DNA of 62,931 nt, the filler included, from Asterionella formosa (Eukaryota), in NCBI GenBank assembly GCA_002256025.1. It is 8 parts of 8 records of this genome, joined end to end, with 100 filler letters (N's around TTAATTAATTAA, not from the genome) between each part and the next. Parts side by side here need not be neighbours in the genome. Positions count along the whole stretch, not along the records: positions 1 to 18,807 come from NKIB01003933.1; 7 more parts are not named here. One strand, written 5' to 3'. The position numbers were made by a program, and so were the translations under genes. Under the pieces are notes generated by a model. It was not told where the DNA came from. It searched no databases and saw only the letters and a list, made by a program, of their open reading frames with translations. This document shows, piece after piece, positions 1-62,931 of this stretch; the stretch's first letter is position 1, and the number at the start of each line of letters is the position of its first letter.

Positions 1-311
1 TAAGAAGCGACGCTTGCCGTAACATTTTCAACGTACGTTTGGTCGAAAGGGTACAGCCCAACCAGTCCAGCGCCATACGTCTTGATTGTTGATGGATCAA
101 CTGAAGAGGTCAGACCTCCGCCTGCAGTGTTGGAGTTCACAATATAGAAGCTTTGAGACTGATCAATGAAAGGGTTGGACGAAGCATTCGTAGACGTATT
201 GAACACGAAGGATGGCCCTGAATGCTCAATTTTATACGCCCACGAATGGGGAATGCTGAGCAAAGCAGCAGCAACAGCAGCAGTAGCAGTAGAGGGCAGC
301 AACTTTATCAT
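1..311 (-). CDS. 5' part of a secreted or membrane protein, truncated at the window start
   Basis: Not in the ORF track. Manual translation from ATG 311 gives MIKLLPSTATAAVAAALLSIPHSWA-YKIEHSGPSF..., open to base 1, with a signal-peptide-like N-terminus and N-x-S/T sequons. Confidence 0.6.
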   Translation of the reverse strand, partial: MIKLLPSTATAAVAAALLSIPHSWAYKIEHSGPSFVFNTSTNASSNPFIDQSQSFYIVNSNTAGGGLTSSVDPSTIKTYGAGLVGLYPFDQTYVENVTASVAS

Positions 312-598
312 CACCTCGTTGACTCTTTTCACCACAAGTGTTATGCAAAAACGTTTCAATAGGCTGTATCCTTTTGTTCCATTCTATATGTCTTGATTAC
401 TGTAAAATACAAACAAGTTTCGCCAACCCAAACAAATACTGGTACCAGGTACTCTTTTTGTCGACCCGAAACAAATACTCCGGGGGAAGATTGATTGTCG
501 TACAAGCTAGTATAGCTATGTCTCGAGGGACTCAATACATAGATATTGAAAAGTCACATTAGGAGAAGCCATCGTTGTCAGAGAATTGCATCGCTTTG

Positions 599-959
599 TT
601 ATTTAGGAAGGTCATTTGCAAAACGAGTCCCAAGTATTATTGTAGATTTTATTTTGTCCATAGAGACCGGCTTTCCAACGTTTTCACATCCGGGGTTCAT
701 CATTATCATTATTCAGCCAATATTTTTTTATAATTCGTCAAGTGATCAACCAATTACCGGGCGGTATATTCCTTCACGATGGGATCACTATCTTATATTT
801 CTTCACCTTGTGTGAATGCAATATCAAAAGATGAAATGCAAAATTATAATGCGGACCAGGTACCAGGTTGTTTTACTTTTTATTTGGGAAGATCATTTGC
901 AAAACGAGTCCCAAGTATTATTGTAGATTATATTTTGTCCACAGAGACCGTTTTTCCAA
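599..959 (+). repeat. About 80-bp direct repeat (599-678 and 880-959)
   Basis: Both copies read TTATTTRGGAAGRTCATTTGCAAAACGAGTCCCAAGTATTATTGTAGATT...TTTCCAA with few mismatches. Confidence 0.9.
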
Positions 960-3500
960 GGAGCAAAGACAGTAGGAATAAATTGGTAAGTTTGAAGGAT
1001 ATTATCAATGTGACGAGACCATTGACAAGGGGCTTTACAGTGACCTTGGAGATTCTTGAGAACAATGGGAATGACAAAATCTGGTGGAATGGGGAACGGC
1101 CTTTGCTGGCCCACCAATCACGAAATTGAACACCAGCTCGCATGAAATATTGTTGTACAGGAGCAGCACCAGCTTCAGCAAAAGCATTAGAAACATCAGC
1201 TCCATAGATTAACTTGTTTTCAAGAGCGCCAAAGGCAAAGAAGAGGCGAAGATCATCGGTGATATCAGGGGTCGTGGGAGCATAAGTGGGGCCATGGATT
1301 TGTGATTGACCACCACGAGTAGAACCATCACAAACAGCTCTTGCCTTTTCTCGATAGTTAGCTATCTTCATCCTTAACCTCCTTGTAGATCCAAACCCAG
1401 CAGTGGAAGATTGCAGCACCAGGAGGAAGAGCTGCAACAGGGGAAACAAAAATGTCTTTCTTATCATATTGATCGAGCTGGCCTGCTGAGACTGGGAGGC
1501 AAGCCAATCAGACCAGTCAGATTGTTTTTCAAGTCCTTGTCTAGTAGTAAGGCGACAGGAAAGGGCACCAGATGTGATGGTCCGCAAGTCACAAAGTTGA
1601 TCAAAGTAGAGTTGAGGAAGTCCAGAAGAAGAGAGAGAGTTTTCATCAAAAGTAAAGCACATGTTGCAGGTGGTGGCTTTATTGTTCCGAAGTGTTTGAA
1701 TGACTTGTGTGAAGTCAGAAACATTGTCAATGGAAACGTCGTTGATGTAGAGAATGTAGGAAAAGCGAAGGCGGGATCACCATCGACTGATGCAAGCAGC
1801 GCGCAGGTGTACCAGAAAGACAGGCCACATAGAGAATCAAATTGAAGTTGTAGACCAGCAGTGTCATGGGTTCCAGTAATTGGTATCATGGTTTCAACAA
1901 AGGATGGACCAAAGGGATTACCATAAAATTCAATAGACATAGCTTCAGGAGAAACAAGGAATGATGTCTGGTGTGGGGAATGGCTTAGTGGTTAGCTCAA
2001 CCTTCTGCGGTGGCGGGTTCGATTCCTGCATTCGTCTCCACCTGCCTTTTTCATATAGTCCCTAGGGTTATGGGGGTGAGGCTGACAAAAGGACACGTCC
2101 CGTTGTATTGTATGGATGAATAAAACCGGTACTAATTCTGCTCATTTATTTGGGCCCAATTGCAATTATTGGATAGCTTTATTGTACTATAAAATTTAAT
2201 TCACATTTAGAAGGTGTGTGGTGTGGGGAGAAAGAACAACAGGAGATAAATCCAGAATTGGAGGGGGAGATGGCTGGGGTAGGAGCCAGTGGGGGAACCA
2301 AGAGCTGCAGATCACATGAAAGAGCTGGAGGGATTGGCGTTAAAAACAGAGCATTGGGCTCTCCGACAGTCATCCCGCAGTCCCCAGGAAGCCGTTCATC
2401 TTTCTGGGGATGGTAAAATGACTGGCGTAGAGAAAATCCGCTTCATGTATGGCATTGTCCAGTGTGAGATAAATATCAGAGACTGGGATCAGGGTGGAGG
2501 TGCTGATGTAAGTGATGTGCCATAGCAAGGCGGTGTGTGGTGCTGTGTAGCCCTTTCCAGCCATGTAGCAGCAGCCCGATCAGCATGACCTTGATGAGAG
2601 GAAATATATCGATGGAAAAAGCAATGCTTGGCCAGGGTGGAGCACCGAGTGCTAGATTGTTCCCAAGTGCCACATGCATCACATTGAAGCTCCTCACGTT
2701 GGCGGAAAGGGTGATGAAGAGGCGTAGTGGGAGGTCCAGAGGACGAGGGAGAGCGAGACTATGTTGGAGGCGGTGTGCAGAGGGAATCAAGGGACGAGGA
2801 GTTTCATGATGAAAAGAAGGACTCTGAGAAATTGCTAATGCAAGATTGGTGACATGGAGCGATTGAGGAACTTGAATCATCAGGAGCCAGGTGATCCCCC
2901 TCTAGGGTCTTGAGCTGAACTTAAACAGGGAAAGATTGAGAATCAAGAAAGGAAATGAAGGGACAGTTCACAGGTATTTTTTGCGATCCTTAGAAATTTC
3001 TCCTTGCCGATAGGATAAGGTTGCTGCTGCAAATTTGACTGGATCAATGGAATCAGAGAAACGAGGGAGTGGTGCAATTGCTGATGAGGTGTAAGAAGCA
3101 TGGGCAACGAGAGTATGTAAGAAGCAGTATGCAGCAAGCTTGCTGTCAGAATGGGTGTCATGCTCTAGGTAAAGGAGGGGGTGAATAATGTCATTGGTCA
3201 AGTTAAGGACAGTGGAGCTTTGTAGTTTGAGAAGGATTAAGAGGCTACCCATTTCAAAGACAACAGCTGTGAGAAGATCTTGGGGCCAAAGAGCATGAAC
3301 CTTTTTGATTTGGCGATGAGGACCTAGATCAATCTGGGTGGCAGTAGCTTCTTGTTGACATCGTTTCCTATACCAGCCAGTCATGGATATCAGTAGGACC
3401 AGTAGAGGTAAGGGTAGTTAGTTCAGTTGAGAGAAAAGTATTGTATCGATGCTATTTATGGCAGTGGTGATGCTGGTGCAGCTCTAAGGCCCTCTGGGGG
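960..3500 (-). mobile_element. Degenerate Ty1/copia (CoDi-like) LTR retrotransposon remnant: gag-like region and start of RT
   Basis: RT motifs KARAVCDGS, TYAP, LRLFFA, GADVSNAFAEA and FRDWW lie at 1080-1360. A decayed zinc-knuckle-like CDACG lies near 2670. Many stops and frameshifts. A SINE interrupts it at 1980-2208. Confidence 0.8.
1980..2208 (+). mobile_element. tRNA-derived SINE, copy 1 (head intact)
   Basis: A-box TGGCTTAGTGG and B-box GGTTCGATTCC. The ~170-bp body is shared with 15964-16143 and 18418-18620. A flanking direct repeat TGGTGTGGGGA (1969-1979 and 2219-2229) is the probable TSD. Confidence 0.8.
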
Positions 3501-3684
3501 ACCAAGTGCAACTTCACAACCCCCACATTTGTCGAGTTCTCTAACAAAAGCGTATGATTAAATTTACTTTTAAAAATTTATTGGACAAAAAAGATAACAA
3601 CAGTTAGAACCAGCACCAGTATTTAAATTTTTTATACAGCTACATACAGTTTTGTACTGCTGTAATAGGGGGACTACGAGACAG

Positions 3685-3968
3685 CAACGAAATTATTGGA
3701 CTGAATATCTTCACCAATATTAACAATTCCAATTTGTCACCTATATGTAGACTATCATAGCTTAGGTAATCATCCAATAATGAAATTTTTACATCAATAT
3801 TGACAACAAAAAGTTGAACTCGCCGCTAGAATCGGTTTTCGTCGTCGTTTGATCAGTTTTGATGCTACGAACAAAAACGAGACATCGCTCGTTGAGTCCG
3901 TGGTGACTAGTTTGATAACGTTTATTAGATAATTATTTCTATCCGATTTACAAATAGATAAGAAAACT
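3685..3968 (-). repeat. Diverged inverted copy of the 6789-7319 repeat family
   Basis: The reverse complement aligns to about 6914-7203 (e.g. CACCRCGGACTCAAC, TGTCTCGTTTTTG, CAAAACTGA, GTTGTCAATA, GTGAAGATATTCA). Confidence 0.8.
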
Positions 3969-4039
3969 AACACTTTTTAGCTAGGTATAAAGGCGAGTTC
4001 ACAAAACACAATTGTAGTACTACAGAGGCAATCCTCCAA

Positions 4040-6660
4040 AATTGTATTACAGCGGCTATGGTCACTTCTGGGTCCGGATAGTTAATTATTTCCCAAATCA
4101 ACACCCTCACCATGACGAAAGCGGCGATAAAACCGGAGCAACGAAGCGATGGAGAGCGCATCAGCAACGTACCACAGCAAGCGTCGACTGCACCATTGAC
4201 AGAGAGAAAACTAATCCAGAGCGAGGGCTGCAGATTTCATGAAGCTAGAAAACCCGGTGGCATTGACTACTACCAAACCGGCCGAGGACTCAATGAGGAC
4301 TGAAAAATTGGCGGCCAAGACCATTAATCCAACGGATCAAGCCACAAGAAAGCAAAGCATCAACCAAGGAACATCGATGGCAAACGAGACGGTGATGGAG
4401 CTCATGGACGACCTTTCAAACTCCATGGAAGCAGCAGAAGCATCAGCGGACATGCATCAGAGACAAAAAGCGCAAGCATCAAACGATCTGACAAAGAACT
4501 AGAGAAAGCAGCGGCATCATAAATTATTTATTCTGACGCAGCGGACAAGAGACTAGAAGAAATGGAGATGGAGGATTTTCCCCCTTGTACACCAAAGAAA
4601 AAGGAAGGACAGCTGGTGCAAGACAGAAACTCCCGGAAACCCAGCAATGGATCAAGCAAGCCTTGTCAATCATCCTCAGATTCCGAAGTCAGTAAGCATG
4701 GCAAAGTAGCAGTTGGATTACTGGTTCTGGCACGGAAATGCAAGGTCAGAGGGATCATCCCGCAGAAATCAGACTTTAAACTCCAGTCGGAGCAGTTCTT
4801 GGAAAAACTTGACACCCTTCTTCAGCTACTAATGGTTAAATAAGACAGCTTTATTAAGTTACTTCCAGTAGAGTTCGGTACCGAGGAAATGTCACCAAAG
4901 GCGATTCTAAAGCTAGATAAACAGGAGCAAACCCGGTTTATCAAATTGTCTGAGGGTACGCAAGGAAGACATCCATCTCTGCATACCTTCACATCAAGCC
5001 CTTATCTTCATACCAAAAGATAAAAAGGAGAGTTCTAAAATTTTTCAGGAACAACAAATGTATGTAGACAATTATGAAAGCAATGCAAAGCCTTGATAAA
5101 GTACAACTTGGATGGTTGTTTGGGAAAAGCAGCTTTGTAGTCGCAGCAGATGGCACCAAATGTTGGCTGGAGGCATTAATGGGACAGGAACTGGCACAGA
5201 CATTAGATTTTCAGGTGCAAAGCAAGGGTATTAAGTTCTCCCAGTTCGTTATAGAAACAAAAACGTATGTATATGTGATTAGTGCAAGCAGAGCAACATT
5301 GCAAGACACCTATGATGAAGTTCTAACCTAAATTCTACTTATCCAAACAGACTACACAGTAGGATTTGTGGTCTATCAAGCACAAACCCATGTAGCTATC
5401 CAGGATGTCGAGGGCATAAATCAATTACTACATCCAACAGAAATGGTTGAGGACAACATTGAGAACTAAAATGATGTCAGGGTTCATGGACATTGACACA
5501 AAGATTGTGTTGAAGGGAGAGTCCACCACTTTTTGCCACTTCATGATGGGAGCCACAGATGCGACAGGGAAGTGCCTACTCTGTGATCATGCAGACTACA
5601 CTTCGACAGGAGTACCAATCATTATCTATCCCACAGCACATGAAGTATTAGCACTCCAACGAGCATGTAAATTCAACAATCTGATTCTACAGGAGTTCTA
5701 AGGGGAGGCACCTCCCACATACTCGATGAAACAAGTTCCCATTGGAGGAGCTCGAACAGTCAAGGAGAAAAAGCAAGTGAGTGCACTGTTGACAAGGTTC
5801 AAGATGAAACCAATGTCAAAAGTGGGAAAATGTCTTCAAACAACACAGTTTGAGGTCATGATCAAGGCAGCAATTCCAATGAAACAAACTGCTTGGAAAC
5901 AGAATGTCAACTCATCCGAGGTCATGGCAGATACAGATGTCACTGACCAGCTAACATTGAAGATATCAGAGCAGTCAAATGTACTCGAAACTCTTCGAAA
6001 AAAGCTGAAAAGAAAAATTGCGTCAATGGATGAAAAGCTAGAAAACTAAACCTCAGAATGAAAAAGTTCATTGGCTACCGAGTGACTGCAAACCATCACA
6101 CCAACCAGAAAGCATCTCAGGTGTCAGCACTAACAACCCAGGAAGAGGACACCCCAACAGAGTCAAGAATGGGAGGAAAAACAGAGAGCATCACAATGGA
6201 TTCATCTGACCAAGCACTCTCTAACAAAAACATTACCCAGTCTCCAGCACTTCTTCTCACCACAATGGACAGCAATGCACTGGATACTAGTTATGTTGCT
6301 TAGAAGCCTTTCATATTCCCAGAGAAAGGAAAATGCTGAAAAGTGGTAAACCACAAGACATTCCAAAAAACGAGCAAAGAAATGTGCCCCTTGCCAGCAG
6401 TCAGAATCATCCAGGGACACCCCTGGAATTGACAAGCTGCTTGTCACGCGCAGAGTTCGGACAACAATGACTTGGCGGCTGACAGTAGCGATTTCGAAAT
6501 GGAGATGGAGAACATAGTAAGAAACCCACTGAACTCAAGATCTACGGTAAGAGGCAGCAAACAAACCCAGCTAACTACTAGGACATAAGCAACAACCCCA
6601 AAAGAGGACAGAAAAGCAGCTGGGAAAGAATACACTCTTTGCATAATAGTGTCAGAAAAT
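4040..6660 (+). pseudogene. Long disrupted ORF, probably ORF1 of an Ambal-like LINE
   Basis: A chain of A-rich, same-strand ORF fragments broken by stops and frameshifts, including a coiled-coil-like stretch. Same strand and composition as the LINE ORF2 at 16145-18310. No diagnostic motif seen. Confidence 0.45.
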
Positions 6661-6788
6661 GCATAAACCGTCAGTCAGGGGTGTTCATGATCATTTCTGC
6701 GATGCAAAGTTTTTATACACATAATGAGCAAGCAGTGTATTGTTGAATGGCTGAAAATAAGTCTATAGTAAACTTTCAAATGACCTCA

Positions 6789-7319
6789 TCAAGATTTCAT
6801 AGAAATATAGACCATGACAATTAGTGCTTACATGAAACTCACTACAAAATTGACATAGAGGAATTTGTTCCATCTTGAAATGTTGTACCCTCTCCGAGAA
6901 TACTGTCGCTCAAGTTTTCTCATGTATTTCTACAAAAGATAGAAAACATTAGCTAGTTAAAGATATCAAGCTAATCACCGCGGACTCAACACTGTCTCGT
7001 TTTTGGTCATATCTTCAAAACTGAGCAAATGACGACCAAAAACAACTTCCAGCGCCGATTTCAACATTTTGTTGTCAATACTAGTGCAAAAAGTTTTGTT
7101 ATTCAGCGATAATCTCGTCTAGTATGTCATTCTTCATACACGTGCGAAATAGGAATTGTTCATTGTCAATATTCGTGAAGATATTCAACTCCATAATTTC
7201 GTCATGGTCAAGGTGGAGTTGCTGTTTCATCAACCCCATACCACAGGCAGCAGTACAAACACACATGCAAGTACTGGTAGTACATACCCAGTAGTATGTA
7301 TGCATGCCAAGCATATATA
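6789..7319 (+). repeat. About 530-bp interspersed repeat, copy A
   Basis: Near-identical to 15182-15708. Confidence 0.95.
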
Positions 7320-7496
7320 ATATACATCACTATATACATGTGTTGTACCAGCAGTTGGAATTCACATGTAACCCTGTAGGTCTGCTGTCACTACTACCTG
7401 GCAAAAAAGTCCACATCATACATCACATCGGCATTATATTTGGAATTGTATTATTTATCCATGAATTGCTTTTTGTAAAAAGTCCACAAATACAAA

Positions 7497-8992
7497 ATGT
7501 CTGGTTCGTCCAACTCATCTCGCAATTCCTCCTCTGAGTAGGATGATTCATCTTGCAGAGTTCAGGAGATAGTTCGTCAGATGATAGTGCTTCCTCTTCT
7601 GGGAAAGAAGGGGTAGATCCCATTAACTTTTCCATCCTGCCATTGTCACCTGGAGGTGACACTCCAGATGCACTGACCATTTTCCTCTTCCCCTTGGAGA
7701 CACTCCTTGGTGCTGGGAACCGGACTCACCAGACTTTGTCATACAGACGATGACTGATTATAATTTAGCTTGTCGCACCAAGGCTGTCAAGAAGATTTGG
7801 CCAAATGCCGAATTTACATTTGGTATGTGCTCTTATCATGCCTGGAATGCATGGGTAAAGAAGCAAAGAGGAAAGTTCAAGAAATACAGCAAAAACAAGA
7901 AGAGAATGGGTGAAGACTTCGAGGCAAATAAAAGAAGTCCCTGGATACAGCTAGTTTCAATCCTTCGCGATTTGATAATTTTTAAGTGGATCAACACATA
8001 CAAGGAAAAGAAAGTTGCAACTGCATGGTTGAAACAATGGGGTCCCACCATTCACACCAGAATTGAATTGAACAGTTCCAATATACTTCGTGGTGGTTTG
8101 CCGGCACACAACAACAATTCAGAGGGCATCAACAGTGGTGATAAATCATTCTTTGACCACAGGATGCCTTTAACGGCTAACTTCATTCATAAAATGTCTG
8201 ACATGTTAGAGGATTGTTCCAAAGGGGATCTATCATTTTGCTCCACTTTACACTCATCGGTACACTCGATCAATTTCTACAAGTCGATTTATAAGCTTCT
8301 TGAGAAAAGCCAAAATGGAGAAGCTACATTTCTCACAATGACATTTGATTTCAAATGTGACGCAATCAGAATTGGAGAGGGTTCACTGTTGATTGCGACA
8401 TCGTCATTTGTGGACCTAAATATTTATGTCCTCTATGCAAACAATGCAGTCCCAAAATACTGCAACTGCATTGTCACAGCACAGTCAACTAGCCCAATCT
8501 CGAAAGAGATATCTTTATATCGGGAACACAGAATCAGTTACTGCACTAATTGTTATGCAATTGATAAAGAAGAACAAAATGCATGATGAGTACAAGCGCC
8601 TTTTCCGAAATCTTGAACAGTATTCTGAACACCACACATTTGATGATGTCCTTTCCCTCACCCGCAGGTTTCACCTTATTGAAACTATTCTGTCCAAGAG
8701 TGAAAACGATGATGTTGCTCTAACTAACTTTTTAGTAATTTTGGGAGCGTGTGGATTGAGACCCATTTCGATTAATAGGTCGAAGGCAATGGGCAATGAA
8801 GGCCTCATGTCTTGCCATTGTCACACATATTTAGCAAACACGTGGTGTAAACATGCTTGTGCTTTTGCATTTGACCGTGGAATTATTTCTACCTTTCCAA
8901 AGACAATGTATCCAAAGCCTAGTGTTAAGCATAAAGGTTCTGGACGAATCAATTATGCGAAACGTGGAGGTAACTTAGATATTAAAGGATGA
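7497..8992 (+). mobile_element. MULE (Mutator-like) transposase C-terminal half: second D, CxxH, E and SWIM finger; disrupted
   Basis: VIQTMTDYNLA...AVKKIWPNA...MCSYH (D2 plus CxxH), HNNNSEGIN (catalytic E) and SCHC...WCKHAC (SWIM). A frameshift lies near 8430-8580. A Ser/Asp-rich leader starts at CAAAATG 7497 and contains a stop and frameshifts. Confidence 0.8.
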
Positions 8993-9028
8993 TAATGTGG
9001 AGGTAACTTAGATATGAAAGGATGATAA
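8964..9028 (+). repeat. 33-bp tandem duplication spanning the stop codon of the MULE C-half
   Basis: GTGGAGGTAACTTAGATATKAAAGGATGATAA occurs twice. Confidence 0.95.
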
Positions 9029-9075
9029 ATTTAGAAAAAAACTAGTAGTAGTGATGATTATAATAGTTATCATTA

Positions 9076-10330
9076 CTAGATAGAAATATCATTAGTTTTA
9101 CTATATCTAACAAGCTCTTCCAAGGCAGACTTAATCAACGCAAATAAGAATCTTTGCGCTTTATGCTGTTCATGGCTTATCACTCTATATGTAATCGTTT
9201 TCGTTTGTTGACCCAAGTTGCCTTTAATCACTGAAAAAATGCCGTTTCCTTCTTGTGTCAGTCTGTAAGATGCATCAGCAGCAAAGAAGATTGGATTGCC
9301 ACAGAATTGCTGTCTGTACGCATTCAGCAACAAATTCTCGGTTGTTAGTACAGCTATCAAAGAGTCGTCTTCTGGTCGACAGTCTATGCCAAGTAGGTAC
9401 ATCGACTGTTGCATGAAATTAAAGATAGTTTCCTTCCTATACGATTCAAGTACAGCAGCGATTCCTCCCCAGTTATTGTCTTGACCATTTATTAGCCCAA
9501 CCGATTTATTGCATAAGCGAAAGAGTTGTCGTTTCATGCACTTTTTCAAATTTTCATCAACAGGAATTCCTTTTGCCCTAGCCTCAGCAATGTAACGTGC
9601 TGGTTTCATGTTCAATTTATTCGGGGAAGTCATTAACACAGATTGATAGTATTTGTGAATATGCCATCCTTGACAACATTATGTTATGTGTGTTTTAAGT
9701 CACCAATCTCAATTGTGATCAAAATTTGTTTTGGTATTGAATAATTCCCGAATTACAAAGGGACATTTACAGGAATGAAAAAATGTGCATCTTTTCTTTG
9801 TAACTCTAATGCCATCGTCAGCTCTAAAGTATGGACGATCTTTTGCTAACCACATGAGACTCCCGCCACCTCCAAAATTCCGTTGTCCCAAATCGCAAAG
9901 GATACCTTCAACCTTCCCAATCTTGACATCTGTAACAAAATAATTAATCACCCACACCTCGACTTTTGTTTCATTTGGTGGATTGACGAAAACACCGTCA
10001 TCAAGTACTAAAAGAACCTTGCTTGCCAAGATACCAGGCGCTTCTGTGACAGTTTACATTCCACCTTCGATTTCTTCGTTATCACAGCTTTTGAAGTCAT
10101 CCTCGTTACCCTCTTCAAATTTAGGCTGTTTTTCGATACCAGAACTGTCAGTACTATCACTGTCGCTATGACTTTGACTGTGACTGTCATCTTCATCAAC
10201 CACTTCTTCGCTTTCGTCTTAGGTATCTTCCTTCCCAGTGGATTTCAAACCACTAGGTCGGTATGTAAACAAGTTTTGTCTCAACATGGAGGAGCATCTA
10301 TAATTTTCTCCACTTTATCAACACAAACAT
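9076..10330 (-). mobile_element. MULE transposase N-terminal half: acidic region, WRKY/FAR1-like Zn finger and first D; disrupted
   Basis: KRCTFFHSCKCPF...H zinc-finger pattern, then LTTENLL...FFAADASYRL (D1), then strands and a helix ending at TAG 9076. Stops and frameshifts lie upstream. The start is approximate. Confidence 0.75.
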
Positions 10331-10677
10331 TCCTTGCTTGGCGGTGTATCAATGTGGGTACCGGTACATCGCTAGTAAATAAATTGATTATGGTAACACG
10401 CCTTGCTAATTTCTTTTGATATTGTTTTATGTCACTGCATGTGTAGAAAATGCTCCGTGGTATTTCCATGTAATTTTCCCATGACAACAAATCTCAATGT
10501 GGGTACTGGTCTCGAAACCCGTAATGGGACATCCTTTATGCTGTTTGAACATAAATACAGCCATGACGGCTGATGGAGTCACTTTGTAAGAAAACGAACA
10601 TCATAGACCGGTGTCATTATTCGAATCGAAGTACTGGTACTGTGTGAAAACGGCATAAGCTCAAATTTTCGGTTAGC

Positions 10678-11010
10678 TTGAGCGGCGTTGCGGCGAAAAT
10701 TGATGTACCAAAGAAGTCAATTGATGTTGTTGGCGCCAAGGCTATTGTAGAGGCTGTCAAGGTCAATGCTGAATTGACTACAGTTGTTTTCGATTTTAAT
10801 TCTCTTGGTCTTGATGCCGCCAAGGCCATCAACATACTTCATCAAGGTCGAGACTGTCGTGACTCCACTTGATGATGGTTTGAAGGCCATTACTCCATCG
10901 AGGTCAATGATAACACAGGTCTTCAAGGTCAACACTTTTGTGACTACACTTGATCTCAATTACAAGCAATTCAATTGGTGATGATGGTGCGAAAGCCATT
11001 AACCCCTCAA
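10678..11010 (+). pseudogene. RNI/NLRC3-type leucine-rich repeat fragment
   Basis: SIDVVGAKAIVEAVKVNAELTTVVFDFNSLGLDAAKAI followed by further decayed repeats. Confidence 0.65.
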
Positions 11011-11399
11011 GGTCAATACTGGATTGACTGACTTTGCTTTATTTTTGAGGCAATTCCCGCTCCAGCTATCGTCTTGCCATTCGGGTACTTCTAAGTAATC
11101 CTTATTTAGGGGCAATATGGGGCACATCGAATTTTTCGGCGTTAGAATTGCCGATTTTTAGCATGACAACCAGAATAACGGTAATATGCATGGAGATGGT
11201 AGTACAACAAGCGTAAAACACACGAGAATGATTGTGACAACATGCAACATCAATGAAAATTGAACATGATGTTTGGAGCCACCAAAGTATGAAATGCGAT
11301 GTAATAAGTTGCATCAAATAAGAAATAGAAAAAATTGTTTTGGGTTAGAAATGAAGTGAAAAATAAGAGTTTCAATGGAGACACATGCATTGTGAATCA

Positions 11400-12520
11400 T
11401 TGTAGTACTCACACAGGCAACATTGCTTGACTTTCCATCACCACACAATTGAAGCCTGAAAGAAGAAGAAAAAATACTGAACCCAATTTAGACCTGCATC
11501 GTTATGTAGTTAAATGGTCTGGTTGTTGCAACCATGCGCATCGCTGTAGTAGCCTGACACCAGTAGCAGTATTTTCGCCACAGTCATCATTCCTCCAGCC
11601 ACCAAACAAGTAACCCTGATCATTCCATTCTGAGCAAGCGTGATCGCCACGCTGCACCAGCACTATTGACTCTCTCTAGCTGAGTATTCATGTAGCTTGT
11701 GATACAAACTCGTAGTAGAAATGTAGCAAAGTGCGTTAGTACAAGAAACACATCAACAAATACGAGCAAGAACAATATGTCGTCAAAGAGTAGTCATCGA
11801 TAAATACATTGGCTCATATGTGGATAGATACAATCGAAACAAAATGACAGTGTGGAACGACAAACGACGATGGAAGTGATCAAAACAGACCATGGAAGCA
11901 AACAAATCGGAACTTCGACAATTTTGTATCTACGATCACATTCAGTGTTTCACTGTTGTACTCACCGATCCGCTCTAACAAGCATAACATGCAGCAGACA
12001 ATGAGCTCATAATAAAGTCGAAAGTTCCTTTTGTAAGCCCGAATTGAGCAACGGCAGGTAGGATAGAGTGAGAATTATAATTGTGAGGACTAAATCGGGT
12101 ATTCGGTATGCAAAATCAATCAATGTGTGAACAATACAATTTAACATTCTGATCTTGTAAAGATAATACCGAGTCTACAGAGAGAATATTATAACGTGCT
12201 CAAAGTAAGCGTTAAAGTTTAGCTTAAACCATGCATGGTTGTTTTCAGTACCACGCACATATGTAGGCTAGATGACTACTGGTAGAATATCCGTTAAGCA
12301 TCATCAGATGCATGACCGGAGCAAAAACTTGCCACCAACATCAGATGTATTGCTATCATCGCTTGTCCGACGAAATATGGACGATGCGACTACATGAATC
12401 CCTTGAGAAGACAAGCAATCCAACAACAAACCGCATCAGTTAGACAACGAATCGCTACTGTGTCATCACTGAACTGATTTCACTTCAAACCGGTCATGAT
12501 GGACGATGATCGGCATGGTG
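11400..12520 (-). pseudogene. Possible decayed Kelch-repeat gene
   Basis: The minus frame near 11590-11665 reads RGDHACSEWNDQGYLFGGW (Kelch-like). GTGAGT donor-like sites occur near 11410 and 11965. The extent is uncertain. Confidence 0.3.
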
Positions 12521-12897
12521 AGAGGTGAATTGCCGGAGTCCACTTTTCAGGAGACGAACAAAAACGAGGTGAATTCTAGATATGAATTATTAAAATCTGT
12601 ATAGTATATAAAATGGTTTCCTTAAGTAGACCCCTTGCCAATTTCGGCCATCCCAGGGCTGGACTACCGAGGGGCAACTGCTACAAATTGTAATGCCAAA
12701 ATGCGAAGATAGGAAATATACAAAATATATTTTAATGATGGGCAATATCGGACCCATTGCAAATTTCGATGTGAAGATAGAAAATAAACGAAGTATATTA
12801 TAAATATGATGGGCTATACTGAGCTAAAATTGACATTTACACTCGATGATTGGGCAGTAGGTAAGCGAATGGCGCGACGATAGTAGGTAGTTTAAGA

Positions 12898-12997
12898 ATT
12901 GCCTCAGCAATACCCTTCTCGGAGGCTACATGCCTTCTCGTCCACATGTGTACTCGCAGGCATGAGACCACCTCGGGCGTGTATTGCCTTCAGCAAT
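12898..12997 (-). mobile_element. Internally deleted copy of the CGAG hairpin element
   Basis: The reverse complement matches both ends of 18618-18806. It is bounded by ATTGCCT(T)CAGCAAT direct repeats. Confidence 0.85.
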
Positions 12998-13009
12998 TAA
13001 ATTCATGTC

Positions 13010-13130
13010 AATGCCAATTCAATTGGTGTTGATGGCGCCAATCGAATTGCAGATGCTCTCAAGAAGGTCAATCCTGTCTTGACATCTTGACAACGCTTTC
13101 TCTCAATTGTAATGCAACTGGTATTGGTTT
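13010..13130 (+). pseudogene. Second RNI-type LRR fragment
   Basis: NSIGVDGANRIADALK-VNPVLT, with a frameshift. Confidence 0.55.
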
Positions 13131-13131
13131 A

Positions 13132-14110
13132 CTAATTGAACAACTTACTATTTACTATTGATTGCTTAATAATTATAAATTTACCATCCTTTTCCATAAG
13201 AATCAAGAAAAATGAAACTAGAAATGGAGGAAAACGATTCTCTCCATGGGCCCTTGTGTTAATGGCATTCCTAGCTTGTTTCATGATCGCAACTGAGATT
13301 TTCTCGGGAGTGGAACCAGGCGACAAGTAGATATGAAGTCTCAAAGCTCCATTGGTGAGTTGATTGTCCATAGGACCTGCATGAACTGTATCACCCCGCA
13401 TTCAAAATATGTACTTGAAAGAAATGCAAAGTAACATCGCATGTTGATTCTCTGCTGCTTTACCTCTTTGATCTAAGTCAAAGGTACAGCCGATTGACTC
13501 TCTATCCCAGACATTAATGGAGAACCCACCAGAACCAAGGGACTTATACAAGAATCCCCAAGGAAGGCACACGTCAACATCATTGATTACCAGTGCTGTA
13601 TGCTGGTAGTCAAAATGTGGCTCTTGATGAACCGTTGACAAATTGACATTAGTGTGCAACAATGTACAGGTATGTGGCATACCTTTGCTGACATTGGTTG
13701 CGTTACCTGCTACAAATGGGGGCTGCGTAACAGAACCGGGAATGACCATTGACAACATTTTCCAAAAGTGGTTCACATGGTCATATGATGTGGGGTCCAA
13801 GATCTTTATTTTGTAAGTGAATGGGCCATAGACATTGCCCCACCTGTCATAGCCGCTTCACGTTTGCGAGGTGTAATGACAAGTACATGCCGTCCCACCT
13901 TCTTTCCGCCCTTTCTTTGATCACTGATAACGACCTGATTTTCTCCACTCTTTCCAACATGATGGGAAGTAGCTTATCGACATCCAAAGCCACATTCTCG
14001 TTGGCTCCGATGTGACCTTGTAGGAAAAAGCGAAGTAACTTACAGTCCAAGTTCTCCTTTATTTTTATCTAGCAACACTCGAAGTTTCCACTTCATGAGA
14101 AAACGATTGG
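13132..14110 (-). pseudogene. 2OG-Fe(II) dioxygenase-like (double-stranded beta-helix) gene, interrupted
   Basis: HQEPHFDY (HxD), then MRGDTVHAG (distal His) and ALRLHIY (Arg). An in-frame stop at 13402-13404 and a frameshift near 13800-13850. Confidence 0.6.
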
Positions 14111-14595
14111 CGTTTTCACGAAGTGGGACTGGAACAATTGAGATGTCTTTCCCAAGTTGGGTGGCACTTAAGCTGTTCGAGACGACCATTGCCGGTTTTT
14201 GGTAAAGAATGTTGTATGTGGGTGAGCAGCAACATGGAATACCACATCATTATTACCGGCGGTTCACACTGGTATACACGAATCAATAAGCAGTTGTATT
14301 CTACACAATTGCGACATAAAACAATAGTAAAGTTTTTAATGTGGCCATAAAAAGTTGTTACATCAACACACATACAGGTATACCCTGGTAACAGGTACCA
14401 GTAATATTATATGTATATGATAACATAAGTAACAGGACAATAGGTACTAAATTATCTGGATGCGGCTAGAGTTGGATATTCTTTATTGGGGTGAGAATGT
14501 ATTGAAAAATACATTACCTACCAATATAATAAAATATTTTGATGATATTATTTATTGACTACAAAAAAGAGGTATTCAATTCCATAGTGGTAGTA

Positions 14596-15072
14596 CTAAT
14601 GATTGTTACTACTATTCTGCTTGTCTGAAGCAAGCATTGCGGCTAATGCGCGATCGCTTACTTCTATACACTCAAGTTGTGCAGCATACATATGATCACG
14701 AAAAAAATCGAGAAGAATGGGCGGCTCGTGATTTAGACCACAAGCAACAAACTGTGCGGCAATCTGATCAATCTTGATCTTAATCCAGACTTCATCCTCC
14801 AAAACGGATTCAAAGTATTCAGGTAAAGGAGAAGTATTGTCTTAAGGAACGATTTTCTTGATTTCGGAAGGCTTCCGGGCATGGTCGAGAATTGATTCAT
14901 TGTACACATTGACCAACGCTTTGGCCTTCGTGTAGCATACAAACTGGCCTATTTCGCCAGCATAATTACCCTTCAAAACGGAAACTAGATCACCCATCTC
15001 CAGAGAAAGGTCTTCATCTTCGTTCTGATCAGACAACAGGTTGGGAGTTTGGGAGGCACTCATGATTATCAT
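14596..15072 (-). pseudogene. Small KOW-motif protein, frameshifted
   Basis: MGDLVSVLKGNYAGEIGQFV is KOW-like. The reading continues in another frame (14596-14802). Confidence 0.4.
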
Positions 15073-15181
15073 GTACTCTACTACCGGTATATTGCAGTAA
15101 TTTTGTACAAGATAAACTATTGCATTTTGTACCATGTAAACATAGTAGATGTCGCATTTATGACTATATTTAACCCCCTAC

Positions 15182-15708
15182 TCAAGATTCCATAGAAATA
15201 TGGACCACGACAATTAGTGCTTACATGAAACTCACTACAAAATTGACATAGAGGAATTTGTTCCATCTTGAAATGTTGTACCCTCTCCGAGAATACTGTC
15301 GCTCAAGTTTTCTCAGGTATTTCTACAAAAGATAGAAAACATTAGCTAGTTAAAGATATCAAGCTAATCACCGCGGACTCAACACTGTCTCGTTTTTGGT
15401 CATATCTTCAAAACTGAGCAAATGACGACCAAAAACAACTTCCAGCGCCGATTTCAACATTTTGTTGTCAATACTAGTGCAAAAAGTTTTGTTATTCAGC
15501 GATAATCTCGTCTAGTATGTCATTCTTCATACACGTGCGAAATAGGAATTGTTCATTGTCAATATTCGTGAAGATATTCAACTCCATAATTTCGTCATGG
15601 TCAAGATGGAGTTGCTGTCTCATCAACCCCATAGCACAGGCAGCAGTACAAACACACATGCAAGTACTGGTAGTACATAACCAGTAGTATGTATGCCAAA
15701 CATATATA
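15182..15708 (+). repeat. About 530-bp interspersed repeat, copy B
   Basis: Near-identical to 6789-7319. Preceded by TTAACCCCCTAC. Confidence 0.95.
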
Positions 15709-15963
15709 CCGGTAATATGTAATGCTATATACGGAATGTACAAAGTATATATAAGGTCTGTTGCATGTATGATGTGTTCCATGTCGAAAACGTAAGTAGA
15801 TCTGATACATTATGCATCCTATTTCTTGACAAAATGTACAGTAGTACAAATATATTTTTATTTTTCGATTTTCAATATACTACGTAAAACGAGTCATTGA
15901 AAATTTAGTTAGGAAAAGTTATAGAAGAACACCAACAAGAAGAAATGACAGAGACAAATCATA

Positions 15964-16143
15964 CCACCTGCCTTTTTCATGTAGCCCCTAGTAGGGTTCG
16001 GGGGGGGGGTGCGGCTGACAAAAAGACAGGTCCCATTGTACCGTACGGACGAATGAAACCGTTACTAATTGTGTCCATTTATTTGGTGGGCCCAATTGCA
16101 AATATCAGATAGTTTTAATGTACTATAAAATTTAATTGACATC
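15964..16143 (+). mobile_element. tRNA-derived SINE, copy 2 (5'-truncated, no head)
   Basis: CCACCTGCCTTTTTCAT...GGCTGACAAAA...TGTACTATAAAATTTAATT matches 2038-2207. Confidence 0.85.
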
Positions 16144-16144
16144 T

Positions 16145-18310
16145 TTTTGACTTCCAAAACATCAAGGGGCTGCATCTCCAAAGGACTTCATCAGACCTCA
16201 TGATTAATCTAGAATCAATGCGCGATATAGAAGCAAGTGTGTTTGGTTGAGCAGAAACAAACACTAACTGGAATCAATATGACGCACAGGCAGACTACAG
16301 GGAAACGCCTCCTGAGTATTTCAAATGAACAAACAGAGTTCTTCTCTAGCAACGTGCCTCTGCCTCAAAGTACAAACCAGGAGGGACTGCAATGCTGACC
16401 TTGACCGGCAAATGGTGTGGGAGGGCCGAGCCAGGTGGAGGAAAACATCCCTCAGGCATGGGTAGGTGGAGTTACATGGTATTGAAGGGCAAAACTGGTC
16501 AGGAACTATTAGTGATAGCTGCATATAGAGTTTCTTGTGTCTCAATGCCCCAGCATGGGGAAGGAACCACATATCATCAGAAGCATATGAATATGTCAAA
16601 AACAGGGAACATCAACCCAAATCCAAGAAAGCAGTTTACTCTAGACATGATTATGTTCATTCAAGACCACAAGGGCAGAGGAAGAGAAATTTTACTTATA
16701 CTCGATGCAAACGAGGAAGTTGGTAAAAAACACAATGCATAACGGCTCTAGTCCAGGAATGTCCTCTCTACGATATTTTAGCAACATCCCATCCTGAAAA
16801 ACAAATGCCAGTAACATTCGACAGAGGTTCAAAGACCATTGACTACATATCATTAGGAAGCATAAAGTGCAAGGAAACAATCCTGATGGCAGGCGCGCTA
16901 CCATTTTACCGCCTAATACAGACGGACCACAGAGTGATGTATGCGGAATTCGACGGGGAAAAGCTCTTTGGTTCGGACCAGTCCGCAATCATCTTGGAGA
17001 AACACAGAACATTCACATCCAATAAGCCAGCAGAGGTTGCGAAAAATCTACAGACAGCCAGTCAAAAAATACTGGCGACTCCATAACATGTCTGAAAGGA
17101 TAGAGAAACTACATGAGAATATAAAAGACAAGAAAATCCAGGAGCGAGGTGCAACAGGAATGGGAAAGTCTGGACAAGGAGATTGGCAGGGCCATGAAGA
17201 TAGGAGAAAAGGTGCTCAAGAAACCGTCTCGAAGATACGCCTGGTCCAAAACTCTACGTCGTGCGGCGTACACTAGACAATACTGGAAAAAGAGAACAAC
17301 GCTTCACAAGTACGGAATAGAAGAGACAAAAACCCTCAATACAATTAGGGAAATTGCGGGAATAAAATACGAAGACATGGGAAAAGGAGCATCCATAAAC
17401 AAACTAGAGCAGTGGGCCGAGGAAAGCAAACCAAACCCCAAGGATATTCAACGCAAGTTGGTTAACTTCAGAACCACCGAAATGAGAGCAGAGTAAGTTC
17501 AAAAACTGAAGGGCCGAACATCCTCAATGGCTTAGAAGGAGATGAGGAGACTCCAATCATTGATACATTCAGAGGAGCATCGAAAGAATGGATATGACCG
17601 ACTGAAAAGCATCTTCATTCCCAGCATGGCAGGAGCTCTCAAAAAAGTACTGATGCCAGTCAGAGACGGTCTTGAAAGTAATAGTATCACATGGAAAACA
17701 AAATTTGAAGCAGACAGACTAGAAACAACGCTTTTGGAACACTGCCACAGCCAATAAAGAAGAGCTTCAGAAACTCAGTTTGTTCATGGGCCAATGCAGG
17801 ATTTCCTAGAATTTCGTAGACTCACTCGCTCAGGCAGCAGATCAAATTCTGAGAGGTTTTATTTGAGAACTTCGACACTCACTGCTTTCAAGGAGTAAAA
17901 GAATTCGTAGCAGCAATGATAATACCCAAGGAAATTTACAAATTGAACGAAAATAAACACAGAAATCTCAAAAGCTGACTTCACAAAGGGTATAAGAGGA
18001 TGGAAAGAATCCATGTCAACATCCCCAAGTGGAAGGCACTTGGGACACTCAAAGCATTTCTTCGAGATAAGGAACTAGCAGCGGGGTTGCAAGAATGCTC
18101 AATGGTCCGGTACAACTGGGGTTTCCCCAAAAAGATGGCAACAGACAGTATCAGTTTGCTTTGTTAGAAAAAGACAAGAGGATTCCGAAAATAAGTAGTA
18201 GGCTCCGAATAATTCATCTTTTCGAAGCTGACTACAACCTGTTCCTGAAATTAATCTGGGGATGTCGCATGATTGGCAGAGCAGAGGAACACAAAGCCCT
18301 TGGCTAAGAT
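16145..18310 (+). mobile_element. Degenerate non-LTR retrotransposon ORF2 (APE endonuclease plus start of RT), Ambal-like
   Basis: Endonuclease motifs FQNIKGL, AETNTNW, GMGRWSY, VIAAYRV, NPRKQF, ILDANE, RGSKTIDY and TDHR. RT-region motifs WKESMSTSPSGRHLGH and LEKD...RLRIIHLFEADYNLFLKLIWG. Confidence 0.9.
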
Positions 18311-18417
18311 TTGCAGGGATCAAGGAAAAACAGAGGGTGTGTGCAAGGAGGCTTGGAGTGCCCAGAGAGGCCATAATGGCCCACACAGAAACGTCATGCT
18401 TGATGAATTACATGATA

Positions 18418-18620
18418 AATTATCAATCAAATCTTATAGTACATGAATGCCATCCAATAATCGCACTCGTGCCCCCAAGTAAAAAATAGACACAATTAGT
18501 ACCGGTTTTATTAGTCCGCATGAGACAGCCAACGGGACCTATCTTTTCGTCAGCCGCACCCTCCAGAACTCTAGAGACTACATCAAAAAGAAAGGTGGCG
18601 AATGCAGGAATCGAACCTGC
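18418..18620 (-). mobile_element. tRNA-derived SINE, copy 3 (B-box retained)
   Basis: Reverse complement GCAGGTTCGATTCCTGCATTCGCCACC...GCGGCTGAC...AATAAAACCGGTACTAATT...TGTACTATAAGATTTGATT. Confidence 0.85.
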
Positions 18621-18806
18621 TGAAGGCAATACACGCCCGAGGTGGTCTCTTGCCTGCGAGTATACATGTGTTCGAGGCTGGGTGGCGCGAGTAGGTTGAC
18701 CGTACGAGTGGCGCCCCCGGCGCTGCGAGAAGGTCACCCTACGAGTGCCATCCCAGTCGAGTACACATGTATACGAGAAGGCAAGTAGCCGCCGAGAAGG
18801 GTATTG
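18618..18806 (+). mobile_element. 180-nt rod-like hairpin element with five CGAG/CGAG tandem G.A motifs; possibly a non-autonomous Crypton-like element
   Basis: Manual pairing of 18627-18806 from CAATAC/GTATTG to a GGCGCC-CCC-GGCGCT apex. A second, deleted copy is at 12898-12997. The family assignment is inference. Confidence 0.75.
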
Positions 18807-18807
18807 T

Positions 18808-18907
18808 NNNNNNNNNNNNNNNNNNNNNNNNNNNNNNNNNNNNNNNNNNNNTTAATTAATTAANNNNNNNNNNNNNNNNNNNNNNNNNNNNNNNNNNNNN
18901 NNNNNNN
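18808..18907. other. Artificial contig linker N44-TTAATTAATTAA-N44 (also 37709-37808, 38976-39075, 40240-40339, 41506-41605, 60399-60498, 61665-61764)
   Basis: Identical 100-nt spacers with stops in all six frames. Confidence 0.99.
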
Positions 18908-19288
18908 TTGAGTGACTCAATGCCGGCATCATCCTTTTACGCGGGAGTACCAGGTACCGGTAGCTGGTACGGGTAGACTATCGTAGTCTACCGGATGGTG
19001 TTTTCAAGCAACGATATGCTAGCAGGTACCTGGTACACCCTCTTTCTGCTTTCGTCCCCGTCCACAAACAACACTGCAGCTTGATGTTGATTCACATGCG
19101 TTCCTCTTGCTGTTTGCAGACCAGTGAATGAGCAGCAAGTCAAGGTCTGCTAGTCTCTACAGTTCCATCTACCACGTCGACAGCATCCCCAGAACTAGAA
19201 GAGCTTTCCTATTCGAGAATAGCAACGGAAGTTGAGAAAGACAAGCTGACGTCAGATCCATCCTAAGCCGTTGCGGTTTCTCTGACCA

Positions 19289-21568
19289 ATGATGAATCAC
19301 CGCTCTGGAGGCCCACCTCCTCCACCTCCGCATACATTCAAGAGAGGAAGACCGGGCGACAATGGACCGGGCATACCTGTGAGGCCGCCGTTTGATCCAC
19401 GATTCGGCGGTAGAGAAGACAGAGGCGGCCGGGACCTTGGGAGAGGAGGAGGACGCTTCGGCGGAAGAGGACGAGGCCCCCCTCAAATGGGAAGAGTTCC
19501 ACCCATGATGTATGGGAGAGACAGGGGGCCACAGTGGCCAATGGGAAGAGATATGTTTCCTCCTGAAAGGGAAAGAGGACACCCTCCTTTTAGAGAAGGG
19601 CCACCATTGAATATGGGACGAGGACACCCAAGAGTTGATCCAAGCGGCAACAACTTCTTTTTAAATCAAAGACCGCCCCCTCCTCCACCTCAAAATGGTG
19701 ATATGGCATATAACAGAGGCCGAGAACATCCTCCAATTATGAATCAAAATCATCGGGTGGGCATGCCAGGTGGATTACAATTTCATCAGGGGATGCAGCC
19801 AATGCAACATCAACCTCCCACGATGCATATGGGAATGCCTCAAATGCCTCCTCAGTTCCATCAAAATGCCCCACAAGGTATGTATATACAAAGCCAGGGG
19901 CATCCACACGAGCATGGAGGTCAATCGCAACACCATCAGATGCCTGGACCTACATTCACACATGTACTTGTTTCTCCAGTTCCGTCACCGGCTTCGGCGT
20001 ATTCCCAGGAACAGATTGATGCAGCGTGGACAGAACACACCGCGCCAAACTCGATGAAATACTACCACAACTCGATTCTGCAAGAATCAACCTACACAAT
20101 GCCATCCGTTCTCGCTGGAAGGGTCCAACTGACAAGTTCCATCATAGATGGTGTTGACGCCAAGTCACAACTAACCTGGATTGAATATAGTGATCCTACG
20201 TCGGGAAAAACGTATTACTCGAACGGCGTTACCACAACTTGGGAAAAACCAGGTGGATTTGGTTTTTCATCTGAAATTAATCGAGCAGCACAAGGCGGCG
20301 ACGAAAAAGAGCCACCTACTAAAAAGAAAAAGGAAGCTGTCAAAAAGGAAGGAGTCTTTACTGTTAAGGCAGAGGCTCAGGCTGCCTTCAAGGGTCTTTT
20401 GCTAGCAAAGGGAATCACACCCACAAATAAATGGAACGACGTTGTTAAAATTTGCTCCGCGGATTCGACGTATGATTCCTGCCAAATCCTTTCGCTTGGG
20501 GAGAAGAAGCAAGCGTTGGCAGAGTACCAGACAAAGAGAGCAAACGAGTTGAAGAATCTTGAACGCGAGGAGAGAAAGCGAGCGAAGGACGCCTTTGTTG
20601 ATCTTTTGAGTGAAACCTTAAATTTGATCGCGAACTTTAATCCCTTGACAACGCGGCTTCGTGACGTACATGATACTTTAGTAGTGGACGATAGATTCCA
20701 AGCGGTCGAAGACGAAGGAACCCGAGAGTCTCTATTCGTTGAATTTTGCGAAGAAGTTCGGAAGCGAGAGGAACGCAAGAAGCGTAACAAAAAGCGGGAA
20801 ATGAAGGAGTCCTTTTTTGCTGTCCTCAAAGAGCACGAAGACAATGGAAAACTCACTTTTGCTTCAACGTGGTCGTCTTTTCTGGCATCTCTCGATGAGG
20901 GCGAAATTAATGACCCTCGTTTCCTCGCTTCCCCGTTAATGTCAGACTCGGACCGGGAACTTTACTTCTCCGACTACGTGATTGAATTGCAAGCTGCAGA
21001 AGATGAAAAGCGCCGGCGCATCCGTGAAGCACGCGAACGTGCCGAGACGGCACAGCGCGAAGCATTCTGCGAAACTCTTCGACGTTTGGCAGCAAATGAA
21101 ATGATTGTACCGTACAGCCGCTGGAGCACAATCGAGGAACTTGTTCACAGAGAGCCTGCATTCGGGCCAGTACAAGAACAAGACCGCAATGCCCCACGCG
21201 ACCTATTCGAAGACTTCATCAGCGAATGGAACAGTCGATATCAACACGATCGCTCGTTCATGAGACGCATCTTGTCCCTTCAGAAAAGAAATGGGCAAAC
21301 TTCGAAGATATTCACGACCGAATCTACATACGACGAATTCACTGAAAGGTTACTTTCTTCCTCAGCTGGTGTTGTAATGGACTACCAAGAATCACGCCTT
21401 ATTATAAACACTGAAGACCCTCTGTCAAGTGCGAAAATCTTTTTCAATGAACTTACAAAAGGAATATCAGAATCTCCAGCTCAACACCATTCCAGTCGGG
21501 CATTGGCGGTCGACGATTCTAGCATTGACGAAGGTGAGATTGTTGAAGATGGTGAAATCGAAGATTAA
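19289..21568 (+). CDS. PRP40: Pre-mRNA processing factor 40-like (two WW domains plus FF repeats)
   Basis: Pro/Gly/Arg-rich N-terminus. WW motifs WTEHTAPNSMKYYHN...TYTMP and WIEYSDPTSGKTYYS...TTWEKP. FF repeats AQAAFKGLL...W and DDRFQAV...RESLF. Confidence 0.88.
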   Translation: MMNHRSGGPPPPPPHTFKRGRPGDNGPGIPVRPPFDPRFGGREDRGGRDLGRGGGRFGGRGRGPPQMGRVPPMMYGRDRGPQWPMGRDMFPPERERGHPPFREGPPLNMGRGHPRVDPSGNNFFLNQRPPPPPPQNGDMAYNRGREHPPIMNQNHRVGMPGGLQFHQGMQPMQHQPPTMHMGMPQMPPQFHQNAPQGMYIQSQGHPHEHGGQSQHHQMPGPTFTHVLVSPVPSPASAYSQEQIDAAWTEHTAPNSMKYYHNSILQESTYTMPSVLAGRVQLTSSIIDGVDAKSQLTWIEYSDPTSGKTYYSNGVTTTWEKPGGFGFSSEINRAAQGGDEKEPPTKKKKEAVKKEGVFTVKAEAQAAFKGLLLAKGITPTNKWNDVVKICSADSTYDSCQILSLGEKKQALAEYQTKRANELKNLEREERKRAKDAFVDLLSETLNLIANFNPLTTRLRDVHDTLVVDDRFQAVEDEGTRESLFVEFCEEVRKREERKKRNKKREMKESFFAVLKEHEDNGKLTFASTWSSFLASLDEGEINDPRFLASPLMSDSDRELYFSDYVIELQAAEDEKRRRIREARERAETAQREAFCETLRRLAANEMIVPYSRWSTIEELVHREPAFGPVQEQDRNAPRDLFEDFISEWNSRYQHDRSFMRRILSLQKRNGQTSKIFTTESTYDEFTERLLSSSAGVVMDYQESRLIINTEDPLSSAKIFFNELTKGISESPAQHHSSRALAVDDSSIDEGEIVEDGEIED

Positions 21569-21968
21569 CAAATATCAAATCGACCAAAAGGCCGAGACTT
21601 GACCAACGGTTCTCCTTGTTGCAACGAGTGTCGATATCAAAAGGTGAGAAACAATAAGTTGAGGGGCATGGGGAAGAAACGTTGGATTTTGGTGATTTGC
21701 TGAACATACACCTGGAATAGTGTTCTAGACAAGGACTGTTGCCCCCCAATACGGTTTGAAGTAACTATGAGGTTGAATAAGATCGAATCTCCAGAAATGA
21801 TGCGTTAATGCTTGTGCTCCCATTGTATTCGTTTTGTTTGATTTTGCAGATTATATTGTATCATTTTTTGGTTTGGAAGTTGCTCTAGACATACAATCAT
21901 TCGCGTCTTCGATCATTAAGTTTGTCAAACAATATATTGTTTATCGTTTTTATGGTGTACCGCGTGAT

Positions 21969-23648
21969 TTAGATCAAAGGAGCGAGAACAACAACCCCAT
22001 GCAAGGCTGCTTGTTTCAACTCATAGTCCTTGTCCGACGATGTTCCATATCCAGATAGACATGAGACTAACCCAAAATGTTTGGCAATCCGTTTGGTCGA
22101 CGATCGGTTACTTGCCATGAGGAGAACAGCTCGGACCGCTTGTCTACTTGCTTCCTCGCTTTCCGCATGTCTTTCGCGTACTGTCCTGACAAGAAGCTCG
22201 AGAATATTTGTGGAGGCTGAGATCCGTTTGGCATTTTCTGGCTCTTGGGCCAGGTTGGCTAGGGCTTCAAACACCGCAGCCTTAACATCAGTGTTCTTAG
22301 TAGCAGCTAGTCGAATAAATATACTCAATATATTTGGCGTTTGGACCATGAAGAAACTACTTCCCGGAAGAAGCGACTGCTCGACGAGTGCTCGAGCTGT
22401 CCACAGTTGAACAAGGCGCCCCTTGGTAAAGGACATTGTCTCTATTGCTTCAAACAACTCCCGGTGGTTGGTATCCATGGGATGGACATGAGTGGAAATC
22501 CGCTTAATCGTACGAGCAGCAAGTGCTTTCAATTGTTCGGAAGAGCTGCATGTTGCTACTTTCGCCAGTTCCATGAGCAATCCAGAATATGCCATGAAAT
22601 GATGAGCTGTCTCGGCACAAATTAAGTTCGACATGGTTTGAAGGCATTCACGCTTTGTCGGAGTGGATGGCGAGGGGATGATCACAAGGCGAATAATTGC
22701 CGCCATGATTTCAGGACCCGACATTTTCCTCCGAAGACTAGCCTCTATTGACAACTGTTTCAACGAGCCCACAGCATAATGACAAGCGCTGGTATTACGG
22801 GATCGACACTGCTTTACCAATATGCCCAAAGAGCGAGGCCTAGTGATGTATTCAGCTCTATTCCGTGCATCACAAAGAAGACCCTCGATGATCTTCATGC
22901 ACTCTGTAACCACGTGAGGGCATTTGTCGTTGTATGATCGGTCCATGATGGCATCAATAAGGCCTGGAAATTGCATAATCGTGACTCGGTTATCAGGATG
23001 CTTTGACAACTGAGCAATGAAATGCAAGGCGCTCAGATGGATTGAAGTCTTCAGTGATGTTCCAACACGAATGGCCCTCACTGCTAAGAGGAGAAGCGTT
23101 TCCTTGTCAGTATAATCATTGAGCGGAATCGAATGTATACACAATCGCATCCAAAGGCGGACGGCTTCACGCGAGCATTTGTCAGTCGGTTCCATTCGAC
23201 AAGTCGACGCGATTATTGGGATGAGTAAGATAACTATTTCTTTCATGCTTGAAGTGATAGTAATTATAGCCGTTTCCTTGGAGCACCTAAAAATCATTGT
23301 CGCCAGGCTACAAATTTTTTCTGCTTCTTTGGCACCTTGTTCCGATGTGATGGCGTTTTGGAGACATTTCATCAGCACCCCAATAAAACCCGCCTGAACT
23401 GTCATGTCATGTGATTCAGCGTTGAAGTGATCAAACGAAATCAAGGCGAGCTGAAGCACATTGAGCCGCTGTCTTCCCGTCGTGGCAACCTTTATAGCTG
23501 GTAGTGGATAAGACAACGACGAGTCCGAATTGTTTCGTTAGCAAGTAACAATCTGCCTCATCACTGTGAATGCAGGAAATTAATCCAACGCACCTTCAAT
23601 CAGTCTTCGTGATTGATCACTATATTGAGACTTTGTCGAAACCGACAT
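21969..23648 (-). CDS. Armadillo-repeat protein; exons 23648-23594 and 23497-21969
   Basis: Helical ARM-like repeats (ALANLAQEPENAKRI). In-frame GT...CTAAC...CAG intron at 23593-23498. Confidence 0.8.
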
Positions 23649-24659
23649 GCTTTAATGACTACGATGGAGCAAGTGATTAAATTGTGATGCAAAGTTCACA
23701 TCTCCTTTTGTCGTTTATGAACCACATCGTAGCTATTCGAATCTGAACAACGGTCACATCATAGGGTGCATCAAAATCTCTTTGAAACATGTGTTAATAC
23801 TGTATGTGCTTGAAGCCATAAGGTGTTGTAGATCCTAAGGATGGTCACTCTGAACATTCTGTGGAAGAGTTCGTCACTTTGAATGATGCGGATTTTTTCA
23901 AATTAAGGGCTTGATGACATTCATATTATGCAGCCTTATTATTACGGGTATATATGTTATGATCATTTAACGATAGACTACCCGGTAGTCGTCTACCCGA
24001 ACGCAAACGAAATATACCCGTTATCTTAGGTACACGCTCGGCCGAATCCTGAGCACCTTGTACAGTATCCTACATAGGGTTACGGTTAACGGTTTTGCTT
24101 CCGCCCTTTATGTACATACTCCCAAAACCGACAAATATTTTCCTACTATTCAGCCATTAAAAAGAAATCAAAGTATGAAACTTTTAACGGTTCGCGCCCG
24201 CCGGCTGTATAAAGGCGACTGGACAAAATTTGATAAATTCAGATAATTAGGGACAAAACAGGTTATAACGAATTGTTATTTTGGGTTAAAGTCCTAAGGG
24301 ACTAACTTAGTTCAAGCAAATGGACTGCTGTACTTTTGCAAAATTATGTGTAAGAGACAATCACATTTCAATTTGTTCAAAATCAATAGAATAAATCTAC
24401 AATAACAAAAATAATGATAAAATTAGTCAATCAAATAATTGCATCACAACATTGTCTATGTTGATACTTTCTATAGAATGCTAGTATTATCAAACCAACA
24501 AGCAAGAACAAGCAATTCACCTTTTTTGCTTGTCTCAGCTGGATGCTGTAAATAATCGCAACCTTGCTTGGCTGCTCATACTTACATGAATCCCTGTAAC
24601 TAATAGATTGATTCATAGCAACGGCACCAGCTGCTCATTCTCATTGCTCCGATTGATTG

Positions 24660-24962
24660 TCTGTAGAAAGAGAACAACATTTGCAGAGTGAGTTCATGAG
24701 AAAACAAAACTTGCTAAGCCATGATTTCGGATTTCTGTTGTGCTCCTTACCATCTTCCTCAATTGCCAGTCCAGCTCTCATCAAATTGAGTGTCTCTAAC
24801 TAGTGAACAACATTTGCAGAGTGAGTTCAAGAACAAACAATTTGTCATCGAGTCATAGTTTTGGTTGTGTTCACCTGCTTTGCTCCCTGATTCTCAACCC
24901 AACCCTCGCTCAGCAGATTGAATATCTGTAGACAAAGTACAGCATTTGCAAAGTAAGTTCAT
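24660..24962 (+). repeat. Three decayed repeats about 130 bp apart
   Basis: AACAACATTTGCAGAGTGAGTTCA-like cores near 24673, 24806 and 24938. Confidence 0.7.
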
Positions 24963-25389
24963 GACTGACTGCTGGTAACAAACACACAGGTCCTGTTTCT
25001 ATTTCATGAGTCTGCAAATAGAAATCATCTTATTTGTGTGATGCATCTTATGATGGCAATTACATGATCATATAATTTAAAATGGTTATTGTCATTAATT
25101 AAATAGTAACCTTTTGGACTATGCATATTCAATTATATATTAATCATTTTTATAGCGCATTCTTACTAGTATATTTCTAGGTTAGTCTTTGCTGCGCTCC
25201 ATGGATCATAAGGTGGGTTGGTAGAATTCTGGATGATTAGTCACTTCTTCGTGCAGAAGTAGGGGTAAAAATAAATTTGTGGTAGCATTGATCTTGGATC
25301 GATTCTTGTTGACTGCACTGTTCATGTCAGCCGGAGAATTGGATCGTAAAGGATTATCTTTGTTTCCCCACTCTTTGGTGCTGTTCCTC

Positions 25390-25795
25390 TTTCATCTGTT
25401 TGTTTTTCAGTATGAACTTTGTAGATACGGTGGGATGGAAACGGTCTGTTTGGATTGGATTTGGATGCGTGGAGGTCGTCAAAAGCCTTGCTCAATTTAA
25501 TGATGCTGTTGGGTGGATTTCGGTCATTTTGGTCTATCACCATGAGTTTCTATTTAATTCTTGTGATTCTTTCATTTGTCTGTTGTTCAGTATGTATTTC
25601 CTGGGTGCGGTGGGACTGAAACGGTCTGTTTGGATCGGATTTGAATGCGTGGATATCGTCAAAAGCCTTAATAAATTTGATGATGCTGATGGGTGCATTT
25701 CGGTCATTTTGGTCTATCACCATAAGTTTCTAGTCAATTCTTGTGATTCTTTCATCTTTTTTTGTTCAGTATGAACTGTGTAGCTGCAGTGGCAC
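25390..25795 (+). repeat. 180-bp tandem repeat, about 2.25 copies
   Basis: Units 25390-25569 and 25570-25749 align (AAACGGTCTGTTTGGAT, CGGTCATTTTGGTCTATCACCAT). Confidence 0.9.
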
Positions 25796-27289
25796 TGTAA
25801 AGGACTAATTTTATGGTGTAGCTGTAAAAATAAATCACCCTCAATGGTGAGAGAGGGTGCTTAGCAGTTTTAGTAGGATCGCTGTGATAGTACTAGCTTC
25901 ATTTCTTCTGTTTACATTTGGTTGCTTCGACAAAATTATACATATTCAATCATTATATGTGTTGTTATCATTTTTTCCTGTTATTAAGTTCCCTCATAGG
26001 ATGATGTACCAGCAAAAGTATTGGTCACTTTGTCATCACCATCATCATCATTCACTCCGTTCTTTTTTCCTCTGTCTTCAACACTCAAACAGCGAAGACA
26101 ATTTGAATGATTGCATTGTTTCTCAAGCCTTTATGATGTGATTACTGTCACGCTACATTGTAATATGTGTTTGCAAATGTTCTGTGATGATGATTTCACC
26201 AATAATTCATGTTACAACTGAATGGTGTGCCGCAGACTGCACATAACATACACAGTTGGTGATCCAGCCAACAAGTTACCCAATGATTTAAATGATTGTT
26301 ACCTGATAACATTCACCTTACAGGGTTCCTCAAGATTTATGATGTGATTGTTTTCAGCGGGCTATTCATATTGGTCGTTCGCCTAATCTCGAAAAAGCCA
26401 GTTGATCTTCGATGATAATGCACGAGATATCATGTCATTTGATGATACCAAAAAACAAAAACAAAAACAAAAAAAACAAATATATGCAGTGACACCAACA
26501 GATACATGTTTTGTAGCAATGAAAATGTATTGCTGTAAGCAACATGTACTAACCTAGATGTAGGACTCACAAAAATGTGCTGAGCAACAGATTTTTCCAT
26601 TTTGAATCTCTTCTGACAAGAGTTGGCCTCAGATCAAGAGGTTTGCGGGCACATGGAGCACTTCATGTGTAAAAACTCGAACAAGATGCCAGGGCACTTA
26701 CCACAAATTTTACCATTGACTAAAAATTGTATGCTAATCCTCTAATTTTCGCCCAATTTTGACTTCATTGAGAATTTGGGGGGAGAGTCAAAATTGTGAC
26801 TCTATGAAAATCAAAGAATTCCTGGTAAGAATTTCTTGAGTCCCTTCCCTGTAATTGCAAGTTTGATCCATCAAAATGCTTCCTACAAATTCCATACTTT
26901 TGATGAAGTTGTAATCCAGACAACACTTTGCATACATCACGAGTTGAGAATTGGGTAATAGTGAATTCATATGCAAATTAGTAAATCCGTTTTAACTTAA
27001 ACAGCCCTTGGTAATCATCATGAAATGCATTGAGCCAGAGACCATGGCGGAGGTTGAAAACGGCACCTGTTCTTTGTACACTGCATCTAAGGTAAGTTTT
27101 TCATTGAGATGTGAATCAAAATGGCTGGGATGGCAGTGATTGCTCTCAACGCTTGCAACAGGAGACCAAACATGCCGCTATGTTAATTTTGTTAATGATG
27201 TCAATTACAATCGATCATCTCTCTAGCTACATACATGAAAATACAAATCAACCATAATAAAATAGACTAGCAGCTGCAGTTAGAATAGT

Positions 27290-27485
27290 GGTTTCCATTC
27301 AAGGAGTAGCTCTTTGCCATTTATCTGATGAAACCATCATGCCATGACCGGCAGTTGTTTCCGTTGAATGAGCAGCTCTTTGCCCTGTATCCAAGGAAAC
27401 CATTATGATCAGCAGCCGTGTCCATTGAATGAGTTAGCTCTTTGCCATTTATCCGATGAAGCCATCATGATCAGCAGTCGTTTCA
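27290..27485 (+). repeat. About 60-bp tandem repeat, three copies
   Basis: GAG(T)YAGCTCTTTGCC...TATC...GAARCCATYATG recurs at about 27304, 27370 and 27431. Confidence 0.85.
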
Positions 27486-27973
27486 TCGCACAAGAGGGGT
27501 GTCAAAAAATCGCTTGCCTATTGAGTCAAAACGCAGTTTACTAGGTATAGTAAAAGGTGAAAAAGAAGCTAAAATAATATTTTCCTTATTGTGTACCGGT
27601 ATCAGTTTTTACAACACGTTTTAAGTTGATGACCTATACTGGACCAATGCTCAAGTTTATACATGTGCTTGATATAAAGCAAGTCGTCCATCTGGGCTGA
27701 TAATAAATCAAGGCGTGATCGTCATGCTGGATCATGATGAGGATGGGGAAAGCCGACATCGCGTGCCGCCCGCCATAATTGGAAAACGTTCAATTCATCG
27801 TCATTACAAAATATAATAAGAATAAGAAGGCACCGCACCCCTGCTAATGTTACACCGAAGCATTGAGCCTTTCTTCCCCTCCTGTCCGCTTCATTCTCTC
27901 CCTTTCATTTCGTTCTTTCTATCGCGTGATAAACAAACGAGGAAAGAATAAAAGCTACATCTAGATCAATACC

Positions 27974-29302
27974 ATGATGCCTCCGACCCTCCGACGCCTT
28001 TGTCAAACGCCGTTTGGCGCCACAATGCGGCAAGCTCGACACGAATCGACGTTGAAGAAATGGTTCAACCAAGCAAGACATATGTTCAGGACCATTATGA
28101 CCCCGGATGATGCGAATCCTACCCGAGTCCAGGAAAAGATTGATATTCAACTATTATTACACAGCCGACTTGTTCGAGACAGGCTGACAGCAGATCCAAA
28201 AAGCAACGCCTTTGACCACTTTGAGTCCGCCATCAAAGATTTAGATAGGGAAGGGGTGCTGAAAATGTCGAACTATCAGCTTCGATCTCGCCTTCAGAAT
28301 GAAATCAATCCAGAGATAGTTGACATTCTCCTTTGTTTTGAACAGGCTATAGACAAGATTCCGAATGAGATAGATTCCATTCACGAAGATGTGATTCTAC
28401 AGGACCATGAGGACACCGCTGCCAGAATACCGCACGCGCCTAAAGATTCACCTCAAGCGGCTTTTCTGGCACGAAAAATAGGCGCTCTGGAAACACTCAT
28501 GAGCTACCACGGTTGGATCGACTCCCCAAAATTGCCTGATTGGGAACAGCACGCTGTTTCCACTGATGAACACATTAGGCGTGATGACTTTGGGTATGAC
28601 GGATCGAAATCTGAACCGCATGTTTTAGAAGGCATGAGATACTACCAAACTGTTAATATGTGTAGATCTGCAATGATTCGTCAGCAGTTGGGATATTCAA
28701 GCATTGCTCTAAAATCAACTATCCATGGAGCAGGTCGAGGCGTCTTCGTTGATGGGAAATGCAAGATTGGCAGTTTGCTCGCTTTTGTGCCAGGCGAAGT
28801 TTGGCCAAAGGAGCATTTAGAAAAGATTGCGAGTGACCCGGAACTATTAGAGCATTTTTCTCATAATCCTCTGACGCAACTGTTCGGTCGAGGTGATGAC
28901 ATTATTGTAGATGCCAGACGTGCCCCTTACACCGTGCTTGACAACAATAACTGTAATCCGTGGGCTATTGGTCATATTGCGAATCACCCTCCAAGAGGTG
29001 CTGAGATCAATTGTCGAAAAGTACCCATCAATTTTGTAGAGCGAGACTTTCAAGACCTTATGCGGTTTGTACCAAATACATATGCAAGGAAACCAGCCAT
29101 TTTGGGACAAGGGGCATTGCAACTGGAGTCAATCTCCATGTACGGCATGGGCTTGATGTCACGCATGAATTTATGTGATCAAGAACTTGTTTACAATTAT
29201 CGGCTTAAAACATATCCTGGACAAGAGTACAAAGGACCCCCTATCCCAGATTGGTACCATGAAGAGTTCAAGGTGATGGACGAGCCAAAAAAGGAACTAT
29301 GA
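27974..29302 (+). CDS. SET-domain protein, SETD9-like
   Basis: STIHGAGRGVFV, NPWAIGHIANHPP and ELVYNYRL...PDWY. Arg-rich N-terminus resembling a mitochondrial transit peptide. Confidence 0.8.
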   Translation: MMPPTLRRLCQTPFGATMRQARHESTLKKWFNQARHMFRTIMTPDDANPTRVQEKIDIQLLLHSRLVRDRLTADPKSNAFDHFESAIKDLDREGVLKMSNYQLRSRLQNEINPEIVDILLCFEQAIDKIPNEIDSIHEDVILQDHEDTAARIPHAPKDSPQAAFLARKIGALETLMSYHGWIDSPKLPDWEQHAVSTDEHIRRDDFGYDGSKSEPHVLEGMRYYQTVNMCRSAMIRQQLGYSSIALKSTIHGAGRGVFVDGKCKIGSLLAFVPGEVWPKEHLEKIASDPELLEHFSHNPLTQLFGRGDDIIVDARRAPYTVLDNNNCNPWAIGHIANHPPRGAEINCRKVPINFVERDFQDLMRFVPNTYARKPAILGQGALQLESISMYGMGLMSRMNLCDQELVYNYRLKTYPGQEYKGPPIPDWYHEEFKVMDEPKKEL

Positions 29303-29697
29303 ATGCACTGCAAGAAGAATTACCAGTTTAAAATGCTGCGTACTAAAATTCGACCATCCTTTGTCAAATGAGGCATTGCATATTTCTTGCCAAAGTTTCC
29401 TGCGAGTAAGATTGTAATGTTGGAATAACAACAAGAAAAAAATTGCTTGCTTGTGATATCAATTTGTCAGTCTTAGCCACTGGTAAAACACCAATTTTTT
29501 TTTATAAAACAACACAAATCGAAATCTTTATTAGTGATAATAGGTTTAGCCCCTTGCTTCTCACGGGACTGTGTGTGTCTGTAAATATATATTATGTATT
29601 ATGTTTTTCATGTGCTTCCCACATCGACTATTTGCTTGTGATGATCGAAGCCAGCCATTGGATTGTGAGAATTAAATCTCATACGTATTTGTATTAT

Positions 29698-32600
29698 TTA
29701 AAACGACAAAAGCAGTTCAAGTAATGGAGATACAACGTCGACTTCTGGAGCTCGCTCAGTCTTCATGATTGGAATATTGGAACTATCCGCTGAAGGTGGT
29801 GTTCCGCTTCGTTCGACTGCGCTGGAAAGGGTCATATAGCATTGAGCGAAATGCCAACGAATACTGCTCCAGGCAAAGCAGCTTCGTGTAACATTGTTGT
29901 TATCTGTTCCTTCCCAAGGATCGAAGATTACAATGGGGTCCACCGTCAACATACCTGTATGGGAGTCGATGGTACCACCGGAACGGCGCGGAATGAAAGG
30001 GGATAAGTAGGGCGTGCTCATGTCGGGGTGATGCTTGCCAGAGACGTCTATTGATGTCGTGCGAGCGTCAAAATATCTTCCGTAAAAAAGAAGAAAATGC
30101 ATTAATAACTTCCCGGCGGTGGTTTCACCTGAGCAAAGAACTTCGAGAACGTCGTTGGAGCCTTGCGGAAACATTGAGAAACCGCCCGAAAGAAAAGCAT
30201 CTGAATTAGAGAAATGGAATAGAGGAATCTCCGTAACTGAATCGAAATGAGGAAGAATAGGAGCATTACTAGGAAGGGATAGCGACCTTTGCTGGAACTT
30301 GTCTTCGTGCGGAGAAATATGGTTCACAACCGGTTCATTCTCAGGATGTTTCTGAGGGCGTATTGCAACACAACCACCTTTGGGTGTTGCTATATTGTTG
30401 GCGGCTGGCTTGTCAGTTCTCATATTTAAAGGCAGTTGCTTGGTTGTACTATCTTTCATAACTACCGGCTTTGGCGTCTGCATTGATGCAGGTTGTCTTC
30501 CACTAACAGCCTCTGCAAAAGAGCTAATTTTCGTCGGTACCTTTGGTGAAACTTCGGAAGACTGTACCGAGGGAAGCAGATCTGCGACTGGGGCACTTTG
30601 AGTTAAAGAAGAGGATGATGAATTGGAAGTGTTCTTCCTCGCAATTGAAGCCCAGGAAGAAGCTCCTCCGACGATTGTACGATTGAGTTGGGTAGTTGCT
30701 ACTTTTTTTGTTCCACCTTCGGAGGATATTCCAGTTGTATTTTGGGGCGACGTAGCAGATAGTTCTTCTACCTTCAACTGGGGCTTGGAACTGCCCATAT
30801 CAGTTCGCTTAGATGAACCCTCAATTGCCGATAAACTTGCTTCATGTCGTATCTTTCCTTTTTCAGTTGACCCTGTCGTCGCTTTTTGTTGCGTCATCTC
30901 TTGAAGTCGATCCCGTTCTTTTTCAAGAGTTGACTCAAGCTCTTTTTTCGATGAACAACTAATAGGGATACGCGACGTATTGGCTGCACCATTGGATAAA
31001 CCACGTCGATGCCCTTCGATGCGTTCCATTTCTTCTCGTATAGCGCTACGTTCTTTCATTACAGCTACGACCAAGAGCAAAAGCGCATAGCTACTGAGTC
31101 CACCCGAGAAGGGTTCGTTTAGGCGCCTCTGAGCAAGCAATTCTTTCAATACCATCAAAACTTGTACCGCAGGGGTACGATCCGGAGGAAGCCCAGTTTC
31201 GTTGCATGCATCTTGAACTACTCTTGCAGAGAAAGCTGTAGACCCGATTCCACCATGCTCCGGCCCCTCGAACGTAATGTCAACCGAAAATAAGCCATTC
31301 ATTACGTCGGCACCGCGCCAAGGAGGTGAGTGTGGTGGATATTGCGTTTGCGATATTCCCATGGAAGTACCATTTCGTGGCACAAACAATGGTTCGTTTG
31401 GCGGTAAAGGAACGTTAATGTCGGTAACTGACACCGTTTGGGTTGCTAAATGGTGTTGCTGCATCATCCAATCACCTCCAACGGGAAACAGTGCGCCTGG
31501 TAGACGAGAGGGATCCGCGAGAATTTTGATTACTGGAACACTTGCAGTTGGAATGGCTTTGACTTGGACGGCCCAAGGCTGACGTTCCAACTCCCCTGCT
31601 AAGCGCAAAACTCGATCACCGTTCACGGAAGTGGTGGTCATCCTGATATATGGACTTGGATGTGATCCGTGACTTTGAAAATCGTTTTGATAATTAAATT
31701 CCTTTGGTGTACTTCTGATTGACGGAATTCGCCTCGAATGCTTGTTCCGCTTCGGCGATGTCGTGGGAGTTGTTCGACCTTGTGAAGATTGGGTCATCAC
31801 GAATTCTGGTGTATCCAAACCACGGATCACTGCATCTAGATCAGAGGAAGGCAAGTCCAATTGAGTCGCACAACTTCCGTACATCTCCACATGCGCACTT
31901 CCAGCCCAAATGTTGTTCACAGTTTCCTGTAAAGCAGATAACAATGCCCCTCGCTCTTTTCGGCGTGCACTCAAGGCATCCGCTCTACGGGCCATGAAGA
32001 CGTCCATGTCTTGCGAAAGTCGGCCGCATACGTCTAACAGGTGATAGCCCACATCATTTTCATTTCCAGCGCAATGGTGGTGATGGCGATGGTTGCTTGC
32101 ATGAGGGGGGTCCAAACTGGATGCAACGGACGAACTCGCACTGTTCGTATTTCCAGGTCCAAGCAATGTTTGAAGTGGAGGAGAAGGATAACCTGCTTTC
32201 TTCGCTTCAGGAACAGGCTTCTGCCACTTTTCGTCTTCAATACCATCCGAAATGGAGTCACCTAGGATTGGTTCCTCGACAGGAAGGCGAGACTTCATAT
32301 ATGCCTCAAATGCAGTGGTTTCACTGTCAGTATTAATGCTGGACTGAGTATTCGCAGATGTGCCAGATAAAGTTTCCGGAACAGTATTTGCTGTATTTTG
32401 ATCAGCTGGAGAGTTCATATGCTGCCTAAACGGTGTTGCCTGTGGAGATAGCTTTCCATTACTTTTCAAATCCTTCGTAACGATTGTGGCACAATCAGTA
32501 TTCGCATATCGAGAAGGATTCGACGCGGTCAACGGCTTCGGGTTTTTTCGTCCAAGGACAATGTCTCGCAGGGTCGTGGGATTCGAGTCAATAATTTGAT

Positions 32601-35185
32601 TGGACTTAGCAGTCGATTCCATTTTTCGATCTCGCTGAGTCATGACCTCGATGTTGTGGCGTCGCTCTTCTGCAGATTTGTTGGATTGACCCAGCTTACG
32701 CTCTCGGCCTTTCACTTCATCCTCAACTACGTCCAAAACTGTCAAAATAATGTCTTTCACAATCTTGCGACTCTGATTGTGTTTACGGCTAACCGCTGTT
32801 CGTATGTTCTTGTTTCTTCTGTTGCTCGAAAATGTGCAGACACCCGTCGAGCTCGGCTTCTGGTCACCATTTCGGCGACTTCGCCCCTTTGCTTTGGCTT
32901 CAACGGTTTCCCATATTTCTTCCTCGGAGTTCTTTCCATATTCAGGGACGCCATTGTTGCCCGTCATGACCGATACTTTGGGCGGGGCGCTTAAATGAGG
33001 AGCGGCAATTCCAATGTTTCCGGTCCCTTCAAGGAGTGATAATTCGCTGTTTACGAGTCTCGAGATATCGTCGCAAATACTGGTTGATAACGTCTCAGTT
33101 CCTGTGGAAGTAAATGGCAAGTGACAAGCGCTGTCATAAGAATCACTGACGGGATGAATGGGTTGCTCAACTTTCTTATTTTCTTCCTGATTGTGCACTT
33201 TCTGGATTGTGGCTTCAAAATCGTCGATGTCAGTCATCTCTGAGACTTCCGGTGCTTCCTCCTCTACCTCTACAGGGGCATTTTCGAAGCTCACGGCGAC
33301 ATTTTTTGTGGGCTTTAATGGATTGTTTAACTTCTCGATAATTGAACTCTTTCGTTTCTGAGGGTGTTCTGGAGTTAGTGGAAGATTCTCAGAGTGAAAT
33401 CGTGACTCTTCAGAGCGAATTCTTTGGGACTTTCTTACCTTGGTGCTCTTTTTCTTCTTTTTTCTCTTCTTCGCCATGCCAATGACCGACATATGATTCC
33501 GAGATTCACCTAAATCGATGTCCACTTCCATCACGTTCGCAACAACATCAGACTGAAGCATGAATCCCGATTTCTCTGCCCTCGCCATGACAGAGCGTAA
33601 GATATTCTCCAACATATCATTGAGGTCGCCGGCCTGCTTGGTTACGTTCTTTTGGCCTTCTGATGCCTTGATCATCTCCATCAAGGGAACAAAAGGCAAC
33701 TGATCCCTAGAGTTCACAATTCCAGAGAAAGCCAACTTCAGCTTCTGCAGGTCCTCCTGCTTAGCAAAGTGACGAAGCTCTTGTGCAAAAGCAACAATAT
33801 CCTTGAGAATAGACTTCATGTCGGCATCAACAACGTATTTGTCATGAGAAACCATGCCTCCCGAGGGAACATTGGGAATTCGGACGGCATTGTTGTCGTC
33901 GTGAAGGTCCCCCACAGCTACAGCATTATTTGTTTGGTTCACGTGGTAGTCGCCATGAACGCGTCTATTATCTGCAGAAGTCGATAGTGCCTTGTAAGTC
34001 ACGACTAGCGCTACTTCAGCCCGCGTCAATAGCAAGTCAGAGAGTGAAACTTTGCTATCATGACAGAAGCGCTGACGAAGCCAGAATGTCCAAAAGTTTT
34101 CGGTGGACGTGCAAGAGAATTTTTCATATTCTTGCAAACAACGATATAATATATTGCTCAAGGAATGAACGGTGACACTGGAGACATCGAATGTAATTAG
34201 TGGCATAGCATTTCTCGTAGTGAAGGACGACGAAGACCCGCGTTGCTTCATGATAAAGTCAATGACAGACGGAAAGAGAAGGTTAGCATGGGTGGCCAAG
34301 GAATGTATCCGATACGCTTCGTCTTGTATTCTAAACACATCCGCACTTCTCGTATTATTGCTTCGTAAGTCGTCCACTTTCTCATTGCTGCTAGATATGC
34401 TAACAAGTGGCTCTATGTTGCTCGGAGTCTTGCCCTCGTATGGCGCATCTGGAGTAGGTGCGGCTTTGGTTGATCGTTGATTTATGGTAAATATGGATGT
34501 GTTTGCTGATGAACGATCGTCAATTGAAGAAGATCCCATGTTCGAATTGACAGATAGCACCTCGAATTTCCCATTTCTATGCATTGCTTGGGCAAAGCGT
34601 CGGTAGGTAGACTCGGCCTCCTCCACTGGAAACAACAGAGCCGCAGTCTGCTCTGTCGATCCTATCGAAACTTTTGAAAATCCAATGAAGGAAGGGAGCA
34701 ACAAAGTGAGTAATCGACATAAAATAGGATATTTGTACGAATCGGATCACGAAAAGCACTTTCTTCAAGTTCGTGCGTGAAATGTGGTCCCGAATCTTCG
34801 CACGTTCACGTGCAAGTTCAAAGTGCGCGAAGATCGTGTGCAAGATTTCGAGTCGAAAGAGTCAATAAATAAATGCCGTACCTTGTTTTGGTGACGGAAG
34901 GAGCCTGCTTGACGACGACGATGATGAATGTAGGTCCAAAATGGTGGCAACAAATGTATCATCTCGTATTATCATTGCCTCAGCAAAACGTTCTTCTGAT
35001 AAAGCACATAACCACGTCTGAAAAGAGTTGTTTTCTTGCAGATTTTGAGGCTTCGATCGAATCGCATTTGCTTCAGGCAAGAATGAAATTTCGTCACTAC
35101 TCAAATGTTTCTCGCATGTCGCATCTGTTTCATCTATGGACGTCATTTTGGGGGTAGAAGGATCCATATGCGATACTGATTTCAT
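29698..35185 (-). CDS. Large Trf4/PAP2-like non-canonical poly(A) polymerase (TENT4 family); 5' exons uncertain
   Basis: YGSCATQLDLPSSDLD, ASVPVIK, SVDITF, LKELLAQRRLNEPFSGGLSSYAL, LLMHFLLFYG and IFDP...NNV. The 1668-aa ORF lacks an ATG start. An upstream exon ends at a GTACGG donor near 34880, and that frame stays open to about 35420. Confidence 0.85.
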
Positions 35186-35899
35186 TCGCTTGCCTCTAAC
35201 ACGTCGTCTAACACGCTCTGTGAAAGCTTTCTTGTTATAATGTATTCTCTTGACGTCGCTTGGCCGACCTTTTTGTTTTCCCGTACCACCACCGGCACCG
35301 CAACGGGAAAGCTTCTTGTCGATGTGTTCTACAATGGTGTTTGAGTTGTATTCAATGCTCTCTTGGACAGAGAAGCAACGATTTTGATAACTCTCAGGAG
35401 AAAGAGAGCTGATCCGACTAGGTCAGGTCCCAGATAACAAAAATATGTCTTGATATACGCTCTACATACGTCGAGTGTGAATGAGGAGGAGGTTCTACGA
35501 AGTGTGTGGCTTGGACGACGGAGCTCAAAGTTTACCTACCTGGTACCGGTACCTTTGTTCCCTACTAAACATATGTACTAACGGTAACTGGTATGTACTG
35601 ACATAGCTAGCTATCTTACTGGTACATTGTTTTCGGCTCCGTTCTGCAAAGAGGTGTCGTATGTGTGACATCATCATTATCAACTGGCAATACCGGTACC
35701 TGGTAGTTAGTATATGTATGAACTATGTGCAGGCAGTACATATGATACTACGAACGTACCCGAAAAATACCGGTAATCAACTCTCCTCAGCGCAGCCTTT
35801 AAATGGCCATACATATAGTCGTAGCGTCGTAGCTGTGTACCGGTACCTGGTACCATGGTAGACCCTATGACCTAAGTACCGGTACCTGGTACCTGGTAT

Positions 35900-36810
35900 A
35901 GCACCTTCGACAAAGCTTGCGATATGTTCTTGTATACCAGTAGACTGGGTACTGGTACCAGGTGCATATAATGGTTGCAGGAAGCGTCGCCAACACTCAA
36001 AATATATACTTGATGTATACAGTAGACTGGGTACGGAACCTCGGCAGATCAGCTGGATGACCTCACAAGAATGGCTGAATTGACTACACTCCACAACCTA
36101 AAAGTGTTCTGTAACTCAATAATCAGCAGGTATGTAACAGAATATTTGCGAGCTCCTACAAAGGATGACATGGAAATGGTTTTATGTATCCATGAAGCAA
36201 AGGTTTGGCTGGGACTTCTTGGTTCATCAGATGTGATGCAGTGGGAATGGAAGAATTGTCCCAAGGCACACAGAGGAGCGTTTCAAGGAAAAGAGGGAGT
36301 GGCTACTGTTCCTTTGGAAGCTGCAGTTGATTGTAGACTTTGGTTCTGGCATGCATGGTTTGGAATGCCAGATGCTAAGAACAACAATCTCAATATTTTG
36401 GATCATTCTCCATTTTTCCGGGATTTGACAGCTGGAAGGACTCCTGCCATCAACTTCACAATCAACAACAAAGAACACAATCTAGGTTACTATTTGGTTG
36501 ATGGCATCTACCCACCAGAATGGCATATTTTTGTCAAAACAATTTCGCAACAACAAGAGGCAAAGCGTGCACATTTTTCAATGGTTCAAGAGGCCCAACG
36601 CAAGGACGTAGAGCAAGCATTTGGTGTGCCACAAGCAAGGTGGAGGATCCTGGCGCTTCCGTGCAAACTTTGGTCAGTGGGTGCAATGAATCATGTCATC
36701 ATTGCATGTATCACACTACACAACATGATTATAGAAGATGAGTGGGATACAAAAGATACAAATGAATATTTATTTGATAATATTCAGGACACAATGTGAA
36801 TCACGATAAT
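35900..36810 (+). mobile_element. PIF/Harbinger (Plant_tran) transposase remnant
   Basis: LGSSDVMQWEWKNCPKA, LEAAVD..LWFWHAWFG, YYLVDGIYP and QEAQRKDVEQAFGV.QARW. Cut off on the right by the Pangu-like insertion at 36820. Confidence 0.9.
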
Positions 36811-36819
36811 GTGCATACT

Positions 36820-37708
36820 GGGCGCGCTCTGATAATAAAAAATTATAATATCATGTGTGTATTATAACACAAATTATTCTGGTGATCTGCTACATAATAT
36901 CGTCCTTGCGCTCTGATAATAGAGATATTTAAGATTAATTCTCTGACATTATATATATTTTTAACTATAATTTTCAACAGTTAAATTTTCATATCGATGC
37001 ATCCTCTTGTATGCTATGCCGCCTCTTGTTCATTATATGCATGAGTTCTATATATTCATCATTGTTGGTCACTGACCATGTCGACTTTCATCTCATCTCC
37101 TAATGATGATGATGACATTATGATCACATTGCTACTGTTAGCAATGTGCTATCCACCAGTAAATAGGACGCCATCGTTCAGGGAAAGTTTGACTGTTGAT
37201 GAGGTCAGCAGAAGAAGAAGTGGCAAAATCCGTCGCCACGCACTACAGCATCCATTATCGAGTCCATTCTGGACTTTGTTCAACAGCAAACATGGCTGAT
37301 GATGCTCTGATTACCTTGTGTGGGTTTGACCATGCTTCTTTCCAGCTCCTACACCAGCTGTTCAAACCTTGTTTTTATTCCTTTACTCCCTGTAGGAAAA
37401 ATACGGATTTCATTGTTAGAAATTCAACAACAAAGAAAGATCGGCAAAGATACCTCTGTTCCATCAGTTGTCTAGCGCTTGGGTTAGCATGGACCAGGAC
37501 TCGTGGTTCCTATATGATTCTTCAGATTATTTTCGGATTAACTCATGGTTCGTTGAGTGTTTGGTTGAGGTTTTCAAGGCGAATGATTGTAAAAGTACTG
37601 CTGACACATGAAGATGCCGTTGTGAGACTGCCTACTGCAGACGAAGCCACCTTGTTTGCAACCATGATCAATCAGAAATACCCACTTATAACAAATTGTT
37701 GGGGAGCA
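36820..37708 (+). mobile_element. PHIS-superfamily (Pangu-like) DNA transposon copy 1, truncated by the contig end
   Basis: TIR GGGCGCGCTCTGATAATAAAAAATT preceded by ACT. Transposase N-terminus DDALITLCGFD...LAWTRTRGS...IFG...KYPLITNCWGA, with a frameshift near 37295. Confidence 0.85.
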
Positions 37709-37808
37709 NNNNNNNNNNNNNNNNNNNNNNNNNNNNNNNNNNNNNNNNNNNNTTAATTAATTAANNNNNNNNNNNNNNNNNNNNNNNNNNNNNNNNNNNN
37801 NNNNNNNN

Positions 37809-38975
37809 TTCTTTGAGAGTCCCAAGAAAACCGCACGACGCGAACGAGGTTTCCATCTAGGAAGTTTCTTTCCATCCTGCATGGTAGAATCCAGGACATA
37901 CACGGGACTTCCCCATACTTGGAGATCATTGCATTTGTGGGTGGGCCATTTAGTGCCTGAGAAAATGTCAAGAGGTGCCAGGCCATTTTTCCTGTTAGGG
38001 AGATGATTATGAATGTACACAGCATAGTCAACAGCCATAGGCCAAAGGGTAGTATCAGCAGTGTCACACCAGCGGATGGCAGCATGCAGCATCATAGTTT
38101 GCGCCATAGACATAATGGTTTGAATGTTCCGCTCTGCAACACCATTATGATGATGAGCACCTACTCCAGCAAAGTGGCTGACTTGTTTGAAAGCTGCCAA
38201 TTCTGCAACATATTCCTTATCAGTGAAAGCCTTTCCATTGTCTGAAAGGTAAGATTGAACAATAACTCCAGAGTCACGAGCAGCAGCCTCAAATTTGTGT
38301 TTTGAAACAAGAGTTTCATGAGAGGTCAGAGAGACTTGATGTTCCACATGAACAAAACCGGAAGCATGGTCAACAAACAGACATCCTCCTGAGTACATTT
38401 GCTCTTGAACCGTTTTTCCTTTCGAATCATAGTGTTGTCCCTTAGTGTGACAAACAAAGTGATCGACTGAGACTTGCTGCCCTGGTAGGAGGTCTCCTTT
38501 CTTAAGTGCACCACAGCTTGATGGAACAGGTGTAGAAACACTGCTGGAAGTTGGTCGACGTTTTGCCTTTCCAAATTGGCAGGAGGCACAGCGAGGTAGG
38601 ACACAGTTGGATGCTGAACGGTGCAGATTCTTTTGCCCTTCACTTGTTGCAAGGGCTCCTGATCTCAACAGTAATTGTATTGATTCAAAGTGTAGATGGC
38701 CAAGACGAAAGTGCCAACGCAATAGTTCCTTCTGAGCTTCGGTTAGATTTTGATTGTTGGAATCGGTAACACAGAGGTTAAGCTCTTGAGCACAGCGATT
38801 GACATCCACTTCATTGTATCCATAGCTGATAGGAAGGTTGTTGTTGGTTGAGAAAGGGACAACAATGTCTGGTGCTCCACCTCCACAGATACGAATATGA
38901 TCAGACTCAACTTGACCATAGGCGGGAGTTTTAGATCCAACAAAACCTTGGATATAAGATTGCCAACTGAGGAGT
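37809..38975 (-). mobile_element. Ty1/copia (CoDi-like) integrase fragment
   Basis: WHFRLGH...CASC zinc finger, the VSVDH / LSDNG / NGVAER DDE triad, and WGSPVYVL...PRSRRAVFLG. Confidence 0.95.
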
Positions 38976-39075
38976 NNNNNNNNNNNNNNNNNNNNNNNNN
39001 NNNNNNNNNNNNNNNNNNNTTAATTAATTAANNNNNNNNNNNNNNNNNNNNNNNNNNNNNNNNNNNNNNNNNNNN

Positions 39076-40160
39076 CTGAACTACATCAGAATTATTGGAG
39101 TCATACCCATGATTCTCCAACTCTTCCAAATCCTTCCAAGCATTCTTGAGACGACTTTTATAGAGATCCAGAACATCTAGGATCTCTTTCTCGCGTCTTG
39201 GTGCTGCTGAAGACTGAAGCACTTGAAGTTTCACTGCATTTACTCGTTCAAAAAACTCTAATGCATTTGCCATTTGTACCGTAGAAGAGGAATGATGGGA
39301 CAAATTGGATGAGATAGATGAACATTTTCCTTTCTCCGAGCCAACAGTCTTTGATGATAAGGATGAAGATTTGGCACTATCATTACTTTCACGGAATGAT
39401 GATTTTGGAAGCAATGGAACAGCAAAATTGAGAAGGTGAGGAACTTGGCACAACCATAAATGGTAGTAATATATATAAGGTCGGCTTCCAACAAAATTAA
39501 CAAAGTCATCATGACTTCCTGACTCTTTGTTGTTCCTGTATGCAATTTGGTAATGATAATTAATGTACCCCATTGCCATAGAAAATTCGACAGAGGACAG
39601 AGTATCATACGTCTTTGGGTAACAACTGTCTATTCCCATTTGTTCCCAATAAGGATCTTGTGAAAATGCAAGATTATTGCTGTCATCATCTTCATCATCA
39701 AGGAATGTAGTTATGAGTCTATCGAAAATGTATTTGTGCCTGAATTTCCTTGTATCCAGGTCAGCCATAGTTGGAGGCTGACCAAGCATCAACACATCAC
39801 TTCTGTGTTGCTCACACATGTACACATTGATGACACGAAAATATGTGTTAGCACATGTAACACTGCTTGGAGGAGTTGATTTTGCTTCTGTAGCCTTTTT
39901 CTTTTTTGTTGCCTTCTTTGCAACAGGAGGAGAAAGAGGCAATGACTTGTCATCGTCATCACTGCTATTTTGCGAATTAAGAACATAGTCAGGGTCTTAG
40001 TCTGCTTCGTCTGGCTTCCCTTTCTGTGAACAATCAGATTCCATATCAACATTGCCACAACTCTTTTCTTCATCTTCAATAATAGATTCATCATTGTTCC
40101 TGTTGTTCCTGTTGTTCCTGTTGTTCCTGTTGTTCTGTTGTTCCTGTTGTTTGTTGTTCC

Positions 40161-40239
<79 letters not shown>
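39076..40239 (-). pseudogene. Poly-Gln/acidic protein with a SGSHDDF...YIYY motif, probably a Harbinger-type accessory gene
   Basis: The 304-aa ORF continues upstream through in-frame stops into QEQ/poly-Q. The family assignment is from recollected motif similarity only. Confidence 0.45.
40094..40239. repeat. (TTGTTCCTG)n then (TTG)n microsatellite; poly-Q on the minus strand
   Basis: Direct reading. It runs into the contig end. Confidence 0.98.
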
Positions 40240-40392
40240 NNNNNNNNNNNNNNNNNNNNNNNNNNNNNNNNNNNNNNNNNNNNTTAATTAATTAANNNNN
40301 NNNNNNNNNNNNNNNNNNNNNNNNNNNNNNNNNNNNNNNTCCTTCGCATTTCATGTACATTTCAGTCCATGTGTACGTTTCCCTGTAACTAC

Positions 40393-41505
40393 CTACGAAA
40401 TCAGCGAGGTTGATCCTCCCCGCCGAGCAAAGTCCATTGGTGATCCAACTTCACCATCATCACCCTCAAGCGGCATGTATTCGGCCAAGATTCCGCGAAC
40501 CTGGTCACGCATATCTTCCCGGGTTTTCTTGTAGTGCCAGGCAGCCAATGCACTAAACATGAAAATGACTAGGAACATGGACATAGCAAAAGTGTGTGTA
40601 GAAACCCCATTTTTCTGCGAACCTCCGTTACTTTTGCATTCTCCTCCTGCTTTGACGCACGATTCGGGATCAGTACATTTGTCACACTGCTGGCATATCA
40701 AAGGCTTAGTACCATCAGAAAATCCGGCACAAATGGCAGTAAAGATGTTTGTGACAGTCAAGGCCCCGCGAATAGCGGCAGTGTTGACAAAGGCCGTTGG
40801 AAGAACGACAACGCCACGTTCAGATTGCGTTGCAATCTCCAGATCCAAAAAGGCGTTTGCAGCATCCTTTGTCAATCCTCCACTGTCATTCATGCATCGT
40901 TCAATATTAGTACCGTCAACGCCAGAATGCTTGTAAGCGTCCTTGACACAGTCCTCGTTCTTGAAGTAATCAGGTGTGCTACAACGAGACATGAATTCTG
41001 CTACGTAGTTCCACCACTCTTTTCCTATTCCATCGTCTACACCGTAATGCTTCCAAATGCAAAGGCGGCGAAGGGACTCCTTAACCACATCGGCACCAGA
41101 AATACCCTTTTCCAAGTCATTGTCGGGGTCGGTCGCACAGTAACGTCCGTTGTTGGTACATAGGTTATAGCACATATTCACTCCATCTTTTCCCTGACAG
41201 TGAGATTTGATCCCGTCGTAAATATACATGTGAGGACTAAAGTAGGCAGATTTGCCAAGTTTGACAGCAACATCCTTGAAGTTCTTGAGAAAGTCCCTAC
41301 TAACCGGGTCGGTTGGGACGGTCCATAGATCGTATTCGACACGGTCATCGGGGTTTGGGAGAGCCCATACCATCTCAATCTGTACTGGATGGTCGGCGCG
41401 GAGTTCTGCCTTGACAGCGTCAGCGTCTTTTTTGAACATGAGAAACGATGGGATGGAAATGTCGGAACCTGAACCATCATCGGCCATGATTGGCTCCGAA
41501 GTCTC
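40393..41505 (-). CDS. Vacuolar sorting receptor (VSR/BP-80 family), 5'-truncated
   Basis: End of the PA domain (DISIPSFLM), RVEYDLW, CTNNGRYCATDP, a TM helix and the tail VRGILAEYMPL. Confidence 0.92.
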   Translation of the reverse strand, partial: ETSEPIMADDGSGSDISIPSFLMFKKDADAVKAELRADHPVQIEMVWALPNPDDRVEYDLWTVPTDPVSRDFLKNFKDVAVKLGKSAYFSPHMYIYDGIKSHCQGKDGVNMCYNLCTNNGRYCATDPDNDLEKGISGADVVKESLRRLCIWKHYGVDDGIGKEWWNYVAEFMSRCSTPDYFKNEDCVKDAYKHSGVDGTNIERCMNDSGGLTKDAANAFLDLEIATQSERGVVVLPTAFVNTAAIRGALTVTNIFTAICAGFSDGTKPLICQQCDKCTDPESCVKAGGECKSNGGSQKNGVSTHTFAMSMFLVIFMFSALAAWHYKKTREDMRDQVRGILAEYMPLEGDDGEVGSPMDFARRGGSTSLIS

Positions 41506-42330
41506 NNNNNNNNNNNNNNNNNNNNNNNNNNNNNNNNNNNNNNNNNNNNTTAATTAATTAANNNNNNNNNNNNNNNNNNNNNNNNNNNNNNNNNNNNNNN
41601 NNNNNCTAAACGGAAATAGACAGGATTTATATAGCAGAAGAATCTGCAGACGAGCGGCGTGAGAAAGATCTTGACCGGTCATTCCAGGGCAGTACTGGAG
41701 CGCGCTAGAGTAGCGCCATATATTTCAACAAGGATTAGGCTGGCTTCCCCAAGGGTCATTCAGAAAATCTATTCATATTCGCCTGCAAGTTCTACTCGTT
41801 GTCATCAATTTCTATTCTTAGTCAGGAGTTCTAAACGTAGGATGATTCTTATGCATTTGTATTCTGAAGCAAGAAGACGGTTTGCCTGCCAAACAAGTTG
41901 ATCCAAGTCGTGTTCCGAGTTTTATTCTGCAAGTCGTCATCCGTCTACAAGAGGAATGTTTTCCAAAATTACTTAAGGAAACTTGTTTCTATCGAAAGCT
42001 GGCCTATCTCGTCCGGCAGGCATGGGGTGAATCATTGGGAGTGAATTGTAACTGAAAAGGTGCACATAAAAAGAACATGCGCTACTACCTTGTGGGCAGA
42101 TGCATACCGGTATGTAAGTAGGCAGTTCATAAGATATATAAATATACCGAGGTTACAAAAACTTCGATATTAACCCTTACAATTAGTTTCCTATGTAGTG
42201 TAGCGGTAAATGGATATAAAAAAGTCATTTCGCCCATAATTTTCTTCATTGCGTTAGCACAATAAAGCCGTTCATTGTTGGCTGCGCGTTATACAAATTG
42301 GATCGACATGCCTCGCTTCCCTGTGACAGC

Positions 42331-44253
42331 ATGATCGTTGATACTGCTGACGATCGATCTCTCATGTTCATGAGTGATTTTCGGACAAACAGTAAGGAGG
42401 ACTACAGAAATCCATATACGCTCCAACGAGCCCCGACATGCCTGAAACTCCCACGATGGAAGACTGTTGCGCTCGCCTTATTTGGGCTTTCGATTGGATT
42501 TTTGATGGGCCTAGATGGATCCAGCGCCACAAAAAATAAGCGAATGGACACAATCGAAGAGCAGAAGGGCGTCACCACAAGGGTAGGACTTGCGACTACA
42601 CCATTGGAGATGCTGGGACTGGTTCGCAAGAGAAAGCGCTTTATTCTAGAGGAGCTGAGAGCCGAATATGGTGATTATGCGGCCAGCTTGATCGATAGAA
42701 ACAATTTGGCCAATATTTTTCAGGTATCTGAAGCTTCGAGACATCGATTTCATCGTAGGATACTTGAAAAAATCTTGACAAGGCAGTTGCAACCTTCGCT
42801 GACCGTTTCAATAAAATGGGTTTCTGCCGGGGATGCTTCTGCAGCTGGGTATGGAAATATGCCAGAAGATTCATATACGACGATCATGGAGAGAACAGTC
42901 CAAGAGGCTTTTGCAACCGTTGGCTTGGAATTTGTCGCCGTCAATCTTGGAATAGACGGCTTTGGGTCAGGATTAGAAGGAGCGTTGTGTATGGACTCGT
43001 TGTATGGACTTGACGTAGATTTTCTCAGCTGGGATTTTGCTTCTACCGATGGAAGTCAAAGCTATCGGGCTGCTTTATGGGGAGTGCGAGCTGAAAGGCA
43101 TCCAAATCACCCGTTGCTGGTTATGTTGGACTCAAATGACTCATCCCGATGGGGACGATTGAACCGAATGGATGGTAGAGTTGGCATTGCTCTGATGGAT
43201 CAATTGGCACTTCAATCATTTAGACTAAAATATTTACCTGACAGTGCTCGGTTCACTAATCCAGAGCAATTACCTCCTGCTTTGCAATACTATCAGTGCA
43301 ACGGAGCGCCTGAAGGTATCGTTGATTGTAACAACGACGCAAGTCATTTCATATGTGTGGATGGGAAGGGCGAACAATGTCAGAGACATAAATTCCGACC
43401 CAATCTGCCTTGCAAATATCAAGAATATCATTCCCCTTGGATAAAAGGTTGGAAAGAACACCGTCTACGGGGACGACTGTTGGGCTTGTTTCTGTTTCAA
43501 CTATTGCAGGATGCCCTCCTGGAGCTCGATGCAACAATTAAGGACCTGAATACACCAGTGCATCAAAGTGCGCACCAAATGATAGATCTATATCGTCAGA
43601 AAAAGTTCCAAGATGAAATCTTGACTGAGAATTCGCCAATATCACCTGAAATCCTTGGCCAACATGCGGAAGTTATGTCTGACCTCGTTTCGCCCTTATT
43701 TGAGCGACCAGCTCGTTGTCAATTACCAGATACAATTTTTGATCGGCATATACATGAAAATAAAAAGCAGCGAAATCTACAAGACAACACAACTAGTATA
43801 GTTACAATCAATGGAGGGGATTGCCCTTTTGTTGGGTTTGGACATCGAGAAGCCTTCCAAGTCGTCAAGAATTCCCAAGCGGAGGGCTTTCGTCTCGATG
43901 TAGTGCCTCAAGATCCAGCAGGTTCATTCCTGATTGCATGCTTTCGGACATGTACTGTAGCTGGTTGCTACAAAGTCATGGATGGCCTTGATAGTGTCAA
44001 GATTGCAAATGGAAACATCCTGATTGAAGTGGACGGGGCAAAAGTCACTGGATCCAGGGAAATGGATTCTTGCCATTTCTTAGAGGGAGTGCACGGTTTA
44101 CATTGGGCGACTGAGAAGAAAGGATATTTTTCAATAAAGTTTCATGCGAAAGAAGAAGGCGGATCATTATTGTTATTTTCTGTGATTTCCATGCAAATAT
44201 CAGCTGAATTTTCTTTCTCAGAAAGAAGAAGGCACCATCAAGTACCGAAATAA
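42331..44253 (+). CDS. Type II membrane protein with an SGNH-like luminal domain
   Basis: About 640-aa ORF. N-terminal TM (VALALFGLSIGFLMGL), then AGDASAAGYGN, YGLDVDFLSWDF and Cys-rich segments. Confidence 0.7.
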   Translation: MIVDTADDRSLMFMSDFRTNSKEDYRNPYTLQRAPTCLKLPRWKTVALALFGLSIGFLMGLDGSSATKNKRMDTIEEQKGVTTRVGLATTPLEMLGLVRKRKRFILEELRAEYGDYAASLIDRNNLANIFQVSEASRHRFHRRILEKILTRQLQPSLTVSIKWVSAGDASAAGYGNMPEDSYTTIMERTVQEAFATVGLEFVAVNLGIDGFGSGLEGALCMDSLYGLDVDFLSWDFASTDGSQSYRAALWGVRAERHPNHPLLVMLDSNDSSRWGRLNRMDGRVGIALMDQLALQSFRLKYLPDSARFTNPEQLPPALQYYQCNGAPEGIVDCNNDASHFICVDGKGEQCQRHKFRPNLPCKYQEYHSPWIKGWKEHRLRGRLLGLFLFQLLQDALLELDATIKDLNTPVHQSAHQMIDLYRQKKFQDEILTENSPISPEILGQHAEVMSDLVSPLFERPARCQLPDTIFDRHIHENKKQRNLQDNTTSIVTINGGDCPFVGFGHREAFQVVKNSQAEGFRLDVVPQDPAGSFLIACFRTCTVAGCYKVMDGLDSVKIANGNILIEVDGAKVTGSREMDSCHFLEGVHGLHWATEKKGYFSIKFHAKEEGGSLLLFSVISMQISAEFSFSERRRHHQVPK

Positions 44254-44364
44254 ATTTTTTTCGTCGTAGTTGCTGAGTTTTCTCTTCAATCACACGGTTA
44301 AATACTAGAAATTTTAGCTATAGCACAATAAAATACTTTACCCCTCCTTGAGTAAGGAGAGAGG

Positions 44365-45570
44365 TTAGTTGCAGGCATCTGCAGAACTCCCCATTTCGAC
44401 AAGAGATCGTCTGGAGGCACAACCAGCAAGACACCCTTGAGGAAAGGAGGAATCATCCTTCGGCGGTAGCGGCTTTTCGCCGAAACTCCACTGGCACTCT
44501 TGAGTGACGAAATTGGGGCTCACGGTTAAGGCAAGACCTAGCTCGTCCTGAAAGAACTGTTGAGCCGGCAACTTGCATTGATGCAAGCAGAGTCCCTTAC
44601 ATCCACTCTCTTGTAGAAATTTACATTTCTCCACAACAAGCCCACCCAGATTTCCATCTTTGCGCCGGTTTGGTTTCGATGGGCCTACCAAAAATCCAAA
44701 AAAGGTGGGAGTAACAAATGATGTGAGAAATGGAGCATAGAACCATGGTCCAATCTGCTTGCCGTCAAAGTCGGTTCCAAGCTTTGGAACTATGCCCGAC
44801 ATGAAGATACGATAAAAAGGTGGCAAAACTGGAGTCATCAATCCCCCAAGAGTATCTGAGACCATCTTATGTTGTGCCTCTGGCGTTTGCCCTGGTTGCA
44901 ACATAAACGTGCGTCCCTGTTCCAACAATCCATTGATTCCTTCCTTGGGACTTGACACGCCTCCCGTATTCGTTTCGACCAAGTTGCGAAAAATTTTGAG
45001 CAAAATCTGGTCCAACAACGATTCGCTGTATTTCATATTTTCCAGCTCACAATCTGCCACGAGAGGCATCCCTCCTGACATAGTCACGACTGGAAGAGCC
45101 TTCTTGTTGAACGGCACATCTTGTATATTTGGAAGATCCATTCTTGGAATCCTACTTGGGCTAAGAAAAGAAGCTGTAGCGACATACGATTCATAATCCC
45201 TTTTCATCATTTTCACCAAGAGTTCGTATCTGTTGAATTCAAGAACTTTCTTACGAATTTGCAACTGTTCTGACAGAAGGAATGGACCAGGCTTCGTTCC
45301 AGTTTCATCCAGAGCATCGCAGACTCTAACGATATCTTCTGGAGTTACTTCATCTTTCTTGAAAATCATTCCGAACGCCAGTTTTCCGCATTCAAAGACT
45401 TCGTTCAACTCCTCCTTGATTCTATTTCCCATCAGGTCAACTTCATTCGAGGCGGTGGATCCACAACGCGACGTTCTCGTCGGCTTTCTCGATGATATTG
45501 TGCAACTAAAAGCCGTGATGGTTCTCGAGACGATGACCAAAATGGTACTAGCAACGAGAAGATACTTCAT
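44365..45570 (-). CDS. Beta-carotene isomerase D27-like (DUF4033), probably plastid-targeted
   Basis: FFGFLVGP, VEKCKFLQESGCKGLCLHQCKLPAQQFF and PNF...CQWSFG. Signal peptide followed by TA-F and a Ser/Thr/Arg-rich transit peptide. Confidence 0.88.
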   Translation of the reverse strand: MKYLLVASTILVIVSRTITAFSCTISSRKPTRTSRCGSTASNEVDLMGNRIKEELNEVFECGKLAFGMIFKKDEVTPEDIVRVCDALDETGTKPGPFLLSEQLQIRKKVLEFNRYELLVKMMKRDYESYVATASFLSPSRIPRMDLPNIQDVPFNKKALPVVTMSGGMPLVADCELENMKYSESLLDQILLKIFRNLVETNTGGVSSPKEGINGLLEQGRTFMLQPGQTPEAQHKMVSDTLGGLMTPVLPPFYRIFMSGIVPKLGTDFDGKQIGPWFYAPFLTSFVTPTFFGFLVGPSKPNRRKDGNLGGLVVEKCKFLQESGCKGLCLHQCKLPAQQFFQDELGLALTVSPNFVTQECQWSFGEKPLPPKDDSSFPQGCLAGCASRRSLVEMGSSADACN

Positions 45571-45786
45571 GACTGCGGTGTTGAAATGGATCGGAGCTTG
45601 GAGGGAGAAAGGGATGTGGAAGTGAGGTTACTATTTATTCTGCACGTGCGTCACGTCATTTTCATTATCAGCCATCAAGGAGGAGATCATACGATTACAT
45701 AAATATATTGCCGGGACCGGCACAACACTTCCGCCAACTTTTGTTCTGCATGTATATATAATATACACAGTACCTGGTACAGTACT

Positions 45787-47219
45787 GGGCGCGCTCTAAA
45801 AATAAAAAATTATTATATCATGTGTATTGTGTATTATAACACAAATCGTTGTACCCATAACCCCAAAATGTGTGTTTGTGTTGACCAAATTTGGTAAACC
45901 TGGTAAGCACCTCGAAACACAAATTTTTTACAGTTATAAATAACCGTGCATTATATAAAAAGATGTTTAGGCATGAATTACTATATAGAATTTCCCGGAA
46001 TATTTCAAGACTTGCTTGCTCATACTCAAAATGGCTTGCTCTTGCCAAAATGGGTATGCTTATACATATGCATATCGTTACATATCAATCAACCTCCTCA
46101 ATACAACGATTGTCATCGCTTTTAGATTTCGACCATGTCTTCATCTTCTCCTGGTCAAAGGAGAGCAGCCAGGGAGGGCTTCCCTTCCTCTCCAAGGCTG
46201 CTTGAACATCGCCGTCACCGTCACCAACAAGAACAACAACAGACTCAACCAGAAGAAGAAGAGGAGGACAACAACGAGAATGAAGATTACACTGCTGGTG
46301 CTGATGAGTTTGCCAGCAATGATGAGGACAGTAGGATGGGTGTCCCAGGTGTTTCTCAGATTGCTCCCCAACAATTTGTTATAAGTGGGTATTTCTGATT
46401 GATCATGGTTGCAAACAAGGTGGCTTCGTCTGCAGTAGGCAGTCTCACAACGGCATCTTCATGTGTCAGCAGTACTTTTACAATCATTCGCCTTGAAAAC
46501 CTCAACCAAACACTCAAAGAACCATGAGTTAATCCGAAAATAATCTGAAGAATCATATAGGAACCATGAGTCCTGGTCCATGCTAACCCAAGCGCTAGAC
46601 AACTAATGGAACAGAGGTATCTTTGCCGACCTTTCTTGGTTGATGAATTTCTAAAAATGAAATCCGTATTTTTCCTACAGGGAGTAAAGGAATAAAAACA
46701 AGGTTTGAACAGCTGGTGTAGGAGCTCGAAAGAAGCATGGTCAAACCAACACAAGGTAATCAAAGCATCATCAGCCATGTTTGCTGTTGAACAAAGTCCA
46801 GAATGGACTTGATAATCATGGATGCTGTAGTGTGTGGCAACGGATTTTGCCACTTCTTCTGACCTCATCAACAGTCAAACTTTCCCTGAACAATGACGTC
46901 TTATTTACTGGTGGATAGCACATTGCTAACAGTAGCAATGTGATCATAATGTCATCATCATCATCATAAGGAAACGAGATGAAAGTCGACATGGTCAGTG
47001 ACTGACAATGATGACTATATGTAGCTAACTCATGCATATAATGAACAAGAGGCGGCATAGCATACAAGAGGATGCATTGATATGAAAATTTAACTGTTGA
47101 AAATTAAAGTTAAAAATATATCTAATGTCAGAGAAGTAATCTAAAATATCTCTAATATCAAAGCGCAAAGACGATATTATGTAGCAGATCGCCAGAATAA
47201 TTTGTGTTACAATACGCCC
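45787..47219 (-). mobile_element. Pangu-like transposon copy 2, internally deleted, ACT/ACT TSD
   Basis: GGGCGCGCTCT left end and a partly deleted ...CGCCC right end. ACT at 45784-45786 and 47220-47222. Convergent ORF2 (+) and transposase (-) stubs are fused near 46362. Confidence 0.9.
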
Positions 47220-47660
47220 ACTATTTATTACTATTAGTAGTTGGTACCAGGTAATACCTCGTTGGATCTTTACATATGTATTAGATACGTTGTTGCAACG
47301 TACGTACCGGTTGTAGAGTCTACGCACCGTGCATTGTACTGGTACCTGATCTTCGTGTTATCTATCCTGAATAATATTTATTTAGTCTACTAATTATCTA
47401 GTAGCTAATAATCTGATTTGAATCTATTTCAGTCGTCCAGAACAAAACCAACGAAGCAAGCAAAGAATCCATCCTCAGTTTCGTCGCTGAAGCTGTTGCT
47501 CTTTCCTACCACAGTTTTCTACAATATATGTAACTGGATCCCTCCCAATAGAGCATAGCTATTATATATATTTTTGATGAAGCGCAAAGACAATGACATC
47601 CGCAAGCAGGTGGCACGGAACGGACATTGTCGAGCTCTGCAACAGCATCATTGCCGACTG

Positions 47661-49233
47661 ATGGCAAATCAAGTAGGATTCCTGGTGGCTGCTCTGATAT
47701 TGATCGCCCCTTCCATCGACGCATGGTCAGCGGCCTCGACTGCTTTGACGCGTCACTCGCCGCTCTTTAACGCAAGACCAGACAAACGAGAGGACTTTAA
47801 AACAGAGGAGCCGAGTTCGGGGTGGCTGGGATGGATGACTGCGGGAGGTTCAAAGCCACGTGGATTCGCCGATGTGTACATGAGAGACCCAGAAGAACTT
47901 GGAGGAGTGGCTAGAAGCTCGCGATACTCATCCAGAGACTGGTGGCATAATACGATCTCTCTTCCAAGTTCGGGGATTCTGAGAGACATTCGCTTTCCAG
48001 TTGTTTCCATGACTTCCTGGGCGTCCTTTGTTTCGATACTTTACCTCAACTTGCTACATAATGGGCATGCCAAAATAGCGAACCTAATGTGTGTGCCTTC
48101 AACACCGCACTCGCTCATGGTCAGTGCGTTAGGTTTGCTATTGGTGTTTAGGACCAATTCGGCGTATCAACGGTTTGCGGTATGTAGCCAATGAATGCCA
48201 ATATGCTCAAGAATAATCCAAGCACTTACCCAATCAATCGTTCTTTATATTTCCTTCGTCGATACAGGAGGGACGCAAAATTTGGGAAGAAATTGTCAAT
48301 TCATCACGTGATTTATATAGAATGTGCATGCTCTATGAAGGCCAAATAACTATCGAGAAACGGCGTCGAATTCAACGATTACTAGCTGCCTTCCCCTATC
48401 TACTACGGCACCGAATCAGACCGGACTTGGTCATGCGTCGTGTTGACGATGAAGACCATGAACGTGATCCCGAACACTCCATTATTTTGTACCAAGATGC
48501 TGCGGCGATCGACAATGACATTGAGGCAGCAGCTGTTGCAACTGCGGAAGAAGAGACTGGGATGTCACGACGAAAGACCCGACAATTGTATTGGGTCGAT
48601 AAGCGAACGCTGCCATGGCGATTGTTGCCGTCAGGTGCACTGGCGAAGTGTGCAAGGGCACAAAACAGACCTTTGTGGGTATGTGATCGTATGGCACAAG
48701 AACTATGCACAGTACCCGATGGGCCGAATTTTACCAACCGGGAACGAGTGACGTTGATTTCTCATGTAGAAAAGTTAAGTCGGTGCATCGGAGCATGTGA
48801 ACGAATCCACCAAACAGTAGTGCCCCTGAATTATGCAAGGCATTCACTAAGATCCTTGTCTTTGTGGCTGCTCAGTTTACCATTTGCACTGATGAAGGAT
48901 CTCGGACTCCTTACTGCGCCAGTCCTTTTTCTGGTATCGTGGTTGCTTTTCGGCGTTTACGAGATTGGTTATAGTATTGAAGATCCCTTTCAAGGAACAC
49001 TGCGACTTTCTATTTTGTGCGACACAATCCGAAGGGATGTTCTTGGTGATGAGCTCATCCGCATAACAGCGTTCCAACTCGAACCAGACATTGGCGGGGA
49101 AGAAGAAAAATATGATGATGACGACGACAGTGAAGGCGGAGACGAAGACGACGACGACGACAACCCCACACACTACAAAAAGAAAAGACGAGTCAACGGG
49201 GAAAAGTCCTTCAACCGTTGGCCTGGAATATAA
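47661..49233 (+). CDS. Bestrophin-like (UPF0187/VCCN-BST type) anion channel, probably plastid-targeted; exons 47661-48179 and 48268-49233
   Basis: LGLLLVFRTNSAYQRFAEGRKIW across an in-frame GTATGT...CAG intron, CERIHQTVVPLNYARH and EIGYSIEDPF. Signal peptide with a DA-W cleavage motif. Confidence 0.92.
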
Positions 49234-49847
49234 ATCAAGGGCCCATGTTACACTGAGTTGCTTGAAGCTTTCACACCCACCCCTTGCAGGCTTCTGGGTA
49301 GTTGTCGTGTGTAATGAAAGGAGTTAATTACTTTTTTCACGATCGTTCAACATTTAATATCGTTAAAAAAATATTTCTCGATGTATTAGTTAGTGTTGAT
49401 CCCAATGATATGCTCAATATGGGGTCTAGATATAGGGAACATTGTGAAATAGTCACATCGCCACTAGGTGGACATCAAACAATGTTTGCCCAGAAAGTTG
49501 GACTTCAATTGTTGGAAATTCCACCCAATCACATGACCACTTTCCACACATTCTTGGGTGCTTCTTTTCTTGAAATATAATTTATGCATTATATAAACAT
49601 CATGGCCTCTCCGACAAACCTTTTGTGGGGAGGAGTGCTCACACTCTTTACCACGTTTCATAGGGCAAAAATGGTGTTTGTGTCCTATGACAAATAACAG
49701 TTATGTTCTGGTGGTCTCCTTTGTACCGGTATATATTCGCCTACTCTGTATTAAATTTAATTTTTGCATGTTGTTACGTTTGTGTTCTTATTACAATGTT
49801 CGACTCACAATCATTGTGAGCTAATCTCTAATAATGAAATGCTATGA

Positions 49848-52067
49848 TCACAAATGATCCTCAAGATCAATGACAAGTAAGCCATCTGTGGTATGACTTC
49901 GCCCCCCACCTAAAAGATTACCTGTTTTGGTATTCACTACCAGGAAACGTTCGTTGCAAGTCATGTATGTTGATTCGAAATATTCGAAGCCTCCCAAACC
50001 AATATGACGGATGCGGTTGACAAAGCGGATTCGACCTGGTATTGTAAAATTTTCGACTCCAGCGCTACCATCATTTTTTGTCTCAAACATGTCTAGGTCT
50101 TCCCAAGTAGTTAAGACGTGGTAGACTAGGATGACCATGCCAATATGATCTTGTCCAAAAACTACGAGGCGACGGCCATCATAGTTAATACAGGGTTTTC
50201 GCCTTGAACAAAGTGGAAGTTTGACCCTGGAGCAAATTCCAAAATTTCCTTGTGGAAAACTCTTCCAAAGCAGTAATGTTGAAGACTCCCCGTGTTTGTG
50301 TTGAAGAGTAACAAAACCTGTCTTGTTGAGTGAGAGATGTGACGGATAATGAAATGAAGTGATACCAGTGGCAATGGTCATGACAGGAATGGTGTTGTCG
50401 TCGTCATCATCTTCGACAACATGAATGTATTCAACAGCGTTTTCATTAACGAAATTCCTTGGAGACACAAAGAATTCAGAAGAATCTGGTGCGATGGGTG
50501 GCTCAGAGGATTCCTGCGGTGGCCCTTCCGTACCGAGTAGATGTGAATCAACGCGTACGTTTGACATTGGACTTGCAGCTTCCATCATGCGAAGGGAGCT
50601 ATCTCGACTTTTCATGGCATTATCAACAAGCTGATGAACATACATGATATTCAGCAAAGCGGCTCCTGGCTCGGCCTGTGTCGTCCAAGATTCAATAGTT
50701 CCTCCCTTGGTTCCGACCAAGATAGTTACACCTGAGGGATCAATTACAATAGTTGACACCGAATGACAGCATCGCATGGAGAATAATGGCTGTGGAAAGT
50801 ACCTTGGACCGACAATGACATCTTCGTTATTATCTACTGGATAGTCTAATAGTGGGTAGCAAACAACCACTCGTCCTCCTCCTTCGAAGTCCATGGAGTC
50901 TGTCTCCTCATCTTGTATTTCTACATCAAAACGTCGAAATGGTCCTTCTCCAAATGGAAAGACGACATATAGTCGATTGAATTGAGGACATATCTCCAAA
51001 CAATGATATGAGCTCCGGAGGCGACATACAAAACGTTCGTCAAAACATCCTGTTGTGCCAATTCGTTTCCAACAAATCATTTCTGTGCACACCTGCGAAT
51101 CCCCCCATCCTTCGTTGTCCGACACCAAAGACCTTCCGACTGACACCATGGTTCCTTCAATTTCATGGCTATTTCCAAGAATAGACTTGCATTCAATCCC
51201 AATATAATCAATATCAACTTCGTCATCTTCACCTAATATCAATTCATGTTCACCTTCTCGTCGCTGATTCTTGTTCGCCAGCACGAAGTAATCACTCAAA
51301 TCAATTTGATGGTAATCTTCCACGTCAATTAAGAATTGAGTTGGTGGCTTGGTATATTGTTCTATGTGGTCGCTTTGGTAAATTTCATCAATCACACCTT
51401 CCCCAACAATGTCTTCGTCGTCTCCACGATCCAATCCGAGTTCGTTGGCTTTCTGTGAAAGCTCAGAAGCATCCATCACTGCTTGTTCCATGATGAGTTC
51501 ATTAGGACGCACTGCGTTTTCTGTGCAACATCCTCGAATCACCAATGATCCGAAAAAGGGGTCTAGGAAAATTATTTCTCCAGAGACACCAGGATTCGTG
51601 AGTACAAACGACGAGCAGTCAAAGTATACCGGAGGTGCCATTTCCTCGTCCCAAATCGAATCATCGTCGTCGACAGGAGGAGTCACGGGTACAAAGAGGA
51701 AGTGTCTATCGGGTAGATTGAAGCAACCTCGACGAGCAGCTCTTGATTTCTTTGAATTGCCGCTCAGATTAAGAAAGAGCTTGCATCGTTCCATACATGC
51801 TTCTGCAAAGTCCACTTGCTTGTCAGCAGTCTCGTCCAGTGGTACAAAACCATGGCGAGTAAAGATGCTGCGCCACACATGTTGATATGCTTGGTTCACT
51901 TCTCCTTCCTTGCTGGAAGGAATCATTCTATGTCTCAAAGCGTTGGCAGTCAAACGTGAAAAAGTCATTGCCGATTTGAAATCCAGAAAGCATAGCATGT
52001 GTGCAAGAGTATTGTCACACAACACATCAAACGCAGTGTTGTTTATTTTTGGCGGGCTCATCGCCAT
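49848..52067 (-). CDS. F-box-like protein with a probable beta-propeller C-terminus
   Basis: FDVLCDNTLAHMLCFLDFKSAMTFSRL...VWRSIF is F-box-like, and ILVGTKGGTIESW is WD-like. First ATG at 52067. Confidence 0.65.
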   Translation of the reverse strand: MAMSPPKINNTAFDVLCDNTLAHMLCFLDFKSAMTFSRLTANALRHRMIPSSKEGEVNQAYQHVWRSIFTRHGFVPLDETADKQVDFAEACMERCKLFLNLSGNSKKSRAARRGCFNLPDRHFLFVPVTPPVDDDDSIWDEEMAPPVYFDCSSFVLTNPGVSGEIIFLDPFFGSLVIRGCCTENAVRPNELIMEQAVMDASELSQKANELGLDRGDDEDIVGEGVIDEIYQSDHIEQYTKPPTQFLIDVEDYHQIDLSDYFVLANKNQRREGEHELILGEDDEVDIDYIGIECKSILGNSHEIEGTMVSVGRSLVSDNEGWGDSQVCTEMICWKRIGTTGCFDERFVCRLRSSYHCLEICPQFNRLYVVFPFGEGPFRRFDVEIQDEETDSMDFEGGGRVVVCYPLLDYPVDNNEDVIVGPRYFPQPLFSMRCCHSVSTIVIDPSGVTILVGTKGGTIESWTTQAEPGAALLNIMYVHQLVDNAMKSRDSSLRMMEAASPMSNVRVDSHLLGTEGPPQESSEPPIAPDSSEFFVSPRNFVNENAVEYIHVVEDDDDDNTIPVMTIATGITSFHYPSHLSLNKTGFVTLQHKHGESSTLLLWKSFPQGNFGICSRVKLPLCSRRKPCINYDGRRLVVFGQDHIGMVILVYHVLTTWEDLDMFETKNDGSAGVENFTIPGRIRFVNRIRHIGLGGFEYFESTYMTCNERFLVVNTKTGNLLGGGRSHTTDGLLVIDLEDHL

Positions 52068-52529
52068 GGTAAATTTGGTGAGGTGATGAAAGGTGGGGCA
52101 GTGGAATAACAACTGCTCTTCTTGGATACTAGTAGTCTATCACTTTCAATGACTATAGGTTTTGTTCGTGTTCGTTTTGTCAAACAGAACTTCATCAGAA
52201 ACACGAACGAGATTCTCGATGGTGAATCCGTTGTTCTGTGCATATAAAGGATGTTTGATTTGTTTGAAGATCTTACCTGGTACCGCCGATACCAGGTCGG
52301 TACAGTAGTATCAATTGGTATGTAGCCGTGCGTATGTATGATCTTCATTTACCTGTAAGAGGAGGAACAACAAGGATGGATGACGTCATTCCCGTGCTCA
52401 GAAAAGGCTTACCGGGTACTAAATTTACCGGTATGTACTTAGCAACACATGTTGGAGTATAAATCAAAATTAAACTGTTTTCCGGTAGTAGGAGTACCGG
52501 CATGCATTAATTAATTACTTTTCAACACT

Positions 52530-53733
52530 GGGCGCGCTCTCATAATAAAAAATCATTATATCATGTGTGTATTATCACACAAATTATTCTGGTGATCTGC
52601 TACGTAATATCGTCCTTGCGCTCTGATAATAGAGATATTTTAGATTACTTCTCTGACATTATATATTTTTTAACTTTAATTTTCAACAGTTAAATTTTCA
52701 TATCGATGCATCCTCTTGTATACTATGCCGCCTCTTGTTCATTATATGCATGAGTTCTATATATTCATCATCGTCGGTCACTGACCATGTCGACTTTCAT
52801 CTCATCTCCTGATGATGATGATGATGACATTATGATCACATTGCTACTGATAGCAATGTGCTATCCACCAGTAAATAGAACGCAATCGTTCAGGGAAAGT
52901 TTGACTGTTGATGAGGTCAGAAGAAGTGGCAAAATCCGTTGCCACGCACTACAGCATCAGTAGAAATGGCTTCCAGCAATGAGAGAATCTCATTGATCCT
53001 GAACTGTTGACCCTGACTCTGCATACTTTGGCGAGCTCTTGGAAATGTTGGTGCTCGCCTGGCAGTTCCCATTCTTGAAACTGAACTAGTAGGAGCACGT
53101 GAAAAATCGTTGTTGGTCCTTGATGGGGACTGAGTAACCCCAGGAACACCAATCTGAGAAACACCTGGGACACCTATCATACTGTCCTCATCGTCACTGG
53201 CAAACTCATCAGCACCAGTGTCATCTTCATTCTTGTTGTTGTCCTCCTCCTCTTCTTCTGGTTGAGTCTGTTGTTGTTCTTGTTGGTGACGGCGACGGCG
53301 ATGTTCAAGCAGCCTTGGAGAGGAAGGGAAGCCCTCCCTGGCTGCTCTCCTTTGACCAGGAGAAGATGAAGACATCATGGTCGAAATCTAAAAGCGATGA
53401 CAATCGTTGTATTGAGGAGGTTGATTGATATGTAACGATATGCATATGTATACTAAGCATACCCATTTTGGCAAGAGCAAGCCATTTTGAGTATGAGCAA
53501 GCAGCCAAGTCTTGAAATATTCCGGGAAATTCTATATAGTAATTCATGCCTAAACATCTTTTTATATAATGCTCGGTTATTTATAACTGTAAAAAATTTG
53601 TGTTTCGAGGTGCTTACCAGGTTTACGAAATTTGGTCAACACAAACACACATTTTGGGGTTATGGGTACAACGATTTGTGTTATAATACACAATACACAT
53701 GATATAATAATTTTTTATTATCAGAGCGCGCCC
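52530..53733 (+). mobile_element. Pangu-like transposon copy 3, different internal deletion, both TIRs intact
   Basis: About 55-bp imperfect TIRs GGGCGCGCTCT.ATAATAAAAAAT... and flanks ACT/ACA. Deletion junction near 52958. The ORF2 stub ends GQQFRINEILSLLEAI (Myb-like start). Confidence 0.92.
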
Positions 53734-54122
53734 ACAACTATGAAATATGATCGATGGAGTGTACTATAATTTATTATACTGTATTACAAAAATTGTACCT
53801 GGTACCAGGGTACCAGATGTAGGATATCTAGCCCTGGTTCTAGTTTGTACGTAGACCGGTAATAGGTCTTGCTGTGTCTGCGGCAGAGATGTGACTACAT
53901 ACCACTACCGTATACCGGTCCCAGGTGTTAAATAGAATAATGTCATACATGATGCATCAAAGGTAATCGGCCGGTATACCGTATTTTTATTCTATAGAAA
54001 AGGATTTGGCAACCATCATTACAACATCTTCTTCATCTGCTAAAGAATCCATCGATGTTCCAAAGTCCACCCGCCACTGTCTTCTGCTTTCCAGAGAAGG
54101 AAAAACCCAATTTTTCACTGAG

Positions 54123-56343
54123 ATGGACGGATTCGACGCTTGGGGTGATGAGGTGAGTATTTGTATTTGTGACACCTCTAAAGATACCGGTACAAGAACT
54201 TATAAAATCCAGTTTCAAACAACCGTAACAGTACCGGTACCGGTACCGGTACTACAAGTGAGATAAAGTATGCATGTCAAGTTTCAGCGTTTTATTTACT
54301 TCTTGAATTTATTTATTGTAGCCTGATTGGGCAAATGAAGACACAGAAAACAAGGAAGAAGCAGAAGAAGGAGGAGCTTTTGGAGCGGAACATGTCATGG
54401 TCTTAATTGACTCTGCCAGGCAAATGTATATTCCTTCCATTGCATTTCAGGATGCCATCATCACACCCATGAACGCTGCCATTCAAGTGTGCGAGTCGAT
54501 GCTCAGACAAAAGGTCAGTCATGTGGCTATTAGCAAGATTGGAAAACGAGATGGAATCGGAGTAATGCTATATGGCCAAAAGGAAATCGCTCAAGAGTCT
54601 GACGAGGACGATGTTGAAAGTGACATCGAGGAGTCTCCGACAGAACATCTATCCTCGAAGAACGCACCTTTCAAAGTGATACTTTCACTTGCACCTCCTG
54701 GGATTCAACAACTTAAGAACATGAGAGCTTGCCTAGTTGGTTCAACTCTTAGTCATGATCTGCAAAAGTACTGTCCTGACGACGACTACGACGACAGTAG
54801 TCGTCCTCTTCGCTCTGCTCTTCATGAAGCCTCCAAGATTTTTGCAAGTGCCAAATGCGTAAAGAGAAAAACACTCTCCGACAAGTCGAAACCTGATTCA
54901 AAAAATCTTTGGATATTTACTTGTCGTGATACACCTTGTCAGAATCTGGAGGAGGAACGCCAGCACTTGCTGATTGCAGCCAAGGATGCACAAGATAATG
55001 GCATCGATATTCAAGTGTGGCCATTTTCAAATGAATTTGATGCTTCCATTTTTTATAAAGAAATTCTATCGGCCCCACCTCCAGATGACTTTTCCTTTGG
55101 GGAAATGCTAGAAAATATGCAACAACAATGGAACAAGATTCGGAAAGTCATGTCCATTCCGCTACTTATGCAGAATCATCTTCCAGATTGTCCGGGAATT
55201 ATGCTAGATTTCTTCCGGACTGTCGTGCCTCAGAGAAGACCCATGCCTGTGTGGATCACCCAAACGACAAAAAAGTGAGAACTTATGTTAACAGGTTTGC
55301 CCATATTAGCATTTGTTCTCACCATGGCCTCGTCCAGAATGACAGAAAAGGTTACGCAAGTGATCGCTATGGAAACAGGGGAAATTTTGAGAACCACGGG
55401 AAGTAGCGAACCTTCAAAACCAATTCCTTCGGATCTTATATTTACATATACTGAGTTTGGAGGGGAGCGCGTTCCCCTCACACCGACTGACATTGCCGAT
55501 ATCAAAAGGGCTTCGAATTCCGGCCAAGAGATTGCTTCTGTCGCTCTCCGTGGGTTCAAACCTATGTCGGCTCTTCCTATCACGCATATTCTAGAAAAGT
55601 CTTTTTTTTGCTATCCCAATGATAATGCCATCAAAGGCTCGACTGAAGCGTTCGCCAATTTGCATGGATCCATGCTACGAAAACAGGTGGTTCTAATTGG
55701 CGAATTGCTGACAAGAGTCACTGCCACCTCTCGATTGGTTGCACTTATTCCCCAATCTGAAGGGAAGGATAGTGATGGAGATCAAGTTCTGGCTCCTGGG
55801 ATGATAGTTATCACTTTGCCTTTCGAAGACGACGTTCGCGGGATGGAAATCGATGCTGAAGGAATAATGACGTCGGAGTTGTTGGAGCAAGCAAAGGGGC
55901 TTATTCGAGGCCAGAAATTGTCGTCCGTGGAATTCGGAGCAAATTTTGAGAACGCAGCACTCAAGCGTTTCTGGACTTACATTGAGTCGGTTGCATTGGG
56001 GACCAACTTGCAAGACAGAGAACATTACGACACCGACATTGACGACGACCGACTTCGTGCGATGCTCGGAGAAAACATAGCTGGTTTTCTGAATGAGCTC
56101 CCGGATGATATGATGGAATCAAGAGAGAAGGTAGGATCTCGAAAGAGGAAGGTGCTAGAAGCTGACGAATCAGGATGCGATTGGGTGCAGCTTTACACAA
56201 CTAATTCTTTACCAGAATGCAAAGTGGACGAATTGAAGCAATACCTTCGATCGGTAGGAGCTCGAGTGAGTGGGAAAAAGGACGAGCTTGTGCTAAGAGT
56301 TTCGCAGTCAATAGGAGATCGCGTTGGGAAGGGAGAGTTATGA
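54123..56343 (+). CDS. KU70: Ku70 (NHEJ DNA end-binding); exons 54123-54152, 54322-55274 and 55338-56343
   Basis: vWA N-terminus (VMVLIDS, DGIGVMLYG, LWIFT), Ku core (LRGFKP, YP...IKGSTEAF..L, LPFEDDVR, FENAAL) and a C-terminal SAP domain. Both GT-AG introns keep the frame. Confidence 0.93.
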
Positions 56344-56390
56344 ATAAATCCCTTTACGAATGATTAACTTTTACATTTATTTTTCATTAA

Positions 56391-59300
56391 CTAAACTGAG
56401 CGCTCATCCTCGGGGAAATCAGGGTGTTTTAGAATGCTACGATGGGATTTCTTTGGCGTGCTGTCTGGAGTTAAACCAAGAGCTTTCTCTGTTTCGGATA
56501 GAGTTGCCAGTATACTATTCCACATACCCGTCGCTTCCGCTGGGGGATTTCTCTGAGGAGTGTGAGCTTGAGATGGCTGACACGCGGCATCTTCATGCTC
56601 TAACTTTTTGTCATCATCTATGTAAACTGACGAGGAGTCAATAGACCAATCATCATGGGATGACATCGGATTGCTTGCACGCTCAATATCGTCGATCTTC
56701 TTTTCTTCCTCTACATGTGGAAGTGGCGGTGGATCAGATTTTCCAAACATAGAATTGAATGGTGGAAGGTAGGAGCAACCATCGTTGTCATTGTCGGAAT
56801 GATCGCGTCTGCCATTACGATCATTGCTCCCACTGCTGCTCCCACTATGCTCGCTAGAGGTGCTAGTTCCACCTGAATCACTATCATTGTCGTCCTTGTT
56901 GTCACCCCGAGGTTGGGGAGGGCGTGACTCTGTATTTGCTCGGCCAAACATTGACGCAAGTGTGGTGGAAAGGAATCCAGAAGCATCATTGTTTACTTCC
57001 TCGTCGTCTGATTCGGCATCGAAAATAGATGAGAGCACTCTTGGCAGGAATTCCTCCTCTTCCTGATATTCAATATTGTCGCTTTCGTCACTTTCGATTG
57101 AAATTTCACCGTCTTCCTCGTCAATCCGCCTTGGCAGAAACTCCTTGTCCTGTTGATGGTCACTTCCATCGCTTTCGATTGAAACGTTCCCGTCATCGTT
57201 TTCAATAACTGTAATAGGTGAGGTTGCATCCACAATGGTATTCACTGTGGAAGCAATTTCTGTAACATCTTCATTTTCCGTCTCTTCAATAGAAGCGAGC
57301 GTCGACGGAGTTGTAGGTAACGGAGACCTGTTCGGGGATGATTTGAGCTTAGATGCAGACTTGCGAATCGGTGACATTTGCTCGATTTCAGCAAGCACGG
57401 ATGCCGCGCTTGTTTTGCAAAAGTCTTCGTATTCTCTTCGTTGATATTGTTCAGTTGGTTTCTCCACCACATCCTCAGCTGAACCGGGAGCAAAATCACG
57501 AGCAATTTCTTTCGTTTTGTGTTGTCTCATAATAAATAGGCTCGCAAGCCCAACAATAAGAGCGACCGAAGCTGCAATAACAACAGTCATAATGATAGTG
57601 GTTGATTGATTTCTTCCAGATGGTCCGCTGTTCTGTGCACTTGCTGAGCTGACTCCCCCATTTGACTTCTGGGAACCACCGTTAGCAGAAGGGGCAAACG
57701 AAGGCGTAGTAATAGCACTAGCAGAAGCCACAGGCCCGATACTGGAAGGATATTTTGAACCTTCAGTCGTACTAGCAGGTGGTGAAGTTGATCGATCGAC
57801 ACTCGGAGCAATGGTCTTAACGGCACTCGCATTACCTGCCCCAAATGGCATCTGGCTTCTCAATTTTGAGGGAGCAATGGTCGGCTTCTGTGTCACTGGC
57901 TTTGAAGTTGTTGTTGACGACGTCGTTGATAAGGTGGGTGATAAAGTCGGTGACACAGTAGGTACTACGGTTGGCACAGTAGTTGCAAAATCGGCAACTT
58001 GCAAAGCCACAACCCTTCCAAAGATATCACCATAGTAAACAATGTTGCCGTTTGCAGATATACTGAACTCTGCTTCCACGCCGTCCTGACAACCAGCGAC
58101 TCCAGTGACATTTGAGCAATCAAAAACCCAATTTCTAGTCCCATTGATGGCGTTGTGTTGACGAAGGTTTCCATTCAATGCTTCGATTGCATACACCACG
58201 GAATTAGATCCAACAATCTCGCTGACTCGCGGTTCGGACATGTATGTACTACGACCTTCGGTGTCGGTCCACACGAGTTCACCAGTTCCCGAATCATAGC
58301 ACAAGAGGTCATACGAGTTCCCTGTTACAAATAGGAGACCCTCATTGGATGCAACCGGAGCATTGATCAGAGCTGTATTTGAAGCAATTAGTAAGTAAGC
58401 AGGGGTCGTTGACGAAGTGCTTTTCATGTAACGTAAAAAGAACTGTGTGAAACTTACGTTGCGAAACGTTCCTCTCTGTTGGCTGGACGTTTTTTCTCCA
58501 TGTTGGCAACTCTTCTTGACTTCCGCCATCTATGATCCATGCTGCCAACCTTGACTCGTGTCCACCCATCCACATACTAGTATTCAAGAAGGCAGGTTTA
58601 GTCACAGACGTAAAAGTCGAGTTGCTGAAGGATTTCACTTCCAATCCGCTACTGTTTTGGCTCTGCACCAACATGAAGATAGTTCCTCCACTTGATGCGT
58701 AACCGTCACTACTGCTATCCGCCCACATGACCAAATCGGATCCATCAGTGCCGACAGTGTTAGCCAATGGTCCATATGGCCCAATGCGATCGGCTTCTTG
58801 CAATTCGCTGTACAAGACCACCCCCTTGCTGCCTAAAATCACGGTTATGAAGCCCTCATAGTCGCCACTGGAGTTGCGAATATTATGTGATACATAAATA
58901 TTGGTACCATCCACCCCAATAACGGGTGTCCCTACAACATATCCCGATAGGGAAACGAGCCATTTGAGTGTACCGTCGGGGTTAACTGCCACAATTCGAC
59001 TGCAAGGGCACACAACGTGCAAAGCGTTGATGAGCAAAAGTTTATATTGTTTCTGGTGCATCGCATGTTCCATACATTGTTCCTTACCTTGTCGCTTCAC
59101 CACCAGTACCTACGGACCCATCAGCAGCAACAAACGCTGTTCCTGCTGGGACATCAATAACAGCGTACACTGCAATGCCAGATGGACTAAATGCAACACC
59201 GCTTCGACACTCGGTGAACGAAGAGGCGACCGCGGGCGGTTGAAACACAAAGGATTCTTCAGGGTAAATGATGTGAAGACTGCCGTCGTCTGAAGTCGCG

Positions 59301-59509
59301 TAGACGGCATTGGTGTCGTCGTAGAAAGAAACCGAGTTGCCTTTTCGAAAGGATGGCCCTCCCAGTTGTCCTGATCCTGGGATTAGATAAGTCCAGATGA
59401 GCTTGGGCTGTGCAAGGAAGCTTGCATGTACAACTGATGCTTGGTTGCAAGAGATGAAGAGGAGTATCGATAGAACGACACTTGTTTGAAAGTGCAACAT
59501 GGTGCTCAT
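56391..59509 (-). CDS. Type I membrane protein: signal peptide, PQQ-like beta-propeller, S/T/P stalk, TM helix, acidic tail; exons 59509-59088, 58999-58458 and 58372-56391
   Basis: Repeats AVNPDGTLKW, YDSGTGELVW and AINGTRNW. TM helix IIMTVVIAASVALIVGLASLFIM. Two frame-preserving GTAAG...CAG introns. Confidence 0.85.
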
Positions 59510-60498
59510 TCCAGCTGATGATTGTAATCAAGACTCGAAGCTGGAAGGATACCTTCTTGATTCCTTGACAGTGTTCCGCAGTTGTTTTATCAATCGAGTT
59601 ATCACCAGAGGCGCTGTTCTCACAGATGAACTCAAGGGATCAATCTTACTAAACTGGATGGATGCAGCAAACGGAATGGATATAATGCGCAAGTATGCCA
59701 GGAAAGTAATCTATACTTGGTCAGGGTGAGGTTTTGGTGAAACTATCGCAGACGAATCATTCTTGCATAATAACACCACTCTCATAAAATGCTATGTATC
59801 TTATGATAAATATTACTCGTATACATATTTCAGTAGTAGATTATTTCATTCTCATCGTGTTAAAAATATCGGCGGCAAATTTTTGCCAGCCGTCGGGCCT
59901 GGCGCTTTGGATTGGGACTCCCTCCGACCGGACATCCAAATAATGTTGGTCTGCACAATATATGATACTCGGAAAACATTTTATTTATGTACCAGTTACC
60001 CAGGTACCTCTGTGGTGTCAATTCTGGTTGTTGCTGGTCATCAATAATTCCAAGCTAACCGCCAATTCAACGCCTGTTTACTTTCAAACTAACCCGGAGA
60101 TAAATAATCTAGAGATTGAAAAACGTGGTATGTACAGTACCAGGTACCAGCAATCCCCACCCTCTACGGGGATGTTCATAATATCGTCTTGCTTTTTCTA
60201 TGACAGCTGTGGGTTTCTGAGTAATTTTGGTATCTCTAAGTACTTTTTTTTTGGGGCAATATAGGGGCAGAGTAGATAATTCGGCAGTCCAATTTTAGGT
60301 TTGAGCAGGAACCATTGAGCAACATCAGGAGTTTAGAAATATATTCATCATCAGCCACATCAAAAATGGATAGAGCCCTGAATAGTAATATGCATGATNN
60401 NNNNNNNNNNNNNNNNNNNNNNNNNNNNNNNNNNNNNNNNNNTTAATTAATTAANNNNNNNNNNNNNNNNNNNNNNNNNNNNNNNNNNNNNNNNNNNN

Positions 60499-60620
60499 TG
60501 GTTGCTCATGGGGATGTCTTGCAAATCACGCAAACGGCGTTTGCGAAAATGGATGGGTCGAAGCACCGGACGTTGCAGCATTTGGAGACTGCCACATTAC
60601 GACCTTTGACATTAGTTTGA
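60499..60620 (+). CDS. 3' end of a histidine phosphatase (phosphoglycerate mutase family) gene
   Basis: VAHGDVLQITQTAF...HRTLQHLETATLRPL*. Not in the ORF track. Confidence 0.75.
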
Positions 60621-61551
60621 TGTTTATCTCAAGTTGTAGAACTAAAATGCATGTCACTGAGTCCTAGGTGCCCCCATGTAATAGTTGCTAGCAGTATTTG
60701 CCAATCTAATAGTATAATAGATTCTCATGTATAGCTGAATGGGGTTTCATTTTGCGCAATGTGGTGCAGCTCTAGTTCTTATTTTAGTTGTAAATGTAGT
60801 AGTTATAACAATTACCAATACTGATGATAGCAATTCGTTATTATCGGAAATATTGAGAAGGCTATGTTGTAGCTAAATAAACAAGTGAAACGGAGAGCAC
60901 CCATCATGGCTATGTATGACAATTCAGTGGCTAAATCATGATGGTCGGGTGCTGGTACCTGGTACCAGGTAGTCTTGATTTGTCGTTGTAATGTGGTCAA
61001 ATTAATCACCATGTTCAAGCTGGACCACCTGAATCATCATCATGATGATGGCTCTGACTCGCCACACAGCAAGTATCTGGTATGGTGGCGATGATGATGC
61101 TGTTGCTTCCAAAAAGATTAGAAATATGTAGCATGAACGTTATATTTAGGTTTTCGTGGGGCGCCAGACAGTGCTCCCTCCACCGACAGAGTGATGCATG
61201 GCATATTCTCGTCGCACCGCAAAATATCATGTCATATTTATATATTATTCATACATGAATATAATATTTAGCCTAGAAAGAACAAAGATTGTTATTGCTT
61301 TTGCATTTTGTATATCGACTGTACGGCACAGCAGCCAGCATGAGCTGGCTCCGTGGTTTTCCTCTTGTGTACCAGGTACCAGGTACCCTGGGTCTGCCAC
61401 CGGCGGCGGAAAATTAATTAGCTCTAGACTACCGGTATTTATATCGGTAGCAGCATTTGTTCGTGCAAATTTTTTGGCCGGGGATATGATTGCTTGTTGT
61501 CTGCAATCCATCCCATCGTCATACTAGCCATCGAACTGCTCATCATTGATC

Positions 61552-61664
61552 ATGGGGAAATCAGCACGAGCACTGGATGAATCGACTACGGCCTCCGCCA
61601 CTGACGAAACGACTGACAATGTGCGCCCGACAAGATCTCGTGTTTCGAAGCTGGTCGAAAAGAT
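61552..61664 (+). CDS. Possible 5' end of an unknown gene
   Basis: MGKSARALDESTTASATDE... is open to the contig end and lies downstream of a GTAC motif cluster. Confidence 0.35.
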
Positions 61665-61847
61665 NNNNNNNNNNNNNNNNNNNNNNNNNNNNNNNNNNNN
61701 NNNNNNNNTTAATTAATTAANNNNNNNNNNNNNNNNNNNNNNNNNNNNNNNNNNNNNNNNNNNNATCTAGTGATAAAGTATATGCAAATGTACTACTAGT
61801 ATATGGTAATTATTTAATTAAATAGAAAGAATGTGACAAATGAACAT

Positions 61848-62931
61848 TTAGACTTCTTGCAAGTTTCCTGATGCTTCACCACCTTTCAAAATGGCAATAA
61901 CCATTGGATCACCAATGTATGGAATACAATTTCCAGTATTAGTGCCACAACTTCTTACAACATTTTTCTCTGTAGGCATTTGTCTAAAAGCAGCGTTCCG
62001 CTTCAGACTTGCAACACGTCTCTTCCTCCCTTGAGCAGTCACAGGTGAAATGCCAAGACAGTCCTTGCATTGCTCAAGAGCAACAAGGACATTATCTCTT
62101 GTAATTGGAGGTTGCAGGAAGCCTCGATTTTTTGCTCTGCCATCCAATCTTTTCATTATCTTCCTGAGCTCAGCATCTAAATACTTGATTCCCCTTTTGC
62201 ATCCTTTCCAGACAACAACTTGCTCCTCACCATTGGCACCATCAGCATTCGCCCTTGTTGTGACAGTCTCAAAACTGACATCACGATTGTCTAAACACTG
62301 TAATGGACCAATTTTATTCCTGTCATCTCCCATATGCCATAAACAGTAAGCAACAGCTACAGCACAAAGCGGGAACTGCCATCCAACTGGAACTCACCGG
62401 AACAATCCATCATGAGGATGCAAAAACAGATGGGAGGATGATATCTGGCTGTTTGGAGTTGTTGGGTTATTTGATGCAGCATAATTCCTTGTTGCTGCTT
62501 GGTCTAGTCATTCAGTCAACCCAAGGAGCTTTTTCCCAATAATCTTTTCCATGATGGCCTCCATTCGATTTTCTGAAATGACATCAGCATAAGTTCGATC
62601 ATTGAGCATTTTCTCAAAATCACTAAGCAATGATGGACCAAGACGGAGAAAGTCACCTCTCATTTGCTCTATGGCAGCAAGGTGCGCAACCTGTGGAGGA
62701 ATGCCAGTCAATTTAACTGCGAAAAAATCCTTTTCTTCAAATGGATATCGAACAACAACCTGATCTGAAAGTGCTGCAATTTCATTTGATGTATACACTC
62801 CTGTTAAATGCATCAATGATGTTTTATCCTTTCTCAGTATTTGTAGATTCTCCATGTGATGCAACACACAAGCAAGAACCACTTGTAGAAATGGAATGAG
62901 AGCTACTTGTCGACGAAGCACATCACCAAAT
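61848..62931 (-). mobile_element. C-terminal remnant of a CryptonS-like (tyrosine-recombinase transposon) gene
   Basis: LTGIPPQV and WHMGD...IGPL..L...DV resemble C-terminal motifs of stramenopile Crypton proteins. Frameshifted. The catalytic YR domain is not in the contig. Confidence 0.55.

What the first reader, a model, noticed from the sequence alone, without database searches (positions are those of the whole stretch)
7497..10330. MULE transposase split into two convergent genes inside the DDE fold
Seen: the minus-strand gene has the Zn finger and first Asp (FAADASY) and stops about 65 aa later at 9076. The plus-strand gene has the second Asp (MTD), CxxH, the Glu (NNNSEG) and SWIM. The halves do not overlap and their stops are only about 84 bp apart. 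Known: canonical MULE transposases are one polypeptide in the order ZnF-D-D-CxxH-E-SWIM. Inference: the break falls between the helix and strand 4 of the RNase H fold, and the C-half appears to have its own ATG and Ser/Asp-rich leader. This suggests a naturally bipartite transposase whose active site assembles from two proteins. This copy is itself decayed.
Basis: partly seen in the sequence, partly recalled or inferred. Interest (0 to 1): 0.8.

Follow-up and report, generated by a model that had tools for sequence, protein, structure and literature searches.

The report
Mutator-like transposase encoded as two genes
This is a decayed copy of a jumping gene whose cutting enzyme is written as two separate genes facing each other, a division that distant relatives also keep, so the enzyme may have to be assembled from two proteins.

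Summary
On the minus strand (10287 to 9076) lies a gene with a zinc-finger motif and the first catalytic Asp; it stops 65 residues later. On the plus strand (7497 to 8992) lies a gene with its own ATG, a Ser/Asp leader, the second Asp, CxxH, the Glu and SWIM. The stops are 83 nt apart. Both genes are broken here.

It is not a one-off inversion. Of the 150 best relatives of the C-half, 148 lack an N-half. Seventy reach strand 4 with only a leader in front, of median length 34.5 residues. Two are collinear full-length proteins. Ten N-half relatives, down to 37% identity, stop at the same place as the window's gene. One is an intact 404-residue ORF of this same family. D, C, H and E are invariant in 47 C-half sequences.

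The family is multicopy in the probable source sample. PolyA RNA contigs there cover parts of both halves.

The tail-to-tail layout is also not shown outside this family. One relative has an unrelated convergent neighbour.

Verdict: a new variant of the Mutator-like kind. The split is real and old; assembly in trans is inferred.

The parts
7497..8992 (+). C-half gene, here a pseudogene. It has its own ATG (7497) and a Ser/Asp-rich leader. Then come the RED/FPLP/WxWEP linker (7681-7722), the second Asp in QTMTD (7744-7758), CxxH in GMCSYHAW (7822-7845), Glu in NNNSEG (8110-8127), SWIM (8813-8860) and stop TGA (8990-8992).
   Evidence: ORFs and sequence come, motif coordinates. It is 58% identical to the intact 522-aa P0001 over 250 residues, and 52% over 143 residues in the second frame. 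The lesions are TAG 7537-7539 (GAG in L003) and frame changes in the leader and near 8423.
9076..10287 (-). N-half gene, here a pseudogene. It has ATG 10285-10287 and an acidic/Ser leader. Then come a zinc-finger-like C..C.C...H..H (9751-9792 and downstream), the first Asp in FFAADASY (9265-9288), the segment HKAQRFLFALIKSALEELVRY (9103-9165), the tail SKTNDISI and stop (9076-9078).
   Evidence: tblastn of the intact P0207 (404 aa) gives 1-404 = 10287->9079 at 83% identity, with five in-frame stops in the window copy.
8993..9075 (.). 83-nt AT-rich spacer between the two stop codons. It holds the second copy of a 33-nt tandem duplication (8964-9028) and most of a hairpin (about 9041-9078).
   Evidence: Tandem repeat. 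Fold: -27.6 kcal/mol, z -3.25 for 8960-9100.
7254..7496 (+). Upstream region of the C-half gene. Another copy (L003) shares it at about 92% identity. Its left part (to 7319) belongs to a 531-nt repeat.
   Evidence: L003 1-1763 aligns to window 7254-8991 at 92.0%. The repeat 6789-7319 equals 15182-15708 at 97.6%.
10288..10356 (-). Short upstream region of the N-half gene. A contig identical to the window begins at 10356, so family-shared sequence may end near there.
   Evidence: record 7 of run X1 covers 10356-10746 with 0 differences. Summed depth falls from 21.3k (10341-10507) to 7.7k (10508-10674). This is an inference only.

Best explanation
The locus is a dead copy of a very divergent Mutator-like (MULE) element. 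It belongs to a lineage in which the transposase is encoded by two separately translated genes.

Gene N makes an acidic leader, a WRKY/FLYWCH-like zinc finger and the first part of the catalytic domain with the first Asp. It ends about 65 residues after that Asp.

Gene C makes its own Ser/Asp/Glu-rich leader, the RED-FPLP-WxWEP linker, the second Asp, CxxH, the Glu and the SWIM finger.

In this family the two genes are convergent, with stops 83 nt apart. That layout is what one inversion inside an ancestral collinear gene would give (inferred).

Shown: the split, its exact place and the catalytic residues are conserved over deep divergence. This family is multicopy, and RNA contigs cover parts of both halves.

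Inferred: the two proteins pair to complete one RNase H-like DDE site. N would bring DNA binding and the first Asp, and C would bring the rest.
For: (1) A HMMER search of 1.84 billion representatives with the C-half gave 154 hits at E<=1e-3. Of the best 150, only P0067 (859 aa) and P0129 (782 aa) hold an N-half-like region.

(2) 71 hits reach strand 4. Of the 70 of these that are not collinear, the leader in front has a median of 34.5 aa, and 30 have 49 aa or more. The leaders are enriched in S, D, E, A and P. The chance of 50 stop-free codons in window-like DNA is 0.047.

(3) In 47 aligned sequences D67, C92, H95, E193, N196 and K200 are invariant.

(4) The N-half search gave 17 hits. Ten sequences that reach the end all stop within a few residues of the window's stop. 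They are P0173, P0180, P0193, P0178, P0171, P0184, P0183, P0200, P0201 and P0207, at 37-94% identity. None runs on into a C-half. P0207 is an intact 404-aa ORF of this same family.

(5) N-half-only P0193 tiles collinear P0129 at 87-343. C-half-only P0011 tiles it at 372-766.

(6) The weak Pfam MULE matches are complementary. N-half-only proteins match profile positions 4 to 54-64 of 99, close to their C-termini. C-half-only P0008 matches 56-96. 11 of 21 N-set and 5 of 47 C-set members match MULE weakly.

(7) In run X1, 33,011 contigs at 90-100% identity were laid on 6500-11500, a stretch that also holds unrelated high-copy repeats. PolyA RNA run X21 of the same sample has contigs over 7549-8992 and 9767-9899. 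These lack the window's extra letters at 8423 and 9721. X21 shows no depth on the much higher-copy DNA repeats at 6834-7501.

(8) P0193 (N) and P0011 (C) each lie on a Logan contig of 3009 nt. That suggests one contig in a relative at 37-38% identity.

(9) In Muta1 each of D214, D283 and E419 is essential (PMC5225508, passages). A C-half without the first Asp should therefore not cut alone.
Against: No test of binding or of a joint fold could be run.

The tail-to-tail layout is seen only here. L001, with a C-half 46-47% identical, has an unrelated 1419-aa DUF6824 ORF as its convergent neighbour and no N-half in 4.6 kb. L003 departs from the window exactly at the C-half stop, although its record name gives a coverage of about 1.

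No listed contig bridges both stops.

No terminal inverted repeats or target-site duplication were found, so mobility as one unit is not shown.

No intact C-half at 70% identity or more was seen; those hits are fragments.

All relatives are ORF calls on unnamed metagenome or transcriptome contigs. Starting with M is partly a product of ORF calling.

All Pfam matches are below the curated cut-offs.

dN/dS between decayed copies is uneven: 0.36 and 0.31 for the catalytic part, 1.2 for the SWIM part, on small counts.
Confidence: 0.5

Rival explanations
1. The two halves are truly separate genes but do not rebuild an enzyme. C-half-only and N-half-only proteins would act on their own, for example as truncated regulators of collinear elements or as host-recruited DNA-binding or SWIM proteins.
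For: L001 has a C-half gene that appears to carry an intron or an in-frame break. It sits 40 nt from an unrelated convergent ORF and has no N-half within 4.6 kb. Some C-half-only proteins carry their own Cys-rich N-termini (P0066, P0102, P0059, P0055). C-half relatives far outnumber the N-half relatives found (154 against 17), although the two searches differ in reach.
Against: D, CxxH and E are invariant in 47 C-half sequences, and the Asp of AAD(A/T)SY is kept in at least 90% of N-half rows. That fits catalysis better than a purely structural role. Both halves are multicopy and decaying in this genome, as in a transposon. The N-half keeps half a catalytic domain that has no evident use alone.
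Confidence: 0.25
2. In the diverged relatives the gene is really collinear, with an intron at this spot, and ORF callers cut it in two. The window's family would then be a rearranged, non-autonomous derivative that was copied many times.
For: All relatives are ORF calls on unnamed contigs. Genomic context could be seen for only 4 loci. Collinear forms exist (P0067, P0129). L001 shows that these genes can hold an intron-like interruption.
Against: 30 of 70 C-half-only hits have 49 or more stop-free residues of acidic/Ser-rich leader with no N-half likeness. The N-half tails are alike in length and partly in sequence across 37-94% identity, unlike read-through into introns. In the window the halves lie on opposite strands, and an intact 404-aa N-half ORF of this family ends at the same stop. 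An RNA contig runs unbroken from the leader into the C-half body (7549-7736).
Confidence: 0.12
3. The two pre-mRNAs are joined at the RNA level by trans-splicing of transcripts from opposite strands, so one full-length transposase is made after all.
For: The end of the N-half reads ..TATA|GTAAAA.. on the minus strand, which looks like a splice donor (read). There is nothing else.
Against: The C-half's own ATG and long leader are conserved. RNA contigs hold leader and body together, and none joins the halves. The stop and tail of the N-half are conserved.
Confidence: 0.04
4. It is a one-off inversion, or two independent truncations, in this single dead copy.
For: The copy is dead and lies among other repeats. 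The geometry fits a simple inversion of about 7500-9075.
Against: The same stop and the same start are found in relatives at 37-59% identity and in intact ORFs. Contigs of three runs cover the spacer around 9016.
Confidence: 0.03
5. An assembly artefact joined two unrelated repeat copies near 9000-9076.
For: The family is repetitive. A 33-nt tandem duplication and a hairpin lie at the junction. No listed contig bridges both stops. L003 diverges at 8991.
Against: Independent assemblies of runs X1 (8 contigs), X2 (1) and X3 (1, with 56 letters to its end) cover position 9016 in the spacer. Even if the join were false, the split itself stands on the relatives.
Confidence: 0.03

Closest known systems
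Canonical MULE transposases (MuDR MURA; Muta1 of Aedes aegypti, PMC5225508, passages seen)
   Same: They share the order zinc finger, D, D, CxxH, W, E and, in some, SWIM. Spacings are alike: D2 to H is 27 residues here against 24 in Muta1, and D2 to E is 126 against 136. Weak Pfam MULE and SWIM matches are seen.
   Different: Those are one polypeptide. Here the chain ends after the first Asp region and a second gene starts before the second Asp. The sequences are so divergent that no member reaches Pfam's cut-off. No TIR or TSD was found here.
Collinear relatives P0067 (859 aa) and P0129 (782 aa), unnamed ENA contigs
   Same: They belong to the same divergent family. Both halves align to them in order, without overlap or gap. 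They form one clade in the C-half tree, with SH-aLRT 99.
   Different: They are a single ORF. They have no leader at the split site, no stop after the first Asp region and no second start.
MuDR two-gene layout (mudrA and mudrB; PMC6446971, passages seen; the convergent orientation is recalled)
   Same: It is a Mutator element with two genes that, as recalled, face each other.
   Different: MURB is not part of the transposase fold. Here the second gene is the rest of the catalytic domain.
Phaeodactylum tricornutum active MULE, 3707 bp, about 200-bp TIRs, 9-bp TSD, two ORFs (bioRxiv 10.1101/2023.01.02.522487; section 7 read whole)
   Same: It is an algal MULE of similar size with two ORFs. One has MULE plus SWIM. 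The other is a lineage-specific zinc-finger protein.
   Different: The authors call the second ORF a UBR-type E3 ligase. Its sequence, its orientation and the paper's supplements could not be seen, so kinship with the N-half is an untested lead.
Two-protein transposition systems: PIF/Harbinger (transposase plus Myb-like DNA-binding protein), Tn7 TnsA/TnsB, IS3 orfA/orfB (all recalled, none checked in a call)
   Same: The functions needed for transposition are divided between two gene products.
   Different: In those systems each catalytic domain is whole within one chain, or is fused by frameshifting. Here the break lies inside the DDE domain and the genes are on opposite strands.

Membership tests
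Mutator-like (MULE) transposase superfamily | DDE triad in the order D, D, E with MULE-like spacing | tested here: met
   The Asp of AAD(A/T)SY is kept in at least 90% of 21 N-set rows. D67 and E193 are invariant in 47 C-set rows, with D2 to E of 126 residues. In collinear P0129, D288 to D385 is 97 residues. Muta1 has D214, D283 and E419. The catalytic role itself is inferred.
Mutator-like (MULE) transposase superfamily | CxxH motif and a conserved Trp between the second Asp and the Glu | tested here: met
   C92 and H95 are invariant. W100 and W147 are kept in at least 90% of rows. The motif is GMCSYHAW at 7822-7845. The motif is described in PMC5225508 (passages).
Mutator-like (MULE) transposase superfamily | Match to Pfam MULE (PF10551) at the curated cut-off of 27.6 bits | tested here: not met
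   The best score is 17.2 bits, E 0.0072 (P0200). None of the window's five pieces matches. Each protein holds only about half of the 99-position profile, and the two halves match complementary parts. ESM Atlas neighbours of both halves are MULE, SWIM, ZSWIM RNaseH-like, FLYWCH and FAR1 clusters, which are leads only.
Mutator-like (MULE) transposase superfamily | [quoted passage not shown] | tested here: inconclusive
   The pattern C-x5-C-x-C ... H-x2-H is kept in P0207, P0173, P0180 and the collinear forms. There is no Pfam match. FLYWCH clusters score 0.86 in the Atlas. The fold relation is taken from the abstract of PMC1702500 (listing).
Mutator-like (MULE) transposase superfamily | C-terminal SWIM finger CxCxnCxH (present in many MULEs, not all) | tested here: met
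   The motif is CHCHTYLANTWCKHAC at 8813-8860. C424, C426, C435 and H437 are kept in at least 90% of 47 rows. Pfam SWIM matches 7 of 47 members, best E 6.9e-4, below the cut-off.
Mutator-like (MULE) transposase superfamily | Terminal inverted repeats and an 8-11 bp target-site duplication | tested here: not met
   No inverted repeat above shuffled scores was found between the two flanks. The 531-nt repeat upstream has no internal TIR. This copy may be truncated, and no other full copy was available.
Mutator-like (MULE) transposase superfamily | Transposase made as one polypeptide | tested here: not met
   Two convergent genes lie in the window. 148 of the 150 best relatives lack the N-half. 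Ten N-half relatives stop at the split.
Heteromeric (two-chain) transposase | The two products bind and form one active site | not testable with these tools
Heteromeric (two-chain) transposase | Both genes travel together in diverged relatives | tested here: inconclusive
   For: P0193 and P0011 each lie on a 3009-nt Logan contig. Against: L001 has no N-half in 4.6 kb downstream. Contigs of the other relatives could not be fetched.

The most novel reading that the evidence does not exclude
An old and widespread lineage of Mutator-like elements in algae and other protists has an obligately two-chain DDE transposase. One inversion cut the RNase H-like fold between the first and second Asp. Since then the catalytic site has been rebuilt from two separately translated proteins whose genes face each other. 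This would be the first cut-and-paste transposase whose catalytic fold itself is split between polypeptides.
Probability: 0.4. Interest if true: 0.9.

Novelty: new variant of a known kind. Interest (0 to 1): 0.72.

Why it matters
As far as I recall, DDE transposases are taken to carry their RNase H-like catalytic core in one chain. My searches of the paper library found nothing to the contrary: 'split transposase' with 'DDE' gave 0 papers; 'bipartite transposase' gave 2 papers on other subjects, judged from the listing; a six-term search gave 3 papers, none on this, judged from the listing.

A lineage that has kept the core divided for a long time would show that the fold can be assembled in trans in nature. 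It would offer a natural two-component switch for transposition, since activity needs both genes. It would also mean that homology-based annotation misses or mislabels such elements: none of the pieces here reaches a Pfam cut-off, and half-proteins look like fragments. It may also bear on the unexplained second ORF of the active Phaeodactylum MULE.

Tried and rejected
Whole-genome search: no genome is held for this window. There is no second copy in the window by tblastn or by profile HMMs.

Word-index searches for longer, fused forms of either half found none. This is weak evidence, as the tool itself says.

PDB sequence searches with the C-half and with both profiles gave nothing meaningful.

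The narrower A2 gave only 4 loci. Scans of viral contigs and genome contigs found no relative.

No fold, fold search or binding test was therefore made.

TIR/TSD search: nothing above shuffles.

I tested the idea that the C-half leader is a copy of the N-half leader carried in a long TIR. The two 5' regions show no DNA likeness and P0102 and P0067 show no N-terminal likeness, so I rejected it.

The two halves are not homologous to each other (hhalign probability 0.35%).

dN/dS between decayed copies rests on small counts and is uneven, so it was not used as support.

Matching contig lengths between more N and C clusters gave no further coincidences.

Earlier notes of this scan: none. Rfam and tRNA scans: none.

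RNA run X21 shows no cover over 9005-9672 and 10007-10674. I draw no conclusion from that.

The joint 7841->9724 in one X1 contig (table 5c) might be a deletion derivative that keeps both gene starts, but its kind was not printed.
Full report
WHAT IS THERE. The window is eukaryote-like DNA of about 37-52% G+C in 1-kb windows. No whole genome is held for it.

The N-half gene lies on the minus strand from 10287 to 9076. It has an ATG, an acidic/Ser-rich leader, a zinc-finger-like motif (RCTFFHSCKCPFVI, 9751-9792), FFAADASY (9265-9288) and the segment HKAQRFLFALIKSALEELVRY (9103-9165). A stop follows at 9076-9078, 65 residues after the Asp.

The C-half gene lies on the plus strand from 7497 to 8992. 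It has an ATG, a Ser/Asp-rich leader, FPLPLGD..WCWEP (7681-7722), QTMTD (7744-7758), GMCSYHAW (7822-7845), NNNSEG (8110-8127), a SWIM motif (8813-8860) and a stop at 8990-8992.

The two stops are 83 nt apart. The spacer holds a 33-nt tandem duplication of the end of the C-half ORF and a hairpin.

Both genes are broken. The N-half has five in-frame stops when aligned with the intact relative P0207. The C-half has a TAG at 7537-7539, two frame changes in the leader and one near 8423.

IS IT A MULE? None of the five window pieces matches Pfam, and there is no relative of known structure by sequence. The evidence is indirect but consistent.
- The order and spacing of D, D, CxxH, W, E and CxCxnCxH fit Muta1 (PMC5225508, passages).
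- 11 of 21 N-set proteins and 5 of 47 C-set proteins give weak PF10551 matches, and 7 of 47 give weak SWIM matches.
- N-half-only proteins match profile positions 4 to 54-64 of 99, close to their C-termini. C-half-only P0008 matches 56-96.
- The ESM Atlas places both halves next to MULE, SWIM, ZSWIM-RNaseH, FLYWCH and FAR1 clusters. These are leads only.

I file it as a very divergent branch of the Mutator-like kind. It does not pass Pfam's cut-off.

IS THE SPLIT PRIVATE TO THIS COPY? No. HMMER against 1.84 billion representatives with the 308-residue C-half frame gave 154 hits at E<=1e-3. Among the best 150, a search with the N-half pieces found an N-half-like part in only two. These are P0067 (859 aa) and P0129 (782 aa), which are collinear full-length proteins.

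71 hits reach the strand-4 region. One of them is P0067. The other 70 have only a leader in front, with a median of 34.5 residues. Thirty of them have 49 residues or more, and the leaders are rich in S, D, E, A and P. P0102 has 292 residues in front, with its own Cys-rich start. Long stop-free leaders are unlikely to be intron read-through: the chance of 50 stop-free codons is 0.047 in DNA of this composition.

In an alignment of 47 sequences the second Asp, the C and H of CxxH, the Glu and the following N and K are invariant.

The N-half search could only use the word index and gave 17 hits. I fetched 13 of them, and six further cluster members and one C-half sequence, P0161. Ten sequences reach the C-terminus: P0173, P0180, P0193, P0178, P0171, P0184, P0183, P0200, P0201 and P0207. 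All stop within a few residues of the window's stop, and their tails are alike in length and partly in sequence. The rest are fragments or frame-shifted copies.

P0173 (343 aa, 53% identity) and P0180/P0193 (328 aa, 37%) are complete ORFs. P0207 (404 aa) and P0201 (386 aa) are intact ORFs of the window's own family.

N-half-only P0193 aligns to P0129 residues 87-343, and C-half-only P0011 aligns to 372-766. Together they tile the collinear protein without overlap. The two halves are not homologous to each other.

In a quick maximum-likelihood tree of 39 C-half regions the four collinear rows form one clade (SH-aLRT 99). One change of state is therefore enough to explain the pattern. The root is unknown, so the direction of that change is not shown.

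THIS FAMILY IN ITS HOST. One run, X1, holds 0.77 of the sampled words and is probably the source sample. On 6500-11500, a stretch that also holds other high-copy repeats, 33,011 of its contigs were laid. Of these 6374 were at 99% or more, 13,126 at 95-99% and 13,511 at 90-95%, so there are many diverged copies. Summed depth is not a copy number.

Many of those contigs lack the window's extra letter at 8423 (12 contigs) and at 9721 (12 contigs). At least part of the damage is therefore private to some copies.

A polyA RNA run of the same sample (X21) has contigs over 7549-8992 and 9767-9899 at 90-99% identity, and they carry the undamaged state at 8423 and 9721. X21 has no depth over 6834-7501 or 11176-11500, where the DNA runs have their highest depth. 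This argues against DNA carry-over. Contigs cannot show strand or ends.

Contigs of X1 (8), X2 (1) and X3 (1, with 56 letters to its end) cover position 9016 in the spacer. No record among the 32 printed of 34,552 bridges both stops.

CONTEXT ELSEWHERE.
- L003 (1852 nt) is 92% identical to window 7254-8991. It is also decayed. It has GAG where the window has the leader stop. It departs from the window exactly at the C-half stop. Its record name gives a coverage of about 1.
- L002 is a shorter copy of the same kind.
- L001 (6246 nt) has a C-half gene 46-47% identical. That gene is followed after 40 nt by a convergent 1419-aa ORF with DUF6824, and profile search finds no N-half there.

The tail-to-tail pairing is therefore not universal. 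Conversely, N-half P0193 and C-half P0011 each sit on a Logan contig of 3009 nt. That suggests, without showing, that they are neighbours in a lineage only 37-38% identical to the window's.

No TIRs or target duplication could be found around this copy. A 531-nt repeat (6789-7319, repeated at 15182-15708) abuts the C-half upstream region here and in L003.

HOW IT MOST LIKELY WORKS.

Shown: two genes, a conserved break point, conserved catalytic residues on both sides, many copies, and RNA contigs over parts of both.

Inferred: one inversion in a collinear ancestor, with breakpoints in the loop after the first-Asp region and downstream of the stop, produced two convergent genes. N then gained a stop and C gained a start and a leader.

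Inferred further: because each of D, D and E is needed in Muta1, and both halves keep theirs, the two proteins pair to complete the RNase H-like fold. N would supply DNA binding.

I put 0.5 on this whole chain and about 0.85 on the narrower claim that the split is a conserved feature of the lineage.

RIVALS.
- Independent, non-catalytic roles for the half-proteins: 0.25.
- ORF-calling artefacts over introns in the relatives, plus an amplified rearranged family here: 0.12.
- RNA-level joining: 0.04.
- One-off inversion: 0.03.
- Misassembly: 0.03.

KNOWN WORK. Reviews and surveys of MULEs list extra ORFs (mudrB, mutB, vanB/C, zinc-finger ORFs) but no division of the DDE domain (PMC6446971, passages).

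An active 3707-bp Phaeodactylum MULE has a MULE+SWIM ORF and a second ORF for a lineage-specific zinc-finger protein of unclear role (bioRxiv 10.1101/2023.01.02.522487, section 7 read). Whether that second ORF is an N-half could not be tested. Its sequence and the preprint's supplements were not available to me.

Searches for 'split transposase' with 'DDE' (0 papers), 'bipartite transposase' (2 papers on other subjects) and a six-term query (3 papers) found no description of such a split.

LIMITS. No structure or complex prediction could be run. The placement of the break 'between helix and strand 4' and the convergence of D-D-E are therefore untested. All relatives are unnamed ORF calls, and the host organism is not identified.

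Noticed in passing
window 6789-7319 and 15182-15708; also 3687-3968 (inverted): This is a 531-nt direct repeat at 97.6% identity with sharp ends, 8.4 kb apart. A 74%-identical inverted copy lies at 3687-3968. Summed depth in the DNA runs is several times that of the transposase halves. Its right end abuts the C-half upstream region both here and in L003. It could be an end of the element or an unrelated repeat.
   Followed up: partly
window 11009-11500: This is a very high-copy repeat. Summed depth is 1.1-2.5 million in X1, against 0.03-0.14 million over the transposase genes. It has many loose ends and back-joints in the contigs.
   Followed up: no
window 10650-11050, plus strand: This is a coding-like repeat with a period of about 84 nt (28 aa), with 3-4 copies. 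It resembles leucine-rich repeats of the ribonuclease-inhibitor type; that name is recalled, and the one 74-aa ORF of it that was scanned gave no Pfam match. RNA contigs of X21 cover it.
   Followed up: no
window 8964-9028 and 9041-9078: A 33-nt tandem duplication repeats the last codons and stop of the C-half. A 14-15 bp hairpin ends on the N-half stop codon. L003 lacks the second repeat copy.
   Followed up: partly
L001 1695-5954, minus strand: An intact 1419-aa ORF with a DUF6824 domain (E 2.5e-15) and a long acidic tail lies convergent to the C-half gene, 40 nt from it. No paper in the library mentions DUF6824.
   Followed up: partly
proteins P0066, P0102, P0059, P0055, P0104: Some C-half-only relatives have their own Cys-rich N-terminal stretches in front of the acidic leader. 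P0104 is the start of a C-half fused to a leucine-rich-repeat protein.
   Followed up: partly
window 18808-18907, 37709-37808, 38976-39075, 40240-40339, 41506-41605, 60399-60498, 61665-61764: Pairs of 44-N blocks, 12 nt apart, recur at about 1266-nt steps in two places. The sequence between them was not reported as repeated. These look like masked stretches.
   Followed up: partly
window 19286-21568, plus strand: A 760-aa open frame has four FF domains and a WW domain. This is an ordinary host gene next to the repeat-rich stretch. Remnants that look like retroelement ORFs lie at 928-1776 and 16350-16742, with no Pfam match.
   Followed up: no
window 25388-25777: A tandem repeat of 180 nt, 2.2 copies, 85% matches.
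   Followed up: no
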